Origin: a virus
Taxonomy: Duplodnaviria; Caudoviricetes
Direction: 5' to 3' (one strand)
DNA: 64,000 bases
Virus record (IMG/VR): IMGVR_UViG_3300012344_000013
Location: 1-64,000 of that record
The translations under genes were made by a program, and so were the position numbers. Below are positions 1 through 64,000 of this stretch, in pieces. The notes below the pieces were generated by a model that saw nothing but the letters and a program-made list of their open reading frames with translations, did not search any database and was not told the origin of the DNA. Each line of letters begins with the position of its first letter. Within the stretch, counting starts at the first letter, position 1.

Positions 1-1151
1 AAGAATCTACAAATATACGTTTTGGTTTTACTGATAGATTTAATGATGGTGGTAATTGGATGACCGCAATGGGTTATGAAGCTGCTAAAAATAAATATAG
101 GAAAGAGTATAAAAATAAGATGAATGAGGATTTGATTAAAGAGCTGGAAAATATTCCCGCATCAGATGAAGTTAATACTGAAGTTCCAGTGACTATGGCT
201 GCTGCTAAGGAAGATGATAAGAAGAATGTAGAAGCAATTAGAAAATTGTTTAAGGATTTAGATAAATTAACAGCTGATTTTCTTAAACAGAATGATAATA
301 GAGAAAATAAAATAAAAGGAACAGATGCCATGAAGAAAATGGAACTTATGGAAAGTCTTTTTGAGGATGCAGATGCTAGTGAAGATATTTTAGATATGTT
401 TGATTTTTTATATAAATTATTTTCACCTACTGCTCCAAGTGGAGAAAGCACTATAAAGCTTCCTATTAAAAATAAACAGAGAGGCTTTAGGGGTTCTGGC
501 GGTGACGAAGGTCATGATGAATTAAATACTACTGATTATGATATTAGTGTTAATACTGACGGTGATTTAGTATTAAAAGCTGATTCTAAAGATAAGTTTG
601 ATTGGGTAGAGGAAGCTTGTGATTATTTAGATATTAAGCATGAGCCTGTTAAAGAGAATAAAGTTACTAAATCAAAACATAATTTTGAAAAAGTTATTCA
701 GGTACCTACAGATGATGATGGAAATCCTATGAAGATATCTGAGTATTTTGAAGAAATAGGTGATGACGTTACTAAATATATGAAGCCATCACCCGCACTT
801 AAAAAACAATTAAAAATAAAAAACGAAGATTGTATGAAAATGGTTAAGAGAACTAGAATGACTGAAGATTTAGATTTAGAAGAAAATGCTGAACTAATTG
901 CTAAGAAAGATATTTATTATTCAGATGTAAGTGACCTTTGGTTCGACGAAGAAGATTTAGATAAGTACAGAGAATTAGGAATTCTTCAATCAAATGGTGA
1001 TTTTACTTTCCCCAGAGGTTCTAAGTTTACTGTAGAAGCTGCAAAAGGTCCTGGTGGATTTTTAACACTTACACTTAATAAAACTAACGATGATTTTGAT
1101 TTTGCTATAGATGATGAGGATATTGAAGATTTATTTATAAAAGTAAGATAA
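1..1151 (+). CDS. Acidic hypothetical protein, probably head-associated/internal protein; 5'-truncated by the window edge
   Basis: The frame of ORF 60..1151 is open back to position 3 (ESTNIRFG...), so the true start is probably upstream. Very acidic, with repeated hydrophobic-x-E motifs (MNE-D, LME-S, LFE-D, MTE-D). Confidence 0.6.
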   Translation, partial: ESTNIRFGFTDRFNDGGNWMTAMGYEAAKNKYRKEYKNKMNEDLIKELENIPASDEVNTEVPVTMAAAKEDDKKNVEAIRKLFKDLDKLTADFLKQNDNRENKIKGTDAMKKMELMESLFEDADASEDILDMFDFLYKLFSPTAPSGESTIKLPIKNKQRGFRGSGGDEGHDELNTTDYDISVNTDGDLVLKADSKDKFDWVEEACDYLDIKHEPVKENKVTKSKHNFEKVIQVPTDDDGNPMKISEYFEEIGDDVTKYMKPSPALKKQLKIKNEDCMKMVKRTRMTEDLDLEENAELIAKKDIYYSDVSDLWFDEEDLDKYRELGILQSNGDFTFPRGSKFTVEAAKGPGGFLTLTLNKTNDDFDFAIDDEDIEDLFIKVR

Positions 1152-1167
1152 TTTAATGTAGATATGA

Positions 1168-1207
1168 AAAGATGTGTTGTTAATAAGGGCAGCACATCTT
1201 TATTTTT
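1168..1207 (+). terminator. Intrinsic terminator
   Basis: AAAGATGTGTTG / CAGCACATCTTT stem followed by ATTTTT, just after the stop at 1151. Confidence 0.7.
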
Positions 1208-1226
1208 ATAGAGGGAGAATGCAAGT

Positions 1227-1853
1227 ATGGCTTTATTTGATAACTATGAGAATTTAGGAAATGCTATACCGAATAACTTATATGCAAGATACCCTGTAAA
1301 AGAAATTTATAAAAAGCCATATGAGCAATATAACGCTCAAGGAGAATTTGTAGGTTATTTTTGGAACTATGGAACTACTGTTAATTTGCAATTTGATTTA
1401 TCAGGAGAAATAACGGTAGAAGGAAATGCTATTATATACACAGTAGCATATCAAAAGCCTACAAAAGTAACAAAAGGTTTTATAGGACAGAAAGCATATA
1501 ACATAGTAGATTTAACTTCTTGGACTTTAGATAATATAGTTGGAGAAGATTATAGTTGGATAGAAGATAGTGATTTTACATATCCTGCAGAAGGTTCTAA
1601 GAATATTTATATAGATGCTACTGATTATTTGAAAGATAAAAAAGTAATAGTATCTTTATATAATTTTAGAATGGAAAAACTTGATGAGAAATTATTCGAG
1701 GGTAGTACTAATATAGTTTATACTATTGATAAAGAATTATCTGATAAATTAGTTAAGGGAATTTATTACTGTTCATTAGTAGTATATGACCCTATAGCTT
1801 TGACATATATAACAGTAATAGATGAGAATTCTTTTCTATTAGAAGTAAAGTAA
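1227..1853 (+). CDS. Virion structural protein with BppU-like/Ig-like adaptor fold
   Basis: C-terminal 'S.KL.KGIYYCSL' resembles 'TANILPGKYYYQI' in 2401..2769; SD GGGAG; lies in the fibre module. Confidence 0.5.
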   Translation: MALFDNYENLGNAIPNNLYARYPVKEIYKKPYEQYNAQGEFVGYFWNYGTTVNLQFDLSGEITVEGNAIIYTVAYQKPTKVTKGFIGQKAYNIVDLTSWTLDNIVGEDYSWIEDSDFTYPAEGSKNIYIDATDYLKDKKVIVSLYNFRMEKLDEKLFEGSTNIVYTIDKELSDKLVKGIYYCSLVVYDPIALTYITVIDENSFLLEVK

Positions 1854-1864
1854 GGAGGTAGATT

Positions 1865-2386
1865 ATGGATATTAGAATAAAAGCAAGATTAAATGCTTAT
1901 GCTAAAATAGATAATCTAAACAATATACCTACTCCTACTGAAGAAGATAAGAATAGTTTATTAGGAATTGATAGTACTGGCAAATACGTATTTTATAAAT
2001 CTATTACTAATGAATATATAGATTATTTATTTAATGGATTTCCTCCTGACCCGCCTATGCCCGTATACCGTAAAGGTGACCTTAACGGTGATGGTTTAGT
2101 TAATATGGAAGATATCTATTTATTTAGAGATTATTTATTAGGTAATTCTGTAGATATACCTCATATAGAAAATGCAGATATGAATGGTGATGGTAAAATC
2201 ACTTTTGAGGATTATGAGATGTTAGTAAGTTTAGTTAAAGATGAAAATCCTGATTTAGTATATGTAGAAGATGAAGATATCGATAAATTATTTAATGGTT
2301 CAGATACTCCTGAAGAACCTGATAAGCCAGGAGAAGACGATGATACAGAATATGTAACTAAATCAGATATAGATAACCTATTCTAA
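1865..2386 (+). CDS. Fibre-module adaptor protein containing a type-I-like dockerin domain (aa ~70-125)
   Basis: Duplicated Ca-binding loop-helix: GDLNGDGLVNMEDIYLFRDYLLG ... ADMNGDGKITFEDYEMLVSLV. Three IDxLF motifs; SD AAGGAGGT. Confidence 0.8.
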   Translation: MDIRIKARLNAYAKIDNLNNIPTPTEEDKNSLLGIDSTGKYVFYKSITNEYIDYLFNGFPPDPPMPVYRKGDLNGDGLVNMEDIYLFRDYLLGNSVDIPHIENADMNGDGKITFEDYEMLVSLVKDENPDLVYVEDEDIDKLFNGSDTPEEPDKPGEDDDTEYVTKSDIDNLF

Positions 2387-2400
2387 AGGAGAGTGATTAT

Positions 2401-2769
2401 ATGTTTAATGTAGATAGAGAAGGTATAATCACTCTTACAAGAGGGGATTCTTTTAGAGTACCTTTATTTATCAATCAAGGTACTTGTATAGATTTAATAA
2501 GATATACTATAAATGATGAGTCAGAAATATATATGGCTGTAACAGAACCTAATCAGCCTTTTGAATTAGCTTTAATAAAAAAGAAATATACTTCAAAAGA
2601 TTTGAACGATAAAGGTGATGTAGAAATATCTTTTAATTCAGAAGATACGGCAAATATATTACCAGGAAAGTATTATTATCAAATTAAAGCTAAATTATAT
2701 GATAAAGAGAAGAACAATTATATAGTAAATACAATAATACCTAAGACACAATTTTTTGTAATAGAGTGA
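2401..2769 (+). CDS. BppU-like/Ig-like baseplate-fibre adaptor
   Basis: 'ITLTRGDSF' start and 'DTANILPGKYYYQIK' pattern typical of phage BppU-N-like small proteins. Confidence 0.55.
   Translation: MFNVDREGIITLTRGDSFRVPLFINQGTCIDLIRYTINDESEIYMAVTEPNQPFELALIKKKYTSKDLNDKGDVEISFNSEDTANILPGKYYYQIKAKLYDKEKNNYIVNTIIPKTQFFVIE
2689..2701 (+). promoter_or_regulatory. Putative phage late promoter motif GCTAAATTATATG (intragenic)
   Basis: Identical 13-mer to the intergenic motif at 27298; upstream of 2780 and 2980. Confidence 0.35.
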
Positions 2770-2779
2770 GGTAATTTAG

Positions 2780-2962
2780 ATGGACTGTAAAGAAGATATT
2801 AGACCTTACTTATATGGTAAATTAAATCAAGAAGTTGAAAGACAACAGTACAAAGGACTTACTACTGATACAGTAGAAGTAATAGTAGATAATGCAGAAA
2901 ACACTATAAGTGCTAATGTAAAACAAATGACTTCTAGGGAAATAGATAATTTATTCAATTAA
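2780..2962 (+). CDS. Small fibre-associated protein ending in EIDNLFN
   Basis: SD GAGGT, 60 aa, shares its C-terminal motif with 1865..2386. Confidence 0.6.
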   Translation: MDCKEDIRPYLYGKLNQEVERQQYKGLTTDTVEVIVDNAENTISANVKQMTSREIDNLFN

Positions 2963-2979
2963 AAAGGAGGTTAAATAGC

Positions 2980-5900
2980 TTGGTAAGTTTTTTAGATAAT
3001 GAAGGCTTAAAATACTATGATGAGCGACTTAAAGCTTGGGTAGAAGCTAAAGTTGAGAAGTCAAGTAGCGCTTCAGATAAGAAAATAGAAGAATTAGATA
3101 ATAAAGTAAAAACAGAAGTAGCTCAAGATGTTAAATTGGATTTAACAGAAGATTATGTACTTACCGTTAAACTTTATAGTGAAGAAGGAACATTGATTTC
3201 AGATGATTCAGTAGATTTACCTATTGAATCACTTGTAAAGAATGGTTATTATGATGAAGATAAAAAAGAAATAGTTCTTGAATTACAAGATGGTACTAAA
3301 ATAGAAATCCCTGTAGGAGATTTAGTAGAAAATAAACTCGATAAAACATCTACTAAAAATGCTGTTTACGCTAACGATACTGATGGCAATCCAACAATGC
3401 TGAAGCAGTCAGCAACCAGTGCCGAAAGATATACACTTGTATTAAGAAATGCAGGCGGCGCTATTGTTACTGCATATGGTTCAGAAGATAATGAAGCCGT
3501 AACGGTAAGACAATTACAGGATAGCTCAGATATTTTACAGGATTTTATAAATAAAAAGTTAAACAAAGCCACAGAAAAGAATAAATTATATGGTACACAA
3601 GAAGATGGATACCAGTATTTATATAGTATAAATAAAAATGTAGATGCGCACTCCGTAGCGCAACGTACTGAGTTTGGTACTATTAAAGCATCTTATCCTC
3701 GTGAAAACGACGATGTAGCGACACAAGAATCCGTTTTAGCTGGATTAGATAAGAAATTAAATAGGGTCAATAAAGAATCAGATTATTTATCTGTTTATGC
3801 GGTTACTGACAATGGTAAAGACGCTTTCTTAAAACAAAAATCGGATAAGGCTCAAGCATGGAGTATTCCTTTAAGATTTAGACAGGGACAGATTTTAGCA
3901 GCTCGTTCTGATATAGAAACAGACCCTGAAAAACTTAAAGATTCAGAAGGCAATCCTATAGATACTGACAATTTTTTAGTTACACAAGGACAGTTAAAAG
4001 AAGTAAATACTAAAGTAGATAATAGACTATTAAAAACAAAAAGTACTTACATACTTTATGGAACAACTGGTAAAGATGCAGAAGGAAATACAATTCAATC
4101 AGAATTACCTTTTAGGTCAACCGCAGCTGGTAATTCTATTACACAAAGAACTGCTGAAGGCAGAATAAAAGCAGTTGCTGGTGCAGACTTAAACGATGTA
4201 GTAGTTGTATCACAGCTTAAAGATATTGAAGATGATTTAGACTTAATATCTACTGATATCAATGACGCTACAAATATCTACTATCCTAATAAAGAAGATA
4301 AAGAAGCATTTAATATTGCCAGAAATAATATTAGTGGCTCTAACTCCATTGTAGGAAGTAAAGGATTTAAGATTACACAAGATAATTTCCATAATGCTTG
4401 TCTGGGTTTATTTGTAATTAAACCTGCTGTTCAAGATACCCTTTCAGATATATCTTTAGTTAAAACTATGGTATGTGAGAGATATGGTAGTAGCCAAACT
4501 CTTACTGTAATAGATAGTAATGCATATGTAGATGGTGCTAACGAGTATGTAACATTTTTAACGCAGGAGCCTCCTTATTTATATTCTGAAGATGCTTATA
4601 GTTTTTCACAGATTACATTTAAGAATGAAGCTGGAGATACAATTGGTACATTACAGCCTCCTAAAGACCAAGCAGCAGACCTTATCCAATGGTATGGCTG
4701 TGTATATCAAGAGGGGCAGCTTGAGCCATCTACTAGCTTAAGCGCCTATGTGGAATTACAAGGCAATTATTATATGCCTAAAGCAGATAATATAGGTGCT
4801 TTCTATTATGTAGATATTCCTAATGATGTTATTACACAAAATCTTGTAAACGAACCTACTTGTATAAAAATAGATGCCAACTTTGATTCAGGTACTCGTC
4901 AATCTTATAAAGATTGGGGAGATGACGGAACACTTACTACAGTAATAGCGGAGCAATGTCTTAAAGCAAATTACACTGTAGGTAACAGTTATTTAACTCT
5001 TTTCTTGAAGAAAAATAAAAGAGAAGGTCAAGGTTTAGAACAAGCTCCTATATTCAAAACAAGCTCTTGTATTAGATTTACCGACTATCCTGAGATAGGT
5101 AATGCTACTGTAGGCTTAGGATTTAATAATATCTTTGGCGATACTGATAGAGGATTATTTGATTTTGGATTTGCTAGTGGTTACGGCAATACTTCAATTG
5201 GACGTTATAGTATAACTGGTGGTACTAGAAATAGTGCAGTTTATGCTGGCGTTGCTCTTGGTAATCACAATATTGTTCTTGGACAAAGTGGCTTTGCTGC
5301 TGGTGCAACGAACTTTATTAGCCGAAGTGGTAGCAATGGCATTGCACTTGGCTCTGAGAACGTGTTAAACGGTAAGAACAATGTTGCTGGCGGTAGAGCG
5401 AATAACGTGGGTGGTTTGTATAGTGTTGCACTTGGTTACGGTAACAAAGTAAAGGGCAACAACGGTATAGCACTTGGTTATAATAACAATCAAAGCGATG
5501 ACCTTGAGTTTGCTGTCGGTCTTGGAAACACTTTAACTGGTGAAGGCTCAATAACATTGGGCAGAGCGAACCAAGCATGTGGAAATTACAATGTTTGCAT
5601 AGGGCGAGGTAATATAGCAAACTTATCTACATTTAATATAGTTATAGGCCAAAACAATAATAGTTATGGAAATCATTCACTTACAGTAGGCGTAGATAAT
5701 AAGAATTATATGCGTGCTTCTATTGTTGCCGGATTTGGAAATAGAATTAACAATGACAACCCTCTATCTTCTGATGGTGCAGGTCATTTAGTAGGCGGTA
5801 ATAATAATACTTTAGATACTGGACGTAATAATATCTTGAGCGGCCAAACTTGCCATATTAAATTAAGGGATTCTCTTGTAGTAGGTAATAACCTACAGGA

Positions 5901-7302
5901 TTTATCTGGCGGTTATGGTAAAGCTATATTCGGTAACTATAATGACGACACGTCTTATGCAAGTTTAGTACTCGGTAATGGCACAAAAGACCCTGTAACA
6001 AATGTAGTTACTAGAAGAAATGCTTTTGAAGTACATTCAGACGGTCGAGTAATCACACCGACATCACCTGCATATTTAGATTCGCATACAAAGAGACTTA
6101 CAACAAAAGAATATGTTGATAATAAGATAGCTACTGAACTTGCTGCTGCTAAAGCGGCTTATGAAGAAGTATTCACAATAGATTTATATAAACAGGAAAA
6201 TGGTTATTATTCTGAATCGAAAGTCGACGACATTAAAGCGGCTTATGAAGAAGGAAAAGTACTTAAAGTACATGAAATAGATGAAACTGACGAAGTTCTT
6301 CCGCTTATGTACATTACAGTAGAGGATGATAAAATATCGGCTAGATTTGGATATTCTTATGTAGCGGCAGGTGGCGAAAGTGTAATTACCGTTTCGTTAG
6401 ATTATAGTAGTGAAGATGAAGGCTGGCATAAAGAGATTAGTGAAGGAGATTATTTTAGGTTAAATAAGAATCCTTCTGATAATTCTCTAGTAGCTGCTGG
6501 AAATCTTAATATGGGCAGTTACGGTATTTCAAATATCGGAGAGTTGCATGTTAATGGAGAGGCTTCTATATTTGTTGGCTCTACAGTTAAATCGGAAGCA
6601 GGTACTACTAATAAGCCTAGATTAACAGGTGTAGTCAATGAAGTTGCCGCAGCATTTGTACAATCTGATACTCAAAACACCTACATTCCTCTGTATATAG
6701 GTAATCCTACTAAACCTAAACATGCCGTTAATAAAGAGCATTTAGATGCTATTATAAGTGAATTTATAGCAGAAGAAGATAACGGCAAAACCTTAAAACT
6801 TGTATCTGATACAGCAAGTGATACCGTATTAAAACTTGATTGTGAAGGCGTTAGATGTACTAATACTACTACCCAAGAAGATACAGTAAGCTTTAAGTGG
6901 AATGGAGTTTCTCCTTACACTATAGGAATTACAGAAACCTATGATAGCAGTACTGAAACTTCAACTTATACAACAAATTCCCCGTTTAGTTTTGATGCTA
7001 TTAAAGAAGCTTTTAATAATGCGAGACCTCTTCAGGTATTTTTAACTCAAACAGATACTAATAATAAAAGCTTATTACCCTTAATGAGTGCTGATTTCAA
7101 TGGTAATAATGCTATATTAGTGTTTGGACATTCTTATGTACAGCATGACGGATTAGTAGTTCACTCATCTGCAATAGAATATATTCACAATGAAGGTCAA
7201 GCTGACCAGTGGTTGGATATAAGTGCTTCGTCAGAGAGTCTTACTAAATCAGCTTTTAATTTTGATGAATCAACAGGGACTCTTACAATTGATTTAGATT
7301 AA
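2980..7302 (+). CDS. Large tail fibre/adhesin with YadA-head-like (Hep/Hag) beta-roll repeats
   Basis: TTG start with SD AAGGAGG. N-terminal ~65-aa repeats (KL.K...YA/G...A...R...G.I....D.....Q). ~14-aa G/N repeats (GIALGSENVLNGKN, SVALGYGNKVKGNN) followed by 'LVLGNG...RRNAFEVHSDG'. Confidence 0.75.
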   Translation: MVSFLDNEGLKYYDERLKAWVEAKVEKSSSASDKKIEELDNKVKTEVAQDVKLDLTEDYVLTVKLYSEEGTLISDDSVDLPIESLVKNGYYDEDKKEIVLELQDGTKIEIPVGDLVENKLDKTSTKNAVYANDTDGNPTMLKQSATSAERYTLVLRNAGGAIVTAYGSEDNEAVTVRQLQDSSDILQDFINKKLNKATEKNKLYGTQEDGYQYLYSINKNVDAHSVAQRTEFGTIKASYPRENDDVATQESVLAGLDKKLNRVNKESDYLSVYAVTDNGKDAFLKQKSDKAQAWSIPLRFRQGQILAARSDIETDPEKLKDSEGNPIDTDNFLVTQGQLKEVNTKVDNRLLKTKSTYILYGTTGKDAEGNTIQSELPFRSTAAGNSITQRTAEGRIKAVAGADLNDVVVVSQLKDIEDDLDLISTDINDATNIYYPNKEDKEAFNIARNNISGSNSIVGSKGFKITQDNFHNACLGLFVIKPAVQDTLSDISLVKTMVCERYGSSQTLTVIDSNAYVDGANEYVTFLTQEPPYLYSEDAYSFSQITFKNEAGDTIGTLQPPKDQAADLIQWYGCVYQEGQLEPSTSLSAYVELQGNYYMPKADNIGAFYYVDIPNDVITQNLVNEPTCIKIDANFDSGTRQSYKDWGDDGTLTTVIAEQCLKANYTVGNSYLTLFLKKNKREGQGLEQAPIFKTSSCIRFTDYPEIGNATVGLGFNNIFGDTDRGLFDFGFASGYGNTSIGRYSITGGTRNSAVYAGVALGNHNIVLGQSGFAAGATNFISRSGSNGIALGSENVLNGKNNVAGGRANNVGGLYSVALGYGNKVKGNNGIALGYNNNQSDDLEFAVGLGNTLTGEGSITLGRANQACGNYNVCIGRGNIANLSTFNIVIGQNNNSYGNHSLTVGVDNKNYMRASIVAGFGNRINNDNPLSSDGAGHLVGGNNNTLDTGRNNILSGQTCHIKLRDSLVVGNNLQDLSGGYGKAIFGNYNDDTSYASLVLGNGTKDPVTNVVTRRNAFEVHSDGRVITPTSPAYLDSHTKRLTTKEYVDNKIATELAAAKAAYEEVFTIDLYKQENGYYSESKVDDIKAAYEEGKVLKVHEIDETDEVLPLMYITVEDDKISARFGYSYVAAGGESVITVSLDYSSEDEGWHKEISEGDYFRLNKNPSDNSLVAAGNLNMGSYGISNIGELHVNGEASIFVGSTVKSEAGTTNKPRLTGVVNEVAAAFVQSDTQNTYIPLYIGNPTKPKHAVNKEHLDAIISEFIAEEDNGKTLKLVSDTASDTVLKLDCEGVRCTNTTTQEDTVSFKWNGVSPYTIGITETYDSSTETSTYTTNSPFSFDAIKEAFNNARPLQVFLTQTDTNNKSLLPLMSADFNGNNAILVFGHSYVQHDGLVVHSSAIEYIHNEGQADQWLDISASSESLTKSAFNFDESTGTLTIDLD
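6150..6253 (+). repeat. 20-bp perfect direct repeat TAAAGCGGCTTATGAAGAAG (6150-6169, 6234-6253)
   Basis: Read directly; both copies encode KAAYEE. Confidence 0.85.
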
Positions 7303-7313
7303 GGTGACGTACT

Positions 7314-7856
7314 ATGACTTTTAAGATAAATAATACTGATGTAAGCAAGGTTCAAGTATATGGTGGTAATATTATAAGCTTTTCAAATTCTCTTAATTGG
7401 GATAACAATGGAATAACGTATACAAGTCAGGCAAGCGGTGCTATTATAATAAATGGCACCGCAACTACTGAATCTTATTGTAATCTTGGTTTAACAGAAC
7501 CTTATCCCCAGGGGATACCAAACGATGTTTATACGTTATCGGGCTGCCCTGATAAAGACGGTTTGTCATTAGTTTTAGCTAATAGAAGCGGCGGAGCTAT
7601 TGTAAAAGATGGCGCTAATAATAGTGTAATAAACTCGAACGATGCTCCTTTTACTGGACAGGTAGAGATTTCAGGATTTATTCCTGTTATAAGCATTCGT
7701 GTAGCTGCAGGAACCGTTGTAGATAATTTAGAAATAAAGCCTATGTTTAATATAGGAGATAAAGCACTTCCTTTCAAACCTTACTTTGAAAAACAAGTAA
7801 ACAAACTAATAGTAAAGAAAAACAATACTGAAACAGTTGTATATAATAATATATAA
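7314..7856 (+). CDS. Fibre-associated protein with probable beta-sandwich/carbohydrate-binding-like insert
   Basis: 'NGITYT...IIINGTAT' and 'IKPMFNIGDKALPFKPY' are recurrent phage fibre motifs; follows the fibre gene. Confidence 0.5.
   Translation: MTFKINNTDVSKVQVYGGNIISFSNSLNWDNNGITYTSQASGAIIINGTATTESYCNLGLTEPYPQGIPNDVYTLSGCPDKDGLSLVLANRSGGAIVKDGANNSVINSNDAPFTGQVEISGFIPVISIRVAAGTVVDNLEIKPMFNIGDKALPFKPYFEKQVNKLIVKKNNTETVVYNNI
7837..7848 (+). promoter_or_regulatory. TTGTATA-type phage promoter motif
   Basis: TTGTATATAATA, identical to 30529-30540; upstream of the lysin gene. Confidence 0.45.
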
Positions 7857-7880
7857 TTGTATTAAGGAGATGGATATTTA

Positions 7881-9242
7881 ATGGCTTATTCAAGAGAAAC
7901 ATATGTAAATCAAATGAGAGCCTGGATAGGTAGAAATGAGTATGATGGTACTCATAAAGAAATTATTGATATTTATAATGCGCATAAACCTCTTGCTAGA
8001 AATTATAAAGTAAAGTATACAGATAGTTGGTGTGCAACAACAGTATCGGCAGCAGCAATAAATGTGGGGTATACAGATATCATTCCACTTGAATGTTCTT
8101 GCGGTAAAATGATAGCATTAGCACAGCAAATGAGAATATGGCAAGAAAATGACGCTTATGTTCCTAATCCTGGTGATATTATCATGTATGATTGGGACGA
8201 CAACGGTAATGGTGACGATACAGGTTGGCCTGAACATGTAGGTGTTGTAGAAACTTGTGATGGTTCAACTATTACTGTTATTGAAGGTAACTATAAAGAT
8301 GCTGTTGGTAGACGTAATATAGCGGTAAATGATAGATACATCAGAGGATTTATTTGTCCTAAGTTTGATAGTAATGAAGGAAGTGGTATTGCGATGAGAT
8401 TTCAACTTTTACAGAATATGAATATGAGAAGTACCCCTAACGGGAATCTCGTTACGAGTATTCCACAGGGTACGATTATCAAGGGGACAGAGCTTAAATC
8501 AAGCGGAACTACACAATGGCTTTATACTGAATATAGCGGTAATAAAGGTTATGTTGCTGTATTGCCCGAAAGTAAGGGTTACGCTAAACAGCTTGGTGAC
8601 CCTAAATTTACTTGCGTAGTAGATTCTTGCAATGAAAAAGGATTTGCTGGTTGGTGTTATGACGGTATTTCCGATACAGAATATGAATTACATTGTTATA
8701 TAATTGGTGCAAACGGAAGAAGTGTTGGCTACCCTGGTATAATGGCTAATATTTACCGTGAGGACTTAAAAAATGCGGGTATAGGTAATGGCAAGCACGG
8801 TTTTAATTGGGAGCATAATTTGTATGCTGACTTAGGTGAAGGTACATTTGATTATACTCTTTACGCAATTACTGACGATGGTTCGAATCCTGGTGTAGCA
8901 ACAGGTAAAGTTACAATTAACAAAATTGTAGAACCTGAACCGACTCCCGAGCCCACTCCAGAGCCAACACCAGAACCTACTCCTGAAGAACCTTCTGATA
9001 TAGAAAAATTACAAGCTGAAATAGATAAACTTAAAGTAACAGTAGAAGAAAACATTAGTGCCATAAACTCATTAGCAAATCAATTGGTGTCAATAGAAGA
9101 TGAAATAGAAAATCTTGAGAAACAAATTGAAGTTAATAATGCTAATGATGGTACTTTATCGACTACAGTAAGTAATCTTATCTTAGATGTAGATGCTTGT
9201 AAGACTACTCTTAATAAGATTAAGAATATCTTTGTAGAATAA
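7881..9242 (+). CDS. CHAP-domain peptidoglycan hydrolase (endolysin or virion lysin): CHAP + SH3b-like + Ig-like + PEPT linker + coiled coil
   Basis: WCATTVS (catalytic Cys), PGDIIMYDW, HVGVV (His), IEGN; 'NMRSTPNG...W....Y.G.KGYV' is SH3-like. Confidence 0.85.
   Translation: MAYSRETYVNQMRAWIGRNEYDGTHKEIIDIYNAHKPLARNYKVKYTDSWCATTVSAAAINVGYTDIIPLECSCGKMIALAQQMRIWQENDAYVPNPGDIIMYDWDDNGNGDDTGWPEHVGVVETCDGSTITVIEGNYKDAVGRRNIAVNDRYIRGFICPKFDSNEGSGIAMRFQLLQNMNMRSTPNGNLVTSIPQGTIIKGTELKSSGTTQWLYTEYSGNKGYVAVLPESKGYAKQLGDPKFTCVVDSCNEKGFAGWCYDGISDTEYELHCYIIGANGRSVGYPGIMANIYREDLKNAGIGNGKHGFNWEHNLYADLGEGTFDYTLYAITDDGSNPGVATGKVTINKIVEPEPTPEPTPEPTPEPTPEEPSDIEKLQAEIDKLKVTVEENISAINSLANQLVSIEDEIENLEKQIEVNNANDGTLSTTVSNLILDVDACKTTLNKIKNIFVE
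8931..8993 (+). repeat. 12-bp degenerate tandem repeat encoding a (PEPT)n linker
   Basis: EPEPTPEPTPEPTPEPTPEEP. Confidence 0.9.
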
Positions 9243-9245
9243 ATA

Positions 9246-9343
9246 GTTTACAATGGATTACTAAGCTAGAATTGATTCTTATAGGTTAGATATAGATTTA
9301 TACACTTTATGTAAGAAAATGATTTTGAGCCTAAAAATCTATT
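9246..9343. repeat. Intergenic palindromic element, copy A (related to 26030-26147)
   Basis: Begins GTTTACAATGGATT; imperfect arms around a central TATAGATTTATA; ends AAAAATCTATT. Confidence 0.45.
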
Positions 9344-9366
9344 AGATAAGTAATGATTAGAGATAT

Positions 9367-9402
9367 AGAGGATTACTTTAACTAGCAATCCTCTTTTCTT
9401 TT
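9367..9402 (+). terminator. Intrinsic terminator
   Basis: AGAGGATTACT / AGCAATCCTCT stem + TTTCTTTT. Confidence 0.6.
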
Positions 9403-9420
9403 AGTAAAAGAGGTGAGAAT

Positions 9421-10623
9421 GTGGGAGCAAGAGAAGTCTTTATGAACACACTACAGACATGGCTTAATGAGGGACTAGCTGCAAAAAACGGGCATGTTCC
9501 AGCAGTAATAATGGCTGCTTATAATCAAAGAACAGCCCCGACAGATTCTGATGAAATGTCCGATGATTATTGGTGTGCTATTACAATGGGTGGGGCTGCA
9601 TTTTATGCAGGGGCTAGGGGAAATAACATGGTCCCTATTTCAAAGGCTTGTTGGTCTTTGGCTACAAAGTCTGCTGCTAATGGCACGTGGCATTCACTTT
9701 CAGAGGTAATGGCAGGTAACTACACACCAGAGTATGGAGATATTTATATTCAATTGATTGGTAACCAGCCAAACAGTAAAGGTGAGTTCAGCGGAAGTGG
9801 TCATACTGGTGCTGTATTATCCTATAATCCTAATACTTATATGCTAGAAACTATCAGCGGAAATGAAAACAATCGAATGAACAAAGGTAACTATAATATT
9901 GCAACCTACATTAGCTCTAAAGGAAAGCACTTTGTGGGATTTATTCATCCTAGATGGGAATTGGCTAATATACCTCCTGCGGAATATACACCAGGAGCAG
10001 TAAAAAAAACCACTACAACTATAAAAGCAAGTCCTGCTGCAAGAGCTAATAATACTATGTTTGGCGATTTATCGGTAACCTGTTCAGGTACTCAATTAGC
10101 GATGAGCGGATATATAGTAGATTCACTTAAAACTGATTATGTATATACGGCAGATTTATATTTAGCAGATTCAAAAGGAAGCGATTTGCAGTATATAGGT
10201 TATAAATTATGTGATGAGTTTTTAGATGGATTACAGGCGTATGGTGGAGGTAAACATAAGTTTGAAATGATTTGGGATTATAATGCATTAAGTAAATATG
10301 GTAATGGAAATTATTCCATTAAAATGTATGGTAGAAATCCCAATAATGGTACTAAAAAACTTATTATAACGAAGAGAATAAACATAACTTGTAAGTTGGG
10401 AGAGGCTATACAAGCAGATACTTCTAATGGAGAATATTATCCTATTTATTTAGGTAATAGTATATCTATTTGGGATGCACTAGAATCATTAGGTGTAGAT
10501 GGTACATATGGGCACAGAAAACTAATTGCAGCAGCCAACAATATAGAAGGTTATACAGGAACTGCTAGTCAAAACACTTATATGTTAAGTCTATTAAAAG
10601 AAGGTAAACTTATAAAAGAATGA
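9421..10623 (+). CDS. Second CHAP-like lysin with C-terminal DUF3597-like cell-wall-binding domain
   Basis: YWCAIT, YGDIYI, GHTGAV, ISGN; C-terminal 'SIWDALESLGVDGTYGHRKLIAAANNIEGYTGTASQNTYMLSLLK'. Confidence 0.75.
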   Translation: MGAREVFMNTLQTWLNEGLAAKNGHVPAVIMAAYNQRTAPTDSDEMSDDYWCAITMGGAAFYAGARGNNMVPISKACWSLATKSAANGTWHSLSEVMAGNYTPEYGDIYIQLIGNQPNSKGEFSGSGHTGAVLSYNPNTYMLETISGNENNRMNKGNYNIATYISSKGKHFVGFIHPRWELANIPPAEYTPGAVKKTTTTIKASPAARANNTMFGDLSVTCSGTQLAMSGYIVDSLKTDYVYTADLYLADSKGSDLQYIGYKLCDEFLDGLQAYGGGKHKFEMIWDYNALSKYGNGNYSIKMYGRNPNNGTKKLIITKRINITCKLGEAIQADTSNGEYYPIYLGNSISIWDALESLGVDGTYGHRKLIAAANNIEGYTGTASQNTYMLSLLKEGKLIKE

Positions 10624-10636
10624 AGGAGGTTGAATT

Positions 10637-11941
10637 ATGGCAGATATATCTAATAAATTTAATTTAGTTCAATGGGTAAATGATGAGACTAAATTAAATG
10701 AAGAGAATATGAATGGCTTAAGAAATGCTATACTTAGTTTAGATAGTTCTTTAACTACATTCGCTAATGATACTGCTACTACTATCACTAATACCTTAAA
10801 AGGTACAATAGCAGGAAATAACTTAGGTGTAGTAAGAATAGATTCTCAGTATGGTGTTGGTATTAGAGATGATGGTACTTTAACTATAAATCCAGCCAAT
10901 AAAGCAGCAATAGAGAACAAGAGTAATTTATTACCTTTAACTCCTGCTAATATTGATATAATATTTGACAAGGGTTTAAGAGAAGTTTCTCTAAGTGGTA
11001 AGTTTAATTTAAGTGAAGATGTACAAAATAGATTTTGTAATTACATAAATGCTGCTACTAAGACTAGCTTAAATTCCCTAACACAGCGTGTAATAAATCT
11101 TGAAAATAACCTTGGGAATAATTATTACGATAAAATTGAGGTAGATGGTAAATTAAAAGACCTGTCAGATTCATTATTAGATAGTAGTAGTTTATCAGTT
11201 AAGAAGACAGATTTTGCAGATTCTACTACTGGTAAGGATGGTATTCTTAAAGGAGCTCAGACTTCTGTTTCAATCGAAGAGGGAGTTATTAAAATAAGTA
11301 CTCCTACTAGCTTAGAGATAAAGAATGGCGCTAAGGGGAAAGCTCTTACAATAGATAATATAAAAGATTTATTAGATATTTTCTATCCAGTAGGTAGTTA
11401 TTATTGGACATCACAGAAGGCATTTAATCCTGAAGAATCTTTTGCTGGTAAATGGGTAAGAGTAGAAGGCGCGTTTGTATTTGCATATTCAGATGAATAT
11501 AAAAATATATTAAATTACGCAGGTGTTAATGCTAATGAATCAAATCTTACCTATAATACAGAAACTAAAAAAGAAATTACAACTCCTATGTCAGGACAGG
11601 ATGGTGTAACTTTAAGTTTGCAAAATCTTCCTGAGCATTATCATGATGCTCATCTTACAGTACCATTCACAGTATATGATTTAGACCATAGAATTGTTGG
11701 TACAGGACGGAGTGCAGTAGCAGGAAGTTCTGGGTATGCTACTAGTGACGGTTCAGTTACGGGTGCTACTTGGGGATTAAAGACATCTGGCAATGGTGTT
11801 AAGATAGTTCAAAACTATTCTGGCTCTTCTGAATACGGAGCCCACTGGGAAGGCGTGCAGGTATCTAATAGTGGTGGTGGTCTTCCTTTTAGCAATATGC
11901 CTCCATTTGTAATGGCTTATTGTTGGAGAAGAGTGTCTTGA
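10637..11941 (+). CDS. Tail fibre/baseplate protein with C-terminal collar (gp10/gp12-like) domain
   Basis: 'YPVGSYYWTS..FNP...F.GKW.R', 'VTLSLQNLPEH.H', 'NMPPFVMAYCWRRVS'. Confidence 0.75.
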   Translation: MADISNKFNLVQWVNDETKLNEENMNGLRNAILSLDSSLTTFANDTATTITNTLKGTIAGNNLGVVRIDSQYGVGIRDDGTLTINPANKAAIENKSNLLPLTPANIDIIFDKGLREVSLSGKFNLSEDVQNRFCNYINAATKTSLNSLTQRVINLENNLGNNYYDKIEVDGKLKDLSDSLLDSSSLSVKKTDFADSTTGKDGILKGAQTSVSIEEGVIKISTPTSLEIKNGAKGKALTIDNIKDLLDIFYPVGSYYWTSQKAFNPEESFAGKWVRVEGAFVFAYSDEYKNILNYAGVNANESNLTYNTETKKEITTPMSGQDGVTLSLQNLPEHYHDAHLTVPFTVYDLDHRIVGTGRSAVAGSSGYATSDGSVTGATWGLKTSGNGVKIVQNYSGSSEYGAHWEGVQVSNSGGGLPFSNMPPFVMAYCWRRVS

Positions 11942-11979
11942 CAATAAAATATTTATAAAGAAAATGCAGCACAAAAGAA

Positions 11980-11992
11980 GCTAAATTAAATA
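11980..11992 (+). promoter_or_regulatory. Putative late promoter GCTAAATTAAATA
   Basis: The same motif recurs intergenically at 19940 and 27298. Confidence 0.55.
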
Positions 11993-12069
11993 TATTTTGA
12001 CGGAACATAGGGAGGACAAAAGTTTCATAAAAATGTAGAGAAAATATTGATTAGAGGGGAAAGTAAAAT

Positions 12070-12498
12070 ATGGTAACCGTTAATGATGTTGAGTCTGCTG
12101 TAAGTCTTGCAGAGAAAATAAAAAAGATGTGGGATAATAGAAAATCCAAAAAGCTAGATAAGATTTCTGATAAAATAGATACAATGGACTCAACCGTTAA
12201 GGCTGATATAAACAATTTAGAAATTAAATTTGATTCTAAGATAGAAGAAGTTAATAGAAAAATAGATGAGAATGATATAAAAATCAAACGCGGGAGAATA
12301 CTTGATTTTGCAGATAGTATTCGAAGAGGAGTAAATCATTCAAGAGAAAGTTATATTCAAATTTTAGATGATATTACTAAATATAATAGATATTGTGATG
12401 AACATCCTGAATTTGAAAATGAGCGCACAGTATTAGCTTCTCAGATAATAGAAGAATCTCATAAAGAAAAGATGAAGAATAATAGCTATCTTGTTTAA
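12070..12498 (+). CDS. Conserved Firmicute-phage lysis-module/holin-associated protein
   Basis: Coiled coil, then 'RILDFAD...HSRESY.QILDDI..Y..YC..HPEFEN' pattern. Confidence 0.5.
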   Translation: MVTVNDVESAVSLAEKIKKMWDNRKSKKLDKISDKIDTMDSTVKADINNLEIKFDSKIEEVNRKIDENDIKIKRGRILDFADSIRRGVNHSRESYIQILDDITKYNRYCDEHPEFENERTVLASQIIEESHKEKMKNNSYLV

Positions 12499-12539
12499 TT
12501 TAAGTCTATAAAATTCACTTGTAGAGAGAGAGAGTTCAA

Positions 12540-12737
12540 ATGGCTAGTACGGATAAAAGTAAGAAGATAATGACTCTTGATAATCTTACATATTATGATG
12601 GTAAGATAAAGGGTTATATAAATGGTAAATATGTAGAAGTGAAAGCAGATTTATCTAAGTTAGAAGAAGAGATAGACAGAATAAAGGTGGAAACTATTTC
12701 GACTTCTGATGAGTTGATATTGCAGTCAAATGGATAA
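12540..12737 (+). CDS. Small fibre adaptor
   Basis: N-terminal 'LDNLTYYDGKIK' matches the N-terminus of 2980 ('GLKYYDERLK'). Confidence 0.6.
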   Translation: MASTDKSKKIMTLDNLTYYDGKIKGYINGKYVEVKADLSKLEEEIDRIKVETISTSDELILQSNG

Positions 12738-12760
12738 TTAGATATTGATGTGGGGATAGA

Positions 12761-12799
12761 TTGTATATTTATACAGTATTATGTATAAATATACTTTTT
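12761..12799 (+). promoter_or_regulatory. TTGTATA motif overlapping a 13-bp perfect hairpin with T-tail
   Basis: GTATATTTATACA-gtatta-TGTATAAATATAC-TTTTT. Confidence 0.5.
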
Positions 12800-12835
12800 A
12801 TATAAATAATTATTTATTATGAAAGGAATTAAGAA

Positions 12836-14092
12836 ATGGCAACAAAAACATTTCAAAATGTTCGCATTCAGCACAGAACAAAAACATCAGCTGAATGGCT
12901 TGCAATCACAGAAGCACCTCTTAAAGGTGAGTTGTGTGTCGAGCTTAATGTAGATGAAACTGGTAAAGGTATATCTACAAAAATTAAGATTGGCGATGGC
13001 ACTACACTTTTCAAAGACCTTGCTTATGTTGGTGGCAATGAAGCAAATGTAATTGAGACAGAAGTTCTTGCAAAAGGCGCAGACCATCTTGCAGCAATAA
13101 ATGCACTTGCAACAGGTCTTGAACTTCATGCGGGCGATATCGCAATTGCAAAAGAGAAAATTGATGATACTACAAATGGTAAACTTGCTTACACGGCTTA
13201 CGTTTATGATGGCGAAGCTTGGAAAGCAATGGACGGAAATTATTCAGCAGATAATGTATATTTTGACGCTGACCTTACCTATACTGCTAATATAGGAACA
13301 AAAACTGTTCCTTCAAGTGGTTCAGGTACAATAAGTGCAAAGGGAAAGAATGTTAAGCAAGTTCTTGCAGATATTCTTGCACTTGAAAAGAATCCCTCAA
13401 AAACTGCTCCCGCTGTTTCGTTTAGTGCACAGGGCGGTTTTGGTACTTTTGAAATAGGTACTAAGAAAACTCTTACTTATACTGCTGCTCTTAGCGCTGG
13501 TTCTTATACTTATGGACCTGCGACTGGCATTACTGCTCAGTCTTGGAGTGTAGCTTGTGATGGTAAGACGCTTATGACAGCATCAGGTAATTTTGCTGAT
13601 GTAGTTGCAGAGAGCACTGCTAAGAATATTGTTGCAACAGCTACTTATAATGAAGGTGCTGTTCCCAAAACAAACCTTGGCAATGATTATCCCGCTGGCA
13701 AAATTGCTGCTGGCTCTGCTTCAAAGACTTCTAATAACCTTACTGGTGTTAGATATATGTTCTATGGAGCAATGACTACTGATGCTGCTCTTTCAAGTGC
13801 TACAATTCGTGCGCTTGGACACAGTGAAGCTGCTGCTAAAAAGACGATTACGACTTTTGGTGCTGGTGCTGGTGCAGTTAAGGTAGTAGTTGCAGTTCCC
13901 GCTGGCTATAAAGTAACAAAGGTACTTATGCCTTCTGCTATGAGCGCTGACGCTACAAATTCATTTGTAAAATCAAACGTTCAGGTTGATGTTGAAGGTG
14001 CTAACGGTTATACAGCCACAAAATATGATGTATGGGTTTATCAGCCTGCTTCTATTGACGCAACTGAAACTTATGCAGTTACAATAGGTTAA
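12836..14092 (+). CDS. Fibre protein with Mtd-N/hyaluronidase-N-like N-terminal module
   Basis: 'RIQHR....EW....PLKGELCVE....KIKIGDG.T.F.DL.Y'; beta-rich Ala/Thr body. Confidence 0.7.
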   Translation: MATKTFQNVRIQHRTKTSAEWLAITEAPLKGELCVELNVDETGKGISTKIKIGDGTTLFKDLAYVGGNEANVIETEVLAKGADHLAAINALATGLELHAGDIAIAKEKIDDTTNGKLAYTAYVYDGEAWKAMDGNYSADNVYFDADLTYTANIGTKTVPSSGSGTISAKGKNVKQVLADILALEKNPSKTAPAVSFSAQGGFGTFEIGTKKTLTYTAALSAGSYTYGPATGITAQSWSVACDGKTLMTASGNFADVVAESTAKNIVATATYNEGAVPKTNLGNDYPAGKIAAGSASKTSNNLTGVRYMFYGAMTTDAALSSATIRALGHSEAAAKKTITTFGAGAGAVKVVVAVPAGYKVTKVLMPSAMSADATNSFVKSNVQVDVEGANGYTATKYDVWVYQPASIDATETYAVTIG

Positions 14093-14109
14093 TAGGAGGT
14101 TAGATAGAT

Positions 14110-16614
14110 ATGGCTACTATATTAAAGAACGCTGATTATATGGCTTTGCCGATGAATATCAAACGTGGAAATCCTATTCCTCTTGATACTACTGCTGTAT
14201 GGTATTCGGAAAGCGAAATGCAAACTTATGCACAGAGTGGCGCTACTGCTTATGTAGGTCAGATTCTTGTGCTTGTAGATGAAACGGCTCACACGACATC
14301 TGCGTATATGATTCAGGACGCTGCTGGTACGCTTATTAAGCTTGCTTCAACTACTGCAAGTGGCGACCTTGCTTCTGATGTCGCAAAACTTCAAAGCGCA
14401 ATTAAACTTACTGTTAAGGAAGTTGTTGCGGGTGATAAGTCAGTTAATGTTGTTATGGAAGATGTTAAAGATTCTGATAATAACGTAACTGGTAAAAAAG
14501 CTACTGTTAAAGTTAATATTTCGGCAGAGGCTGGAAACTCAATTTCTCTTAAAGAAGATGGATTGTTTGCAGTTGGCGCTGAATATTCAATTAAGAAACT
14601 TGAAACAGCTACTACGGGAATTACTGCTTCTTATCAGTTAACCAAAGATGGCACTGGTGTTGGCGCAGTTATTAACATTCCCAAGGACCTTGTGGTTAAA
14701 TCTGGTAGTGTTCAGACATTTACTGACGCAACTGCTCCTATGGTTGATGGCAAGAAACTTGCCGCAGGTACTTATATTGTACTTGTTCTTAATGACGAGG
14801 ATGAAACAAAACTTTACATTAAGGCTGACGATCTTATTGAATATGTAACATCAGGTTCGGGTGAGAACGATTCAGTACAAATTGCTGTTTCAGCTGACCA
14901 CAAAGTTACTGCTTCAATTAAAGATAAATCAATTGAAATTGGAAAACTTGCACAAGGTATTCAAGACAGTCTTGGTAAAGCAGATTCTGCTCTTCAAGCT
15001 GCTGATATCACAGCAGTTGCTGGCGGCGTAGGTAAGTTCAAAGTCGGCGAAACGGAAATCGTAGTAACTACTGATGCACATATTAAATCAGCCGTCGCAG
15101 ATGACATTGCAACAGCTAAAGAAGCTGCTATTGCTACTGCGGGTACTAACGCTGATACCAAGATTGCTAACAAAGTTGGCGAAATTGGCAACGATACAAC
15201 AGTAAAAGCTTATGTAGATGGTAAAGTAAAGGGTGTATCTGACACAGCTGCTGGTCTTGATACAAGACTTACTGCTGCTGAGGGTAATATTACTACTCTT
15301 CAAGAGAAGAAAATAGGCAAAGACGACCTTACTGACGCTTTCAAAACCGAAGTAAATACATTTGCCACTAAGACAGAAGTTGCTACGGCTAAATCAGAAG
15401 CAATTGCTGATGCCGAAGGTAAAATTGCTACTGCTAAATCTGAACTTATTGGCACAAAATCAGGTGAAGGTGCAAGCACAAAAGATTCTGATACTATCGA
15501 AGGTGCTAAACGCTATGCTGACGCTGTTGCTTCGGGTGCGCAAGGTGGTCTTGTAGGTAGCGATACTGATACTTCTGATAAGAACACTATTTACGGCGCT
15601 AAGAAATATGCAGAAGAGAAAGCAACTGCTGCTGAAAATGCCGCAAAGAAAGCTGCTTCTGATGCTCTTGCTCCTGTAAGTGACAAAGCAGACGCTAATG
15701 AAGCTGCTATTACAAAACTTAACGATGACAAAGAGACTGTTGGCTCAGTTGATAATAAAATCGACGCAGCATTAACAGACCTTTCTTATAATAAAATGGC
15801 TACGGCTGGTGAGTTCCTTGTATCAGCCAAACAGGAAAATGGTAAGATAAGCGTAGTATCAAAGGCTCTTGAAGTTTCTGATATTCCTACTCTTACGACA
15901 GCTAAACTTAGTGATTTTGACACTAAGATGGCTGAAAAACAAGATAAACTTACTTTCACAGATACTCCTTCTGCTGAAAATAAAGTTACAACAAAGAAAT
16001 ATGTTGATGATACTGTAACTGCTGCTGTTGCTGACCTTAGTGGTGCAATGCACTTTATCGGTGAATCAACTGTTGACCCCACTGGTGAAGCTGGACCGAC
16101 TGTTGAAGGCTATTCAAAAGCTTTCAAAGCTGGCGACGTTGTAACCTTTGGCAATAAAGAATATGTTCTTGATAAAGCGGGTGCTTGGAAAGAACTTGGC
16201 GATGAAGCTTCTTATATTGTAAAGGGTACTAAGTTCAAGGACGCTGACATCGCTTCTGACGCTAATATCGCACAATCAAAGATTGCTACGACAGGTTCAA
16301 TTACTGACGCTATTGCGGCGGCTAAGGCGGCGGCAGACGCTGCTCAGGCAGACGCTACTGCTAATGCAACTGCTATTAGTACAATTAACAACCTTGCAAT
16401 TATTAAAGATACAACAGCAACGATTAAAGCTGTTAAAGTTGACGCTGCTGTTAAGGCTGACCAAGACGGTGACGGCAATGTTATTAAGACAACTTATGCT
16501 ACTAAGACAGAGGTTACTACTCTTGATAATAGCCTTGCCGCAATTGCAAAAACTGGCAATGTAAACGACCTCGTTCAAACTGCTGGCGATGTAATTGTAT
16601 TCGATTGTAACTAA
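14110..16614 (+). CDS. Long Ala/Thr/Asp-rich fibre protein (coiled coil and beta segments)
   Basis: Heptad-rich AKxYA segments, 'INIPKDLVVKSG', 'GAMHFIG...W.ELGDE'; capsid-like codon usage. Confidence 0.7.
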   Translation: MATILKNADYMALPMNIKRGNPIPLDTTAVWYSESEMQTYAQSGATAYVGQILVLVDETAHTTSAYMIQDAAGTLIKLASTTASGDLASDVAKLQSAIKLTVKEVVAGDKSVNVVMEDVKDSDNNVTGKKATVKVNISAEAGNSISLKEDGLFAVGAEYSIKKLETATTGITASYQLTKDGTGVGAVINIPKDLVVKSGSVQTFTDATAPMVDGKKLAAGTYIVLVLNDEDETKLYIKADDLIEYVTSGSGENDSVQIAVSADHKVTASIKDKSIEIGKLAQGIQDSLGKADSALQAADITAVAGGVGKFKVGETEIVVTTDAHIKSAVADDIATAKEAAIATAGTNADTKIANKVGEIGNDTTVKAYVDGKVKGVSDTAAGLDTRLTAAEGNITTLQEKKIGKDDLTDAFKTEVNTFATKTEVATAKSEAIADAEGKIATAKSELIGTKSGEGASTKDSDTIEGAKRYADAVASGAQGGLVGSDTDTSDKNTIYGAKKYAEEKATAAENAAKKAASDALAPVSDKADANEAAITKLNDDKETVGSVDNKIDAALTDLSYNKMATAGEFLVSAKQENGKISVVSKALEVSDIPTLTTAKLSDFDTKMAEKQDKLTFTDTPSAENKVTTKKYVDDTVTAAVADLSGAMHFIGESTVDPTGEAGPTVEGYSKAFKAGDVVTFGNKEYVLDKAGAWKELGDEASYIVKGTKFKDADIASDANIAQSKIATTGSITDAIAAAKAAADAAQADATANATAISTINNLAIIKDTTATIKAVKVDAAVKADQDGDGNVIKTTYATKTEVTTLDNSLAAIAKTGNVNDLVQTAGDVIVFDCN

Positions 16615-16623
16615 TTAACTTTT

Positions 16624-16659
16624 GGAGGAGGAGAGAATACCTCTTTCTCCTCCTCTTTT
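16624..16659 (+). terminator. Intrinsic terminator
   Basis: GAGGAGGAGAGA / TTTCTCCTCCTC stem + TTTT. Confidence 0.8.
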
Positions 16660-16688
16660 ATAATATATTAAACAGGAGGTAAATAACT

Positions 16689-19619
16689 TTGTCGGACACA
16701 AAAGTATTTAAGACAAAAATTAGACAAAAGTTAATAACATCAACAAGCGAAGAAAATACTTACTTAGCAAGCATTACGCCCGCTAAGGGAGATTCATATA
16801 TAAATACTGCAAGCGGTAAAGCAGTATTGAAAGTTTATGACGGTAGTAAATGGGTAGATAACGAAGTTGATTTAAGTGATAAACTTGACGCTAATGGATT
16901 AAGTACAGAAGAGCAATCTAACTGGGGTTATTGGAGTCAAAATCAAAGCTCATCATTACAAACTACCAAAATAAAGAGAAATTCAAAAACTATTCTTAAT
17001 CTCAATACCGAAGATAATGTAACGGGGTATAGCAACGAAAGTGGTTGGCACATAACACCTAATGTAATAAACTCATCGCAAAGTTTTTCAGAAACAGATG
17101 CTAATGTGTACTTGAAATCAACAAGTACTGATGGCGTAGTTGGTGTAACAACTCAAAAGAATTTACCTGAAAATGAAGTCTTTATGAAAGCAACTTTTGA
17201 GGGCGACGGCGTGCATTTTACATCAGGCGGAGCGGGGCAAGCTGCTACATTAGATATTACTCGTGACAGCGTTAAACGTAATGATAAAACAGAAACGTGG
17301 GAAAATATTCTCAATGCTCCCTCTAAGATAGATTCAAAAGCAGACGCAGAAGATGTTGCTACCATCTCAAATGATATGACTTTGGTTAAAGCAAGCATAA
17401 ATACTCTTAGTAGTGATAAAGCTGATAAAACTGCTCTTGATGGTAAGTTAGATAAACTAACAACTGGCGGCGTTCAAAAGGTTTATGCACATACAGGTAA
17501 AACACAAAATGAAATAAATGTGAGTACATCAGGAGATACTGCTAATACAATACCTATTCGTGACAGTTATTATCGTATTAGTATAGGCGACCCAAACGGT
17601 AATAAAACAATTGATTATGCTGCTAATAAAACTTTTGTTAATGATACAGTAAACAGTGCAGTAAAAGACAAGGTTTATGAAGCCAATCTTCAACGGGGTG
17701 GCAAAAACTTTAAAGACAATTATAGCCCCGTTGACGCTGCTATGATGGGTATGTTTGGTGCGGATAGATTTAAGGCTATCTCAAAAGCAGACGCTATTAC
17801 AGTAGAATATTCTCGTGATGGTGGTACTACTTGGACAGATTTTGGTCTTACTGATGAAAGAAAATTACAATTGTTTTCTGATATAAGTGGAGATCCTTCA
17901 CCTAGGATAAACATAGGTAAGGCAACTACGGGAACAGAAATTACAACAGATTATAAATTAAGAATAACTATTGATACTTATGCGACAGGATTATATTGCA
18001 GTTTAAATAAATTTCTTCTTGATGTAAGTACAGACGGAAGTAGAGATTGTACTTGTACTATTGAAAGTGCACAATCGCAAGATACCACAGGGAATTTCGA
18101 TATAGTACACGCACAAGATGTTCCTATTGCTGGCTGGTCAGGAGTTAATGTAATTAACGTTTCTTCTTATGATTTTGGATATCCCAGTAGTTCTGCTAAT
18201 AGACGCGGTAAAATAAGATTTACTTTTAGTATTGGTTCTCATACTGAAACAGCACACACAGGATTGCAAATAAGAAGTATAAAAGCTTTTGGCGGCGTAG
18301 GTTGGTCAACTCCAAGTAATGAAGCACATTATAGAAGTCCATTTAGGTATGATGGTTCAAAATATATTGCTGACAGACCCTTTAACTTTACAAGTGATGT
18401 ACAAGCAGCGGGAAAACAATTAGCGACGCAAGAGTATGTAGATTCAAAATCATCTTCCGTAACAGTAGTAGACAATCTTACATCAACATCAACAACATCA
18501 GTATTAAGTGCTAATCAGGGTAAGGTGTTGAATGATAAACTTGACCTTAAATACGATTTAGCAAGTGGCGTAGGGCTTAACGATTACGATGTTAGTGTAA
18601 TAAGCGAAAACGGCGATTTAATGTCTGATGTATATGCTGGTGACATTAGCGTAACACAAGTTAATGGTAGTTCAGGATTAAGTGGTGGTATTAAGATAGA
18701 TAATTCTGTACCTACACTTTATTCAGGTAGCAAGAGTGAGACTATTGAGAATGTTATTGACAGTGTTATTGCAAGCGGTCTTACTGACGAGATTGCTAAA
18801 AACTATAATATAGTAAGTTCTAAAAATTGGACTAAAACTTCAAGCGGCGGAGGAATGTTAGGAGAAGCACAGTATAATAAATACTATCCTCTTGTATATA
18901 ATCAGCCTGTTAATGAAGAAGTAATAAAACTTGCTAAGATTATAAACGCAGAAACAAATGCTGTTTTGGCTACGTTTACAAGCGTTGAGGAATTAGATTC
19001 TAATACACACACAACTGCTTATCATTTTGGAGATAATTTCACTATTATTGTAATACATGAACAAGAGGGTGATTATACGCAATTGTATGATGGACGAATA
19101 CCTCCTTATTCTTGGGTAAATGGTTTTAGTTATGGCGTTTATTTATGTGGTGCTTTATTAAATACGAGTGGAGAGTATTGGTACGCTGAAAATATTCCAA
19201 ACACTGCTAACTTGCGTATTGAATTTCCTACGCCCCTTGTAGCACCCAAAGGTTCAAGAACAGCGATTGGCGGAACTTATTTTACAAGAGAAAAATATAT
19301 TTTCTATGATGACGGTAGAAGAGAATGTGAAATACTTGCTTGCGCAGAAAATGTGGCGATAACTTCTTCTTGGGGAAGTTTATACGAAGGCTCTCTCGGA
19401 AGTTTCTCTTTCTTAACAGGGTTCTTTACAACTGAACCTGAAATGTCGGTTGAAATGTGCAATACTCTTAATAGTGAAGAGAGTGGTGGTGTGGCTTGTT
19501 TTATAGAAACAGGTGTTAAACCTTCCACCACAAGCACTGGTGTTTTGTATGCTGTTAGACCTAACGGAAGTGGTGTGGGAAAAAGGATTTATTTCAAAAT
19601 CCACGCAAGACAAGTATAA
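16689..19619 (+). CDS. Tail fibre / receptor-binding protein
   Basis: TTG start with SD AGGAGGT; 'VVDNLTSTSTTSVLSANQGKVLNDKL' fibre repeat; C-terminal gp53-like tip ('YIFYDDGRREC...AITSSWGSLY...F...P'). Confidence 0.75.
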   Translation: MSDTKVFKTKIRQKLITSTSEENTYLASITPAKGDSYINTASGKAVLKVYDGSKWVDNEVDLSDKLDANGLSTEEQSNWGYWSQNQSSSLQTTKIKRNSKTILNLNTEDNVTGYSNESGWHITPNVINSSQSFSETDANVYLKSTSTDGVVGVTTQKNLPENEVFMKATFEGDGVHFTSGGAGQAATLDITRDSVKRNDKTETWENILNAPSKIDSKADAEDVATISNDMTLVKASINTLSSDKADKTALDGKLDKLTTGGVQKVYAHTGKTQNEINVSTSGDTANTIPIRDSYYRISIGDPNGNKTIDYAANKTFVNDTVNSAVKDKVYEANLQRGGKNFKDNYSPVDAAMMGMFGADRFKAISKADAITVEYSRDGGTTWTDFGLTDERKLQLFSDISGDPSPRINIGKATTGTEITTDYKLRITIDTYATGLYCSLNKFLLDVSTDGSRDCTCTIESAQSQDTTGNFDIVHAQDVPIAGWSGVNVINVSSYDFGYPSSSANRRGKIRFTFSIGSHTETAHTGLQIRSIKAFGGVGWSTPSNEAHYRSPFRYDGSKYIADRPFNFTSDVQAAGKQLATQEYVDSKSSSVTVVDNLTSTSTTSVLSANQGKVLNDKLDLKYDLASGVGLNDYDVSVISENGDLMSDVYAGDISVTQVNGSSGLSGGIKIDNSVPTLYSGSKSETIENVIDSVIASGLTDEIAKNYNIVSSKNWTKTSSGGGMLGEAQYNKYYPLVYNQPVNEEVIKLAKIINAETNAVLATFTSVEELDSNTHTTAYHFGDNFTIIVIHEQEGDYTQLYDGRIPPYSWVNGFSYGVYLCGALLNTSGEYWYAENIPNTANLRIEFPTPLVAPKGSRTAIGGTYFTREKYIFYDDGRRECEILACAENVAITSSWGSLYEGSLGSFSFLTGFFTTEPEMSVEMCNTLNSEESGGVACFIETGVKPSTTSTGVLYAVRPNGSGVGKRIYFKIHARQV

Positions 19620-19631
19620 GAGGTGATAACA

Positions 19632-19940
19632 ATGACAGAAATAAAAATCTACACCCTTGACGGACAAGAGATACAAGAAAAAGATTGTGACCTTACCCTT
19701 GGACAAATATCAGCGGGTGGAACAATAGAGATAGAAGGAAAAATGACCTCTTGTAGATATTATATAACTTACTCTAATGAGCGACTTATTGAGATATATA
19801 AGGGAAAATTAAGAGATACAGACTATGTAGTGGCTAAGATAGCAGAGGGAGTTGCTACTAAGGAAGAGTATGCTGATGTATTGGCTGATAGGGTTGAGTG
19901 GCGGAAACGGATAAATGAGTTGGAAGAGGTTAAAAAGTAG
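19632..19940 (+). CDS. Tail-fibre assembly chaperone-like protein (paralog 1)
   Basis: 'LRDTDYVVAKIAEG.AT.EEYA.VL..R.EWRKRINELE'; ATG 19632 follows SD GAGGTG. Confidence 0.65.
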   Translation: MTEIKIYTLDGQEIQEKDCDLTLGQISAGGTIEIEGKMTSCRYYITYSNERLIEIYKGKLRDTDYVVAKIAEGVATKEEYADVLADRVEWRKRINELEEVKK

Positions 19941-19952
19941 CTAAATTTAATA
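19940..19952 (+). promoter_or_regulatory. Putative late promoter GCTAAATTTAATA
   Basis: Recurrent intergenic motif; followed by the AAGAGCTTCT/AGAAGCTCTT hairpin and a TTGTATA motif at 20004. Confidence 0.5.
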
Positions 19953-20053
19953 TAAGAAAAGAGCTTCTTAGGATATATTTCTTATAGAAGCTCTTATATA
20001 ATATTGTATAAAATAATAAGGATAAATTCAACTGAAAGGAGGCTATTTGCAAA

Positions 20054-20992
20054 TTGGCTAAATTAAAAAATTTATCTTTGAATGATTCTATTATATTTGA
20101 AGAAGGTAGCGATAGAGGACTATTTACTCAAGTTACTACTGCTAAGGGAAGTAGTTGGATTTCTAATAATTCCTTAGCAATATTGAGTATTCTTCAAGAT
20201 AATATATCGCTCAAAATATCAGATATAGGTATTAAAACTTTTACTATAAATGGTAACACCTTAAATACTACAACCGCTGGTAATTTAACTAATGTTGATT
20301 TTACTGATAGTAATTTTAGTAATTATATTACATCAGGTACTGTTAAACAAGGTTTAGTTTCTAGAAGATATAGACTTACTAAATACTTTAATATAAGTAA
20401 TTTTAAGTTTGGTATTTTATATGTATTAGATGATATAATTGATTTAGAACTAAGTAGCGATTATGCTAATAATATTCCAAAGGGAATTTATATAGTGCAA
20501 TTAAATACTTCAGGCCAAATAATTACTAGAGGTGCTTCTGAATATTCTTCTTTAACTAACTGGAATGCTGTTTTTGATAATCCGTTTTTAATTGCAACGG
20601 ATGCTAAAGTAAGTTTATACGAATATAGTATTAAAACAAAAGGTAAACGTGAAGATTACGTTAATGAGTATTATATAGCTCATAATAATGGTATAAAGGA
20701 ATTATATATGAGGGTATTCTTCACAGGCCCTTTTAATTATATGGTTTATACTGGAGGGTTAAATTACTTTAGAACAGGTTCATATACATATAGTGATTCT
20801 ACTTTTTTTAATTCGAATGCAGATGGATTACATCCTATTGACATGGATGTGATATGTGGATATAGTGATGTGCCTAGATGGTTTTCCGGACGTTCTATGC
20901 CTTCTGCAACAGAAACAAATTTTATTGAATTTATTACGGGCAATAGTGATACTAATTCCGTAACCTTTTGGTTACACATAATACAGAGGTGA
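20054..20992 (+). CDS. Short tail fibre / second receptor-binding protein
   Basis: TTG start with SD AGGAGG; C-terminal tip 'YYIAHNNGIKELY' parallels that of 16689; followed by a chaperone paralog. Confidence 0.6.
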   Translation: MAKLKNLSLNDSIIFEEGSDRGLFTQVTTAKGSSWISNNSLAILSILQDNISLKISDIGIKTFTINGNTLNTTTAGNLTNVDFTDSNFSNYITSGTVKQGLVSRRYRLTKYFNISNFKFGILYVLDDIIDLELSSDYANNIPKGIYIVQLNTSGQIITRGASEYSSLTNWNAVFDNPFLIATDAKVSLYEYSIKTKGKREDYVNEYYIAHNNGIKELYMRVFFTGPFNYMVYTGGLNYFRTGSYTYSDSTFFNSNADGLHPIDMDVICGYSDVPRWFSGRSMPSATETNFIEFITGNSDTNSVTFWLHIIQR

Positions 20993-20996
20993 TTAG

Positions 20997-21302
20997 ATGA
21001 ACTATTATACATTTGATGGTAAGAAGATTACTAAGAAAGTAGCAGACCCTAAAAAAGGTTATATATCTATAGGTACTATAAGAGAAAAAGGAGAAATAGT
21101 AAGTTGTTATTACTACGCTCCATATACTACTCAAGAACTAATAAATCAGTACAAATGCAAATTAGCTAATACAGATTATATTTCTGCTAAAATAGCAGAT
21201 GGTGCTGCTACAAGAGAAGAGTATGCTAAAGAACTTAAACAGAGAGCAGAATGGCGTAAGCAAATAAATAAACTAGAAGAAGAGCTTAACAGCAATGTTT
21301 GA
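20997..21302 (+). CDS. Tail-fibre assembly chaperone-like protein (paralog 2)
   Basis: 'LANTDYISAKIADGAATREEYAKEL.QRAEWRKQINKLEE', clearly homologous to 19632..19940. Confidence 0.65.
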   Translation: MNYYTFDGKKITKKVADPKKGYISIGTIREKGEIVSCYYYAPYTTQELINQYKCKLANTDYISAKIADGAATREEYAKELKQRAEWRKQINKLEEELNSNV

Positions 21303-22069
21303 TATATTAGAAGATATTAAATATTACGGCTATGGCAAAATAACTAACGATAGAGATATATTTAGTAAAACAACTACAGGTGTACCTTTCTATGATGATA
21401 TCTTAAATGACCCTTCTTACATGGAGAAAACAAAGAATTTAGTAGGTAAAGTAGTAATGATGACACCTACCAAATATTTTGAAGAATGCGGTAAGATATT
21501 TAATAGTAATGCTAAGAAATCTCTCGATATGGTTAAAGCAGATACAGAAGTAACTGATGAAATCAAATCTGTTGTCTTAGATTATAAATATAAACTACCT
21601 ATGCCTTATCTTAATTATGCTAGTAATGAACAAGAAGGTAGGCATAGAATGTATGTAGCAGGGGGAATTACTTGGTTGGAATACTCTTCAGCCTGTATTG
21701 GTAGTTGATTATGCAGATAAAGAAAGAGCTGAAAGAGATTTACAAGCACAGGAAACAAAAGCTATTTAAAGAAAAATACGTAAAGCAGTAGATAATGCTC
21801 TTAAATATAAATACAAAGATTTTGAAGAATTCAAAGAACAATTGCAATGGTCATTAGATGAAGAGTTTGATAAAGAAGTAGAATTTTCTTTAGAGAAATC
21901 TAATGATGAAATTACAGTTGAAGTAGATTATGCAAAATATACTTTCGACTATGAAGATATTGAATTCAAATCAAAAGAAGAACCTGATGATTTACCCGAA
22001 TTTACTGATGAAGAAATAGAAGAACTAAGTAAGCTAGACATAGACGAATTATTAAAGAGATTAAATTGA
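21295..22069 (+). pseudogene. ParB/sulfiredoxin-like protein gene interrupted by an extra G (21661-21665) and an in-frame TAA (21767-21769)
   Basis: Removing one G gives QEGRHRMYVAGELLGWNTLQPVLVVDYAD... in the same frame as ORF 21842..22069, with one TAA in between. Confidence 0.65.
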
Positions 22070-22097
22070 TTATATACTATAACAAAAGAAAAGTCAA
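22069..22097 (-). promoter_or_regulatory. Antisense sigmaA/sigma70-type promoter TTGACT-N17-TATAAT
   Basis: Minus strand: -35 at 22097-22092, -10 at 22074-22069; shares TTAGTTGACTTYTCTTTT with the promoter at 56268. Confidence 0.65.
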
Positions 22098-22134
22098 CTA
22101 AAATAAATACAAAAGAACAAATATTTTTCTCTAA

Positions 22135-24171
22135 ATGGAAGGAGTTGAGCGGGTGATACCTGATAACTTTGAAGGTTTAACAGAACAAGAGAAAAAATTG
22201 GCAATGCAAATGTTAGAAGAATTCTCTAAAACAGGAGATTCTAAAACATTCGAAGAAATAAAATATCAAGATTATGAAGAAATTCCAGTAGATATAGAAA
22301 CATTTTTACATGATAGAAGATATCTAGGAAATGGGTTGTATGGTGAAGATGGGAAGTTTACTGTATTCCCATATTGGGTAGAAACATTAAAAAAAGTTTT
22401 TCCTAATAACTTAGATACTGCGTATAGAACAGTAGTATTAAGTGGTGGAATCGGTTTGGGAAAAAGCTTTGTAGCTGCTATAATGGTACTTTATCAATTA
22501 TATAGAATGATGTGCTTAAAAGACCCATATGTGCATTATGGATTACAGCCTATTGATAAAATATCTTTTTCATTTATGAATATAACGTTAGATGCATCTC
22601 GAGGAGTAGCGTGGGATAAAGCTCAGCAATTATTACAATCTTCAGAATGGTTTATGTCTAGAGGTACTATTACTGGAACTACAAATGTAGTATGGAATCC
22701 TCCACGTGGTATTGAACTTATAGCAGGTTCTATGCCTCGACATGTAATAGGTAGAGCAGTTTTTAGTTCCTTTTGTGATGAAATTTCCTTTCAACCTAAT
22801 TCAGATGTTGAAAAGCAAAAGAAAAAAGCAAAAGAACTAGTTAGTACTTTAGATGCTCGTATGCAATCGCGATTTATGAAGGGCGAGTATAATCCTACTC
22901 TAAATATACTTGCATCTTCTAAAAGAACAGACCAATCTTTCTTGGAAACTTTTATAGAAAGTAAAAAGAAAAATGAAAGTAAAACTACTTTAATTATAGA
23001 TGAACCACAGTGGGTTATACGTACTGATAAAGATAGTCCTAATAAGTTTTGGGTTGCTGTTGGAAATAAATTTCTTAATTCAGAAGTATTACCTAAAAAT
23101 ATATCAGAATCTGATTTAGATATTTATAGAAATAAAGGTTATTCTTTATTACACGTTCCTATGGGTTATTACGAAACCTTTATGGACGATATAGATATTG
23201 CTTTAACAGATATAGCAGGTATATCTACATCAAATACATCTAGATATTTTAATGGTCCTAGATTACTAGCAGTTAAAAATTATCAATTAAAAAATCCTTT
23301 TACTAAAGAAATAATAGAAGTAGGTAATGGCCCTGAGGATACTACTCAATATTATAATTTCTTTGATTTAAGCAATATTCCTTCTGAATTAAAATCTAAA
23401 CCACTATTTATACATATGGATATGTCAATAAGTGGAGATAAAACAGGTATTGCAGGAGTTTGGATAAAAGGTAAAAGACCTCCTAAAGAAGGAGAAGCTC
23501 CGTCAAAAGATTTATATTATCAATTAGCATTTGGAGTATCTATAAAAGCTCCTAAAGGATATCAGGTTTCTTTTGAAAAAAATAGAAGATTTATCTATTG
23601 GCTAAGAGAACAGGGCTTCAATATTCGTGGGATTTCTACGGATACTTTCCAAAATGCAGCTATTGCACAAGAATTAGTTTCAAAAGGATTTAACTATAAA
23701 ATAGTTTCTGTAGATAGAGTTACAGATAGAGTTTGTCAGCCATATCAATATTTGAAATCTACTATATACGAAGAAAGATTTGAAATGTTTGACTGTAAAT
23801 TACTAACAGATGAGTTATTGGGATTAGAAAGAGATTCTAATGGTAAGATAGACCATAGTGCTGCTTCTATAAACTCAAAAGACTTAGCAGACGCTGTATG
23901 TGGCAGTACTTATAATGCATCTTTACATGCTGAAGAATTTGCGTATGATTATGGTGAATCCTTAACTACTATGTTAGATTCTAATACATCTACAGAAGAT
24001 ACTATACGAGAGCAAATAAATATAGATTTTGAAGAAGAATTAAAAAAATCTATTAACTTTAATAATATACAAAGACCTGCTATGTCTTTAACAATAGGAG
24101 AACCTACTCTTAACAATAACAATGAATTTTCAGATAATTACTACATGTCACAAGGCATTATAGTTATCTAA
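22135..24171 (+). CDS. terL: Terminase large subunit (T4 gp17-like)
   Basis: Walker A GGIGLGKS, Walker B FCDE, nuclease motifs HMDMS / KIDH...SKDLADA; GTG at 22153 after AAGGAG may be the true start. Confidence 0.9.
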   Translation: MEGVERVIPDNFEGLTEQEKKLAMQMLEEFSKTGDSKTFEEIKYQDYEEIPVDIETFLHDRRYLGNGLYGEDGKFTVFPYWVETLKKVFPNNLDTAYRTVVLSGGIGLGKSFVAAIMVLYQLYRMMCLKDPYVHYGLQPIDKISFSFMNITLDASRGVAWDKAQQLLQSSEWFMSRGTITGTTNVVWNPPRGIELIAGSMPRHVIGRAVFSSFCDEISFQPNSDVEKQKKKAKELVSTLDARMQSRFMKGEYNPTLNILASSKRTDQSFLETFIESKKKNESKTTLIIDEPQWVIRTDKDSPNKFWVAVGNKFLNSEVLPKNISESDLDIYRNKGYSLLHVPMGYYETFMDDIDIALTDIAGISTSNTSRYFNGPRLLAVKNYQLKNPFTKEIIEVGNGPEDTTQYYNFFDLSNIPSELKSKPLFIHMDMSISGDKTGIAGVWIKGKRPPKEGEAPSKDLYYQLAFGVSIKAPKGYQVSFEKNRRFIYWLREQGFNIRGISTDTFQNAAIAQELVSKGFNYKIVSVDRVTDRVCQPYQYLKSTIYEERFEMFDCKLLTDELLGLERDSNGKIDHSAASINSKDLADAVCGSTYNASLHAEEFAYDYGESLTTMLDSNTSTEDTIREQINIDFEEELKKSINFNNIQRPAMSLTIGEPTLNNNNEFSDNYYMSQGIIVI

Positions 24172-24184
24172 AAGGAGGAATAGA

Positions 24185-26029
24185 ATGAGTCCAAATGAGA
24201 ATACTCCATTTGAGTATGATAATAATATTTATAATAAACCTATAAAGGCTGTACCTGCTCCTCCAAGAGAGATAGGTATTGATACTGATAATAATTTTTA
24301 TCATAATATAATAGATGCATATCAAGCATCTTCTCTTAATTTAAGTGCTATTGATGCTTTTACAAGAGTAGCACAAACAAGAGAAGAAGTATATTCTTTA
24401 TTAGATACTATGACGGAAGATTCTATTGTAGCAACAGCGCTTTCTATTTATGCAGCAGATGCTACTGAATATAATGACCAAGGCAGAATAGTATGGTGTG
24501 AATCTTCTAATGATGAGGCTGCTAAATATGTAACATTTCTATTAGATACTTTGAATGTAGATAAGTATGCGTATCAATGGGTTTATAACTTATGTAAATA
24601 TGGAGATGTTTATGTAAGACTTTATAGAGAGTCTGAAAATGAGGACCCTATATTTGGTAAGAAACAAGTATTACAGGAAGATGTAAAGATAAATGCATTC
24701 AAAGACAGTGATAAATATATTCATTATGTAGAAATGATTAAAAACCCTGCTGAAATGTTTGAATTAGTAAGAATGGGTAAAACAGTAGGATATATACAAG
24801 CAAAGGTCCCTGTAAATCAATTTAAGACAGATACTCTATTAGATAATAATTATTTCAGATATAACATCAATAGAGGAGATGTAGATGTATATCAAGCAAC
24901 TGAATTTGTACATGCTACTCTTGATGATGTATCTAATAGAACAACAGAAGAAGTAGATATATTTACAGATGATTCTGATAATCCCAGTGCTAAATATACA
25001 GTAAAAAGAGGTCAATCATTACTCTATAATTTATTCAAAGTATGGCGTGAAAAGATGCTTCTTGAAAATTCTGTAATGCTTAATAGAGTAACCAAATCTT
25101 CTATAACGAGATTATTACAGGTAGAAGTAGGGGATATGCCTAAAGAGCAAGTTACTAAAACTATGAGTAGAATTAAAACTCTTATAGAACAAAAGTCAGC
25201 TCTTAATTTAGATAAATCAATGACAGAATATACTAATCCTGGACCTATTGAAAACACAGTATATATGCCTACGCACAATGGCGTTGGTGCTATAACAATG
25301 CAAACAGTAGGTGGAGATGTAGATGTAAAAGGATTAGCTGATTTAGACCATATAATGAATCAATTCTATGGTGCTTTAGGTATACCAAAGCAATTTTTGG
25401 GCGACCTCTCAGACAATGCAGGATTCAGTGGGGGTGCTTCATTAGCTCAAATATCTGCTAGATATGCTAAGACAATAAAGAGAATTCAAAATTCTATTTG
25501 CTGTATGATAACTGATTTAGTAAATCTAATGCTTATCAATAAAGGCTTAGATAATTATGTAAATGCATTCACCATTAAAATGCAGTCACCTGCTACACAA
25601 GAAGAATTAAATAGAATGAATAATAAACAAACACAATTATCTAACATATCGGATATAATGAATCTTGTAGGCGATATTCAAGATGATAGTACTAAATTAA
25701 AGATACTTAAAAATCTTTTATCTACAGTAGTTACTGACCCTGAAGTTATTGCGTTTGTACAAGACGAAATTGATAGAATAGAAGCTGAGGGTGAAGAAAT
25801 TTCTGATATGCCAGATATATCTGGAGAAGATGACTCAGAAGATATAAATATAGATATAAATCATAAAGGACCTTCTCCTAATATAGGTGGAGAACCTTCT
25901 ATTGATTTAGGAAGTACAGAAACTTCTACTGAAGAGCCTGAGGCTGCTGAAGCAGGTGGCTCAGAAGAAACTATACTACCGTCACCGGCAGATTTAGGAA
26001 TGGACTTTACTGATTTAGATAATATGTAA
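24185..26029 (+). CDS. Portal protein (T4 gp20-like)
   Basis: Follows TerL; 'LCKYGDVY', 'LLENSVMLNRVTKS...EVGDMP', 'ALGIPKQFL', acidic tail. Confidence 0.85.
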   Translation: MSPNENTPFEYDNNIYNKPIKAVPAPPREIGIDTDNNFYHNIIDAYQASSLNLSAIDAFTRVAQTREEVYSLLDTMTEDSIVATALSIYAADATEYNDQGRIVWCESSNDEAAKYVTFLLDTLNVDKYAYQWVYNLCKYGDVYVRLYRESENEDPIFGKKQVLQEDVKINAFKDSDKYIHYVEMIKNPAEMFELVRMGKTVGYIQAKVPVNQFKTDTLLDNNYFRYNINRGDVDVYQATEFVHATLDDVSNRTTEEVDIFTDDSDNPSAKYTVKRGQSLLYNLFKVWREKMLLENSVMLNRVTKSSITRLLQVEVGDMPKEQVTKTMSRIKTLIEQKSALNLDKSMTEYTNPGPIENTVYMPTHNGVGAITMQTVGGDVDVKGLADLDHIMNQFYGALGIPKQFLGDLSDNAGFSGGASLAQISARYAKTIKRIQNSICCMITDLVNLMLINKGLDNYVNAFTIKMQSPATQEELNRMNNKQTQLSNISDIMNLVGDIQDDSTKLKILKNLLSTVVTDPEVIAFVQDEIDRIEAEGEEISDMPDISGEDDSEDINIDINHKGPSPNIGGEPSIDLGSTETSTEEPEAAEAGGSEETILPSPADLGMDFTDLDNM

Positions 26030-26147
26030 GTTTACAATAGATTTTAATGCAAGAAAGCATTTTATTATAGTAGCCTATATAAATATATAACTAGTACTTA
26101 TAAATGCTTTCTTGGTTAATTTTCTAAATAAACTACAATAGATTTTT
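26030..26147. repeat. Intergenic palindromic element, copy B
   Basis: Direct repeats TACAATAGATTTT (26033, 26134) flank a perfect 13-bp inverted repeat CAAGAAAGCATTT/AAATGCTTTCTTG (26050-26114). Confidence 0.65.
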
Positions 26148-26181
26148 AACTAAGTTTGTTATACAAAATAGGAGAATTTAT

Positions 26182-26643
26182 ATGATAAGTAAAAATGATT
26201 GCTTACTAATGCTTTATGATATTAAAAATAACGGAGTAAACACTGATATAGCTATAAAAGAACTTTTAGAGAATAATGGCCCTACTGTTAATGTAATAAC
26301 ATTTATAAATAATAATAGACCTTTAGAATTAAAAGCATTTTATGAGAAATTAAGAAAAAGCTATAATCAAAAAAAATCTAGTCTTTATATAAATATTTGC
26401 AAATCAGATGAACAAGAACCTAAAGATATATTAGTAACTTTATCTTCATTATTGACTCAGATATTTCTATTTGCTAAAACATTAGATAATAATGAAATGT
26501 TTATAAAACATTCAAGAGCTAATGAAATAACAAAAGTAGTTAGTAATTATCTAAAAGATTATAATCTAACAAATTGCGTTAGATTACTTCAATTGATAAA
26601 AGCAGATATGAAGATATTGGAAAGCATTAGTCAAAATAACTAA
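26182..26643 (+). CDS. Hypothetical helical protein (head module)
   Basis: SD AGGAG, 153 aa, no recognised motif. Confidence 0.6.
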   Translation: MISKNDCLLMLYDIKNNGVNTDIAIKELLENNGPTVNVITFINNNRPLELKAFYEKLRKSYNQKKSSLYINICKSDEQEPKDILVTLSSLLTQIFLFAKTLDNNEMFIKHSRANEITKVVSNYLKDYNLTNCVRLLQLIKADMKILESISQNN

Positions 26644-26648
26644 TGAAA

Positions 26649-26944
26649 TGGTTAAATTAACCAATGTATTGGTTAATTTATACAAAGTTATTAGTTATAC
26701 CAAACAAAAGCATCAAAAAATCAAAGAAAAATGCCTAAAATTTTTGTATTTATAATTGTTATAAATAATTATAATAATAAAATTATAATAATTATATAAA
26801 TATAATTTAGTGTAAATTAGTTAAACTAATTTACACCATACTAAATAATATATAAATTATAATTATAAAATATTATAAATATAAATAATTATAAATATAA
26901 ATAATTATAAATATAGCATGAGAAATGCATACTTGTTAGTATGC
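26649..26944. other. Extremely AT-rich region with palindromes and tandem repeats (candidate replication origin or packaging/terminus site)
   Basis: 13-bp-arm hairpins at 26653-26680 and 26810-26836; ~2.7 copies of TTATAAATATAAATAA (26873-26915); small hairpin at 26927-26944. Confidence 0.45.
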
Positions 26945-26976
26945 CATATTAGTATAAAAATAAAAGGAGTATTATT

Positions 26977-27267
26977 ATGGAACTTAATTTTTTTGATTGG
27001 ACTACATTGGCAACCTGTGCGGGTGCAACGGCAATTGTTGCTATTATAACTCAGCTTATTAAAGAAGTAGGATTTATAAAAAAAATTCCTACTCAATTAC
27101 TTAGTTATATTATAGCACTTATAGTTATGTATCCTGCATTTTATTTTACAGGACAGCTTAATGTATCTTCAGCAGTACTAATTCTTTTTAATGGCATTGT
27201 AGTATCATTAGCAGCTAATGGTGGTTATGAATTAGGTAATAAAATAGTAACTTCTATTAAAAAGTGA
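26977..27267 (+). CDS. Holin (about 3 TM helices)
   Basis: 96 aa, hydrophobic segments, 'KKIPTQLLSYIIAL', 'SLAANGGY', basic C-terminus. Confidence 0.7.
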   Translation: MELNFFDWTTLATCAGATAIVAIITQLIKEVGFIKKIPTQLLSYIIALIVMYPAFYFTGQLNVSSAVLILFNGIVVSLAANGGYELGNKIVTSIKK

Positions 27268-27297
27268 ATTTTTATTCAAAATTCTTAAAAATCAATA

Positions 27298-27310
27298 GCT
27301 AAATTATATG
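27298..27310 (+). promoter_or_regulatory. Putative late promoter GCTAAATTATATG for the protease/capsid operon
   Basis: Recurrent motif; followed by the 13-bp hairpin AATAGGGTTAATA/TATTAACCCTATT. Confidence 0.55.
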
Positions 27311-27394
27311 AGATAAAAAATTTTAATAGGGTTAATATTTTGTATTAACCCTATTGCTAATTTTAGTAATTATCTAATAGAAGAGGTTTAGTAA

Positions 27395-28927
27395 ATGGAG
27401 AATACAGGAGAGTTAACTTATAATGATTCTGTAAAAGCGAATAAAAAGAATGAAACCATTTTAGGTAGACTTGAAGGTCCTTGTGCTGACTGTATCTCCT
27501 CTACGAGAAATGGTAGAAAGTATTCTGATAAATTATGGACTAAAGTATTTAGTAATCCTATTGTAAAAGAAACTATTGCTAATGGTGGTATAGTAGGAGA
27601 ATTTGGACATCCTTTAGATGGACGTACAGAAGTAGAACCTGAAAAGATTGCCATTATTATGCCAGAAGCCCCTGAAAGAGGAAAAGACGGTTTACTTATA
27701 GGTAAGTTTGATATATTAGATACTCCTAATGGAAGAATACTTAATTGTCTTTGTAAGTATGGTTATAAGATTGGTATTAGTTCTAGAGGTTCAGGAGATA
27801 TTATAGAGAGCTTTACAGGAGAGGAAGAAGTAGACCCTGAAAGCTTTGAGTTCTCTTGTTTTGATGCTGTTTTAGTTCCTTCAGTAAAAGCAGCTAGAAT
27901 GAAATATGAATCTTTAACAGAATCATTAAATAAAGAAAATAATATTAAAATAGCTTTAACAGAAGCTTATAATAATTCATCAGAAGATGATAAGAAAATT
28001 ATGAAAGAGACTTTAGATTCTCTTAAAATTGACCTTACATCTAAAGAAGAGGATGACGAAGTAGAGAAATCTAACGATGCAGTTGATAATATCAAAGCAG
28101 ATATGGTAGACGAACTACAGGAAGCTCTAAAAGAAAATCAGCAGTTACAAAATCAGCTTAAAGAACTTCACGAGAAGTTATCAGTTAGTTATACTAAGGA
28201 AGCTACATTAAATGAAGAATTAAGCAGATATAAACAAGCAACTGCAAATCTAAGCGAATCTGTAAAACAGGTAAAAGCTTTAAGAGGAAGAATAAAATCA
28301 TTAGAGCATTCATTATCTGAAAAAGATGATAAAATAAATTTGAAAGAAAGTCTTATAGAAAATTATAAGACTAAAACTAAAGAAAAAGAAGATGTTAATA
28401 AATCATTAAATGAGTCAATCGTATCTTATAAAAAGAAGATTGCTTTCTTAGAATCTAAAAATATGAGTCTTAATAATAGATTCGATGATTTTAGAGAAGA
28501 ATCTAATAAAGAAAAAGAAAGTTTAACAGAAGAGTTAGACAGTCTTAAAGCAGATATTAGATTAAAGCAATCAGAGTATACTAAAAAGATAGCAAAATCT
28601 AACAATTTAGTAGAACATTATAAGAAAATAGCAAATACAGCAGTTGATAAATATATTGACTTGCAAGCAGTTAAATTAGGAATAACATCAAAAGAGATTA
28701 AGAATAGGCTTGAAGAAGGATATAATTTCTCAGATATAGATAGTATATGTGAAGAACTTCAAAGCTATAAACTTAATATAAGTAAATTACCTTTTGATAT
28801 TTCCAGAAAAAATACAAATACAAAAGTAGAGGTAAAAGAATCAAAAGAACCTATTACAGAAAGTTTAGACATGCAATATGATGATTGCATAGATGATGAT
28901 TTACTAATACTTGCTGGATTAAAATAA
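27395..28927 (+). CDS. Prohead protease (T4 gp21-like) fused to a coiled-coil scaffold
   Basis: 'NGRKYS', 'GEFGHP', 'ILDTPNGRIL', 'GISSRGSG', 'FDAVLVPS'; long C-terminal coiled coil with many LxE-S sites. Confidence 0.9.
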   Translation: MENTGELTYNDSVKANKKNETILGRLEGPCADCISSTRNGRKYSDKLWTKVFSNPIVKETIANGGIVGEFGHPLDGRTEVEPEKIAIIMPEAPERGKDGLLIGKFDILDTPNGRILNCLCKYGYKIGISSRGSGDIIESFTGEEEVDPESFEFSCFDAVLVPSVKAARMKYESLTESLNKENNIKIALTEAYNNSSEDDKKIMKETLDSLKIDLTSKEEDDEVEKSNDAVDNIKADMVDELQEALKENQQLQNQLKELHEKLSVSYTKEATLNEELSRYKQATANLSESVKQVKALRGRIKSLEHSLSEKDDKINLKESLIENYKTKTKEKEDVNKSLNESIVSYKKKIAFLESKNMSLNNRFDDFREESNKEKESLTEELDSLKADIRLKQSEYTKKIAKSNNLVEHYKKIANTAVDKYIDLQAVKLGITSKEIKNRLEEGYNFSDIDSICEELQSYKLNISKLPFDISRKNTNTKVEVKESKEPITESLDMQYDDCIDDDLLILAGLK

Positions 28928-28950
28928 AGAATTTTTTAAGGAGGCCAATT

Positions 28951-30447
28951 ATGGCTCAGAATTTAATGGAAGCCTATAAGAAAAGGCTCACAATAGCTGA
29001 AAGCTATTTTGCTAAGAATCACAACGGTCAGAAACCCGACCAGAATAGAATGCTTGTTACTGCACAGGTACTTAAGAATGCTAACCAATTCCTTGGTGAA
29101 GCGTTTGATAATTCAGTAGGTACTCAGCGTGCCGATATGGGGATGTATAAACGTTTCGTAATGAACATCGACACGATAACGCTTCCCAACCTTATTTCTC
29201 ACGACCTTGTAGCGGTTGTTCCTATGTCTTCAATGACTGGTTATGTTACCTATACAAAGTTTGTAAGTGGTTCAAAAAAAGGCGAAGTTAAGATTGGCGA
29301 TGAATTCAATTCACCTTTTGCACTCGGTGAAGCCCTTCAGAAAAACTTCACTGGACAGGTTGTAACACAAGAAGCAACAGCAGCTGCCGGCTCAGCTACA
29401 CTTAGTCCCGATTGGTTCCCAATTGTTAGTGTTAAGTTTGTTAAGCTTAAAGAAGGTAATAAAGAATTTGATATAGTTGATACATTCTCTAGCGACGAAG
29501 AGGTTAAAAAGAAAGAAGTTACTATTGCACTTCCCGCAGAGCTTCTTAGAGGTGAGGCACCTGCAGCTGATGGAATTACAAAAGCTGCTTGGAATCATAA
29601 TTTCCAGACAAAAGCAAATTCATCCATTACCATCACCTTTGGCGACAATACCGTTAAAGGTGCTATTAAAGTAGGTTATATTTACGATAACGTACGTATT
29701 CCTCAGGAAGACCTTCCTACGCTTGATATGCGTATGGACGGTATAGCTCTTATGGCTAAACCTCGTAGAATTGCTATTTACTTCTCACAGATGGCTGCTT
29801 TCCAAGCTAAGACTGAGTATGGTATGGATATGGGTGCACAGCTTGCTGAACAGGCTGCCGGCGTACTTGCATATGATATTGATACTGAGGTTATTAGACT
29901 TCTTGCTGATATGGCTAAGGAGAACAATGACGGTCTTACCTGGAATCGCACTATCCCTGTAGGCGTATCTAAGCTTGAGCACTATGCTGGATTTGAAGAG
30001 GCAATTTATCTTGCAGCTCAGAAAATTTATAATAGAACTCAGAAGTTCACTGCTAACTTTATGGTTATTGCAAGTGATATTCTTCCTATTATTTCTCTTT
30101 GCAAAAGTTTCGTAGCCGCTCCCATTACTAACATTAGCGGTCCTTATATGGCTGGTACTTTTGGCGGTATCAAAGTATTTGTATCACCTGCTGTTGGTGA
30201 GGGTAAAGCTATCTTCGGTTATAAAGGAAATGGCCTTGAAGCAGCCCCTGCTGTTCTCGGTACGTTTATGCCTATTGTACCTACTCAACTTATTCAAGGT
30301 CCCGATGGCGGTTCTGCACAAGGCTTCAGCTCACTAGTAGATATTCAGCGTCTTAACAGTGCTCTTGTTGCAGAGCTTACCGTTGATGGCGAGGTTAATA
30401 CTTACTATGGTGTAGGTACTAATAAGTTCGCTGTAAGTACTAACTAA
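28951..30447 (+). CDS. Major capsid protein (T4 gp23-like)
   Basis: 'LPNLISHDLVAVVPMSSMTG', 'AKPRRI', 'DIDTEVI', 'ANFMVI', 'FMP'; biased codon usage; strong terminator downstream. Confidence 0.9.
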   Translation: MAQNLMEAYKKRLTIAESYFAKNHNGQKPDQNRMLVTAQVLKNANQFLGEAFDNSVGTQRADMGMYKRFVMNIDTITLPNLISHDLVAVVPMSSMTGYVTYTKFVSGSKKGEVKIGDEFNSPFALGEALQKNFTGQVVTQEATAAAGSATLSPDWFPIVSVKFVKLKEGNKEFDIVDTFSSDEEVKKKEVTIALPAELLRGEAPAADGITKAAWNHNFQTKANSSITITFGDNTVKGAIKVGYIYDNVRIPQEDLPTLDMRMDGIALMAKPRRIAIYFSQMAAFQAKTEYGMDMGAQLAEQAAGVLAYDIDTEVIRLLADMAKENNDGLTWNRTIPVGVSKLEHYAGFEEAIYLAAQKIYNRTQKFTANFMVIASDILPIISLCKSFVAAPITNISGPYMAGTFGGIKVFVSPAVGEGKAIFGYKGNGLEAAPAVLGTFMPIVPTQLIQGPDGGSAQGFSSLVDIQRLNSALVAELTVDGEVNTYYGVGTNKFAVSTN

Positions 30448-30489
30448 TTAAACAAGTTAAATAAAGGTTTAATCCACCTATAAAAGTTG

Positions 30490-30525
30490 TAAGGCTGGCT
30501 GATTTTATCGTCAGCCAGCCTTATT
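30490..30525 (+). terminator. Intrinsic terminator after the capsid gene
   Basis: TAAGGCTGGCTGA / TCAGCCAGCCTTA, 13-bp perfect stem. Confidence 0.8.
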
Positions 30526-30528
30526 ATA

Positions 30529-30540
30529 TTGTATATAATA
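30529..30540 (+). promoter_or_regulatory. TTGTATA-type phage promoter
   Basis: TTGTATATAATA directly after the terminator; the motif also occurs at 7837, 12761, 20004, 39300, 47763 and 54270. Confidence 0.55.
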
Positions 30541-30557
30541 ATAAGAGTGGTGATTAA

Positions 30558-31271
30558 GTGGATTTAGATGCTTATAGAGAAGAAGTAAAGTTCAAAGTAA
30601 CTGGTGGACTATTAAATCTAGAAATAGATGATTCAGCAGTAGATAAAGTAATAAATGCTTCTTTAAGAGAAATACAAAGATATATTTGTAGTACAAAGAT
30701 AATAACAATTCCTTATAGTAAGTGTATAGATTTAACTGATTATCACGTAAATGCAGTAACTAGTGTATATCGAACAAACAGTATGAGTACTGGTGATATT
30801 AACTATGTGGGCACACAAATAGACCCAATGCAAGCTTCTTATTGGCAGTTAGCAAGTGGTACAGGTAATTTATATAACTTTCAGAATTATGCGTATAATT
30901 ACGCTTCTTGGAATACCTTACAGCAGATAAGCAATACTATATCAACTGATTTAGCATATTATTTTGATAAGTCTGAGAATAAGTTATATATAAATACTTC
31001 TCAAGGTACTCCCACTAATATTACTATTGAATACGTTCCTAGATACGACGATGTATCTCAAATAAATTCAGATTATTGGATAGACATATTAGTTAGATTA
31101 TCAGTAGCTAACTTAAAAGTAATATTAGGGAATATAAGAACGAGATATCAGCAGTCAAACGCTCTTTGGACTCAAGATGGTGAATCCATGAGAAGTGAAG
31201 GTAATACAGAACTTCAAGAATTGAGGGCGACTTTAGTACAAAATACTCAGTTGATATATCCAGTTGATTGA
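30558..31271 (+). CDS. Neck / head-tail adaptor (T4 gp13-like)
   Basis: Position after MCP; 'A.LKVILG.IR.RY...W..DGE.M..EG..EL.EL' C-terminus. Confidence 0.75.
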   Translation: MDLDAYREEVKFKVTGGLLNLEIDDSAVDKVINASLREIQRYICSTKIITIPYSKCIDLTDYHVNAVTSVYRTNSMSTGDINYVGTQIDPMQASYWQLASGTGNLYNFQNYAYNYASWNTLQQISNTISTDLAYYFDKSENKLYINTSQGTPTNITIEYVPRYDDVSQINSDYWIDILVRLSVANLKVILGNIRTRYQQSNALWTQDGESMRSEGNTELQELRATLVQNTQLIYPVD

Positions 31272-31311
31272 TAATGATTTACAAAAAACTTTGTAAAAAG
31301 GAGAAATATAA

Positions 31312-33033
31312 ATGGCTAATTATTTAGCAGAAGCTTTTAAGGCTTTTGAAGCTCTTGAAGAAGATACCTTTGAGATTAATGATGAAGGTATTGAGCAGCT
31401 TGATGGTTTCATTGATGATTCTAGTGCTTTTGATAAAGAAACAATAGATATATTTGATGTAGATGCTGAAGAGGAAGAAGACCTTAAAGACAGCTATGTA
31501 GGCGATGCAATTTTAGATTGTAATGTTTGTCATGAAAAACTTTTTAAGAAAAAAGAAGATATTGTAATTGATGAAGATACGCAGATGGCTAATGTAGGAG
31601 AAGAGTGTCCTTATTGCTTTGCAGTAGATGGATTCAAAGTAGTAGGTGAGATTGCTCCTTTCCAGCCTAAGAAAGAAAAAGAAGAAGTTGAAGTGGAAGA
31701 GACAGAAGAAGTTACTGAAGCTTTTGATAAAGCAGGTGGTCCTTTCTGGTATTTTACAAAACACGGGGTTCAACCTGGTTCAGTGCCAAAAGGTATTTCA
31801 GTAGGTGAAGTTAAAGATACTCCTGAAGGAACTTTCTTTACTTCTGATAAGGTACTTACTACTAAAGAACTTAATGACTTTGATATAGTAGAAAAGAAGC
31901 CCCTTAAAGAAGATACTATTAAACAAGATGGTAAGTGGGTAAATAAAGGTAAAGAGGGTACACACGGTACTTTCAAAACTAAGAAAGCAGCAGATGCTCA
32001 AAGAAAAGCAATGTTTGCCCGTGGTTTCAAAGAAGAACCAAAGAAAAAGTTAATACCAGAGAGTTTAGGTTCTGATGTAGCTAAATATCAAAAATGGGTA
32101 GATTATGATATGAAGAGATATCATGATATATCTGACAAAACCAATGAAGAAGTTAAAAAGGCAGGACTTCAGATAGTTAAAGATAAGTATGGCGATTATC
32201 AGGTAATTGCTGGTAAATATAATGAATCTCTTGAAGAAGTTTCTTTCAAAACAAAAGATGCTAGAGTAGAGATGAAAGCTGATGAAGATGGTAAAGTAAC
32301 TGTTACTTCTGAGCCTAATAACGAATGTTGTGGCGAAGAAGAAGAAGTAATTAAACCTCTTTCAAAAGAAGATGAAGAAAAGATAGAAGGCAATGATGAA
32401 GAGATTGAAGAAGTAGATGGAGAATCATTTGATGAGCTTGAAGAGAGTTTTCTTAAGAAAGTGTATTCAAATGTAGATTCATACGAAACAACTTCAATTG
32501 ATAAAAAAGATGGTAAGTTCTTTGTAGAAGGTTTTATTAAATTTAATTCTGGCAAAACAAAGAAAGCCTCTTTTGTATTTGAATCTGTAGGTAAAACTCC
32601 TCGTAACAAGTATAGATTTATTGGAGAATCGACCCAAATAACTCCTAAGAAGAATGCTTTTAGAATTATTGGTAATAAGGTTGGAAACAAGTTTGTTGCT
32701 GAGAGTATGAATTATGACTTTAGAACTAAAAATCTTAATGAATCTGTTAGAATAAGTGGAAGAGTAGTTACTAATATAAAAGAAGCAGTAGACCTTTCAG
32801 ATAAGAAAGGTTCTATCACAAATGTTCTAACTTCTCATAAAGAAGAAATTTCAAAAGCTTCTTCAGTAAAAGAAATGTTAGATTTACTTAATAAATGGTT
32901 CAAAGAAGAAGGTATCGATACTCCTGCTTCTAAGAGACTTATAAATACTGTGTCTAAAAAGAAAGATATAGCCGATGCACAATTCGCTGTATATAATTCT
33001 ATTCTTAAAGGCGCAGGACAAGGCGTTATTTAA
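31312..33033 (+). CDS. Acidic multi-cassette head/core protein with a zinc-ribbon (CxxC...CPxC)
   Basis: CNVC / CPYC; many hydrophobic-x-E|[ADS] sites separating compositionally distinct blocks. Confidence 0.6.
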   Translation: MANYLAEAFKAFEALEEDTFEINDEGIEQLDGFIDDSSAFDKETIDIFDVDAEEEEDLKDSYVGDAILDCNVCHEKLFKKKEDIVIDEDTQMANVGEECPYCFAVDGFKVVGEIAPFQPKKEKEEVEVEETEEVTEAFDKAGGPFWYFTKHGVQPGSVPKGISVGEVKDTPEGTFFTSDKVLTTKELNDFDIVEKKPLKEDTIKQDGKWVNKGKEGTHGTFKTKKAADAQRKAMFARGFKEEPKKKLIPESLGSDVAKYQKWVDYDMKRYHDISDKTNEEVKKAGLQIVKDKYGDYQVIAGKYNESLEEVSFKTKDARVEMKADEDGKVTVTSEPNNECCGEEEEVIKPLSKEDEEKIEGNDEEIEEVDGESFDELEESFLKKVYSNVDSYETTSIDKKDGKFFVEGFIKFNSGKTKKASFVFESVGKTPRNKYRFIGESTQITPKKNAFRIIGNKVGNKFVAESMNYDFRTKNLNESVRISGRVVTNIKEAVDLSDKKGSITNVLTSHKEEISKASSVKEMLDLLNKWFKEEGIDTPASKRLINTVSKKKDIADAQFAVYNSILKGAGQGVI

Positions 33034-33055
33034 TTAGTACAGGGAGATAGTCTTT

Positions 33056-33553
33056 ATGGAGAATAAATACGGTATTTTATTAAATGACAATATAAAACTT
33101 CATAGAGACTATTTCAATGAAATGTGCTCTTTGATAGGAATACAAGTTATATATAGAGCCCCAAGAGAAGGTAAACATTATACAACTTATGGTGAATTAG
33201 ATTGTAATTTTTATGAGCCTTTAACTGTAGGTTGCATATTTGTAGAGCATCCTGACCAACAAACTCTTAAGAAGATAGGTTGGGTATCAGAATTACAAGA
33301 TTCATCCTCCCTAATCAATGTTCCATATGATTTACCTAGATTACAGCAAGGAGCTTTATTTATAATACCTAGTGGTTTAGATAATGCTAAAGGTAGAGTA
33401 TTTAGAGTAGTAAAACTCACTAATTCCATTGTATATCCATCAGCAATAACTTGTGAAATAATCCCTGAGTTTGAAGATTCTTATGAACCAAGGCCTCAAG
33501 AATATAAGCATAGTAGTTTTAATTTACTAAAAGGAGAAGATGATGAAATATAA
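33056..33553 (+). CDS. Head closure/neck protein (gp14-like)
   Basis: Position and size; 'TLKKIGWVSE...PYDLP.LQ.G'. Confidence 0.55.
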   Translation: MENKYGILLNDNIKLHRDYFNEMCSLIGIQVIYRAPREGKHYTTYGELDCNFYEPLTVGCIFVEHPDQQTLKKIGWVSELQDSSSLINVPYDLPRLQQGALFIIPSGLDNAKGRVFRVVKLTNSIVYPSAITCEIIPEFEDSYEPRPQEYKHSSFNLLKGEDDEI

Positions 33554-34130
33554 TAAAAGATTATTAGAATATAGAACTTCTTCTCGAGTAAAGGGCTATA
33601 CAATTGATGACTATGTAGAAGAAAAATTCCCTGATATAAACACTGCATATATAAAAGGATTAGTATACAACTCTATTTTCAAAAGTTATAGAGGTAGAGA
33701 GATAGAGCAGTGGTATAAATATGGCCCTTATTATACAAATGATTTTATAGATTTTCTTGTTAAACTTACTAAAAATAAGAATGTTGTAATAAATTCTAAA
33801 AATTATTCTTTAATTTCTTACTTATATGAACACGAGTATGATAAAGGCGATTTGAGAGATTTTGTTCCCGATGGTTTTGATACGGAATGGTTGTTAAATA
33901 AATCTTTGTACAACGACAGAACCTTACGTGAGTTTGAATACACTATAAAAGTTTTAGGGATATTTGATAATTTACAAGCTTTAGAGAAATGGTTTGATAA
34001 AGATGTAGCAGAAGAATTAAATCCTAAAATATTCTTTGACGGCAATAAGATAAAATCAGTTAGTGAGATAGCTAAAATGGTTAATGAACTTTCTTCTAAA
34101 TATGGTATAAATAAAAAGAAGAAGAGGTAA
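33540..34130 (+). CDS. Hypothetical protein (possible internal head protein)
   Basis: Overlapping, coupled start; N-terminal 'RLLE-Y'. Confidence 0.5.
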   Translation: MMKYNKRLLEYRTSSRVKGYTIDDYVEEKFPDINTAYIKGLVYNSIFKSYRGREIEQWYKYGPYYTNDFIDFLVKLTKNKNVVINSKNYSLISYLYEHEYDKGDLRDFVPDGFDTEWLLNKSLYNDRTLREFEYTIKVLGIFDNLQALEKWFDKDVAEELNPKIFFDGNKIKSVSEIAKMVNELSSKYGINKKKKR

Positions 34131-34134
34131 TTAA

Positions 34135-34722
34135 ATGAGTGTTAAGTTATATGATGATGCTTTATTAGAAAAGCTTAAGTATTGGACAGAAGATGCTGAA
34201 TGTCAGATAGTAGGTCCAGAAGAAACAAGGGAACTATTTGAAATAAAAGCAGATAAAAATGATGACAAACCTATAAAATTACCTTTGATAAGTCTTATAC
34301 ATAGAGGAGGATATACAGTTACTAATTATAGTAAAAGACCTCTTACATTTGATGGTTTAATGTTAGATTCAACTATTCCGACAAGTATATCATTAAATGC
34401 TGTTCCTATAAGTATTCCTTATCAAATAGATATTTATACTAGATATTATGAAGAAGCAGACGAATACTTAAGAAATTTTATATTTAATATAATAAATTTC
34501 CCAAAGGTAGAAGTTATAATACCATATAACAATATAGAATTAGCACATGATTCTAATATATATTTATCAGAATCTATTGTAGAAAACAGTAATGTGCCAG
34601 TTAGATTAAGATATGGTCAATTAACCAAACTATCTTTGGTTTTAGATATAGATGATGCATATATATTCGATGCTAAAGTTAGAGATAATTATAGTATTGA
34701 ATGTAGTGTAAAAGTTGATTAA
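34135..34722 (+). CDS. Tail terminator / sheath stabiliser (gp15-like)
   Basis: 'IKLPLISL', 'PISIPYQIDIYTR'; directly precedes the sheath gene. Confidence 0.65.
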   Translation: MSVKLYDDALLEKLKYWTEDAECQIVGPEETRELFEIKADKNDDKPIKLPLISLIHRGGYTVTNYSKRPLTFDGLMLDSTIPTSISLNAVPISIPYQIDIYTRYYEEADEYLRNFIFNIINFPKVEVIIPYNNIELAHDSNIYLSESIVENSNVPVRLRYGQLTKLSLVLDIDDAYIFDAKVRDNYSIECSVKVD

Positions 34723-34743
34723 AAATAAAGGAGAAAAAGATAG

Positions 34744-36918
34744 ATGCCTACTATAAATATCAAAGAGCTTGATAAAACTACTGCTGTTGAATCTGCTGTT
34801 GATACTAATGTGGTATATGTTCCTGGATTTTCTGCAAAGGTAGTTGATAAATTACTAAAGCATACAGAAAAAGATGCTAGCGGAAAAGAAGTAACTATTC
34901 CTGACGCTATTATATTCGATGAAAGTGGTCTTGGCGTTGAGGTTAATACTGTTACGCCTTATGGCCAAGAAGGACAGAAAGCTTACAATACTGCAGATAA
35001 ACGTATTTGGAGGTGCGTTTCTGGTAAGACAAGCCAGAAAATGTTCACTGAAGCAGGTATTCTTCCAGAAAAAATCAATTATAAAGAACTTTCTTCAGCT
35101 GGTGCAGTTGAAATTTCTGATAGCTTACTTCCTTATCTCTTTACCAAGAGAACTGAAGGTGGCCAAGACTACTATGATTCAGTAGATAAGTATGTACAAG
35201 GCACCACTTATTATTTAGCCACAGTAGATAAATATACATTTAATCAAAGTATTGAGATACCAGGTGGATTTTACAAAGATAGTAGTAAACCTACTTGGAT
35301 AACTCGCGAAGTGCAGGGAACTCTTATCAAACAAGCAGGTAATGAGTTTGCAATTGATAAGCTAACAGTTGTAAGTGGCACAATAGCTTCTCTTGCAGAG
35401 AAAGATACTGATGTACCTATGAATCTTAATACATCAACAGCATTTAATAATCTATATTCAGGTACTATAGCTTTTAACGAAGAACCTAATGACAAAGGTA
35501 ACTACACAGTAACTCTAGCTGGTGATATTAAACCTGGTTCAGATAGTGAAACCGCGTATTTTGTAATAAATAGCAATATTGCTTCAACGCTTACCTACCA
35601 AGTTAGCGGCACTGCTTGGGAGGAGTTAAACGAGACAGAATATGATATTCCTTCTTTTAATGAAGCTGTTGAGTTTACAGCTACGACAAAAGAGCAAGAC
35701 TTTGTAGATACTTTTGGCGACACGCCTTATATCTTCCCAGAAGCACAAGCTTATCCTGTTAACGGAAAAAACGCTTTTAGTGCTTCAGCCTATGCTAGTG
35801 GCAACAATGTGATTGTAGATAAGGGTTCACCTGATAAATCATATATTTATGCGAGAGAACTTCTTAATGCAGGTCTAAGTGTAGTTTATGAAGCAGTTGT
35901 AGAATTAGTAGAAGATGATTCTTTAGCCGGATATCCTACAGGGGCTAAGATTGTAAAGAGACCTGATGTGGCTTATCTATATAGACGTTTTATCGGAGCT
36001 GATGGAAAAGATGACATATTCAATTCACTTACAGATAAAGGTACTTACAATATTAAATTTATTACTTCCGGCGGTTATCCTACCTTTGAGTATGGTATAG
36101 GTAACGCTGCTGCGACTGTAATGAACAATGCTGCCGTGGATAGGGGCGATGTTGCTGTACTTATTGACCCAACAGACTATCCGGGTAGAACATTATGTCC
36201 TTCTGATAGGGGTTCTGTGTATAATGTTGCTAATAATAGTGCAGATTATAGTTTGCTTCCCTTAGCAGGTCCTACATCTGATAAAGGTGGAGCTTATGCG
36301 GCTATGGTACCTGTGTGGATTAAATATACATCACCTACTTATGGTCAGATGATATCGATGCCTGGCTCATTTGCATATCTTATTTCTTATGCAAACTCAG
36401 TTAAGACTTACGCTGATTGGTTAGCTATTGCAGGTGTAGCTCGTGGTATTATTCCTAATTGTCAGGGTGTTAACAGTTTCCATGTACTTACCAATAGTAT
36501 TGCAGAAGCATATCAAGCAAAGACAGGAATTTCAATCAATCCCATAACTTATATTAGAGGATATGGCTATGCGCTTTGGGGAAATAGAACATTACTTAAT
36601 AATAATGGCCTTACTGCTTCTTCATTCCTTAACCTTAGAAGTCTTGTATGCGATGTTAAGAAAACTGTATATGCTGCTTGTCGTAGATATATGTTTGAGC
36701 AAAACAATGATGTATTATGGGTAAGTTTCAAGTCTGCCATCACTCCCACATTAGAGAAGATGGTAGCTGGATATGGAATTGAAAGTTATAAAATCGTTAA
36801 ACTTCCTACAAGAGAGAAAGCTAAAATAGTTGCTGAAATTATTTTAACTCCTATTTATGCAGTAGAAGATTTCGAAGTAACAATTGTACTCACTGACAGT
36901 GAGTTAACAGTAGAGTAA
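34744..36918 (+). CDS. Tail sheath protein with a large N-proximal insertion
   Basis: 'MPTINIKELDKT' start; 'W.AIAG..RG', 'INPI...GY.LWGNRTL', 'FEQNN..LW..F' sheath C-terminus. Confidence 0.9.
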   Translation: MPTINIKELDKTTAVESAVDTNVVYVPGFSAKVVDKLLKHTEKDASGKEVTIPDAIIFDESGLGVEVNTVTPYGQEGQKAYNTADKRIWRCVSGKTSQKMFTEAGILPEKINYKELSSAGAVEISDSLLPYLFTKRTEGGQDYYDSVDKYVQGTTYYLATVDKYTFNQSIEIPGGFYKDSSKPTWITREVQGTLIKQAGNEFAIDKLTVVSGTIASLAEKDTDVPMNLNTSTAFNNLYSGTIAFNEEPNDKGNYTVTLAGDIKPGSDSETAYFVINSNIASTLTYQVSGTAWEELNETEYDIPSFNEAVEFTATTKEQDFVDTFGDTPYIFPEAQAYPVNGKNAFSASAYASGNNVIVDKGSPDKSYIYARELLNAGLSVVYEAVVELVEDDSLAGYPTGAKIVKRPDVAYLYRRFIGADGKDDIFNSLTDKGTYNIKFITSGGYPTFEYGIGNAAATVMNNAAVDRGDVAVLIDPTDYPGRTLCPSDRGSVYNVANNSADYSLLPLAGPTSDKGGAYAAMVPVWIKYTSPTYGQMISMPGSFAYLISYANSVKTYADWLAIAGVARGIIPNCQGVNSFHVLTNSIAEAYQAKTGISINPITYIRGYGYALWGNRTLLNNNGLTASSFLNLRSLVCDVKKTVYAACRRYMFEQNNDVLWVSFKSAITPTLEKMVAGYGIESYKIVKLPTREKAKIVAEIILTPIYAVEDFEVTIVLTDSELTVE

Positions 36919-36931
36919 AGGAGGTTAATGT

Positions 36932-37519
36932 ATGCCTATATCAGAACATTCAAGTGCATATCATTTAGCACAAAATCCTAGGCTGTACGAAATTCAGAGA
37001 GATAACAACTTTGAATTTGTAGTGCCAGACCTTGATAATATTGTAAGAGCAGGTATGACCGGAACAGAGGCAAATGCTAAAATAGGTAATGCTTCTGAAA
37101 TACTTAGAATATCAGTATCGAGTGCATTTGTACCTCACTTTACACAGGGCGTTATATCAGTGCAGAGAGGCAATACTTCCATTAAGTATGCAGGTGTAAT
37201 GACTTTTGGTGAAGGAAGTCTTGTTATAGATGATTTCATCGGGGCTCGTTCAAAAGATATACTTAGAGCATGGCAAGCACTTTCTGGTAGACCAGGTTCT
37301 CCTGATGAAGTTGGTCTTGTATCTGAATATAAGAAAGATGCTTACTTACTTGAATATACTCCTGATTATAAAACCGTTGTAAGAACTTGGGTTCTTCATG
37401 GCTGCTGGATAAGTGGTTTAACAGAGGGTGAGTATAATCACGAGAATAACAATAAGAAGCAAGTAACAGCTACTATTCAGTATGACTGGGGCGAAGAAGA
37501 TTTATCTTCTGAAGTTTAA
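36932..37519 (+). CDS. Tail tube protein (gp19-like)
   Basis: 'RGN..IKYAG', 'YKKDAYLLEY.P...RTW.L.GCW', 'ATIQYD'. Confidence 0.9.
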   Translation: MPISEHSSAYHLAQNPRLYEIQRDNNFEFVVPDLDNIVRAGMTGTEANAKIGNASEILRISVSSAFVPHFTQGVISVQRGNTSIKYAGVMTFGEGSLVIDDFIGARSKDILRAWQALSGRPGSPDEVGLVSEYKKDAYLLEYTPDYKTVVRTWVLHGCWISGLTEGEYNHENNNKKQVTATIQYDWGEEDLSSEV

Positions 37520-37526
37520 TTATAAC

Positions 37527-37562
37527 GTACTAAGAGGGTTAAATTCCCTCTTAGTACTATTT
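37527..37562 (+). terminator. Intrinsic terminator
   Basis: GTACTAAGAGGG / CCCTCTTAGTAC stem. Confidence 0.75.
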
Positions 37563-37578
37563 ACATGAAGGAGTAAAG

Positions 37579-39078
37579 ATGAACATATTTGAAAGCATAG
37601 AAATTCATAATGAGTTAAATCCAAAAATATGGGATAAAGAAAATCATTTACTCCCTGATGTAAGTAAGAAACTCAAAGAAATAGTTGATTATTATAAATT
37701 ACAATCTCAGGTAAAATTACAAGTAATAGATGCCCTATTAGTAGGAAGTAATTGTTCCTATAATTATACAGATAAATCAGATTTAGATTTACATTTAGTA
37801 ACTAATTTTGATAATTACAATTTAGATAAAGAAGCAATTAGTGCTATATTAAATTCAGAGAAATCTTCTTTTAACAATAATTATGACATAACTATACATG
37901 GTATAGATGTAGAGTTATATGTAGAAGATGTAAAATCAAGCACCGCTTCTAATGGCATATATTCTTTATATAAAGACAAATGGGTAAAATTTCCCGATAA
38001 ATTAGATGGAGTACCTGTAATAAATATTGATAGAGAAGTAGAAATTTGGTCTAAGATACTGAATAATGTTTTAGAATCTAAAGATTATAATTATATAAAT
38101 TCTATAATAGATAGATTATATATGATAAGACATAATTCTATTGCGGCTGATGGCGAATTTGGCAAAGGTAATCAGTTATTTAAGGAATTGCGTAATAGAG
38201 GATTTTTAGATAAAATAAAAGAGCGTAAAACTGAATTAGTATCAAAAGATTTATCTTTAGAAAGTTTAAGAGAATCCAAGCAGCCTTTAACAGAAGCAAC
38301 CAGAACTCAGTTAATAGGTAAATCAAGACGTTCTCAAAAAGGCAATGAAAGATTTAATAGAAGACAAAAATCAAGAGTAGCCAATACAGTAAGAGAATTT
38401 AATTCTATTGATATGAATCAATTATTCAAAGATAATATATTAACAGTTAATATCTCTGTAAATGGAGAAACTGATAATTATATTGTAAGAATTAAGTTTG
38501 GTGGCTTTTTAGATATAGTTAAAGAAAAAATAGAGAGATTTGGGAAATTAGATTTACGAGTAGTTATATCTTCACTTAAAGAAGCCTTTAATAGAGAAGA
38601 TGTATTAGTACACTGTTCGTGTGATGATTTTAAGTATCGCTTCGCTTTTTGGCTCACAGCAAATAAAGAAAATAGCGGAGATGCAGAAAACAGGCCTTCT
38701 AATATAACTAATCCAGATGATAGTTTAGGCAGTGGTTGTAAGCATATTTTATTAGTATTGAATAATAACAGCTGGATAATAAAAGTAGCAAGTGTTATTT
38801 GGTCTTATATAAATTATATGGAACAGCATTATCCTAAAATGTATGCTGACATAATTTATCCTGCTTTATACGGTAAAGATTATGAAGAACCCGTACAGTT
38901 AAGTATAGAAGATGAAGATGAATTAGCTTCAGAAGAAGATGATTTAACTGATATTATAGACCAAGGCAGCAAACGTGCTCAATTCCAGAAAGGAAATAAG
39001 CAAGGTGTACGTTTTGCTAAAGAAGAAAAACCTGATACTAATCAGCAAACATTGGATGATTTGGAGGATAATGAATAA
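37579..39078 (+). CDS. Pol-beta-superfamily nucleotidyltransferase fused to a SWIM-type zinc-finger domain
   Basis: hGS...SDhDh motif 'LVGSNCSYNYTDKSDLDLHL' plus 'VELYVED'; C-terminal half 'HCSCDDF...GCKH'. Confidence 0.7.
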   Translation: MNIFESIEIHNELNPKIWDKENHLLPDVSKKLKEIVDYYKLQSQVKLQVIDALLVGSNCSYNYTDKSDLDLHLVTNFDNYNLDKEAISAILNSEKSSFNNNYDITIHGIDVELYVEDVKSSTASNGIYSLYKDKWVKFPDKLDGVPVINIDREVEIWSKILNNVLESKDYNYINSIIDRLYMIRHNSIAADGEFGKGNQLFKELRNRGFLDKIKERKTELVSKDLSLESLRESKQPLTEATRTQLIGKSRRSQKGNERFNRRQKSRVANTVREFNSIDMNQLFKDNILTVNISVNGETDNYIVRIKFGGFLDIVKEKIERFGKLDLRVVISSLKEAFNREDVLVHCSCDDFKYRFAFWLTANKENSGDAENRPSNITNPDDSLGSGCKHILLVLNNNSWIIKVASVIWSYINYMEQHYPKMYADIIYPALYGKDYEEPVQLSIEDEDELASEEDDLTDIIDQGSKRAQFQKGNKQGVRFAKEEKPDTNQQTLDDLEDNE

Positions 39079-39272
39079 TGTTTATTACGGGAGAATTTGT
39101 TAAAGGTGATAATACCTATGAAGCCTTTAACGGAAGTGTATTTCTTAAATTAGATAGAGATAACAAAAAGCTTATTTTCAAAGACATGTCAGAAACAGAA
39201 ATTTGTTTTATGTCTTTTGATACAGAAGCAGAATTAGTATTAAAATTTAATAATATTTGCGGCATAGGTTAA
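39078..39272 (+). CDS. Small hypothetical protein
   Basis: TAATG stop/start coupling, SD GGAGG. Confidence 0.5.
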   Translation: MFITGEFVKGDNTYEAFNGSVFLKLDRDNKKLIFKDMSETEICFMSFDTEAELVLKFNNICGIG

Positions 39273-39341
39273 TTAGATAGCCGTTCTCTAAAACTAAGGT
39301 TGTATATAATTATATAATAATGAGTTAAGGAGAACATGTAA

Positions 39342-40100
39342 ATGCAAGATTATATTATAGCAGAAGATTTTACATTGCCTTCATTAGGTAAAGTATATGG
39401 AGACGTAGAAGTAAATCCCCATATAAAACTTCGTAGTATGACGACAAATGATGAGATGAAAAGACTTAATCATTCAGAAAGAGCTTATAAAGTTCTGGCG
39501 GATGTAATAGATGATTGTTTAGTAGAAAGTCCTGGAATATCTGCTTACGATTTATGTTTAGCAGATTTTCAGTTTTTGCTGCATAAGTTAAGAATAGTTA
39601 CATATGGACCGGATTATAAAGTAATGTCCACTTGTCCATACTGTAGGTCAACTGAAGAGCTAACAATCAATCTAGAAGCCTTTGAAGTTAAAACATTTGA
39701 TGAAAAAGTATTAGATAGTTTTACAATAGAATTACCTGTAACAAAAAAGAAAGTAAAACTTAGAATGCAGACTCCAAGGTCACTAGATGATGTAGAAGAG
39801 AAAGTACGAGAGTATAATCGAAGAACATCATCGAAAGATGGTTCAGAGTCTGCTTTTTTATTTAATCTTGAAGATTTAATAGACTCTGTAGATGGTAAGG
39901 TTTTAGATGTAATTAAAAAACCTGAGTTTATAAAAAGTCTTCCTATGAGAGATACTAACTATATTTTACAAAAAGCAGAAGCATTGAATAGCGCAATAGG
40001 TTTAACTGCTGAGCAAGTTTGCTATTGTCCTATGTGCGGGTTAGATTATACTGTTCCCTTTCGTTTCACCTCTGAATTTTTTAGACCCTCAGTGGACTGA
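39342..40100 (+). CDS. Tail assembly chaperone / T4 gp26-like hub assembly protein
   Basis: 'LPSLG..Y', 'MTT.DE', 'D..FLL..LRI.TYG', CPYC...CPMC, ends 'EFFRP'; precedes the tape measure gene. Confidence 0.75.
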   Translation: MQDYIIAEDFTLPSLGKVYGDVEVNPHIKLRSMTTNDEMKRLNHSERAYKVLADVIDDCLVESPGISAYDLCLADFQFLLHKLRIVTYGPDYKVMSTCPYCRSTEELTINLEAFEVKTFDEKVLDSFTIELPVTKKKVKLRMQTPRSLDDVEEKVREYNRRTSSKDGSESAFLFNLEDLIDSVDGKVLDVIKKPEFIKSLPMRDTNYILQKAEALNSAIGLTAEQVCYCPMCGLDYTVPFRFTSEFFRPSVD

Positions 40101-40305
40101 GAATGGCGAGTTATACGCACCTAAGAGATTAGAAGATTTAATAAGAGAACGCTATTTAATTACAAAATATTGTCATACTTCTTACGAAGAAGTGGGAAGA
40201 ATGACTCCAACAGAAAGATTGACTTTAATACAATACATAAAAGAAGAATTAGAATATAAACAGAAGCAAATACAGGAGAGTAAGAGAAATAACAACAGGA
40301 GGTGA
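40081..40305 (+). CDS. Frameshift extension of the tail chaperone (G/GT-type), missing from the ORF track
   Basis: 74 open codons in the +1 frame from the T6 run at 40077-40082: LDPQWTENGELYAPKRLEDLIRERYLITKYCHTSYEEVGRMTPTERL... Confidence 0.7.
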   Translation, partial: LDPQWTENGELYAPKRLEDLIRERYLITKYCHTSYEEVGRMTPTERLTLIQYIKEELEYKQKQIQESKRNNNRR

Positions 40306-40309
40306 TTAG

Positions 40310-42901
40310 ATGCCACAGTCTCCTATAAATGAATATGTTAATAGTAGTATGGGAGCTGATACTAATACAGCGGGAACGAGATTTCAAGATACTGTTGTTA
40401 ATGGATTTAATATAAGCGCAAGAGCACTCGAAGATATGACCAGAAGCTTGGCGGATAGAAATAGAGAAATGCAGAAACTTAGAGATTCTATCCGACAAGC
40501 TAACAGAACTGGTGATACAGCTGCTTCTAATACACTTAGAAAAAAATATGAAGATGAATTCACTAAGCTTCGTATTGAGAATGAGAAGAAGATAGAAAAA
40601 GCTGCTTATATATTTGCAAAAGATAATTATAATAAGTTATCTACTGCTAAGAAGGTAGAATTCGATAAAAGCCGTAAAGCAGAGTTAGAGCTTGAAAAAT
40701 CTAAAATAAAAGCTGCTAAAGAAGCGGGACTTATAGATAAAAACGCTTCCAAAGAACGGATGAAGGCTATCAATGACGAAACCAGAGCTATTGAAGATAG
40801 AATAAAGAAAAATCAAGATGCTGAGAAGAAGCGCATGGACGAGAATAATAAGTACATGACCGCTTTAGAAACTCGTCGAATGACTGATGCACAGAAGAAG
40901 CAATTAGCGCTTGATAAAAAAGCAGCTGATGCTAAGAAAAAACTTCAAGACACTTTAGAAGATGAAACAGCTACTAGTGAAGATAAACAAAAAGCTTATG
41001 CTGCCGCTGCAGCAGCTGAAGATGAGGCTGAGAGAAATAAAAAAGAGCAAGAGTTAAAAGATAATATTGGTAAAGCTCTAAATAATCTTGCCAAAGCAGC
41101 ATTCAGTGCAGTTGAAACTGGTATGGATTTGTATCCTCAGTATCAAGGAGCTATAAACGCTAGATTACAAGGTAGTGGCAAATATTATCAAGATATAAGT
41201 GGCATGATAAGGTCTAATTTACAATTTAGTCCTTATGTTAAACAACAAACTATGCTTGAAAATTTAAATAAATTAGTAGAAGCTGGTATTGCATATAATG
41301 TAGAAGAAAGAGCATTTTTAGCTTCTGTAGCAGAAAATATAGCAACTACTTTTGATGCTACTAATGGAACCATATTAAGGATAGTTAGATTGCAACAAGC
41401 TGATTCTACTGCTGCTAGATTGGGTATGGAAGCTTCTCTAACTTCTTTCTTAAATAATATGTTTCAGAACACTGAGTATTTAACAAATACTTTCAAAGAT
41501 GTTACTGATAAATTATTAGAAGCAACATCTACTATGACAAGAGAAAATTCGGTCGCTTTCGAATATATGGTTCAGAAGTGGTTGGGCGCTTTAGAATCTG
41601 TAGGTGTTTCAGAAAGTACTTTAAGTAAGATAGCAGAAGGTATTGGCTATTTAGGCAGTGGGAATATTGCTGCTTTAAGTAGTGATGAAGGTTTACAGAA
41701 TCTAATGGTAATGAGTGCGAATAAAGCAGGTGAGAACTATGCTGATTTACTTATTAAAGGATTGGATTCGAGTAGCACTAATAAGCTATTAAAATCAATG
41801 GTTGAGTACTTACAAGAAATAGCAGGTAATCAGAATAAAGTAGTACGTTCTGCTTATGGTAACGTATTTGGCGTATCTCAATCAGATTTAATGGCTATAA
41901 CAAACCTAACATCTTCCGATATTTCTAATATCGTGAACCAAGGATTAAGCTATGATGCCGCATATGCTGAAACTAAAAAGCAATTAGGAACACTTGCCAT
42001 GTCTATGGTAGATTTACTACATGGGCGTCTTAGCAGAGTTCAAATGATGAATACAGCCTTGACCAATATGTTTACTACTATGGGAGGAGACGTAAGTAGT
42101 AATTTATTTACTTATGGCTCCTATAAATTAGTAGATATGTTGCAATCTGCTGGAGTAGATGCTGAAATTCCTTTCCTTACCGCAGCTGGTTTTGGTTTGG
42201 ATTTACATGCTTCCATAGGAGATTTGCTCAAAGTAGGTATTATTGGTATATCTTCTTTATCTAGATTAGGTTCTGTTATTAGTGGATTAACCTCTGCAGG
42301 AGGATTAAATCTTGCTTCTTGGGGAGGACAAGATGTTCTTACAAGAGGAACCGGTTTAACTTTAGCAGATACACTTAGAGCTGGAACTTCGCAGAGTACT
42401 TCAGTTGGTAAAGGTAGTTCAAGTTATTCAGATATTGAGGGTGGGAGTTTAGCTGGTCAAGCAGATAAAGCTAAAGAAACTCAAAAGAAAACAGGTATGC
42501 AAGAGACGATGCCTGAAAAAACTATTGATGATATTTGGAAACTCCTAGCAGTAAACGAAACAACTCTCAAAACAGTGCCTGTACAGATAACGGGCGTTGA
42601 TGATACCCTTGTGATACCTGTGAGAGACAATGCAGTATTAACAAAAATGGATAGTTTAGGTATAGCAAGCTTAGTTACAGCGCTTACACCTGAAACAGGA
42701 AATACTAATAAGTATGCAGAATTATTCTCATGCAATGTAGCTTCTGATTTAGACGGTAATTCATTAACATTAGGAAATCTAATAGCATTGATGCTAAGCG
42801 GTAACTTAGAAGTAATTGCTAAGCAATCAGATATTGACAGTTCTACCACCTTTGCGAATATAATCACAAGCATGAAAAACACATATAATATACCTAGATA
42901 A
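40310..42901 (+). CDS. Tape measure protein
   Basis: 863 aa, helical/coiled coil; lies after the chaperone and before the baseplate genes. Confidence 0.75.
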   Translation: MPQSPINEYVNSSMGADTNTAGTRFQDTVVNGFNISARALEDMTRSLADRNREMQKLRDSIRQANRTGDTAASNTLRKKYEDEFTKLRIENEKKIEKAAYIFAKDNYNKLSTAKKVEFDKSRKAELELEKSKIKAAKEAGLIDKNASKERMKAINDETRAIEDRIKKNQDAEKKRMDENNKYMTALETRRMTDAQKKQLALDKKAADAKKKLQDTLEDETATSEDKQKAYAAAAAAEDEAERNKKEQELKDNIGKALNNLAKAAFSAVETGMDLYPQYQGAINARLQGSGKYYQDISGMIRSNLQFSPYVKQQTMLENLNKLVEAGIAYNVEERAFLASVAENIATTFDATNGTILRIVRLQQADSTAARLGMEASLTSFLNNMFQNTEYLTNTFKDVTDKLLEATSTMTRENSVAFEYMVQKWLGALESVGVSESTLSKIAEGIGYLGSGNIAALSSDEGLQNLMVMSANKAGENYADLLIKGLDSSSTNKLLKSMVEYLQEIAGNQNKVVRSAYGNVFGVSQSDLMAITNLTSSDISNIVNQGLSYDAAYAETKKQLGTLAMSMVDLLHGRLSRVQMMNTALTNMFTTMGGDVSSNLFTYGSYKLVDMLQSAGVDAEIPFLTAAGFGLDLHASIGDLLKVGIIGISSLSRLGSVISGLTSAGGLNLASWGGQDVLTRGTGLTLADTLRAGTSQSTSVGKGSSSYSDIEGGSLAGQADKAKETQKKTGMQETMPEKTIDDIWKLLAVNETTLKTVPVQITGVDDTLVIPVRDNAVLTKMDSLGIASLVTALTPETGNTNKYAELFSCNVASDLDGNSLTLGNLIALMLSGNLEVIAKQSDIDSSTTFANIITSMKNTYNIPR

Positions 42902-42912
42902 GGAGGGATAGC

Positions 42913-44247
42913 ATGCAATTACAAGAATTTTTTAATAATAGTTTAGAATGTGGTTTCATTAAAAATATATTAAGCAATATAGCTATCCCTTTATATGATA
43001 CTATATCTTTGGGAGATTATATAGTAAAAGGCGGAATATACGCTTATAAAACTACGATTATAAGGTGTACTCAAAGTGGATATTTTTATGTAAAAGGATT
43101 TCCTGCAGCATTAAGAATAAACGAGAGATTGAAAGTACAAAATGAAGGTTTAGTAATAACTGATGGCGCAGGTGACCAAGAAAAAGGTAGTGAAGCTAAG
43201 TGGGAACAAATAGCTATATATACCTTTGGTAAAGATTCTACTAATTTAACTCAAACCTTTGATTCTAAATATAGCTATTATGACTCAGAAACGCATAAAT
43301 ATCTAGGAAATTATTTAAGATGTATAAGAGATATATTTGATATAAATTTAATGCCTTATTATAACTGTTTTAGTTATAATATATTGAATAATGTAAGAAT
43401 ATATTATTATAAAGACCCTGAACGCGCCACTAAATTAGACAGAGGTTTACCTGATGATAGTGGATGGCGTTGCAAGATAGCAGAAGATACTAATTATAAA
43501 TATATAGTAGTGCCTATTAAATATAATAAGACCTATAGTATATCGATAGATTGTCCTTCTCCTGTTATAGTAATGCCAGTATTATACGGATATAATTCTC
43601 TCATATCTATTGATATAAATGGCGAAACTAAAGATATAACAAATGATTTCTTTAATAAAATGGCATTTGTAAAGGAATTTAATAGATTAGATTTTAGAAA
43701 GCCAGTTAAAATGCAGGTAGATTTAGACAATTTTGTAGATGGTGTTTCCGGAATAAATCAAGAGACGTTATATATCTTAGAAGATTATTTATATTTATTG
43801 ATTAGATTACCTGCAGAGAACAAATCTTCTATAGTAGTATTAGAAGGTGATTATACTTCTACTTATTGTAAGAATACTATAAATATGGAGTATGCAGATA
43901 TAAATAATGTAGATAAGTTTACCCCGCACAGCTTTGATATGGTTAATCAAGTAGTTCCTAGTTTGATACAGGTAAATACCGGAGTGTCATATCCTTATAG
44001 CAATAGATTAGTAGAATATTTAACTACGACTCCTATAACCAATATAACTACGATAAAGAATAATCTATTAAATGTAAATAAGAAATTAGGGTTAAAAGAA
44101 AACGATTTCTGGGATAATTATATTAGGTTAACTGCTTATAACAGATATATGGAACGAGATATAACAAATGCATATAAATTTGATATAAGTGGATTTATTG
44201 ACAGAACAGTAGAAGAAGCTTTAGATGGAGGTAAATTAAATGCCTAG
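42913..44247 (+). CDS. Baseplate-region structural protein, unknown
   Basis: SD AGGAGG; position in module. Confidence 0.5.
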   Translation: MQLQEFFNNSLECGFIKNILSNIAIPLYDTISLGDYIVKGGIYAYKTTIIRCTQSGYFYVKGFPAALRINERLKVQNEGLVITDGAGDQEKGSEAKWEQIAIYTFGKDSTNLTQTFDSKYSYYDSETHKYLGNYLRCIRDIFDINLMPYYNCFSYNILNNVRIYYYKDPERATKLDRGLPDDSGWRCKIAEDTNYKYIVVPIKYNKTYSISIDCPSPVIVMPVLYGYNSLISIDINGETKDITNDFFNKMAFVKEFNRLDFRKPVKMQVDLDNFVDGVSGINQETLYILEDYLYLLIRLPAENKSSIVVLEGDYTSTYCKNTINMEYADINNVDKFTPHSFDMVNQVVPSLIQVNTGVSYPYSNRLVEYLTTTPITNITTIKNNLLNVNKKLGLKENDFWDNYIRLTAYNRYMERDITNAYKFDISGFIDRTVEEALDGGKLNA

Positions 44248-44881
44248 TACTGATATAAGAACATATAAAGCAGTAGATAACTATATTTATTTATATCATT
44301 TAGATAAATTCTTAGTAATACCTACCTACCCAGATAATTTACAGGATAATATGGGTGTTACATATGCGTCTCAAACACCTCTATCAAGGTCAGCTCCTAT
44401 ATATTCATATACTAGTTCTGGTCCTCGTTCTATGACGATTGGCTTAAATTTACATAGAGAGATGTTCAATCAAATAAACTATTCGAGGAGTAATTTTGCA
44501 AGAGATTTATCTGATGATTATGTAGATTTATTGATAAAGCATGTACACGCAATGGCATTACCTGTATACGGCGCTTCTTCTAAATTAGTAGACCCTCCTA
44601 TGATAGCTATAAGATTTGGTAATGATATTTTCTGTAAAGGTGTAGTAACAGGAAATGTATCAGTAAACTATGACTTACCTATTATAAGTGGAGGAAAATA
44701 CGCCACTGTAGGTATAGGTTTTACTATAAGTGAAGTAGACCCGTATGATGCTCAAACTGTTATAACACAAGGAAGTTATAGAGGTTTAGATTATAAAAAT
44801 AATTTAGAGAGAAATACGTGGTCTATGTCAGCCACTCCTGCTAATTATACTAATTTACAGAATCAGGTAGCGACGAGGTAG
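44240..44881 (+). CDS. Baseplate tube-initiator (gp48/gp54-like)
   Basis: 'RSAPIYSY..SGPRS', 'ALPVY...PP', 'F...EVDP'. Confidence 0.65.
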   Translation: MPSTDIRTYKAVDNYIYLYHLDKFLVIPTYPDNLQDNMGVTYASQTPLSRSAPIYSYTSSGPRSMTIGLNLHREMFNQINYSRSNFARDLSDDYVDLLIKHVHAMALPVYGASSKLVDPPMIAIRFGNDIFCKGVVTGNVSVNYDLPIISGGKYATVGIGFTISEVDPYDAQTVITQGSYRGLDYKNNLERNTWSMSATPANYTNLQNQVATR

Positions 44882-44884
44882 AGT

Positions 44885-45208
44885 ATGAATAGAGATACTA
44901 TAATTAATAAATCTTATAGAGCATATAATAAATTATCTCGATATAGTTCGTTTCCTTTTTGGTTTAATATAGAGGATAATAAATATTTTTATGGTATAAC
45001 AAATCAATTAGATGATACTACTTCTTATCTGATACATACTGTATCTGGAGAAGATACAATTGATTCGATATCATTAAAGTATTATAATACTCCAAATGAC
45101 TTTTGGATAATATGTGATTTCAATAGAATAAGAGACCCCTATATTAAATTAAAAGAGGGTCAACAATTAAAGATACCTGTAATAACAAGTATAAGATACA
45201 AGGATTGA
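44885..45208 (+). CDS. LysM-like baseplate wedge protein (gp53/P2 gpX-like)
   Basis: 'HTV...DTIDSISLKYY..P..FWII..FN.I.DP...L..GQQLKIP'. Confidence 0.8.
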   Translation: MNRDTIINKSYRAYNKLSRYSSFPFWFNIEDNKYFYGITNQLDDTTSYLIHTVSGEDTIDSISLKYYNTPNDFWIICDFNRIRDPYIKLKEGQQLKIPVITSIRYKD

Positions 45209-45212
45209 TGAG

Positions 45213-46490
45213 ATGATAACAAGCGATTTAGTGACTTCTTCTGAGTATATAGAAGTACCCTTTATAGCAGTTAAAATAGGAGAATATGCTTTTGGCAGCG
45301 TTCATAGCAGTAGTGATGGCCTTATCAATAGAGTAGGTACTACTGTTAAGAAAATATATCCTAATTTTATGAAATCTATAAATATAACTAAAATAAATGG
45401 TACTGTGAATACATATACTATAAATTTAGTATATGCTATACAACCTGGAGATGACCCTAATAAAATAGATTACATATTATCTACTATATCTGAGGAGAGA
45501 AAGATATATATTTCTTACGGAGATTGTAGTAAGCCTACATATATATTTAGAGAAGAAGAAGCACTTATAACATCTGTTAAATCGAATGTAAATGTTGCAG
45601 GTTCTAATATAAGTTATACTATAAGTGCAATTTCAACCTCATTGCCTCTTATGGCTAATTTCAACGATTTTGCTGCTACTGAAGCTAAACCAAGCGATGA
45701 GATAAAAAATATGATTAGAAACCAGAAGTTTGGTATAGCAGACGTGTTCAAAGGAATGCGAGATTTTTCTAAATTAGTAGCAAGTGGTATTATAGCTTCT
45801 AATGATAAAAAAGTAAGATTAGAAGCTCAAAATGGTGTAAGTACTTGGGATAGAATAAAATATTTAGTAGGCTGTATGGTAAATGTAGCAGATACAGCAA
45901 ATACTATAATAAAGAATTCATCTTATTTATTGACAATAGATGATAGTATCAATAATTTATTAGGAGGAACTTGTTTCAAAGTAAAAGAAGTTCCTGTAAC
46001 TATGAATACGTCAAGTAGTGAAGAAGTATTCGAGATAGATATTGGTTATCCTGGAAAAACGCTAGTTACAGGATTTAATGTAACTACAAATGATGCTTGG
46101 TCGATGCTATATAAAGCAAGTAACGCAGGAGAAGCTCCTAAGTATGTTTATAAGATAAATAATGAAGGCAAAATGATTCAAGTAGATTCTCCTTCATTAG
46201 TACAATCAAATGTATACAATAGAGTAACTACTTATGATTCGAATTGGTGGTCAGATGTTACTCAATTTCCTATAAATGCTACATTAACTATAAGAGGATT
46301 ATTGAAGCCAAGTATTTTATTGCAATATGTTAAATTAAATGTTTTATTCTATGGACAAGAGCATATAACTAGTGGTTACTATATAATAACTAAGCAAGAA
46401 GACGTTATAGATGGCAATGGCTATAGAACCACATTATCATTAACGAGATTAAATGACCCAACACATGGTGGGGGCGGAGGTAAATTCTAA
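45213..46490 (+). CDS. Baseplate hub (gp27/Mu gp44-like)
   Basis: C-terminal 'ATLTIRG...SGYYIITKQED.I...GYRTTLSL.R'. Confidence 0.7.
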   Translation: MITSDLVTSSEYIEVPFIAVKIGEYAFGSVHSSSDGLINRVGTTVKKIYPNFMKSINITKINGTVNTYTINLVYAIQPGDDPNKIDYILSTISEERKIYISYGDCSKPTYIFREEEALITSVKSNVNVAGSNISYTISAISTSLPLMANFNDFAATEAKPSDEIKNMIRNQKFGIADVFKGMRDFSKLVASGIIASNDKKVRLEAQNGVSTWDRIKYLVGCMVNVADTANTIIKNSSYLLTIDDSINNLLGGTCFKVKEVPVTMNTSSSEEVFEIDIGYPGKTLVTGFNVTTNDAWSMLYKASNAGEAPKYVYKINNEGKMIQVDSPSLVQSNVYNRVTTYDSNWWSDVTQFPINATLTIRGLLKPSILLQYVKLNVLFYGQEHITSGYYIITKQEDVIDGNGYRTTLSLTRLNDPTHGGGGGKF

Positions 46491-47774
46491 ATGCTAACAA
46501 AAGGAATAGTAGAAAAACTAATAGATTCCTATAGGATAAAAGTAAGAATACCTGTATATAATAAGCCAAGCTACGTAAATGGTGCTACTATAACTAATGA
46601 TTTATACGAAGCCTGTATTTGTACTTTACCTAATTGTAGTATGAATTTACAGGTGGGAGATATAGTTATTCTTGGATTTGAGGATAATGATATTGCTCAG
46701 CCTATTATATTAGGTTGTCTATACGCAAAAGATATAAATTACAGCAAAACAGATTTGGTAGTAAGTTCTATTGAAGCATTAAATTCTGTAAATTTACCTC
46801 AAGATACGTATATAGGCAATGTTACTCCTACAGATTTGGGGTATTTAACTGGATTAAAGAGTAACGTGCAAGGGCAGATAGACGTTCTTAATGGCATTCA
46901 ATCTGAGCAAACACTTAAATGGCAGGATTATATAAATAAAACTGTAGAAGAAGATTTAAGTGCCACTATTTTAGATATACCTATTAGCAATTTTGAAAAT
47001 GTATCTCAATATAGATTACAGGCTAATGTATTTAGTAATAATACTTCTGAAAGTGTTGCATTGAAGTTTATTGATATAAATAATAATATTAGAACTATTT
47101 TTTCTTTTAATAACGCCAGTTCAATACCTAGTGATAAAGTTATAGTAGAACCATTAACCTATAATAATTCTAGTCAAGAAAGTATTACATTACCCCCTGG
47201 AAGTATGACGGAAGTTACTAGATTTACTAGTGGAAACAATAAATTAATAATTCCATATGGAGATTGCTTGAATGGTTATCAATGGATTATACAGAATTTA
47301 GGTACATTACATGAATTGATAGGCAGCACAGAATTTACATTTTATCCTTCCGAGAGTAGCTATTTTGCACTTGATGCATATAGGTATAGATACACATTAG
47401 TTTATAAAAGCAGTAGTGGCTATACTATAGAACTTATTGCCTACGATTCTAATATTGCAGATGATACGTCGGATTTTATAGGAGTATTTAGCACTGATAC
47501 GGATAATGCAGGACATTGGGAATTTCAAAATGTTTCAACTAATGTATCACAGCGATACTATAAATTTTATTCAGAAGGTACTTGTTTTAATAATAATTAT
47601 ATCCAAATCTCTTGCGTAAATTTTAGTTCTACTTCCAGCAGAGGATATCTTCTTAAAGATGGAGATAAATTTTCTGATAATAGTAACAATATTACCACTT
47701 TAAGATTAGAGATATCTAATGGAACTAAATTGTTAAAAGGAACACAGATACAGATGCAAGTATTGTATAAATAA
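46491..47774 (+). CDS. Baseplate central spike (gp5/gpV OB-fold) with a C-terminal extension
   Basis: 'RIKVRIP', 'VGDIVILGFEDND...PIILG'. Confidence 0.75.
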   Translation: MLTKGIVEKLIDSYRIKVRIPVYNKPSYVNGATITNDLYEACICTLPNCSMNLQVGDIVILGFEDNDIAQPIILGCLYAKDINYSKTDLVVSSIEALNSVNLPQDTYIGNVTPTDLGYLTGLKSNVQGQIDVLNGIQSEQTLKWQDYINKTVEEDLSATILDIPISNFENVSQYRLQANVFSNNTSESVALKFIDINNNIRTIFSFNNASSIPSDKVIVEPLTYNNSSQESITLPPGSMTEVTRFTSGNNKLIIPYGDCLNGYQWIIQNLGTLHELIGSTEFTFYPSESSYFALDAYRYRYTLVYKSSSGYTIELIAYDSNIADDTSDFIGVFSTDTDNAGHWEFQNVSTNVSQRYYKFYSEGTCFNNNYIQISCVNFSSTSSRGYLLKDGDKFSDNSNNITTLRLEISNGTKLLKGTQIQMQVLYK

Positions 47775-47787
47775 AAAGGGAGTTATT

Positions 47788-48165
47788 ATGTATTCAATAG
47801 CATTTCCTAATTTTCTATCAGCATCTAAGACTAATTTATTATCTGACCATGATGCTACTTTATCTAACTTAAAATTGCTATTATATTCTGATAAAATGAC
47901 TTTATTAGGCGACCCTTATTTTGGAACTCATCTAAAGAAGTTAATATTTGAACAGAATGATAGCATTTTAGCAGATTTAGTTATAGATGATATCTATACA
48001 GCAATAATAACATTTATGCCTCAGATATCTGTAAAGAGAGAGAATATAGTTTTAACAACTGATAGAGAAAATGTTTTTGTAAATATAGAGTGTCTTAATT
48101 TGATAGATTATCAATTAGATACCTTTAATATAAATCTAACAAAGTATGAGGAAGGTGGTTTATAA
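47788..48165 (+). CDS. Baseplate gp25-like protein
   Basis: 'DPYFGT.LK.LIFEQND...I..AI..FMP.I'. Confidence 0.85.
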   Translation: MYSIAFPNFLSASKTNLLSDHDATLSNLKLLLYSDKMTLLGDPYFGTHLKKLIFEQNDSILADLVIDDIYTAIITFMPQISVKRENIVLTTDRENVFVNIECLNLIDYQLDTFNINLTKYEEGGL

Positions 48166-48166
48166 G

Positions 48167-51100
48167 ATGGAAATAACTACTAATCCACTTAGTAATTTAT
48201 CTTACACCAATAAAGATTTCCAAACTATATATCCAGAACTAATAGAAGTAGTTAAGAAATTATCTGTTAAATGGGACCCGAGTATTTCTAACGAATCTGA
48301 CCCAGGTGTATTGCTTATTAAATTAAATGCAATATTAGCAGATAGAGACAGTTATAATATAGATAAGAATGTTTTAGAGTATTTTCCTGAAACAGTTACT
48401 CAACCTTCTATTGCTAATTTAGTATTTTCGCAGCAAGCTTATAGAATGCATCAGTATATAGGAGCAGAAACAGCAGTTACCATTAGTATGAATACTAAAT
48501 CAAACGAAGACCTTACTGATGAGCAATTAGAAGAAGAGTTTTCACTTCCTTTATTTTCAATGGTAAGCGATAGTGATAATACTGTTGTATATACTCTTAT
48601 AGCTAATGAGAATTCTGTAAATAATATTATTCCATCTCAAATATCATTAAAGAGAAATGGGGATTCAATAGTAGCTCATGCTATTCAAGGTGTTTATACT
48701 AGTTTTACAGTAAATGGTGATACCAGAATAACTGCACAAAACTTAGATAGTAACAATAAAATATATTTTAATGATACTAATATTGCTGAAAATGGTATTT
48801 ATATAAATAATGTAGGCGATAATAATTATAATGCTTGGAAAAGAGTAGATAATTTAAGTACACAGCCTTTGGGTACTAAGTGTTATTTATTTAATAAAGA
48901 CCCTAAAACAGATTTATTATATATTCAATTCCCTGATGATGTTGATACTACAGTAGGTCAAGGAATAAATATTAGTTATATAAGAACGTTAGGTCAATCA
49001 GGTAATATTAAAGCAAGACAGCTTGAACAGTTTTATAGTGAAGGTGTTGCTACTTCTATTGCTTCTGAAACAACTTTATCTCTAAATAGCGAGAATTTTA
49101 CTTTATTTAATGTAAATGCATCCACTGATGGTAAAGACCCCGAAACAATAGATGATGCTTACACTAATTATAAAAGAACGGTAGGTACCTTTAACACATT
49201 AGTAACTCTAAGAGATTATATTAACTATTTAATTACATCTGGAATGGTTGCTAACGGCGTAGTAACAGATAGAACTAATGATATACAAGATGTTTATTAT
49301 ACTTATATTACTCGTGATGGAGTTAGACAGAAGTATAAGTATATAGAAAAAGATGCTCAAGGAAATAATCTAATGAGTGCTTTTGATTTGAAGTTGTATC
49401 TTATGGAGAGTGTTACCAAACAACCTTCTGTTGAGATGTATAGAGAATCTTTTGAACTTATTCCTAACGGCACTACTAGTGATTCTAATCCTATAAATAA
49501 TTTACAATCTATTTGGAATATCTTATCAGACCAAGATGGTGTAGGTTTAATTCAACATGATATTAAAGAAATTGAAAATGATAAGATTTGTATTTTTAAG
49601 AATAAGTATAAAGTAAATTGTAAGATTATACCTACTGGCGAGTTATCAGTAAAACAGAAAACAGATGTTATTAAAAGTATAACTTCTGCTTTATATAGAG
49701 CACTTAATTCAAGTAAGGTTAATTTTGGAGAAGGTATTGATTATGAGTATATATTACAGATAATTAAGAATTCTTCAAGCTTAATTAGAACAGTTATTTT
49801 AGATGATATAAACTATGATACATATGCTGTTATGCATAGAACTAGAGCAGATGGCGCTGAATATTTTGAAGACATTTTAATTTCAGGAGAACCTAAAGCG
49901 ACTCTTATTGAGAAAAGTGCCACTGTTGTATCTATAGGCAGTAGTGATTATTATGAAACAACGTTTAGTGCGTTACCTATAAATAATTTAACTAAGTTTG
50001 ACTTTAGTGATTTGAATGCAATAAAAGATGCTTTTTCGGGTGGATACTTTAACTATAGTAGCGATGATGGATTTACTAAAGTATATATTTTACCTTCTGA
50101 CATTTCTAAGACTACTATTGAGAAAGTTGAGTATATTCAAATAACAGATAAAGATAACAACGTTTTGTTATATATACCTCAACCTACAGTTGGAACAGAT
50201 ACAGTAAGAATGACTTTCTATCTTAAGAAGGATGTCGCTAATTTAACAGGTGCTTATTTCTATTTTGAAGATGCAGAAGCATATAATTTACAAAGAGATA
50301 TATTTGCAAAGTCTGTTCTAGCATATACTACTCCATTATTGAATACCACTGAAGAGAATTTTGAGTTTAATGTAAATCAAACAAATATAAATCCTAGTAA
50401 TGAATTTTATAGTGATGTTACATCTGTAACCACTGATTCTACAGTAACTTTGACAATGTCTAAGGGTTCCACTTCAGAAACTGGTACTACTTATCCCGCG
50501 GTAGAGTATACTTTAGCAGATAACGAAGTAATCGAATTCTGGAGTCCTAATGCTATTGATGTCGAGAATTATAGTAATTACGTAAAGTATTTTCTAGATA
50601 CTAGCATTCCTATAAGTAAAGGAACTAGCTATGCACTCAAGCAGAATGAATATATCGTTTTATGCTGGAAAGAAGCAGATGCAAATGGTACTGAGAATGA
50701 TTACTACAATTATTATAAATATACTAGTGATTTAACAAAGTCTGCTGCTAATATTGTTAAACCTAATGTTACATTAAAACCAAATATGTCTGATTTAGGA
50801 ACATATATGGGAGAGTCTATTGACTCTGAGGGTCCAATATATGGATGGAAGCCTGTTAAAGAATTGTTTGATGGACTTTCTGTAGGAGCAGGTCAACTAT
50901 CAAGTTTCTTATCTGAGAAGGTTTCTGAATTATATACAGGTTATATTTTAACTGGTACTAATCAGATAAATATGCAAAAGGTAAACACAGTTACGTTACC
51001 TACGCAAAAGCAAAGTACTATTAAATGTTATTGGATATTAAATAATTCTGATAATATATTAGTAGATTGGAGTAAAGTAACCACGGCAGATAATAAGAAA

Positions 51101-52462
51101 TCATTTACCTATGATTTACAATCAAATGAGTATTTCTTATACACAGATTCAAGTTATTCTTCCTTACAGATTTTAGGTAGCGGTACAAGATTAGAATTAT
51201 TTACTACAAGTGGTAATAATAGTATTTGGAAAAGAGATACTATTGATTTAACTCAAGTACAAACAGAGGGATTAAATTTTATCAATAAGAATGCTTGGTT
51301 TGACATATCATTATCAGATGGAAATAGTTTTACTGCAACTGAAATGCAATATGTAAGTATTCCTGCTGGTAATCCTGTTAAATTTACTGCTAAGCAAACT
51401 GATATAACAGAATTAAAGCTAAGTAGTAGTGGAAGTACTTATACTACTAAAGCGGGTGAAGATACTATAGAAAAACCTGTTGTTAACTTTACACAGTTGT
51501 TTGATATTCAGTATGGTAGTCCATCTGTATCGCTACCTACTTATGAGTATTCATCTGATATAGGTTGGCAAGGAAGAACAAGGCTAAACATAAATGCAGG
51601 CATTTCATCTCCTCAAAAACTTATATATGCTGAAAAAAAGAATAGAGATGGCAGTGGCTATGTAGATAGTCAAAGCTTTGTATTGAATGGACTTGATAAT
51701 ACTGTTTATCCTGTAACTATAAAACCTGATGAAGCGGCAGCAAAGTCATCTCCAAACGATACAGAAACGGAAGAGGAATATAAACAAAAAACATCTACCC
51801 TCTATATAGCATCCTCTTATGATATAGACGTTTTAGGAGGTACAGATGTAGATGTAACTCTTACCGATGTTTACGATAATATTACTAATGCTACTTTCTA
51901 TGTTTATAGTCAAAAAGAATTCGAAGATGGTTTAACCCTTGAGCAATCATATACATTTAAGATACCTAAGGGTAATTATTTAATTCCTTTTAAGAATATA
52001 AAAGCGTTGGAAGCTACAAGTGAATTTGTAGTTACTATTACTAATAGCAGTGGTCCTGTAGATGGAGCGTTTCAATGGTTAAGAGATTATTTCTCATTAG
52101 AAGATAAAGGGATTAACTTAGGAGTGTTAAGGCTTACTCAGGATGTCGAGTTAAACATGTCTTTTAGTAATGTAGAAGAAGCAGATAAGGCTTCAATTTT
52201 AATAGAACCTTTTATTAAATTCGAAGAAAATGAGTATTTAGCAAAATATCTAACGACTGTTATTAACTTAGATAAAGACTATAAATATGATTTTACTTAT
52301 AAAATAAGCGAAGATACAAACATCATAGATAATCCTTTGAATCCTAAGAGTTTCTTAGAATCGAATCATATTTATAATAAATTTACTATCTGTGAAATGC
52401 GCACCAATGATACAGTTGCAGATAAAAATCTAACAATTGATTTTATTACTAAATCACTATAA
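48167..52462 (+). CDS. Baseplate wedge protein (gp6/J-like), large
   Basis: 'SYTNKDF..I', 'SDPGVLLI', 'G.DPET', 'LVTLRDY'; ATG 48167 follows GGAAGGTGG, while the track start at 48146 overlaps gp25. Confidence 0.8.
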   Translation: MEITTNPLSNLSYTNKDFQTIYPELIEVVKKLSVKWDPSISNESDPGVLLIKLNAILADRDSYNIDKNVLEYFPETVTQPSIANLVFSQQAYRMHQYIGAETAVTISMNTKSNEDLTDEQLEEEFSLPLFSMVSDSDNTVVYTLIANENSVNNIIPSQISLKRNGDSIVAHAIQGVYTSFTVNGDTRITAQNLDSNNKIYFNDTNIAENGIYINNVGDNNYNAWKRVDNLSTQPLGTKCYLFNKDPKTDLLYIQFPDDVDTTVGQGINISYIRTLGQSGNIKARQLEQFYSEGVATSIASETTLSLNSENFTLFNVNASTDGKDPETIDDAYTNYKRTVGTFNTLVTLRDYINYLITSGMVANGVVTDRTNDIQDVYYTYITRDGVRQKYKYIEKDAQGNNLMSAFDLKLYLMESVTKQPSVEMYRESFELIPNGTTSDSNPINNLQSIWNILSDQDGVGLIQHDIKEIENDKICIFKNKYKVNCKIIPTGELSVKQKTDVIKSITSALYRALNSSKVNFGEGIDYEYILQIIKNSSSLIRTVILDDINYDTYAVMHRTRADGAEYFEDILISGEPKATLIEKSATVVSIGSSDYYETTFSALPINNLTKFDFSDLNAIKDAFSGGYFNYSSDDGFTKVYILPSDISKTTIEKVEYIQITDKDNNVLLYIPQPTVGTDTVRMTFYLKKDVANLTGAYFYFEDAEAYNLQRDIFAKSVLAYTTPLLNTTEENFEFNVNQTNINPSNEFYSDVTSVTTDSTVTLTMSKGSTSETGTTYPAVEYTLADNEVIEFWSPNAIDVENYSNYVKYFLDTSIPISKGTSYALKQNEYIVLCWKEADANGTENDYYNYYKYTSDLTKSAANIVKPNVTLKPNMSDLGTYMGESIDSEGPIYGWKPVKELFDGLSVGAGQLSSFLSEKVSELYTGYILTGTNQINMQKVNTVTLPTQKQSTIKCYWILNNSDNILVDWSKVTTADNKKSFTYDLQSNEYFLYTDSSYSSLQILGSGTRLELFTTSGNNSIWKRDTIDLTQVQTEGLNFINKNAWFDISLSDGNSFTATEMQYVSIPAGNPVKFTAKQTDITELKLSSSGSTYTTKAGEDTIEKPVVNFTQLFDIQYGSPSVSLPTYEYSSDIGWQGRTRLNINAGISSPQKLIYAEKKNRDGSGYVDSQSFVLNGLDNTVYPVTIKPDEAAAKSSPNDTETEEEYKQKTSTLYIASSYDIDVLGGTDVDVTLTDVYDNITNATFYVYSQKEFEDGLTLEQSYTFKIPKGNYLIPFKNIKALEATSEFVVTITNSSGPVDGAFQWLRDYFSLEDKGINLGVLRLTQDVELNMSFSNVEEADKASILIEPFIKFEENEYLAKYLTTVINLDKDYKYDFTYKISEDTNIIDNPLNPKSFLESNHIYNKFTICEMRTNDTVADKNLTIDFITKSL

Positions 52463-52475
52463 GGAGTAAGTAGAT

Positions 52476-53276
52476 ATGTCTTATGTAAATATAGAGAAAA
52501 AAGTTCCAAAGGCATATTTGATAGACTCCAGAGATTTTCAATTATTATGTAGGATATTTAATATAATTGAGAATTCAAGTAGAGCTGATATCGAGAGCAT
52601 GATAAGTGTTCTCGATACTGCTACTTGTAGAGATAGAGTTTTATCGCTGTGGAAAACTAAATTAGGTATATTTGAGAGTTTAGAAGTAACTTCTGATGTT
52701 TTAAGAGAAATATTAAATGCTTTTCCTTATATCATTAAGAATAAAGGCTCTAAAACGGCTATAGAAAAATGTATAGCGTTATTTACAAGATTGAACGGTA
52801 TAAAAACAGAAGTTACAGTTGAAATAGTAAATAATCAGCAAAGTGATGACGGTTATTTACCGTATCATATATTGATAACAATAGAAGCCTTTGATGGTAG
52901 CTTCATAGATACCTTAGATAAGGTTTTAGCATATGTAGTTCCTACCGGCTATGAAATATATTATAAACTTATTGCTAAGAATCAATATAGTAATACTGTT
53001 TTATCTTCAGATACAAACGCCGTAATGATAAATACGTATAATACTAATACTAGAATCATGGCGGATACCAATGCTTATAGTAGTATACCTAGTATTACTG
53101 ATAAAGGTAAAGAAGTTGCTAATAGAAATATGTACACTGTAGGTGCTGCTTATGTATATGGTACATTAAATAGTGATGAAGATAAATTTAGTGATTCTAT
53201 TTTAGGAGCATCGTTATATAGTAGCACAGAATCAAGTGCAGAAGAACTTTGGAAATCTGAAAAGGAAGGTAATTAA
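52476..53276 (+). CDS. Baseplate wedge protein (gp7/P2 gpI-like)
   Basis: 'SRDFQ', 'KNKGSKTAIE', 'YVVPTG'. Confidence 0.7.
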   Translation: MSYVNIEKKVPKAYLIDSRDFQLLCRIFNIIENSSRADIESMISVLDTATCRDRVLSLWKTKLGIFESLEVTSDVLREILNAFPYIIKNKGSKTAIEKCIALFTRLNGIKTEVTVEIVNNQQSDDGYLPYHILITIEAFDGSFIDTLDKVLAYVVPTGYEIYYKLIAKNQYSNTVLSSDTNAVMINTYNTNTRIMADTNAYSSIPSITDKGKEVANRNMYTVGAAYVYGTLNSDEDKFSDSILGASLYSSTESSAEELWKSEKEGN

Positions 53277-53278
53277 AG

Positions 53279-53773
53279 TTGCAAAACAATTTCGTATATA
53301 AAGGTGAAGTTACTCTTAATGTTATTAAGAATGGCAAGACCTTTTATAAAAAAATATATAATAAAGGAACTGTTAATTTATTTAATTATATAATTTCTGC
53401 TATAAGAGGTGACTTTGCAAGTATTGCTAATTCCTATCCTAATAAAGCATGCTTCAGTAGTACAGAAGATTCTAGTGGCGTATTAAGTTCTTTAAGTGAT
53501 GCTTTTGGTAAAACAAGTGGGTTTGATAATATAAAAAGTGCCCCGTTTGCGTATTATAATTTTACGCTAGATGGCTCAGATTTGGCAAAGGTAGTTGGTT
53601 CAAAAGCTTATGTATTACTTTGTTCTAATGATTCTGTTACAGGTTCAATTAAGGTAATGGCGAGCGTAGAACTAAAAGAAGATGATGTAGCAAAAATAGC
53701 TAAGTCAGGCGTAGTAGTTACATTAGAGTGGAAATTATACGTTATGAATGATGGCAATAAGGAGAATGGTTAA
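53279..53773 (+). CDS. Baseplate/fibre-attachment protein, unknown
   Basis: 'YKGEVTL...N.GT' and 'LEWKL' pattern; position. Confidence 0.5.
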   Translation: MQNNFVYKGEVTLNVIKNGKTFYKKIYNKGTVNLFNYIISAIRGDFASIANSYPNKACFSSTEDSSGVLSSLSDAFGKTSGFDNIKSAPFAYYNFTLDGSDLAKVVGSKAYVLLCSNDSVTGSIKVMASVELKEDDVAKIAKSGVVVTLEWKLYVMNDGNKENG

Positions 53774-53775
53774 AG

Positions 53776-54243
53776 ATGAGTAATATTGCTTCTAATAATA
53801 TAAAAGTATTTCCTGCTGTAAGAAGAACTGAATCTCCTGCAGAATCTAGACAGTTATCTGAGAAGAATTTAGTAGGATTGGTGAATAAACTTCTTGATGT
53901 TGATAGTTTTATTATTTCTTATGATGCTACTGCTGATATAATGAAGTTTAATATTGCAGGATATTATTTTGAGATAGATAAATTTAGTGAAGTAACTGGT
54001 AATGATGATAAATTTGCTAAGTTGGTATTCGATGATACAAATTCTGATGCAACATATCCAGAATTAAAAGGAGATGCTAATAGCAATTATCAAGGGCTAG
54101 AATTTGTTACTAGTGCTCCAACATCAGGACATTGGATTAGACTTAGGGATGATTCAAATAATATAATAACTTCTTCTTTTAAGTATAAAGCTACCAATGT
54201 AGAAGGCTTAAAATTTGATAATATAGATGGTGGAACTTATTAA
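53776..54243 (+). CDS. Structural protein ending in IDGGTY (fibre attachment)
   Basis: Last gene of the structural operon; 'FNIAGYYF'. Confidence 0.5.
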   Translation: MSNIASNNIKVFPAVRRTESPAESRQLSEKNLVGLVNKLLDVDSFIISYDATADIMKFNIAGYYFEIDKFSEVTGNDDKFAKLVFDDTNSDATYPELKGDANSNYQGLEFVTSAPTSGHWIRLRDDSNNIITSSFKYKATNVEGLKFDNIDGGTY

Positions 54244-54269
54244 AATTTTTATAAATCTCAAATAAGATA

Positions 54270-54311
54270 TTGTATATATAGATGTGATTAAATTTACATC
54301 TATATTTTTTT
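54270..54311 (+). terminator. Terminator closing the structural operon, overlapped by a TTGTATA promoter motif
   Basis: ATATAGATGTGA / TTACATCTATAT stem + T-run; TTGTATA at 54270. Confidence 0.7.
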
Positions 54312-54324
54312 ATCGGAGATTGTT

Positions 54325-54633
54325 ATGAATAATTTTATTACTATAAATTGTCCTAAATGCGGCTATGAGTATTTACCAGCAGAAATTTTTATACCTAAAG
54401 CTTTTATAGGTACACCTAAAGATATTATAAGAGATAGTAATCATAGAGTAGAAGATTTTATGGGAAAATCTTTAGACACAGTTGAGGAATATACTTGTGA
54501 CCATTGTCATACAACGTTTTCAGTAAATGCTGATATTAAATTCACAACTACTATTAGTAAGAATGATTTTAATAATACTGAATATGCTCAAAAACTTAAA
54601 AAGCCTAAGAAAATAATAATGAGTGAAGAATAA
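54325..54633 (+). CDS. Small zinc-ribbon protein
   Basis: CPKC ... CDHC. Confidence 0.65.
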   Translation: MNNFITINCPKCGYEYLPAEIFIPKAFIGTPKDIIRDSNHRVEDFMGKSLDTVEEYTCDHCHTTFSVNADIKFTTTISKNDFNNTEYAQKLKKPKKIIMSEE

Positions 54634-56267
54634 TGTCTATAATAGAGCAAGCTCGTTCTAATAAATTACCTTGTTATACATCATTGTTTATAACTATAGA
54701 ATATGATAAAGAATTATTCGATATATTAGTTCAAGATAATGAGTGTATATATGATGATAAATTAAAGAAATTTGAGTTTCCAATAAATAAATTAAAGTAC
54801 TTAATAGAAACTTTAATGCAATATGACTCTGTTACATTTATACCTTATAAATATAATATAGAAAATAATTCTAATATTGAATTATATTCCTATAAGCCCA
54901 AATTATATAAGCATCAAATTGAAGGAATACAATATGGTTTAGCACATAATTCCTGGCTATTATTGGATGACCAAGGACTCGGTAAGACTATACAGATGAT
55001 TTGTTTGGCAGAATCATTAAAGCAAAGAGACCATATAGAGCATTGTTTAATAATATGTGGAGTAAGTAGTCTAAAATATAATTGGGCAGAAGAGATTGAA
55101 AAGTTTTCTAATTTAGATTATATTATATTAGGGCAACAGATTACAAAAACTGGAAAAGTAAAATTGGCTTCTGTAGCAGATAGATTAAATCAATTAAAAA
55201 ATAAGATTGATGAGTTTTTTGTAATTACTAACGTTGAAACATTACGTAATAAAGATTTTATAAAAGCATTTAATAATAGTAAAAATAAATTTGGTATGAT
55301 AGTGTTTGACGAAATACATCGCTGTAAGAGTCCAACTGCCCAAGCTACTAAAACATTGTTAAAATTAAAATCTAATCATAATATAGCATTAACTGGAACT
55401 ATAATTCTAAATAATCCAGAAGATTGTTATATACCTTTGAAATGGACAAATAATGTAAAATGTACTTTTTCTAATTTCAAAAAATTATATAATATCTATG
55501 GGGGTTTTGGAGGAGTACAGGTAATTGGTCATAAAAATTTACTATTGTTAAATGATTTATTAGCCAAATGTGCTTTAAGAAGATTAAAGTCTCAAGTATT
55601 AGATTTACCTGACAGAGTATTCTTAACAGAATATGTAGATTTAACAAAATCTCAAAGAGATTTATATAATGAAGTTGCAGATGGTATAGCTAAAGAGCTT
55701 GATAAATTAGGTGAGATTAGTATTATACAGGAATTAAGTATAAATATGAGATTAAGGCAGATAACTGCTTATCCTGGAATGTTATCAACAACTGTTTTAG
55801 AATCTGCAAAATTAGATAGATTAGAAGATTTAGTAAATCAGATAGTGAGTCAAGGAGATAAAGTGGCAATATTTAGTAATTTCAAAGGAACTGTTCCTGA
55901 AGTTATGAGAAGATTGTCCATATACAATCCAGTATCTTGCACTGGCGATAACACCGATTTAGAGATATCTAGTAGTAAAAATATCTTTAATAATGACAGT
56001 AATTGTAAAGTAATTGTAAGTACTTGGCAGAAGATGGGAACAGGTCATACATTAACTGCTGCTAATTATATAATATTTATTGATACACCTTATACTATGG
56101 CAGATTTTATGCAAGTGTCAGATAGAATATATAGAATAGGTCAAAATAAATCTTGCACAGTAATTGTTTTAATAGCTAAAGATACTTATGATGAGAGAGT
56201 AAAAGAAATATTAGAGACTAAGGACAATTTAACAAAAGAAATTTTAGATAGAGAAGTCAAAAATTAG
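54633..56267 (+). CDS. SNF2-family helicase/ATPase
   Basis: 'DDQGLGKT', 'FDEIHRCK', 'ALTGT', 'G.GHTLTAA', 'Q..DRIYRIGQ'. Confidence 0.9.
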   Translation: MSIIEQARSNKLPCYTSLFITIEYDKELFDILVQDNECIYDDKLKKFEFPINKLKYLIETLMQYDSVTFIPYKYNIENNSNIELYSYKPKLYKHQIEGIQYGLAHNSWLLLDDQGLGKTIQMICLAESLKQRDHIEHCLIICGVSSLKYNWAEEIEKFSNLDYIILGQQITKTGKVKLASVADRLNQLKNKIDEFFVITNVETLRNKDFIKAFNNSKNKFGMIVFDEIHRCKSPTAQATKTLLKLKSNHNIALTGTIILNNPEDCYIPLKWTNNVKCTFSNFKKLYNIYGGFGGVQVIGHKNLLLLNDLLAKCALRRLKSQVLDLPDRVFLTEYVDLTKSQRDLYNEVADGIAKELDKLGEISIIQELSINMRLRQITAYPGMLSTTVLESAKLDRLEDLVNQIVSQGDKVAIFSNFKGTVPEVMRRLSIYNPVSCTGDNTDLEISSSKNIFNNDSNCKVIVSTWQKMGTGHTLTAANYIIFIDTPYTMADFMQVSDRIYRIGQNKSCTVIVLIAKDTYDERVKEILETKDNLTKEILDREVKN

Positions 56268-56296
56268 TTGACTTCTCTTTTTTAGTATTGTATAAT
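56250..56296 (+). promoter_or_regulatory. Terminator hairpin containing the -35 of a sigmaA promoter (TTGACT-N17-TATAAT)
   Basis: AGAGAAGTCAA/TTGACTTCTCT + T5; -35 at 56268-56273, -10 at 56291-56296. Confidence 0.75.
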
Positions 56297-56329
56297 AATC
56301 ATACAATTAGTTAGTAAGGAGATGTTTAA

Positions 56330-57142
56330 TTGTATACTTATTTTAAGATGTTACATAGTATATGTGATTCTAATGATGTAGAATCCATATATGCCTTAAC
56401 TCAAGATATGGCTAATAAAGCAGGTTATTATAGAGATGAATTTACGTTCAAAAACGGTAATAAACGGGAACGAACATTTTATAGAACAAGTTTTGATGAT
56501 ACTTTAGTAGCTAAATGGATGTGCTTTTATGAGCCTTTATTTAAGGCAAAATTAAATAAGCATCGTGATTTGAAAGAATATTATATAGACATAATAAATA
56601 TAACATTTACTTTATTTATGAATAGCCTTAATTTAGAGAAAACAAATTGTGATATGATGGTAAATAAGTATGTAAATTTGACCCTTCGTAATAGAATAGG
56701 TTATTTTGAATATGTAGTGGGTTCTACTACACGTGTAGAAGATACTTTATCAAAAAAATCAAAATCTGCTCGATTACGCTCAAGTATAAATCATCAAGCA
56801 TTTTCTTTAGATGAGCTAATTACAGATGAAAACTATTCTTTTAGAGATAATGCAATTGCAGATAATTTCGAAGGTGAAGATATAGTAATTGAGTTGAAGA
56901 AAAAGCTGAATAATAGTAAAATAGGTTTGACGTTATTAAATGGTCTACTAAATTCAAATAAAAAGGTTCAATTAAGTCATATAGACGATTTTATTGATTT
57001 ATCTAAATATAAAATGGATAAAAATGATAGAGAAGAATTACTAGATTCATATAATATAATAAAATCAGTACTACATTCTTATATTTTAGACAATAAATAT
57101 GATTGGAGGCCGGCTAAGAGTATAAGATTAACTACTGATTAG
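56330..57142 (+). CDS. Putative phage sigma-factor-like transcription regulator
   Basis: Helical; 'FSLDELI.DE...F.D..IAD' resembles the sigma70 region 3 linker; region-2-like 'KYVNLTLRNRI'. Confidence 0.45.
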   Translation: MYTYFKMLHSICDSNDVESIYALTQDMANKAGYYRDEFTFKNGNKRERTFYRTSFDDTLVAKWMCFYEPLFKAKLNKHRDLKEYYIDIINITFTLFMNSLNLEKTNCDMMVNKYVNLTLRNRIGYFEYVVGSTTRVEDTLSKKSKSARLRSSINHQAFSLDELITDENYSFRDNAIADNFEGEDIVIELKKKLNNSKIGLTLLNGLLNSNKKVQLSHIDDFIDLSKYKMDKNDREELLDSYNIIKSVLHSYILDNKYDWRPAKSIRLTTD

Positions 57143-57147
57143 AAAGA

Positions 57148-57843
57148 GTGTATTTTGTGATATTAAAATCATATTCATATAATGTAGATATTGCTAAGAT
57201 TTTTGGAATAAATTGTGCTGTTTTTATACAACTACTTATAGAACATAACTATAATATTTCTATAAACAGAGAAGAAATATTTGAAGCAATTGGATTAGAT
57301 ATATCTAAGCAAGGGGAGGTAGAACGAAGTTTGGAAGATAGTAAAGTTTTAACTATTAGAACAAATAGAAATGGTAATAATGGCTATAAATTAAATGTAG
57401 ATTTACTAACATCTATGTTACAAAATTATACAGCATATAATAGTTTTATAAAACAAAATGATGGAATTAAAGTAGATAAAAAAGTATCTAAACAAGAAAG
57501 AGCAACTTCTCAAATAAATAAATTAAAATCATATATAGTATGCGAAGATAGCAAGTTTAGACAATATTGGGGAGATTGGATAGATGCTGTTTACACTAAA
57601 GAAAATGGTAGATTTCCTAATAAAGCTAGTATACATATTGCTGAGCAAGAGTTGAATAGTTATACAGATAGTGATAATGTAAAGGAAAATATAATTTTTA
57701 TTGCAATTAAAAATGGTTATAGAGACATAACTTGGGCAATATCGAAATATGAACAGGAGCATAATAAAGATGCTAGTATAAATTTTATTAACTATAATGA
57801 TATAAAATCAGATGGTAAGAATATAGTAGATGAGGAATTTTAA
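57148..57843 (+). CDS. Replication initiator / replisome organiser (wHTH N-terminus)
   Basis: 'YNVDIAKIFGINCAVFI.LL' N-terminus; directly upstream of a DnaC-like loader. Confidence 0.6.
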   Translation: MYFVILKSYSYNVDIAKIFGINCAVFIQLLIEHNYNISINREEIFEAIGLDISKQGEVERSLEDSKVLTIRTNRNGNNGYKLNVDLLTSMLQNYTAYNSFIKQNDGIKVDKKVSKQERATSQINKLKSYIVCEDSKFRQYWGDWIDAVYTKENGRFPNKASIHIAEQELNSYTDSDNVKENIIFIAIKNGYRDITWAISKYEQEHNKDASINFINYNDIKSDGKNIVDEEF

Positions 57844-58532
57844 TGGAGTTTATTTACAATTCAGAGAATAAAGATAAGTGCTGGTATAGAGATATTTGTG
57901 ATAAATCTAGATGTAACAGTTTTTGTATTAGAAATTATAAAATGGATGCACTTACATATTTAGCAACTATGGAAGGAAATCAAAAATATCCAATATCCTT
58001 AAAGCCGGATAAAGTAGATTATGATAATTTTGTAAGATTAAAAGAAATAAAAAATGATATAAAATCTTTTGTAGAAGGTGGAAAAAATCTTTTAATTTAT
58101 AGTATAAATACAGGAAATGGAAAAACAGAATGGGCTAAGAAATTATTATTAAGTTGGTTTAATTCAATATGGCCTTATACTGAATTGGAATGTCGTGGAT
58201 TATTTATTTCTATGCCTAAATTTATACAAGCAATGAAAGAGAATATTTCAAAGCCAAATGATTATTTTGAGCATATAAACAGTAATATAGTAGAAACAGA
58301 TTTAGTAGTGTGGGATGAGCTTAATTATAAAGAATTAACTCAATACGAGCACGATTATTTGCTTAATATAATTAGCCAGAGAACATCTATTGGTAAAGCA
58401 AATATATTCACAACTAACTATGATTTACAAACAATAGAACAAAAATTAGGTTCACGATTAAGTAGTAGAATAGTAGGTTATTCAGAAAAGATAGAATTAA
58501 AAGGTTCAGATAAACGAGGTCTAAATGGGTAA
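57843..58532 (+). CDS. dnaC: DnaC/IstB-like helicase loader
   Basis: TGNGKT, 'LVVWDEL', 'IFTTN', 'RLSSRI', 'GSDKR'; N-terminal Cys cluster. Confidence 0.85.
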   Translation: MEFIYNSENKDKCWYRDICDKSRCNSFCIRNYKMDALTYLATMEGNQKYPISLKPDKVDYDNFVRLKEIKNDIKSFVEGGKNLLIYSINTGNGKTEWAKKLLLSWFNSIWPYTELECRGLFISMPKFIQAMKENISKPNDYFEHINSNIVETDLVVWDELNYKELTQYEHDYLLNIISQRTSIGKANIFTTNYDLQTIEQKLGSRLSSRIVGYSEKIELKGSDKRGLNG

Positions 58533-59829
58533 TGGTATTTATGCAGCTATGATTGAGTTGCAATTTATAAATTATATATTTAAGGTAAATTCAATACAAA
58601 TAGTTGTACTAAATAATATAACTGAAGATTACTTTACTACTTATAAAGAACACTTTAAGTTTATAGTGGACTATTTTGATAAATATAATCAAATTCCGTC
58701 CAAAGAAACGTTTCAAGGTAAATTTAGTGATAATTTTGAATGGATAGTTGTATCTGACCCTGAAAGTTATTTAATAGATAAACTTAAAGAAGCTAAGTTA
58801 TATAGAGATGTTATAAAAGATTATAAAGATATAGGTAATTTAATTAAAGCAGAACAAACTGATAAAGCTATAGAAAAGATGGCAGGTTTGTCTCAAAATT
58901 ATCTAAAGAATAATCAAAGTAAGTGTGTTGATTTAATTGATGATGTTAATTTACGTTACGATAGCTATTTAGAGAGGCTTAATAATCCTGATAAATCTTT
59001 TGTAACAACAGGTCTTAAAGAATTAGATAGCATTTTAGGTGGCTGGGATTTATTGAATGAATCAGCAGTTATTTGCGCTAGAACAGGATTTGGTAAATCA
59101 TGGTGGCTAATCTATTTTGCAATGCATGCAGCTAAAGCAGGCTTACGGGTGGGTTTCTATTCGGGTGAAATGGAAATAGATTTAGTTGGTTATAGATTTG
59201 ATACTTTTTTAGGTAATATCGCTAATGGTTCTCTCACACATGGTAATGATAATGTAAAAGATTCTTATAAAACTTATACTGAATCTTTGAATAAGGTGAT
59301 AAAAGGACACATTTATTGTATTACTCCCGATATGTTCGATGGCTCTGTTACTGTAAGCAAGCTTAGAGCATTTATAGAAAAGTATGATTTACAAATGTTG
59401 TGTATTGACCAATTTAGTTTGTTAGATGACCAGAAAGGTGCGAGAAATCCACGAGAACAAGCTGTTAATATTTCTAAAGATTTAAGAGCTTTACAGAGAC
59501 TTAAGAAGATACCTATACTTACGGCTGTACAGTTTAATAGAGAAGATACTGAGGAGAATGGCCCATCGACTAAAAATATTGCTGAATCTGATAGAATAGG
59601 TCAAGATAGCACAACAGTACTTGCAATAGAGCGTAAAGGAGATAACGCTGTTCTTAGTATAATAAAAGCGAGGAATGCACGAACGGGCGATAAGTTAACA
59701 TATAATTGGAATATAAATATGGGAATTTTGAATTATATACCTTCTGAAAAAGATGCATTAAATGGTGAAGAAGCATATGAAATGCTTAATAGCTATACTG
59801 ACACTGAAAAATCTAATTCGGTATTTTAG
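58525..59829 (+). CDS. dnaB: DnaB-like replicative helicase
   Basis: 'TGLKELD..LGG', 'ARTGFGKS', 'SGEM', 'IDQFSL', 'QFNR', 'ESDRIGQD', 'KARN'. Confidence 0.9.
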   Translation: MGNGIYAAMIELQFINYIFKVNSIQIVVLNNITEDYFTTYKEHFKFIVDYFDKYNQIPSKETFQGKFSDNFEWIVVSDPESYLIDKLKEAKLYRDVIKDYKDIGNLIKAEQTDKAIEKMAGLSQNYLKNNQSKCVDLIDDVNLRYDSYLERLNNPDKSFVTTGLKELDSILGGWDLLNESAVICARTGFGKSWWLIYFAMHAAKAGLRVGFYSGEMEIDLVGYRFDTFLGNIANGSLTHGNDNVKDSYKTYTESLNKVIKGHIYCITPDMFDGSVTVSKLRAFIEKYDLQMLCIDQFSLLDDQKGARNPREQAVNISKDLRALQRLKKIPILTAVQFNREDTEENGPSTKNIAESDRIGQDSTTVLAIERKGDNAVLSIIKARNARTGDKLTYNWNINMGILNYIPSEKDALNGEEAYEMLNSYTDTEKSNSVF

Positions 59830-59840
59830 GAGATTTATTT

Positions 59841-60821
59841 ATGCCATGCGTTATAGATAATAAAATTATAGAAACTCCAATTAAAAATATACTTGAATTT
59901 TTACAACAACAGTTATATATAAGCCATATTGATAAATTAAGCAGAATAGATTATAAGCAGATGAATGCTAGAATAACGTGTCCTATTCACAAAGGAGGTC
60001 ATGAGACTACACCATCTTGCGATATACTATTAGTAGATAAAGAAACTACAGATAGTAGAGGAAATAAAATAATTATTCCAGCTGGAACTGTTAATTGTTT
60101 TGCATGTGGATATAAAGCAAATATAGTTAAACTTATAGCAGATTGTTTAGATATTTCATATAATAGCGCTACTAAATGGCTACTTAGTTTTGCAAATTAT
60201 AGTATACAGGAAAATGTAAGAGATGTAGATTTTAATTTTGATACTGTAGCAGAAGAAAAAATTTGGTCCGATATAAAAATAATAACTACAGAAGAACTTA
60301 ATAAATATGAGTATACACATCCTTATATGTATAAAAGAGGGTTGAATGATTTTGTAATAAATAAGTTTGATATAGGATATGATATTGAAAATAAAGCTAT
60401 TACATTTCCAGTTTATGTAGGCGGTCAATGTTTATTTGTAGCACGTAGAAAAGTAGATTATAAAAGATTTGATATGCCAGTTATAAATCCAAAGCCAATA
60501 TATTTAATGGATTATATAACAGAAGATGAGGTATATATTTGTGAATCTGCTATAGATGCTTTACTAATATGGAGTTGGGGAAAACAAGCTATCTGTTTAT
60601 TTGGAACTGGTTCTGCGTGGCAATTAGAGCAATTAAAGCAGTCTAATATACGTAAATTTATAATTGCTTTAGATAATGATGAAGGCGGCAATAAAGGTAC
60701 TGAACGAGTAATAAAGGCACTGGACAATAAAATATTAACTAGATTAAATATACCTAAAGGAAAAGATATAGGAGATTTAACTAAAGAAGAATTTTTGTCA
60801 TTAGATGATAGTATTTGTTGA
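59841..60821 (+). CDS. dnaG: DNA primase (CHC2 zinc finger + Toprim)
   Basis: CPIH...CFAC; 'ICESAIDAL', 'ALDND..G', 'KDIGD'. Confidence 0.85.
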   Translation: MPCVIDNKIIETPIKNILEFLQQQLYISHIDKLSRIDYKQMNARITCPIHKGGHETTPSCDILLVDKETTDSRGNKIIIPAGTVNCFACGYKANIVKLIADCLDISYNSATKWLLSFANYSIQENVRDVDFNFDTVAEEKIWSDIKIITTEELNKYEYTHPYMYKRGLNDFVINKFDIGYDIENKAITFPVYVGGQCLFVARRKVDYKRFDMPVINPKPIYLMDYITEDEVYICESAIDALLIWSWGKQAICLFGTGSAWQLEQLKQSNIRKFIIALDNDEGGNKGTERVIKALDNKILTRLNIPKGKDIGDLTKEEFLSLDDSIC

Positions 60822-60846
60822 AATTACACCTAAAAGGTGATATTAT
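60818..60846 (+). promoter_or_regulatory. sigmaA-type promoter with extended -10 (TTGAAA-N17-TATTAT, TG at 60838-60839)
   Basis: Read directly, upstream of the SSB gene. Confidence 0.65.
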
Positions 60847-60875
60847 ATATTTATAAAATTATAAAGGAGTAAGAT

Positions 60876-61715
60876 ATGGAAAATAATCAATTTGTTCCAG
60901 ATAATTTGGGATTCTTTAATTTGTTTGCAGATGGTGATACTGCAACTATTAGACTTTTGCATAGGTCCGTAAGTACAATTGAGCATTCTATGGTGCATAA
61001 TGTGCGGGTAAATGGTAAGAAAAACGTAGTTAAATGTATAGGTGATAGCTGTCCTATATGTGCTATTAATCAGCCTTTTGAAAGAGTTTATATTAAGCTA
61101 TTTGATTACGCTGATAATAAAATAAAGGTATGGGTAAGAACTGATAGAATATTATCTCAATTTCAAGAAATTGAAAATAATTGGGGAGATTTATCTCAGC
61201 AGGTATTAAAAATTACTAGAATAGGTAATGACTTCCCTAAATATGATGTACAGATGCTTAATCCTGCTAATTTTGCAAATCCAAATCTTGAAGTTGATAA
61301 ATCTGTTGCATATAGATTTTATAAAATACGCAGTGCTGAAGAATTGAATGAGTTTTTGAGAACAGGAATTATGCCAGCACATAAGAAGCAGGAAGCCCAG
61401 AGTACACAGGCACCTACTCCTAAAGTTTCAAATAATTTTGCTAACCCTGTTCAGACTAATAGTTTTGCACAAAATTCTAATACTCAAGCATTTCAATTCA
61501 GTCAGCCTATAAATAATACACAGCAGTCACAAGAAGTGCCCTGGGCTCAGAGTTTTGCACAAGCAAGCACACCTACTCAACAACAAAGTGTCCCGCAGTT
61601 TAATAGTGTATTTGGGAATTCAGCAAATACGGTACAACCCACAAATAATACACAAGATGTTTTTCAGCAAGCACAGAATCGATTTTTTCCATTTGACCAA
61701 ATAAGAAAGGTATAA
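60876..61715 (+). CDS. ssb: gp32-like single-stranded DNA-binding protein with a Q/N-rich tail
   Basis: 'FFNL..DGD.A.IR.L', H...C....CPIC zinc site, 'KITR.G....KY'. Confidence 0.7.
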   Translation: MENNQFVPDNLGFFNLFADGDTATIRLLHRSVSTIEHSMVHNVRVNGKKNVVKCIGDSCPICAINQPFERVYIKLFDYADNKIKVWVRTDRILSQFQEIENNWGDLSQQVLKITRIGNDFPKYDVQMLNPANFANPNLEVDKSVAYRFYKIRSAEELNEFLRTGIMPAHKKQEAQSTQAPTPKVSNNFANPVQTNSFAQNSNTQAFQFSQPINNTQQSQEVPWAQSFAQASTPTQQQSVPQFNSVFGNSANTVQPTNNTQDVFQQAQNRFFPFDQIRKV

Positions 61716-61718
61716 TAG

Positions 61719-63263
61719 ATGAATTCCTATAAGAAAGCTTCTTTTTTAGACGATTTTGAATTGCCAGAGATAACACATGATACTATAAAAAGTGAGCTAG
61801 TAAAGTTAGGAAGAGTACATTCAGTTCAGAAAAGGAAGACAATAGAAGGTCTTCCTTTAACTGAACGTCTTGAATATATTTCTAATGAAGTATATAAAGT
61901 TTTAGGTAGATATAAAAATTTCGTTAAGATAATTGATAATTATGCAGATTTAGATAAATATATTGATTTAGCAATTGATAAGGTTTATTTAGCATTTGAT
62001 ACAGAAACTAATAATAGTCTTGACCCTTTAACATGTAAATTGATGGGTCTATGCTTATATATTCCAAATACTAAACCTGTATATGTTCCAATAAATCATT
62101 GTAAACCAGGTACTGATGAATTATTAAGTAATCAAGTGTCTATGGAAGAAGTTACTAAAATATTCAAAAAATTAAAGAATAGTAATGTTAAAATGGTATA
62201 CCATAATGGTAAGTTTGACATTAGGGTTTGCTATAATACAACTGGTGTGTATTTACCTATATATTGGGACACTATGATAGCTGCTCAGTTATTAAACGAG
62301 AATGAATTAGCTAGACTTAAATATCAATATAAAACTCATGTAAATCCAACATTAAATCAATATAACATAGAAAAATTATTTACAGGTTTGCCTTATGCTT
62401 GGATTCCAGTAGATATATTTGCATTATATGCGGCAATAGATGCTTTTGATACTTATAATCTTATGTTAGAGCAGAAGAATGCTTTTGAAAAAGAAGAATT
62501 AGATAAACTTTATAATGTATTCATGAATATTGAGATGCCTATAGTAAGTATAACTGCAAAGATGGAAGATACAGGGGTATGTATTGATTTAGATTATCTT
62601 AATAGATTATCTAATAAGTATACTGTAGGATTAGAAAATGCTACTAAGCAATTAAACGAAATATTAGAACCGTATTCAAAACAGATATCTTATTATCAAA
62701 GTTTGGGTAAATTAGATAAACCAGTTAATTTTGAATCATCACAACAATTACAGATATTGATGTATGATATATTAAAATTAGAGCCCATAGAAGATAAAGG
62801 CCGTTCTACAGCAAAAGCAGAATTGAAAGCTTTTGATATACCATTTACAAATGCCCTATTAGATTATAGACATTGTAGTGTACTTATGAAAACATTTATA
62901 AAACCAACTCCCGAGCGAATTAGTACTAGAGATGGTAAATTACATACTAACTTTAATCAGATGGGTGCAGAAGAAAATAATGTCCGTTCTGGTAGATTTT
63001 CAAGCACTAATCCAAATTTACAGAATATTCCAAGTAAATCTCAAGAAGTACGTCTGATGTTTGAAGCTAGCGAGGAAATAGTTGATTGTAGTTTCAATAA
63101 TAATTGTATAGAATTAAGTACATTTGACGATGTTGAGACTGATATGGGTTGGAAAAACATAAAAGAATTGAATATAGGAGATATTATATTAAGTAACAAT
63201 TGTCAACTAGTTATAGAAAATATAAGTATAGTTGATAATATAGCTAAGATATTTGTAAAATAA
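61719..63263 (+). CDS. polA: Family-A DNA polymerase, N-terminal part (3'-5' exonuclease + thumb) with a Hint/intein-N-like C-terminal segment
   Basis: Exo motifs 'FDTET', 'HNGKFD', 'DTMIAA', 'YAAID'; 'SGRFSSTNPNLQNIP'. Confidence 0.9.
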   Translation: MNSYKKASFLDDFELPEITHDTIKSELVKLGRVHSVQKRKTIEGLPLTERLEYISNEVYKVLGRYKNFVKIIDNYADLDKYIDLAIDKVYLAFDTETNNSLDPLTCKLMGLCLYIPNTKPVYVPINHCKPGTDELLSNQVSMEEVTKIFKKLKNSNVKMVYHNGKFDIRVCYNTTGVYLPIYWDTMIAAQLLNENELARLKYQYKTHVNPTLNQYNIEKLFTGLPYAWIPVDIFALYAAIDAFDTYNLMLEQKNAFEKEELDKLYNVFMNIEMPIVSITAKMEDTGVCIDLDYLNRLSNKYTVGLENATKQLNEILEPYSKQISYYQSLGKLDKPVNFESSQQLQILMYDILKLEPIEDKGRSTAKAELKAFDIPFTNALLDYRHCSVLMKTFIKPTPERISTRDGKLHTNFNQMGAEENNVRSGRFSSTNPNLQNIPSKSQEVRLMFEASEEIVDCSFNNNCIELSTFDDVETDMGWKNIKELNIGDIILSNNCQLVIENISIVDNIAKIFVK

Positions 63264-63282
63264 TTATAGGTGGTGGGTATTA

Positions 63283-64000
63283 TTGAAATCGATAAAAGTA
63301 AAAAAGCATTATATTATAGTTGGTGGAGATTTTAGTGCTCAAGAGCCTAGAATTTTAACAAGTATAACTAATGACCCTACATTTCTTGAGGTATTTAGAA
63401 CCGGTAAAGACCCTTATGCTACTATTAGTTCTCTTGTATTTAAGAAATCGTATTGGGAATGTATGGAACATCATGAAGACGGTACTCCTAATCCTGATGG
63501 AGCATTATTACGGAAAAGGGCAAAAACTATTCTACTTGGAATTACCTATGGAATGGGACCAAAACTTATGGCTAGTAATTTACATGTAGATATAGATGAA
63601 TGCGTTGAAATATTAAATGAGTTTTTTAAGACTTTTCCAAATATAAAATCATTCACGGAATATAATATAAATTCTGCTAAAGAATTAGGTTATGTAGAAG
63701 ATTACATGGGGCGGCGGCGTCATTTACCTGATGCTCAATTAGATGAGATTAAAGTACAAGCTAATAAGGAAATTTATACTGATTGTGATTTATTTTTAGA
63801 TTGTACTACTTCTGATTGTAAGATAAATATAAAAGATAGTGAAGCTACTAATAAATGGACAAATATTTATTTAGAGCAATATGCTCATAAGGGTTTCAAA
63901 GCTAAGACACAATTCAAAGAATTAGCTAAAAAAAATGATATAGTAGTTAGAGATAACGGCGCATTTATATCAAAAACTATGACACAATGTACTAACGCAC
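63283..64000 (+). CDS. polA: Family-A DNA polymerase, C-terminal part (palm/fingers), 3'-truncated; missing from the ORF track
   Basis: TTG at 63283 after AGGTGG; (M)KSIKVKKHYIIVGGDFSAQEPR (motif A), RKRAKTILLGITYG (motif B), GYVEDYMGRRRHLP; open to the window end. Confidence 0.9.
   Translation, partial: MKSIKVKKHYIIVGGDFSAQEPRILTSITNDPTFLEVFRTGKDPYATISSLVFKKSYWECMEHHEDGTPNPDGALLRKRAKTILLGITYGMGPKLMASNLHVDIDECVEILNEFFKTFPNIKSFTEYNINSAKELGYVEDYMGRRRHLPDAQLDEIKVQANKEIYTDCDLFLDCTTSDCKINIKDSEATNKWTNIYLEQYAHKGFKAKTQFKELAKKNDIVVRDNGAFISKTMTQCTNA

Follow-up and report, generated by a model that had tools for sequence, protein, structure and literature searches.

Dockerins are calcium-dependent plugs by which Clostridia clip proteins onto cohesin sockets, and their folding requires calcium. 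The presence of such a module in a small gene among the fibre genes of a phage raises the question of what a virus would dock, and onto what. The gene concerned lies in the window analyzed here, which is the first 64 kb of the 126,576 bp (126.6 kb) record of a large uncultured phage. The original prediction, which was made from the sequence alone, described a duplicated dockerin motif behind a Pro-rich linker and between two similar IDxLF-type segments, and proposed that the virion displays this dockerin to host cohesins. No account of a dockerin on a virion or phage particle came up in our literature search; the nearest publication is a virome paper reporting dockerin domains on a putative archaeal-virus contig (PMC13452462).

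In this study, the module, the protein that carries it, the relatives of that protein and the surrounding genes were analyzed computationally. The module itself is an ordinary type-I dockerin, and it is the carrier and the setting that are unusual.

Results

The source record has a 99-bp terminal repeat and a G+C content of 31%, and all of the genes are carried by the + strand. The phage is a myovirus, the structural genes of which are located in Table 1, and its major capsid protein shows 27–29% identity to the counterparts in large Bacillus, Listeria and Streptococcus myoviruses. The fibre and lysis block takes up the first 21 kb, preceding the terminase gene, and contains the 1440-aa fibre, which has YadA-head repeats, together with a CHAP lysin and proteins that carry Gp10_C, Mtd_N and Phage_fiber_rpt domains. 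The genes around the dockerin gene are fibre/baseplate-like (phrog minor tail, YadA_head, Gp10_C, Mtd_N and Phage_fiber_rpt matches), which agrees with the fibre module in which the original prediction had placed it. The terminator-like hairpin given in Table 1 may mark the start of a transcription unit running from position 1227 onwards and separate units of the late region. No match to the first 12 kb was obtained by megablast against 50,697 phage records, and none was obtained in these records by tblastn with the dockerin protein, a dockerin-less family member or the 208-aa and 122-aa neighbours. Positions 7881–9242 encode a CHAP-domain lysin with an (EPTP)n linker and a C-terminal coiled coil in place of the usual cell-wall-binding domain; lying directly after fibre genes, it may be a virion-associated lysin.

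Table 1. Positions of the dockerin gene, its parts and the genes discussed in the text (numbering of the window).
Feature	Position	Strand	Evidence or remarks
Terminator-like hairpin	1168..1201	+	14-bp stem followed by a T-run; consensus scan only; between the 382-aa and 208-aa genes
208-aa cassette protein	1227..1853	+	Immediately precedes the small adaptor gene or the Ig-like gene in every case
Dockerin-bearing adaptor protein, 173 aa	1865..2386	+	Strong AAGGAGG ribosome-binding site
N-terminal family module, aa 1–58	1865..2038	+	MDIRIKARLNAYAK, then one fibre-type repeat, then the first IDxLF peptide
First IDxLF peptide, in IDYLFNG (aa 52–58)	2018..2032	+	
Pro-rich linker FPPDPPMPVYR	2039..2071	+	Read from the sequence; FPPDPPMPV is aa 59–67
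Type-I dockerin, aa 70–127	2072..2245	+	Pfam, phmmer against PDB, AF2, Foldseek
Calcium loop 1, D72–D83	2078..2113	+	DLNGDGLVNMED; positions 1/3/5/9/12 are D/N/D/N/D
Calcium loop 2, D105–D116	2177..2212	+	DMNGDGKITFED; positions 1/3/5/9/12 are D/N/D/T/D
Second IDxLF peptide, IDKLF (aa 139–143)	2279..2293	+	Within IDKLFNG, aa 139–145
Third IDxLF peptide, IDNLF (DIDNLF)	2369..2383	+	Extreme C-terminus
122-aa Ig-like beta-sandwich protein, phrog_1084	2401..2769	+	Conserved downstream cassette partner
60-aa mini-protein	2780..2962	+	Ends in EIDNLFN; homologous to the N-terminus of the 802-aa coiled-coil fibre of L002
1440-aa tail fibre	2980..7302	+	Starts with the LDNEGLKYYDERLK motif; phrog_23595 minor tail protein, YadA_head repeats, motif scan
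Large terminase	22135		
Portal	24185		
Prohead protease	27395		
Major capsid protein	28951		
Sheath	34744		

The duplicated dockerin motif is complete, as had been read from the sequence. A Pfam search matched Dockerin_1 (PF00404) to residues 70–120 (nt 2072–2224) with 43.5 bits against a cut-off of 22.9 (E = 3.7e-11), and both calcium loops are canonical, with Thr at position 9 of loop 2. This dockerin is the sole one in the 126.6-kb genome according to a six-frame search, in which it scored 45 bits. The helix after loop 1 is IYLFRDYLLG and that after loop 2 is YEMLVSLVKD. Because the two 22-residue repeats share only residues of the loops (seven of the 22 are identical, every one of them within the loops), the helices are asymmetric, as originally described. 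Loop positions 10/11 likewise read as described, with M-E in loop 1 and F-E in loop 2; cohesin specificity could only be inferred from them.

When PDB sequences were searched with phmmer, cellulosomal type-I dockerins came first, with 5nrk_B (A. cellulolyticus DocCel5, E = 8e-8) as the best match and B. cellulosolvens Cel48, C. acetobutylicum CaDoc0917 and C. thermocellum Doc918 as the next. An AF2 model calculated from a five-sequence alignment had a pLDDT of ∼80 at residues 66–133 and of <50 elsewhere. The top 25 Foldseek matches of this model in the PDB were all dockerins (target-normalized TM scores, TMt, of 0.72–0.89), and the best of them, CaDoc0917, gave a TM score by target of 0.84–0.89 (0.84 for 6kgf_B), an r.m.s.d. 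of 1.1 Å and 39–43% identity. The module is a genuine type-I dockerin, for which the model predicts the three-helix dockerin fold.

The carrier is an acidic protein (pI 4.05) of 173 residues with no transmembrane stretch. It has no signal peptide or hydrophobic stretch, the maximum Kyte–Doolittle 12-residue mean in the first 30 residues being −0.2; it would therefore leave the cell only on the virion or at lysis. Outside the dockerin it is predicted to be mostly disordered, apart from a short helix that the AF2 model places with low confidence over the second IDxLF peptide (aa 136–142). The N-terminal module contains one fibre-type repeat of the form 'IPTPTxxDxxxLLGIDxxGxY', and the original prediction was also right about the Pro-rich linker and about the IDYLFNG and IDKLFNG segments on either side of the dockerin. 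A loose IDxLF pattern has eight matches in all + strand ORFs of the genome, of which four fall in the adaptor gene and the 60-aa mini-protein gene.

With the whole protein as the query, only four clusters were found, which are 80–88% identical and all of which contain the dockerin; a search for related loci in IMG/VR, from which near-identical records may be missing, gave no match to it. A HMMER search with the first 66 residues against 1.84 billion representatives gave 44 matches (E = 3e-12 to 1e-3), most of which are proteins of 59–155 residues that align from residue 1. These small proteins start with MDIKLRARLSAYSK and continue with one 'IPTPxxxDAGxVLGVDxxGxYTLF'-type repeat and an IDxLF peptide; their C-terminal part holds one to six further 'VTKxEIDxLF' peptides, separated by acidic linkers, the final one standing at the very C-terminus. 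The dockerin is absent from all of the small family members found by the N-module search. The 173-aa protein has the features by which we define the family: its N-module aligns from residue 1, it contains IDxLF peptides and its gene lies between the 208-aa and 122-aa genes. No Pfam, PHROG or PADLOC model matches the family, no member was found in 50,697 deposited phage genomes and a literature search for IDSLF-type peptides returned noise only. The carrier belongs to an unnamed and undescribed family of small acidic IDxLF-repeat phage proteins, instances of which are the product of ORF 1865–2386, P0005–P0047, L002:6001–6465 and L032:4792–4998.

In IMG/VR phages of 57–205 kb (L002/L035, L003/L037, L004/L038 and L032) the small gene occupies an equivalent cassette, in which a ∼340-aa acidic protein is followed by a protein of 208 or 215–226 residues, the small IDxLF gene, an Ig-like protein of 122 or 123–141 residues and variable long fibres. 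The 215–226-aa proteins are 40–48% identical to the 208-aa protein of the window and the 123–141-aa proteins are 48–50% identical to the product of 2401–2769, while the small genes encode 68, 74 or 154 residues and are dockerin-less. Orthologues of the 208-aa protein (29–48% identity) occur at the equivalent position in L002, L003, L032 and L031, and this protein has no Pfam, PHROG or PDB match. Since the orthologues at the equivalent position in related phages are without it, the dockerin together with its proline linker is an insertion specific to this lineage and lies between the first IDxLF peptide and the second, so that the comparison of orthologues bears out the insert that had been proposed. 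The base composition of the dockerin segment gives no foreign signal (GC of 0.32, the gene having 0.29 and the genome 0.31). The small gene as a whole is accessory, because it is present in only four of the 31 IMG/VR loci with the Ig-like neighbour and is absent from the nearest relative, L031 (123.5 kb), the Ig-like protein of which is 57% identical to that of the window.

Sequence variation was compared in 24 distinct variants drawn from the four clusters, the contigs of which reach 129 kb in length and stem from several data sources. Of the 59 dockerin positions 11 are variable, most of them in one sequence only; substitutions recur solely at loop position 6, at residue 126 and in the linker between the repeats, and neither helix shows any change. 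The flanks differ more often, at 21 of the 58 positions N-terminal to the dockerin and at 16 of the 30 C-terminal to it. In addition, the C-terminal unit EYVTxxDIDxLF is present in one or two copies, and the Pro-rich linker has the length variant PPEPPEPP in P0069. To judge from these variants, the dockerin is under purifying selection, and the invariant helix surfaces suggest a conserved binding face.

Several features connect the carrier, in each case indirectly, with fibre proteins and the virion. Tandem copies of the N-module repeat are found within large fibre-like proteins, one of which has 'TKAEISSLF' after them. The gene at 2780–2962 looks as if a fibre anchor had turned into a separate gene before the 1440-aa fibre. 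Furthermore, a motif of fibre N-termini, DxxGLxYYDxxxK, was found in three of the five loci that have the small gene and in none of the 27 without it (the window and 31 IMG/VR loci, which represent few independent lineages); it lies in the window at 2995 and in the 12540 region, and at L032:6765 and L035:7846. This co-occurrence hints at a peptide-and-socket pairing between such fibres and the IDxLF gene.

The 122-aa neighbour has no Pfam match, and its AF2 model (pLDDT of 90.6) is an Ig-like sandwich. The top five VIA-align matches are all phage virion parts, namely the Sf14 neck (Z = 9.2), the Bas63 connector (8.8), the DT57C and Douge baseplates (8.3 each) and the T5 tail tip (8.0), with the generic Ig background only slightly lower at ∼7.5. 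A lead from the ESM Atlas was LtfC, on 31% of one cluster. The phrog_1084 family, to which the protein belongs, is widespread in uncultured phages of 45–230 kb in varied gene contexts.

A partner for the dockerin was sought in the phage itself. A search of the 126.6-kb genome with the cohesin model PF00963 gave no candidate at E ≤ 10, and an HMM built from six Clostridium cohesins reached no better than E = 0.24 when run with --max, compared with 1e-87 to 1e-190 for the positive controls. As no phage cohesin was found, a cohesin of the host is the simplest partner.

The phage dockerin is 42–60% identical to any bacterial dockerin found, in several Clostridia, and no clear donor emerges. The nearest bacterial dockerin is that of a metagenomic GH5 cellulase, P0049 (60% over 50 residues), the enzyme part of which is 70–76% identical to proteins of Clostridium puniceum, C. 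sp. SHJSY1 and C. cibarium; these Clostridium genomes contain 3–10 cohesins and 11–16 dockerins, which lie in cellulosome-type clusters. The best matches to the phage dockerin are equally good (44–53%) in samples of 299 Clostridiaceae and 399 Clostridia genomes. Clostridium was rejected as the assigned host for this reason, and neither host nor donor can be assigned from dockerin similarity, because Clostridiaceae and other Clostridia match about equally well (42–53%). The segment PEIVDALFEGW at the end of the catalytic domain of P0049, before its dockerin (residues 530–548), resembles NEYIDYLFNGF of the phage protein (aa 48–59); this likeness was set aside as probably due to chance because it is absent from the Clostridium genome homologues.

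The Pfam dockerin control matches include Bacteroides and Methanosarcina. A separate observation concerns P0050 (NCBI MBR2215501.1, from a Selenomonadaceae MAG), a 684-aa M23 peptidoglycan endopeptidase with two dockerin modules, i.e. a cell-wall hydrolase docked via a cohesin–dockerin pair in a non-cellulolytic family.

Discussion

The explanation that we favour, at a likelihood a little short of even, is the one put forward in the original prediction: that the product of ORF 1865–2386 is a virion-attached adaptor of the fibre apparatus that displays its dockerin to host cohesins. The virion location, the cohesin partner and the benefit are what we infer from the features described above. The adaptor would be made in the cytoplasm without a signal peptide, and the N-module and the three IDxLF peptides would hold it on a fibre or collar complex, with the dockerin pointing outwards on a proline-rich stalk. 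Given the known biochemistry of dockerins, the module would fold only when the particle meets extracellular calcium. Once folded, it could engage a type-I host cohesin that forms part of a cell-anchored protein or of a cell-associated cellulosome. The phage would in this way gain an initial, reversible hold on host cells or in their vicinity, or on cell-bound cellulosomes on plant fibre, before the main fibres engage. The mode of attachment of the adaptor is guesswork, because the AF2 model has a pLDDT of <50 in the flanks.

Four points weigh against display on the virion. The small gene is accessory, being found in few of the loci and missing from L031. Docking to free cellulosomes that have been shed would lead the phage nowhere. 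Many dockerins outside cellulosome producers have, to our knowledge, no known partner. Finally, the limited identity of the module to bacterial dockerins points to no clear source.

Display by the adaptor may also be conceived on two levels, with the IDxLF peptides clipping the adaptor to the fibres that start with DxxGLxYYD and a swappable cargo slot in the middle of the adaptor, occupied in this lineage by the dockerin, retargeting the phage to host cohesins. We regard this plug-in arrangement as possible, if on the whole doubtful. The carrier family may itself show how accessory fibres attach.

It is unlikely, in our estimate, that the protein instead acts off the particle as a soluble factor released at lysis, occupying cohesins on debris, cellulosomes and neighbouring cells, by which it could prevent the trapping of progeny or alter the host cellulosome. 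A small accessory gene that the nearest relative lacks, the missing signal peptide and a very acidic product with predicted disorder outside the dockerin would suit such a factor. However, the gene keeps a conserved place in a late fibre operon with tight gene spacing, its peptides are held in common with fibre proteins and a single monovalent dockerin per protein would make a weak blocker.

Somewhat less probable again is a joint within the phage, in which one of its fibre or baseplate proteins would carry a divergent cohesin-like module as the socket for the dockerin. Many of the large fibre proteins do have domains without a known fold, but neither PF00963 nor the Clostridium-cohesin HMM found a cohesin at the level of sequence profiles, and the dockerin-less orthologues show that the cassette works without such a joint. 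Furthermore, the particle is assembled in the cytoplasm, where calcium is low and a dockerin would be expected to be unfolded; the calcium requirement of dockerin folding makes a part in this assembly unlikely.

We give a similarly low likelihood to a plain calcium-binding module, acting as a calcium-dependent spacer, or as a switch by which the adaptor is stiffened or released extracellularly, and having no cohesin partner. The EF-hand models do respond to loop 2, and to this loop only: EF-hand_5 (PF13202) scores 27.6 against a cut-off of 25.9 and EF-hand_1 (PF00036) just misses its own (25.2 against 25.4), and calmodulin-like proteins are also among the phmmer matches in the PDB. However, the Dockerin_1 score far exceeds the EF-hand scores on the same region, position 12 is Asp in both loops, as in dockerins, whereas EF-hands have Glu, and the helix surfaces are invariant in the 24 variants in addition to the calcium loops.

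A cytoplasmic hub-binder, in which the acidic ...LF repeats would mimic docking peptides such as acidic Phe-ending C-terminal tails, act on a host or phage protein inside the cell and leave the dockerin incidental, would suit an acidic, repetitive and disordered family with its last peptide at the extreme C-terminus, but is very improbable given that the gene lies in a late structural operon, purifying selection on the dockerin would make little sense in the cytoplasm and there is no PADLOC match.

The proposed display of a dockerin by the adaptor can be compared with known systems. Like clostridial cellulosomal type-I dockerins, the phage module consists of two 22-residue repeats with DxNxDG...D loops followed by helices; solved comparators are CaDoc0917 from C. 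acetobutylicum (6kgf/6kgc), DocCel5 (5nrk) and the complex of C. thermocellum Doc918 with the cell-surface cohesin of OlpA (3ul4), and the predicted fold superposes on clostridial dockerins at 1.1–1.5 Å with 38–43% identity. Unlike them, it is set between IDxLF peptides in a carrier of only 173 residues without a signal peptide or any enzyme or scaffoldin domain, its positions 10/11 are M-E and F-E and its helices are fully asymmetric. What is distinctive is a stand-alone and very small adaptor of short docking peptides with known dockerin-less orthologues.

The best matches of the adjacent Ig-like protein include virion parts comparable to the collar protein p132 of T5, a phage with L-shaped fibres, and to the proteins of the neck and collar in Sf14 and Bas63 (Z of 8.0–9.2). 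This modelled likeness would fit a side-fibre attachment site, whereas identity to these proteins is only 7–13% and the Z scores are barely above the Ig background. We know of no equivalent of the IDxLF adaptor in T5, Sf14 or Bas63.

T4 Hoc and other Ig-like decoration proteins are accessory, non-essential binding modules displayed on virions, as in the idea of bacteriophage adherence to mucus. Like Hoc, the dockerin proposed to be displayed here would be an accessory module that keeps phages where their hosts are. It differs from Hoc in that the module is another one, the expected ligand is a protein socket and not a glycan, and the expected site is the fibre apparatus and not the capsid.

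If the plug-in arrangement is true, it would be a natural counterpart of engineered cohesin–dockerin display and would amount to adsorption via a protein socket, which no paper describes. If virions are indeed tethered to cohesins by the dockerin, phages that infect fibre-degrading Clostridia would exploit the assembly code of the cellulosome for adsorption or niche retention, and phage predation would be directly linked to the machinery that breaks down plant fibre in guts, rumens and digesters.

Follow-up and report, generated by a model that had tools for sequence, protein, structure and literature searches.

A phage family-A DNA polymerase encoded by two genes, with extensions at the break that resemble a truncated Hint domain

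Two ways are known in which an essential gene survives being cut by a homing endonuclease: its products are re-ligated by a split intein, or they carry short added tails with which the pieces can function as a complex. Split inteins in which the C-terminal fragment consists of just 6-15 residues have been engineered. Among the described natural systems is the T4-type MobA cassette of gene 39 - gene 60, which encode the topoisomerase II large subunit (bioRxiv 10.1101/2022.08.31.505936; PMC5009743). Two reports (PMC2677866, bioRxiv 10.1101/2022.08.31.505936) describe Aeh1 nrdA-a/nrdA-b, split by MobE, and the split family-B polymerases gp43 of T4-like phages. Fractured genes with naturally split inteins, such as gp41-1, form another group (Dassa et al. 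2009, PMC2677866), and non-splicing in-frame homing insertions of the ShiLan type are found in phage methylases (PMC11855218).

The stretch of viral DNA analysed here, 64,000 nucleotides long and termed the window, contains a family-A DNA polymerase that is split in a comparable manner. We favour, with a probability of about 0.7, the reading that this is a two-chain polymerase fractured by a cassette, in which the extensions at the break represent a dead, truncated Hint domain and the chains assemble non-covalently.

Layout of the split polymerase gene

The family-A DNA polymerase of the window is encoded by two adjacent genes, and the break between them is located just 5' of motif A (Table 1). 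The product of the first gene (N-half) matches the Pfam families DNA_pol_A_exo1 (E 1.4e-14) and DNA_pol_A (E 6e-23, profile positions 5-157), and the product of the second gene (C-half) matches the complementary range of DNA_pol_A (E 9e-28, profile positions 148-292 onward). These ranges place the break within the polymerase domain, after the NLQNIP motif and before motif A, as the initial annotation had proposed. The C-half gene is in the +1 frame relative to the N-half gene. Its reading frame leaves the window and ends at base 64410 of the full record, 410 nt past the window end (the ORF is 5284-6411 in L002). The features of family A are present, because the motif A Asp, motif B and the HDE of motif C are all visible in the C-half, and G14, D16, S18, Q20, E21 and P22 are invariant when motif A of the C-halves is aligned (alignment A4).

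Table 1. Features of the split polymerase locus, in positions of the window
Feature	Position	Strand	Basis and description
N-half gene, 514 aa	61719..63263	+	ORF list; 3'-5' exonuclease, thumb, palm to the NLQNIP motif, plus C-terminal extension
C-terminal extension (tail), residues 449-514	63063..63260	+	short acidic leader, then all-beta, mini-Hint-like domain without catalytic residues
N-half stop codon TAA	63261..63263	+	sequence; unchanged in the independent assembly L025
Spacer, 19 nt	63264..63282	+	purine-rich, Shine-Dalgarno-like run at 63268-63277
C-half TTG start plus 9-aa basic N-terminal extension (proposed complementing strand)	63283..63309	+	
Motif A strand and helix with catalytic Asp (DFSAQEPR)	63310..63351	+	uninterrupted in the window
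C-half gene, 375 aa	63283..64000 and beyond	+	ORF, Pfam; motif A, fingers with motif B, motif C

Uninserted relatives have only ~4-5 residues from F-x-A to the motif A strand. In contrast, the window has ~64 residues before the stop codon and 9 residues after the new start codon. The extra C-terminal residues that had been ascribed to the first gene are real, and the extension amounts to 63-66 residues. Extra conserved residues flank the break on both sides, whereas unsplit homologues without the insertion have none.

The C-half has 457 relatives at E<=1e-10. When the best 150 representatives are analysed, 51 of the 85 near-full N-halves end directly after the tail, and the basic strand opens dozens of C-halves. 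More than 50 polymerase clusters at <50% identity share the split at the same place, so that the question whether related phages keep this architecture is answered positively. Close DNA relatives are not detected among deposited phages by megablast, and tblastn detects distant polymerases only, most of which are without the tail. A first word-index search using the tail region gave one relative. A group I or other intron at the junction was also considered and rejected. An Rfam search of positions 62500-64000 at permissive thresholds gave only chance snoRNA-type rows, and an intron is impossible in the junction because the 19-nt spacer is too short.

Hint-like character of the tail

The tail had been taken for an intein/Hint remnant, and this view is supported by comparison of its profile with PDB sequences and by structure searches with models. 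When the tail profile is compared with 177,635 PDB sequences, the top three matches are Hint/intein chains with E values of 5.5e-5 to 1.3e-3. They include the bacterial intein-like protein 2lwy_A as the best profile match (E 5.5e-5) and the gp41-1 intein (E 1.2e-3). The profile also detects an unrelated Hint-type protein, P0279, in a database of 5.8 billion sequences (E 4e-4). The AF2 model of the tail has a pLDDT of 85.4, with residues 1-9 below 50. In a wide structure search with this model (VIA), inteins occupy ranks 1-6 of 48,161 chains, with Z of 5.3-6.0 and rmsd of 1.6-2.2 A over 48-52 residues. The match to 6riz_A has a Z of 6.0 and an rmsd of 1.6 A over 52 residues, with 27% identity.

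The domain also occurs in a natural fused form, L013, the model of which has a pLDDT of 87. When this model is searched by VIA, the top 16 matches are all Hint-fold domains (inteins, BIL, Vint) and extend from the first residue of the intein almost to its C-terminus. The best of them is 1gpp_A (Z 6.3, rmsd 1.9 A over 63 residues), and Z of 5-6.3 is a middling value for a small beta domain. Feature and shape searches of the Atlas likewise give Hint clusters. These results support the assignment of the tail as Hint/intein-like, both by sequence profile and by predicted fold.

The Foldseek comparison with Hint domains recommended by the initial annotation agrees with this assignment in its ranking but not in its significance: inteins take ranks 1-4 in the PDB, but with E values of 0.06-0.18 only, and nothing is found at E<=1e-3. 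Single tails give only sub-threshold Pfam matches to PT-HINT and Hint_2 (E 0.07-0.14). When the tail profile is aligned by hhalign with a genuine mini-intein of L017, a 16-column match to the second half of the intein is obtained with a probability of 53%. The same profile does not align significantly with the insertion at a second site of L017 (probability 0.7%); a kinship of this insertion to the tail is suggested by pattern. More copies of the module are not found within the same phage genome.

The domain formed with both extensions would have ~75 residues, compared with ~130 residues of a Hint domain, and would therefore amount to roughly half of it. By HMMER, the end of the tail is mapped to intein residues 8-54, and by structure up to residues ~111-120. 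These alignments disagree, and either mapping is possible because the Hint fold has an internal two-fold symmetry.

Mobility of the module and proposed assembly of the two chains

A few relatives have an endonuclease gene associated with the break. An HNH-type gene with a weak match to NUMOD3 is located between the halves in L004/5, and a GIY-YIG gene in L028. At the second site of L018, an endonuclease gene with DUF7487 and a weak match to Vsr is found. The ~1 kb insert of L020 gives no match in Rfam. In the window, the halves are separated by the 19-nt spacer only, with no free-standing endonuclease gene between them, so that the cassette history of the window is deduced from its relatives. 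Comparison with L031 shows how the module moves. In this comparison, the polymerase bodies are 93.6% identical, whereas the tails are only 32% identical. The nucleotide identity falls to 43-60% exactly over the tail, the spacer and the basic strand, and then returns to 95%. The tree contains 85 N-halves, and the three states require at least 27 changes on it, a fit no better than with shuffled labels; sister pairs on this tree can differ in state. Eight representatives and L013 contain the domain in frame, in an unsplit polymerase. The insertion is thus sporadic, recent and repeated at one site, with the stages of decay, namely loss of the endonuclease and re-fusion, present among the relatives. 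Such behaviour is that of a component of a selfish homing-endonuclease cassette moving among related phages. To call the module domesticated, as had been done, is therefore an overstatement.

The following sequence of events would account for the locus. A homing-endonuclease cassette would have fractured the polymerase gene, and this cassette would either have brought the pair of extensions or have derived the pair from a former fractured intein. The pair would consist of the 65-residue acidic C-terminal tail of chain 1 and the 9-residue basic N-terminal strand of chain 2, which together would form a truncated Hint (intein-type) beta domain of ~75 residues. Each chain would be translated on its own, chain 2 by means of a separate ribosome site and TTG start, and the two would not be ligated, because all residues for protein splicing are lost. 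They would assemble non-covalently into an active enzyme through the normal polymerase interfaces, and the basic strand would most likely enter the sheet of the tail beside its acidic leader, forming a clasp next to motif A. The lineage of the window would then have lost the endonuclease gene, so that the split and the two extensions remain.

Several observations bear on the proposed clasp. The contrast between an acidic N-terminal part and a basic C-terminal strand, pointed out by the initial annotation, holds across the family: 84 of the 85 tails carry a net negative charge, and the mean charge of the basic strands is +3.4. The 23 aligned C-halves share a conserved x-[ST]-[IL]-K-T-R-T-R just before the motif A strand. 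The fused model of L013 is confident in both its leader strand (E4-9) and its last one (E71-76), the latter being the equivalent of the basic strand of the window. Prediction of the complex between tail residues 449-514 alone and the whole C-half gives a score of 0.56, compared with 0.00 for the best of three controls. Between runs, at least 93% of the contacts are shared, and the pLDDT of the partner is at least 82. A polymerase-to-polymerase interface could not be responsible for this pass, because only the tail segment was docked on the C-half. The pass mark is reached by 58 of 80 solved complexes and by 2 of 110 mismatched pairs, a calibration that is approximate here because our own alignments were used. 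At scores of <=0.60, just 7 of the 80 solved complexes passed, together with both passing mismatches. Solved split-intein complexes may also help this prediction by likeness. The prediction is consistent with two chains held by strand complementation, and lends this arrangement weak support.

Alternatively, the split may be a neutral scar left when a homing endonuclease visited, and the halves may assemble by ordinary polymerase interfaces alone, with the Hint-like tails being tolerated baggage or serving another role, such as binding of a partner or DNA. The domain is not kept only as a clasp, because it also persists in unsplit polymerases. Its sporadic, cassette-like distribution would suit a neutral scar, as would the statement, in bioRxiv 10.1101/2022.08.31.505936, that the Aeh1 NrdA halves still bind each other after deletion of the tails. 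The tail also changes 2.5 times faster than the polymerase body, with dN/dS against L025 of 0.157 for the tail and 0.061 for both polymerase bodies. Nevertheless, the tail is under purifying selection, it is exchanged together with the basic strand as a unit, and the opposite charge of the two is nearly universal. Both extensions are retained in every split form seen, the basic strand corresponds to a confident strand of the domain in the fused model, and the tail is predicted, with weak support, to dock on the C-half when the controls are at 0.00. A neutral scar is therefore unlikely.

The alternative that had been mentioned, a programmed +1 frameshift of the ribosome where the first gene ends, would give one fused chain with the insertion as an internal domain. 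The +1 frame is open from 63259, and natural fused forms tolerate an internal insertion. However, this frame is open merely 8 codons ahead of the TTG start, and the relatives have no slippery motif in common. The second gene does have its own Shine-Dalgarno-like site and start, as had been noted, and both are kept in relatives. A GGAGG/GGTGG-type site is located just 5' of the likely start in nine of them, although the spacers measure -1, 0, 14, 20, 79, 110 and 1002 nt, and each of the three frame offsets (0, 1 and 2) is represented. The spacer of relatives can hold a whole endonuclease gene. The junction of L025 is identical to that of the window, and the junction of L031 is wholly different, yet has a stop codon, a spacer and a start codon. 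Frameshifting is very unlikely, because the ribosome site and start are conserved while the frame offset and spacer length vary.

A working split intein of a non-canonical type is a further alternative, in which trans-splicing or cleavage by the associated halves would yield a polymerase of one chain. The fold is Hint-like, the window has a Cys where the structural alignment places intein residue 1 or -1, the basic strand ends with His-Asn-Cys in one lineage only (L017/18), and genuine mini-inteins occur in the same gene of this lineage. However, the residue at intein position 1 is variable among the 85 tails (S13, Y12, K10, C9, T7, I7, V7, E5), with Cys, Ser or Thr in 29 of them, and it changes even between near-identical phages. 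The tail of the window contains no His at all, and the column of the block B motif TxxH is absent from the tail alignments (A1, A3 and A6). No His-Asn precedes motif A in the window, where the basic strand ends with K-K-H and is followed by Tyr. The +1 residue is also Tyr in most relatives, with a consensus of T-R-T-R then Y, and the basic strand has no terminal Asn, Gln or Asp. The initial annotation, which had reported neither TxxH nor a C-terminal part with His-Asn and a nucleophile, was correct in this respect, and the alignments support the absence of every splicing residue across the family. The same domain stays in frame in fused polymerases without these residues. Splicing is not expected, because the domain is about half of the Hint fold and lacks any splicing residue, and a working split intein is highly improbable.

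Only the bare fact of a stop codon within a conserved domain suggests an indel from assembly or sequencing, or a pseudogene in decay. This possibility is practically eliminated, because the stop codon, the spacer and the TTG start are the same in the independent assembly L025, with ~8% substitutions around them and without indels, representatives of more than 50 clusters at <50% identity end alike, and dN/dS is 0.06-0.16. The split is real and selected.

Comparison with known systems

The module looks like an intermediate, in which a reduced intein fold has lost its chemistry and association alone is left. If a dead split intein serves as the clasp, it would be a naturally occurring link from split inteins to the plain tails of endonuclease-split genes. 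A functional clasp would also be a natural heterodimerisation pair of 65 + 9 residues that leaves no splice scar, and would show how an intein can turn, by decay, into a structural element of its host. For comparison, this large family (more than 50 clusters at <50% identity) provides natural alleles that are fused, split, endonuclease-bearing or empty.

Many relatives, unlike the window, contain inserts of 4-13 nt in motif A, nearly all of which begin with a stop codon. Reassignment of TAG as Gln was rejected as an explanation, because the frame is shifted by most inserts, which would moreover place extra residues in the motif. These inserts look like short translational hops, of which no natural example was known according to a 2016 review (PMC5009743). 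The relatives would thus supply candidate hops at one conserved motif. It is conceivable, though we hold it only tentatively, that the dead half-sized split intein is an obligatory clasp and that these stop-hop sites are possibly the first natural family of their kind, shielding the endonuclease target in motif A.

The locus resembles MobA/gene 60 in that a replication enzyme, both essential and conserved, has been broken by an endonuclease at a single site, with a conserved C-terminal extension on the first product and an N-terminal extension on the second. Varied endonuclease families (HNH, GIY-YIG, Vsr-like) likewise occupy the same slot. The course of decay is also similar: the endonuclease is lost, and then either the bypass is lost with the split and tails kept, which is the state of the window, or the genes are re-fused. 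The bypassed insert of MobA/gene 60, a little way into the second gene, is 50 nt long, whereas the candidate inserts of the relatives are 4-13 nt long and the window has none. The window differs further in that the host gene is PolA and that the extensions have a recognisable origin and fold, probably that of a truncated Hint domain. In the Aeh1 MobE and split gp43 systems, according to their reports, a free-standing endonuclease also splits an essential enzyme, and the tailed halves form an active non-covalent complex. As described there, these tails are short and have no known fold, whereas those of the window are predicted to form a Hint-like domain. The break of the window, unlike theirs, adjoins the strand with the catalytic Asp of a family-A polymerase.

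Fractured genes with split inteins share with the window a phage replication gene present as two adjacent genes, Hint-type halves at the break, and an acidic N-terminal and a basic C-terminal part; in sequence and structure, the tail is closest to gp41-1. An endonuclease gene, including the Vsr-like type, lies between their halves, as it does in relatives of the window but not in the window itself. They trans-splice and have retained blocks A, B, F and G, whereas the module of the window is half-sized and without catalytic residues, and would have to stay in the protein. In engineered split inteins, as proposed for the window, a short strand completes the Hint sheet of a much longer N-terminal fragment. 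These are artificial and capable of splicing, with the catalytic Asn and the +1 nucleophile still in place, whereas the module of the window lacks both residues and is not expected to splice. Insertions of the ShiLan type resemble the module in being mobile, retained in the host protein as a surface loop or domain, and sporadic like inteins, but they have a hidden out-of-frame HNH gene, no Hint fold and an unsplit host gene. From the cassette behaviour of the module, the closest precedents are therefore the C- and N-terminal tails of the genes split by T4 MobA and Aeh1 MobE, and what is new here is that the tails appear to form a dead mini-intein.

Two-gene organization of the polymerase

The viral record is 126.6 kb long with direct terminal repeats, and the window represents its first 64 kb. 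The family-A DNA polymerase (PolA) is encoded in the window by two open reading frames, which are listed in the table. The N-half consists of a 3'-5' exonuclease and DNA_pol_A profile positions up to 157, and the C-half of the positions from 148 on (Pfam). The break sits after the NLQNIP motif and before the motif A strand; uninserted relatives have a loop of only 4-5 residues between the two. In the window, the gap begins with ~64 additional residues and a TAA stop. A 19-nt spacer that includes a Shine-Dalgarno-like run comes next, and then a TTG start and nine mostly basic residues, directly followed by the motif A strand with the catalytic Asp. The open reading frames, the Pfam matches and the sequence show that this arrangement is accurately described in the initial annotation. 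The gene just upstream of the polymerase (60876-61715) encodes a 279-aa protein with a long Gln/Asn/Pro/Thr-rich low-complexity C-terminal half, and similar Q/N-rich proteins are encoded at the same position in relatives, between a Toprim-domain gene and the polymerase.

The same genes are present in an independent assembly, L025, with ~92% nucleotide identity over the junction, where the stop, spacer and TTG start are identical to those of the window and indels are zero. This result indicates that the split is real and is not an assembly indel. The dN/dS value between the window and L025 is 0.061 in each polymerase body and 0.157 in the acidic C-terminal tail of the N-half, indicating that the tail is coding sequence under purifying selection, which is looser than that on the enzyme core. 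When a profile built from the final ~120 positions of eleven N-halves is searched against 1.84 billion cluster representatives, the majority of the best 150 representatives terminate right after the homologous tail. Among the 85 near-full N-halves used for a tree, 51 are split after this tail, eight are full-length polymerases with the tail domain in frame, and 26 are without it. Dozens of proteins in the C-half search begin with the same basic strand immediately before motif A. Many relatives, whose comparison had been proposed as a check, keep the split.

The start sites of nine related loci were compared. A Shine-Dalgarno-like site precedes the likely start of the second gene in all nine (ATG in six, TTG in two and apparent ATT in one), as was proposed for the window. 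The spacers are −1 to 110 nt long, or up to 1002 nt if the halves flank an endonuclease gene, and all three frame offsets between the halves occur. A +1 frameshift joining the two genes into one chain, the alternative previously offered, is unlikely to be the explanation, because the ribosome site and start are kept in these nine loci, whereas a conserved shift site is absent from them.

Coordinates of the polymerase open reading frames, mini-inteins and segments with motif A inserts
Feature	Location	Length	Remarks
N-half ORF	window 61719-63263	514 aa	ORF listing
C-half ORF	window, TTG 63283 to 410 nt past window end	375 aa	
Genuine mini-intein	L017:5135-5554	140 aa	Cys1, TPDH, terminal HN then Cys
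Genuine mini-intein	L018:5135-5554	140 aa	Cys1, TPDH, terminal HN then Cys
Motif A insert	L003:5679-5720		
Motif A insert	L004:4801-4835		
Motif A insert	L006:5554-5590		
Motif A insert	L007:5689-5725		
Motif A insert	L008:5518-5550		
Motif A insert	L012:5596-5630		
Motif A insert	L017:5891-5925		
Motif A insert	L021:2470-2520		
Motif A insert	L023:2490-2530		
Motif A insert	L026:~405-440		
Motif A insert	L027:~395-430		
Motif A insert	L028:~395-440		
Motif A insert	L029:~395-430		

Hint likeness of the tail and its missing splicing residues

When a profile of eleven tails is compared with all PDB chain sequences, the top matches are Hint domains only, including a bacterial intein-like domain (E 5.5e-5) and the naturally split gp41-1 intein (E 1.2e-3; tail positions 20-64 to intein residues 8-54). 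The same profile recovers an unrelated Hint-type protein from 5.8 billion sequences (E 4e-4). The AlphaFold2 model of the window tail has six beta strands, with pLDDT of 85.4 overall and 86-96 from residue 10 onward. Foldseek gives no match to this model at E≤1e-3, its first four ranks being intein chains. When the model is exhaustively compared by structure with 48,161 representative chains, inteins occupy ranks 1-6, and the best match is gp41-1 (Z 6.0, rmsd 1.6 Å, 52 residues, 27% identity). The 16 best structural matches of the model of L013, a natural fused form (pLDDT 87), are all Hint-fold (inteins, BIL, Vint), the top one with Z 6.3 and rmsd 1.9 Å over 63 residues; the alignments begin at intein residue 1 and finish near the intein C-terminus. 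Hint clusters likewise come up in the ESM Atlas, both by language model and by shape. Each of these lines is modest, because Z near 6 is common for small beta domains, but they are mutually independent and all point to Hint. Hint ancestry of the tail, which the initial annotation had proposed, is therefore likely (probability roughly 0.8).

The mini-Hint domain, with ~75 residues, is roughly half a mini-intein. The residue equivalent to intein position 1 is Cys in the window, but varies over the 85 tails (S13, Y12, K10, C9, T7, I7, V7, E5) and differs even among phages with 94%-identical polymerase bodies. The tail contains neither TxxH nor any His, and the basic strand ends with K-K-H followed by Tyr in the window and with T-R-T-R followed by Tyr in the family consensus, so that block B and a terminal His-Asn before Cys/Ser/Thr are absent, as had been noticed. 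Fused polymerases hold the same domain as a permanent insertion with the same residues missing. Judging from these residues, protein splicing by the dead mini-Hint module is not expected. In the related loci L017 and L018, the same polymerase also has a genuine mini-intein, which is inserted at GRFS and precedes the dead Hint-like tail by ~20 residues. The contrast is direct, because both are in the same gene. The split polymerase module is not a member of the inteins.

Proposed association of the two chains

The N-half supplies the exonuclease, thumb and first palm motifs, while the fingers and both catalytic Asp motifs come from the C-half. The halves must associate, because the parts of the DNA cleft are divided between them. 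In the proposed mechanism, the two chains would associate to build this cleft, and the basic strand of the C-half and the acidic tail of the N-half would act as a clasp, a role supported by indirect evidence. The tails are net negative in 84 of 85 cases, the basic strands have a mean charge of +3.4, and the two are inherited together, as seen for L031, a related locus, and the window. The domain in the L013 fused model ends with a confident strand, which corresponds to the basic strand. The acidic leader is ordered in this model and disordered in the tail-only model.

The complex of the tail alone with the whole C-half was predicted; the polymerase interface could not explain a pass, because only the tail was supplied. 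The score is 0.56, as compared to 0.00 for the best of three controls, the runs share at least 93% of contacts, and the partner pLDDT is 82 or higher. Of 80 solved complexes, 58 reach the score mark, as do two of 110 mismatched pairs, and at ≤0.60 only seven of the 80 solved complexes pass, together with both passing mismatches; these counts are only rough, because custom alignments were used, and likeness to solved split inteins may raise the score. The prediction gives weak support to a non-covalent clasp formed by the tail and basic strand. Clasping by strand complementation, as initially proposed, is a prediction with weak support, and pairing of the acidic leader with the basic strand is a step that we infer. 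The module may be either a needed clasp or tolerated baggage.

Mobility of the module and comparison with known systems

In thirteen distinct related loci, the coding sequence for motif A in the C-half is interrupted by a short insert, which is absent from the window, L009 and L025. The inserts measure 4-13 nt, and 12 of the 13 have a stop codon as their first codon. When an insert is removed, the motif and the reading frame are exactly restored. The codon that precedes the insert and the final insert codon are identical or synonymous in eight loci and share two of three bases in the other five. The take-off point is only 17-21 codons past the new start, behind a basic nascent peptide. This layout matches that of short translational stop-hops, in which peptidyl-tRNA would re-pair a few bases downstream, and the inserts are candidates for them; no natural short stop-hops were known according to a 2016 review (PMC5009743). 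Alternatively, frameshifting could add two or three residues, or the enzyme could be made in three pieces. By analogy with the gene 60 bypass, which protects an endonuclease target, the inserts probably play the same role. The related locus L020 lacks the tail; directly behind the Ser codon of its motif A it has a ~1 kb insert (1525-2500) that carries a GIY-YIG gene and for which Rfam is silent. The motif B region of L003 gives a weak Rfam group I match (6081-6235, E 0.014), and L007 has a similar gap at about 5915-6214. These three inserts are likely group I introns.

In L004/5 the halves flank a 310-aa ORF, which has an HNH-type motif and weakly matches NUMOD3; in L028 they flank a GIY-YIG gene. 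Two sister loci have a second insertion site between motifs A and B (L017:5881-7185; L018:5881-8753). The ~60-aa beta-rich insertion is in frame in L017 and is fractured in its last loop, in the same style, in L018, with a 535-aa DUF7487 ORF (weak Vsr match) in the gap; hhalign shows no significant kinship between this insertion and the first-site tail.

The polymerase body of L031, which comes from a nearly identical phage, is 93.6% identical to that of the window, but the tail only 32%. Nucleotide identity is 43-60% over the tail, spacer and basic strand (L031:3960-4135 versus window 63075-63310) and 83-95% in the flanks. It drops exactly from the insertion start to the basic strand end and is 95% again at the motif A strand, so that the mosaic boundaries are the insertion edges. 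The tail, spacer and basic strand have thus been swapped as one unit. On the FastTree tree of the 85 N-halves, from which insertion columns were left out, the three states (split, in-frame and without the domain) require at least 27 changes, no fewer than with shuffled labels, and the state differs within several sister pairs that are well supported; the sample was picked with a profile including the tail, and the only support values are SH-like ones.

The split polymerase is more than an oddity of one genome: a large family of phage PolA genes carries a mini-Hint module that is mobile and catalytically dead, and the split usually lies in the last loop of the module. As outlined in bioRxiv 10.1101/2022.08.31.505936, the endonuclease MobA splits the topoisomerase gene of T4, bringing in a bypass insert as well as conserved C- and N-terminal extensions, and the element then decays to end forms that keep just the split and tails or re-fuse. 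The distribution of the PolA module and its endonuclease genes follow the pattern of this element. By this analogy, the window would represent the stage at which the endonuclease is lost and the split and tails are kept. The module family fits best among the endonuclease-split genes with added tails, as a variant whose tails are probably intein-derived.
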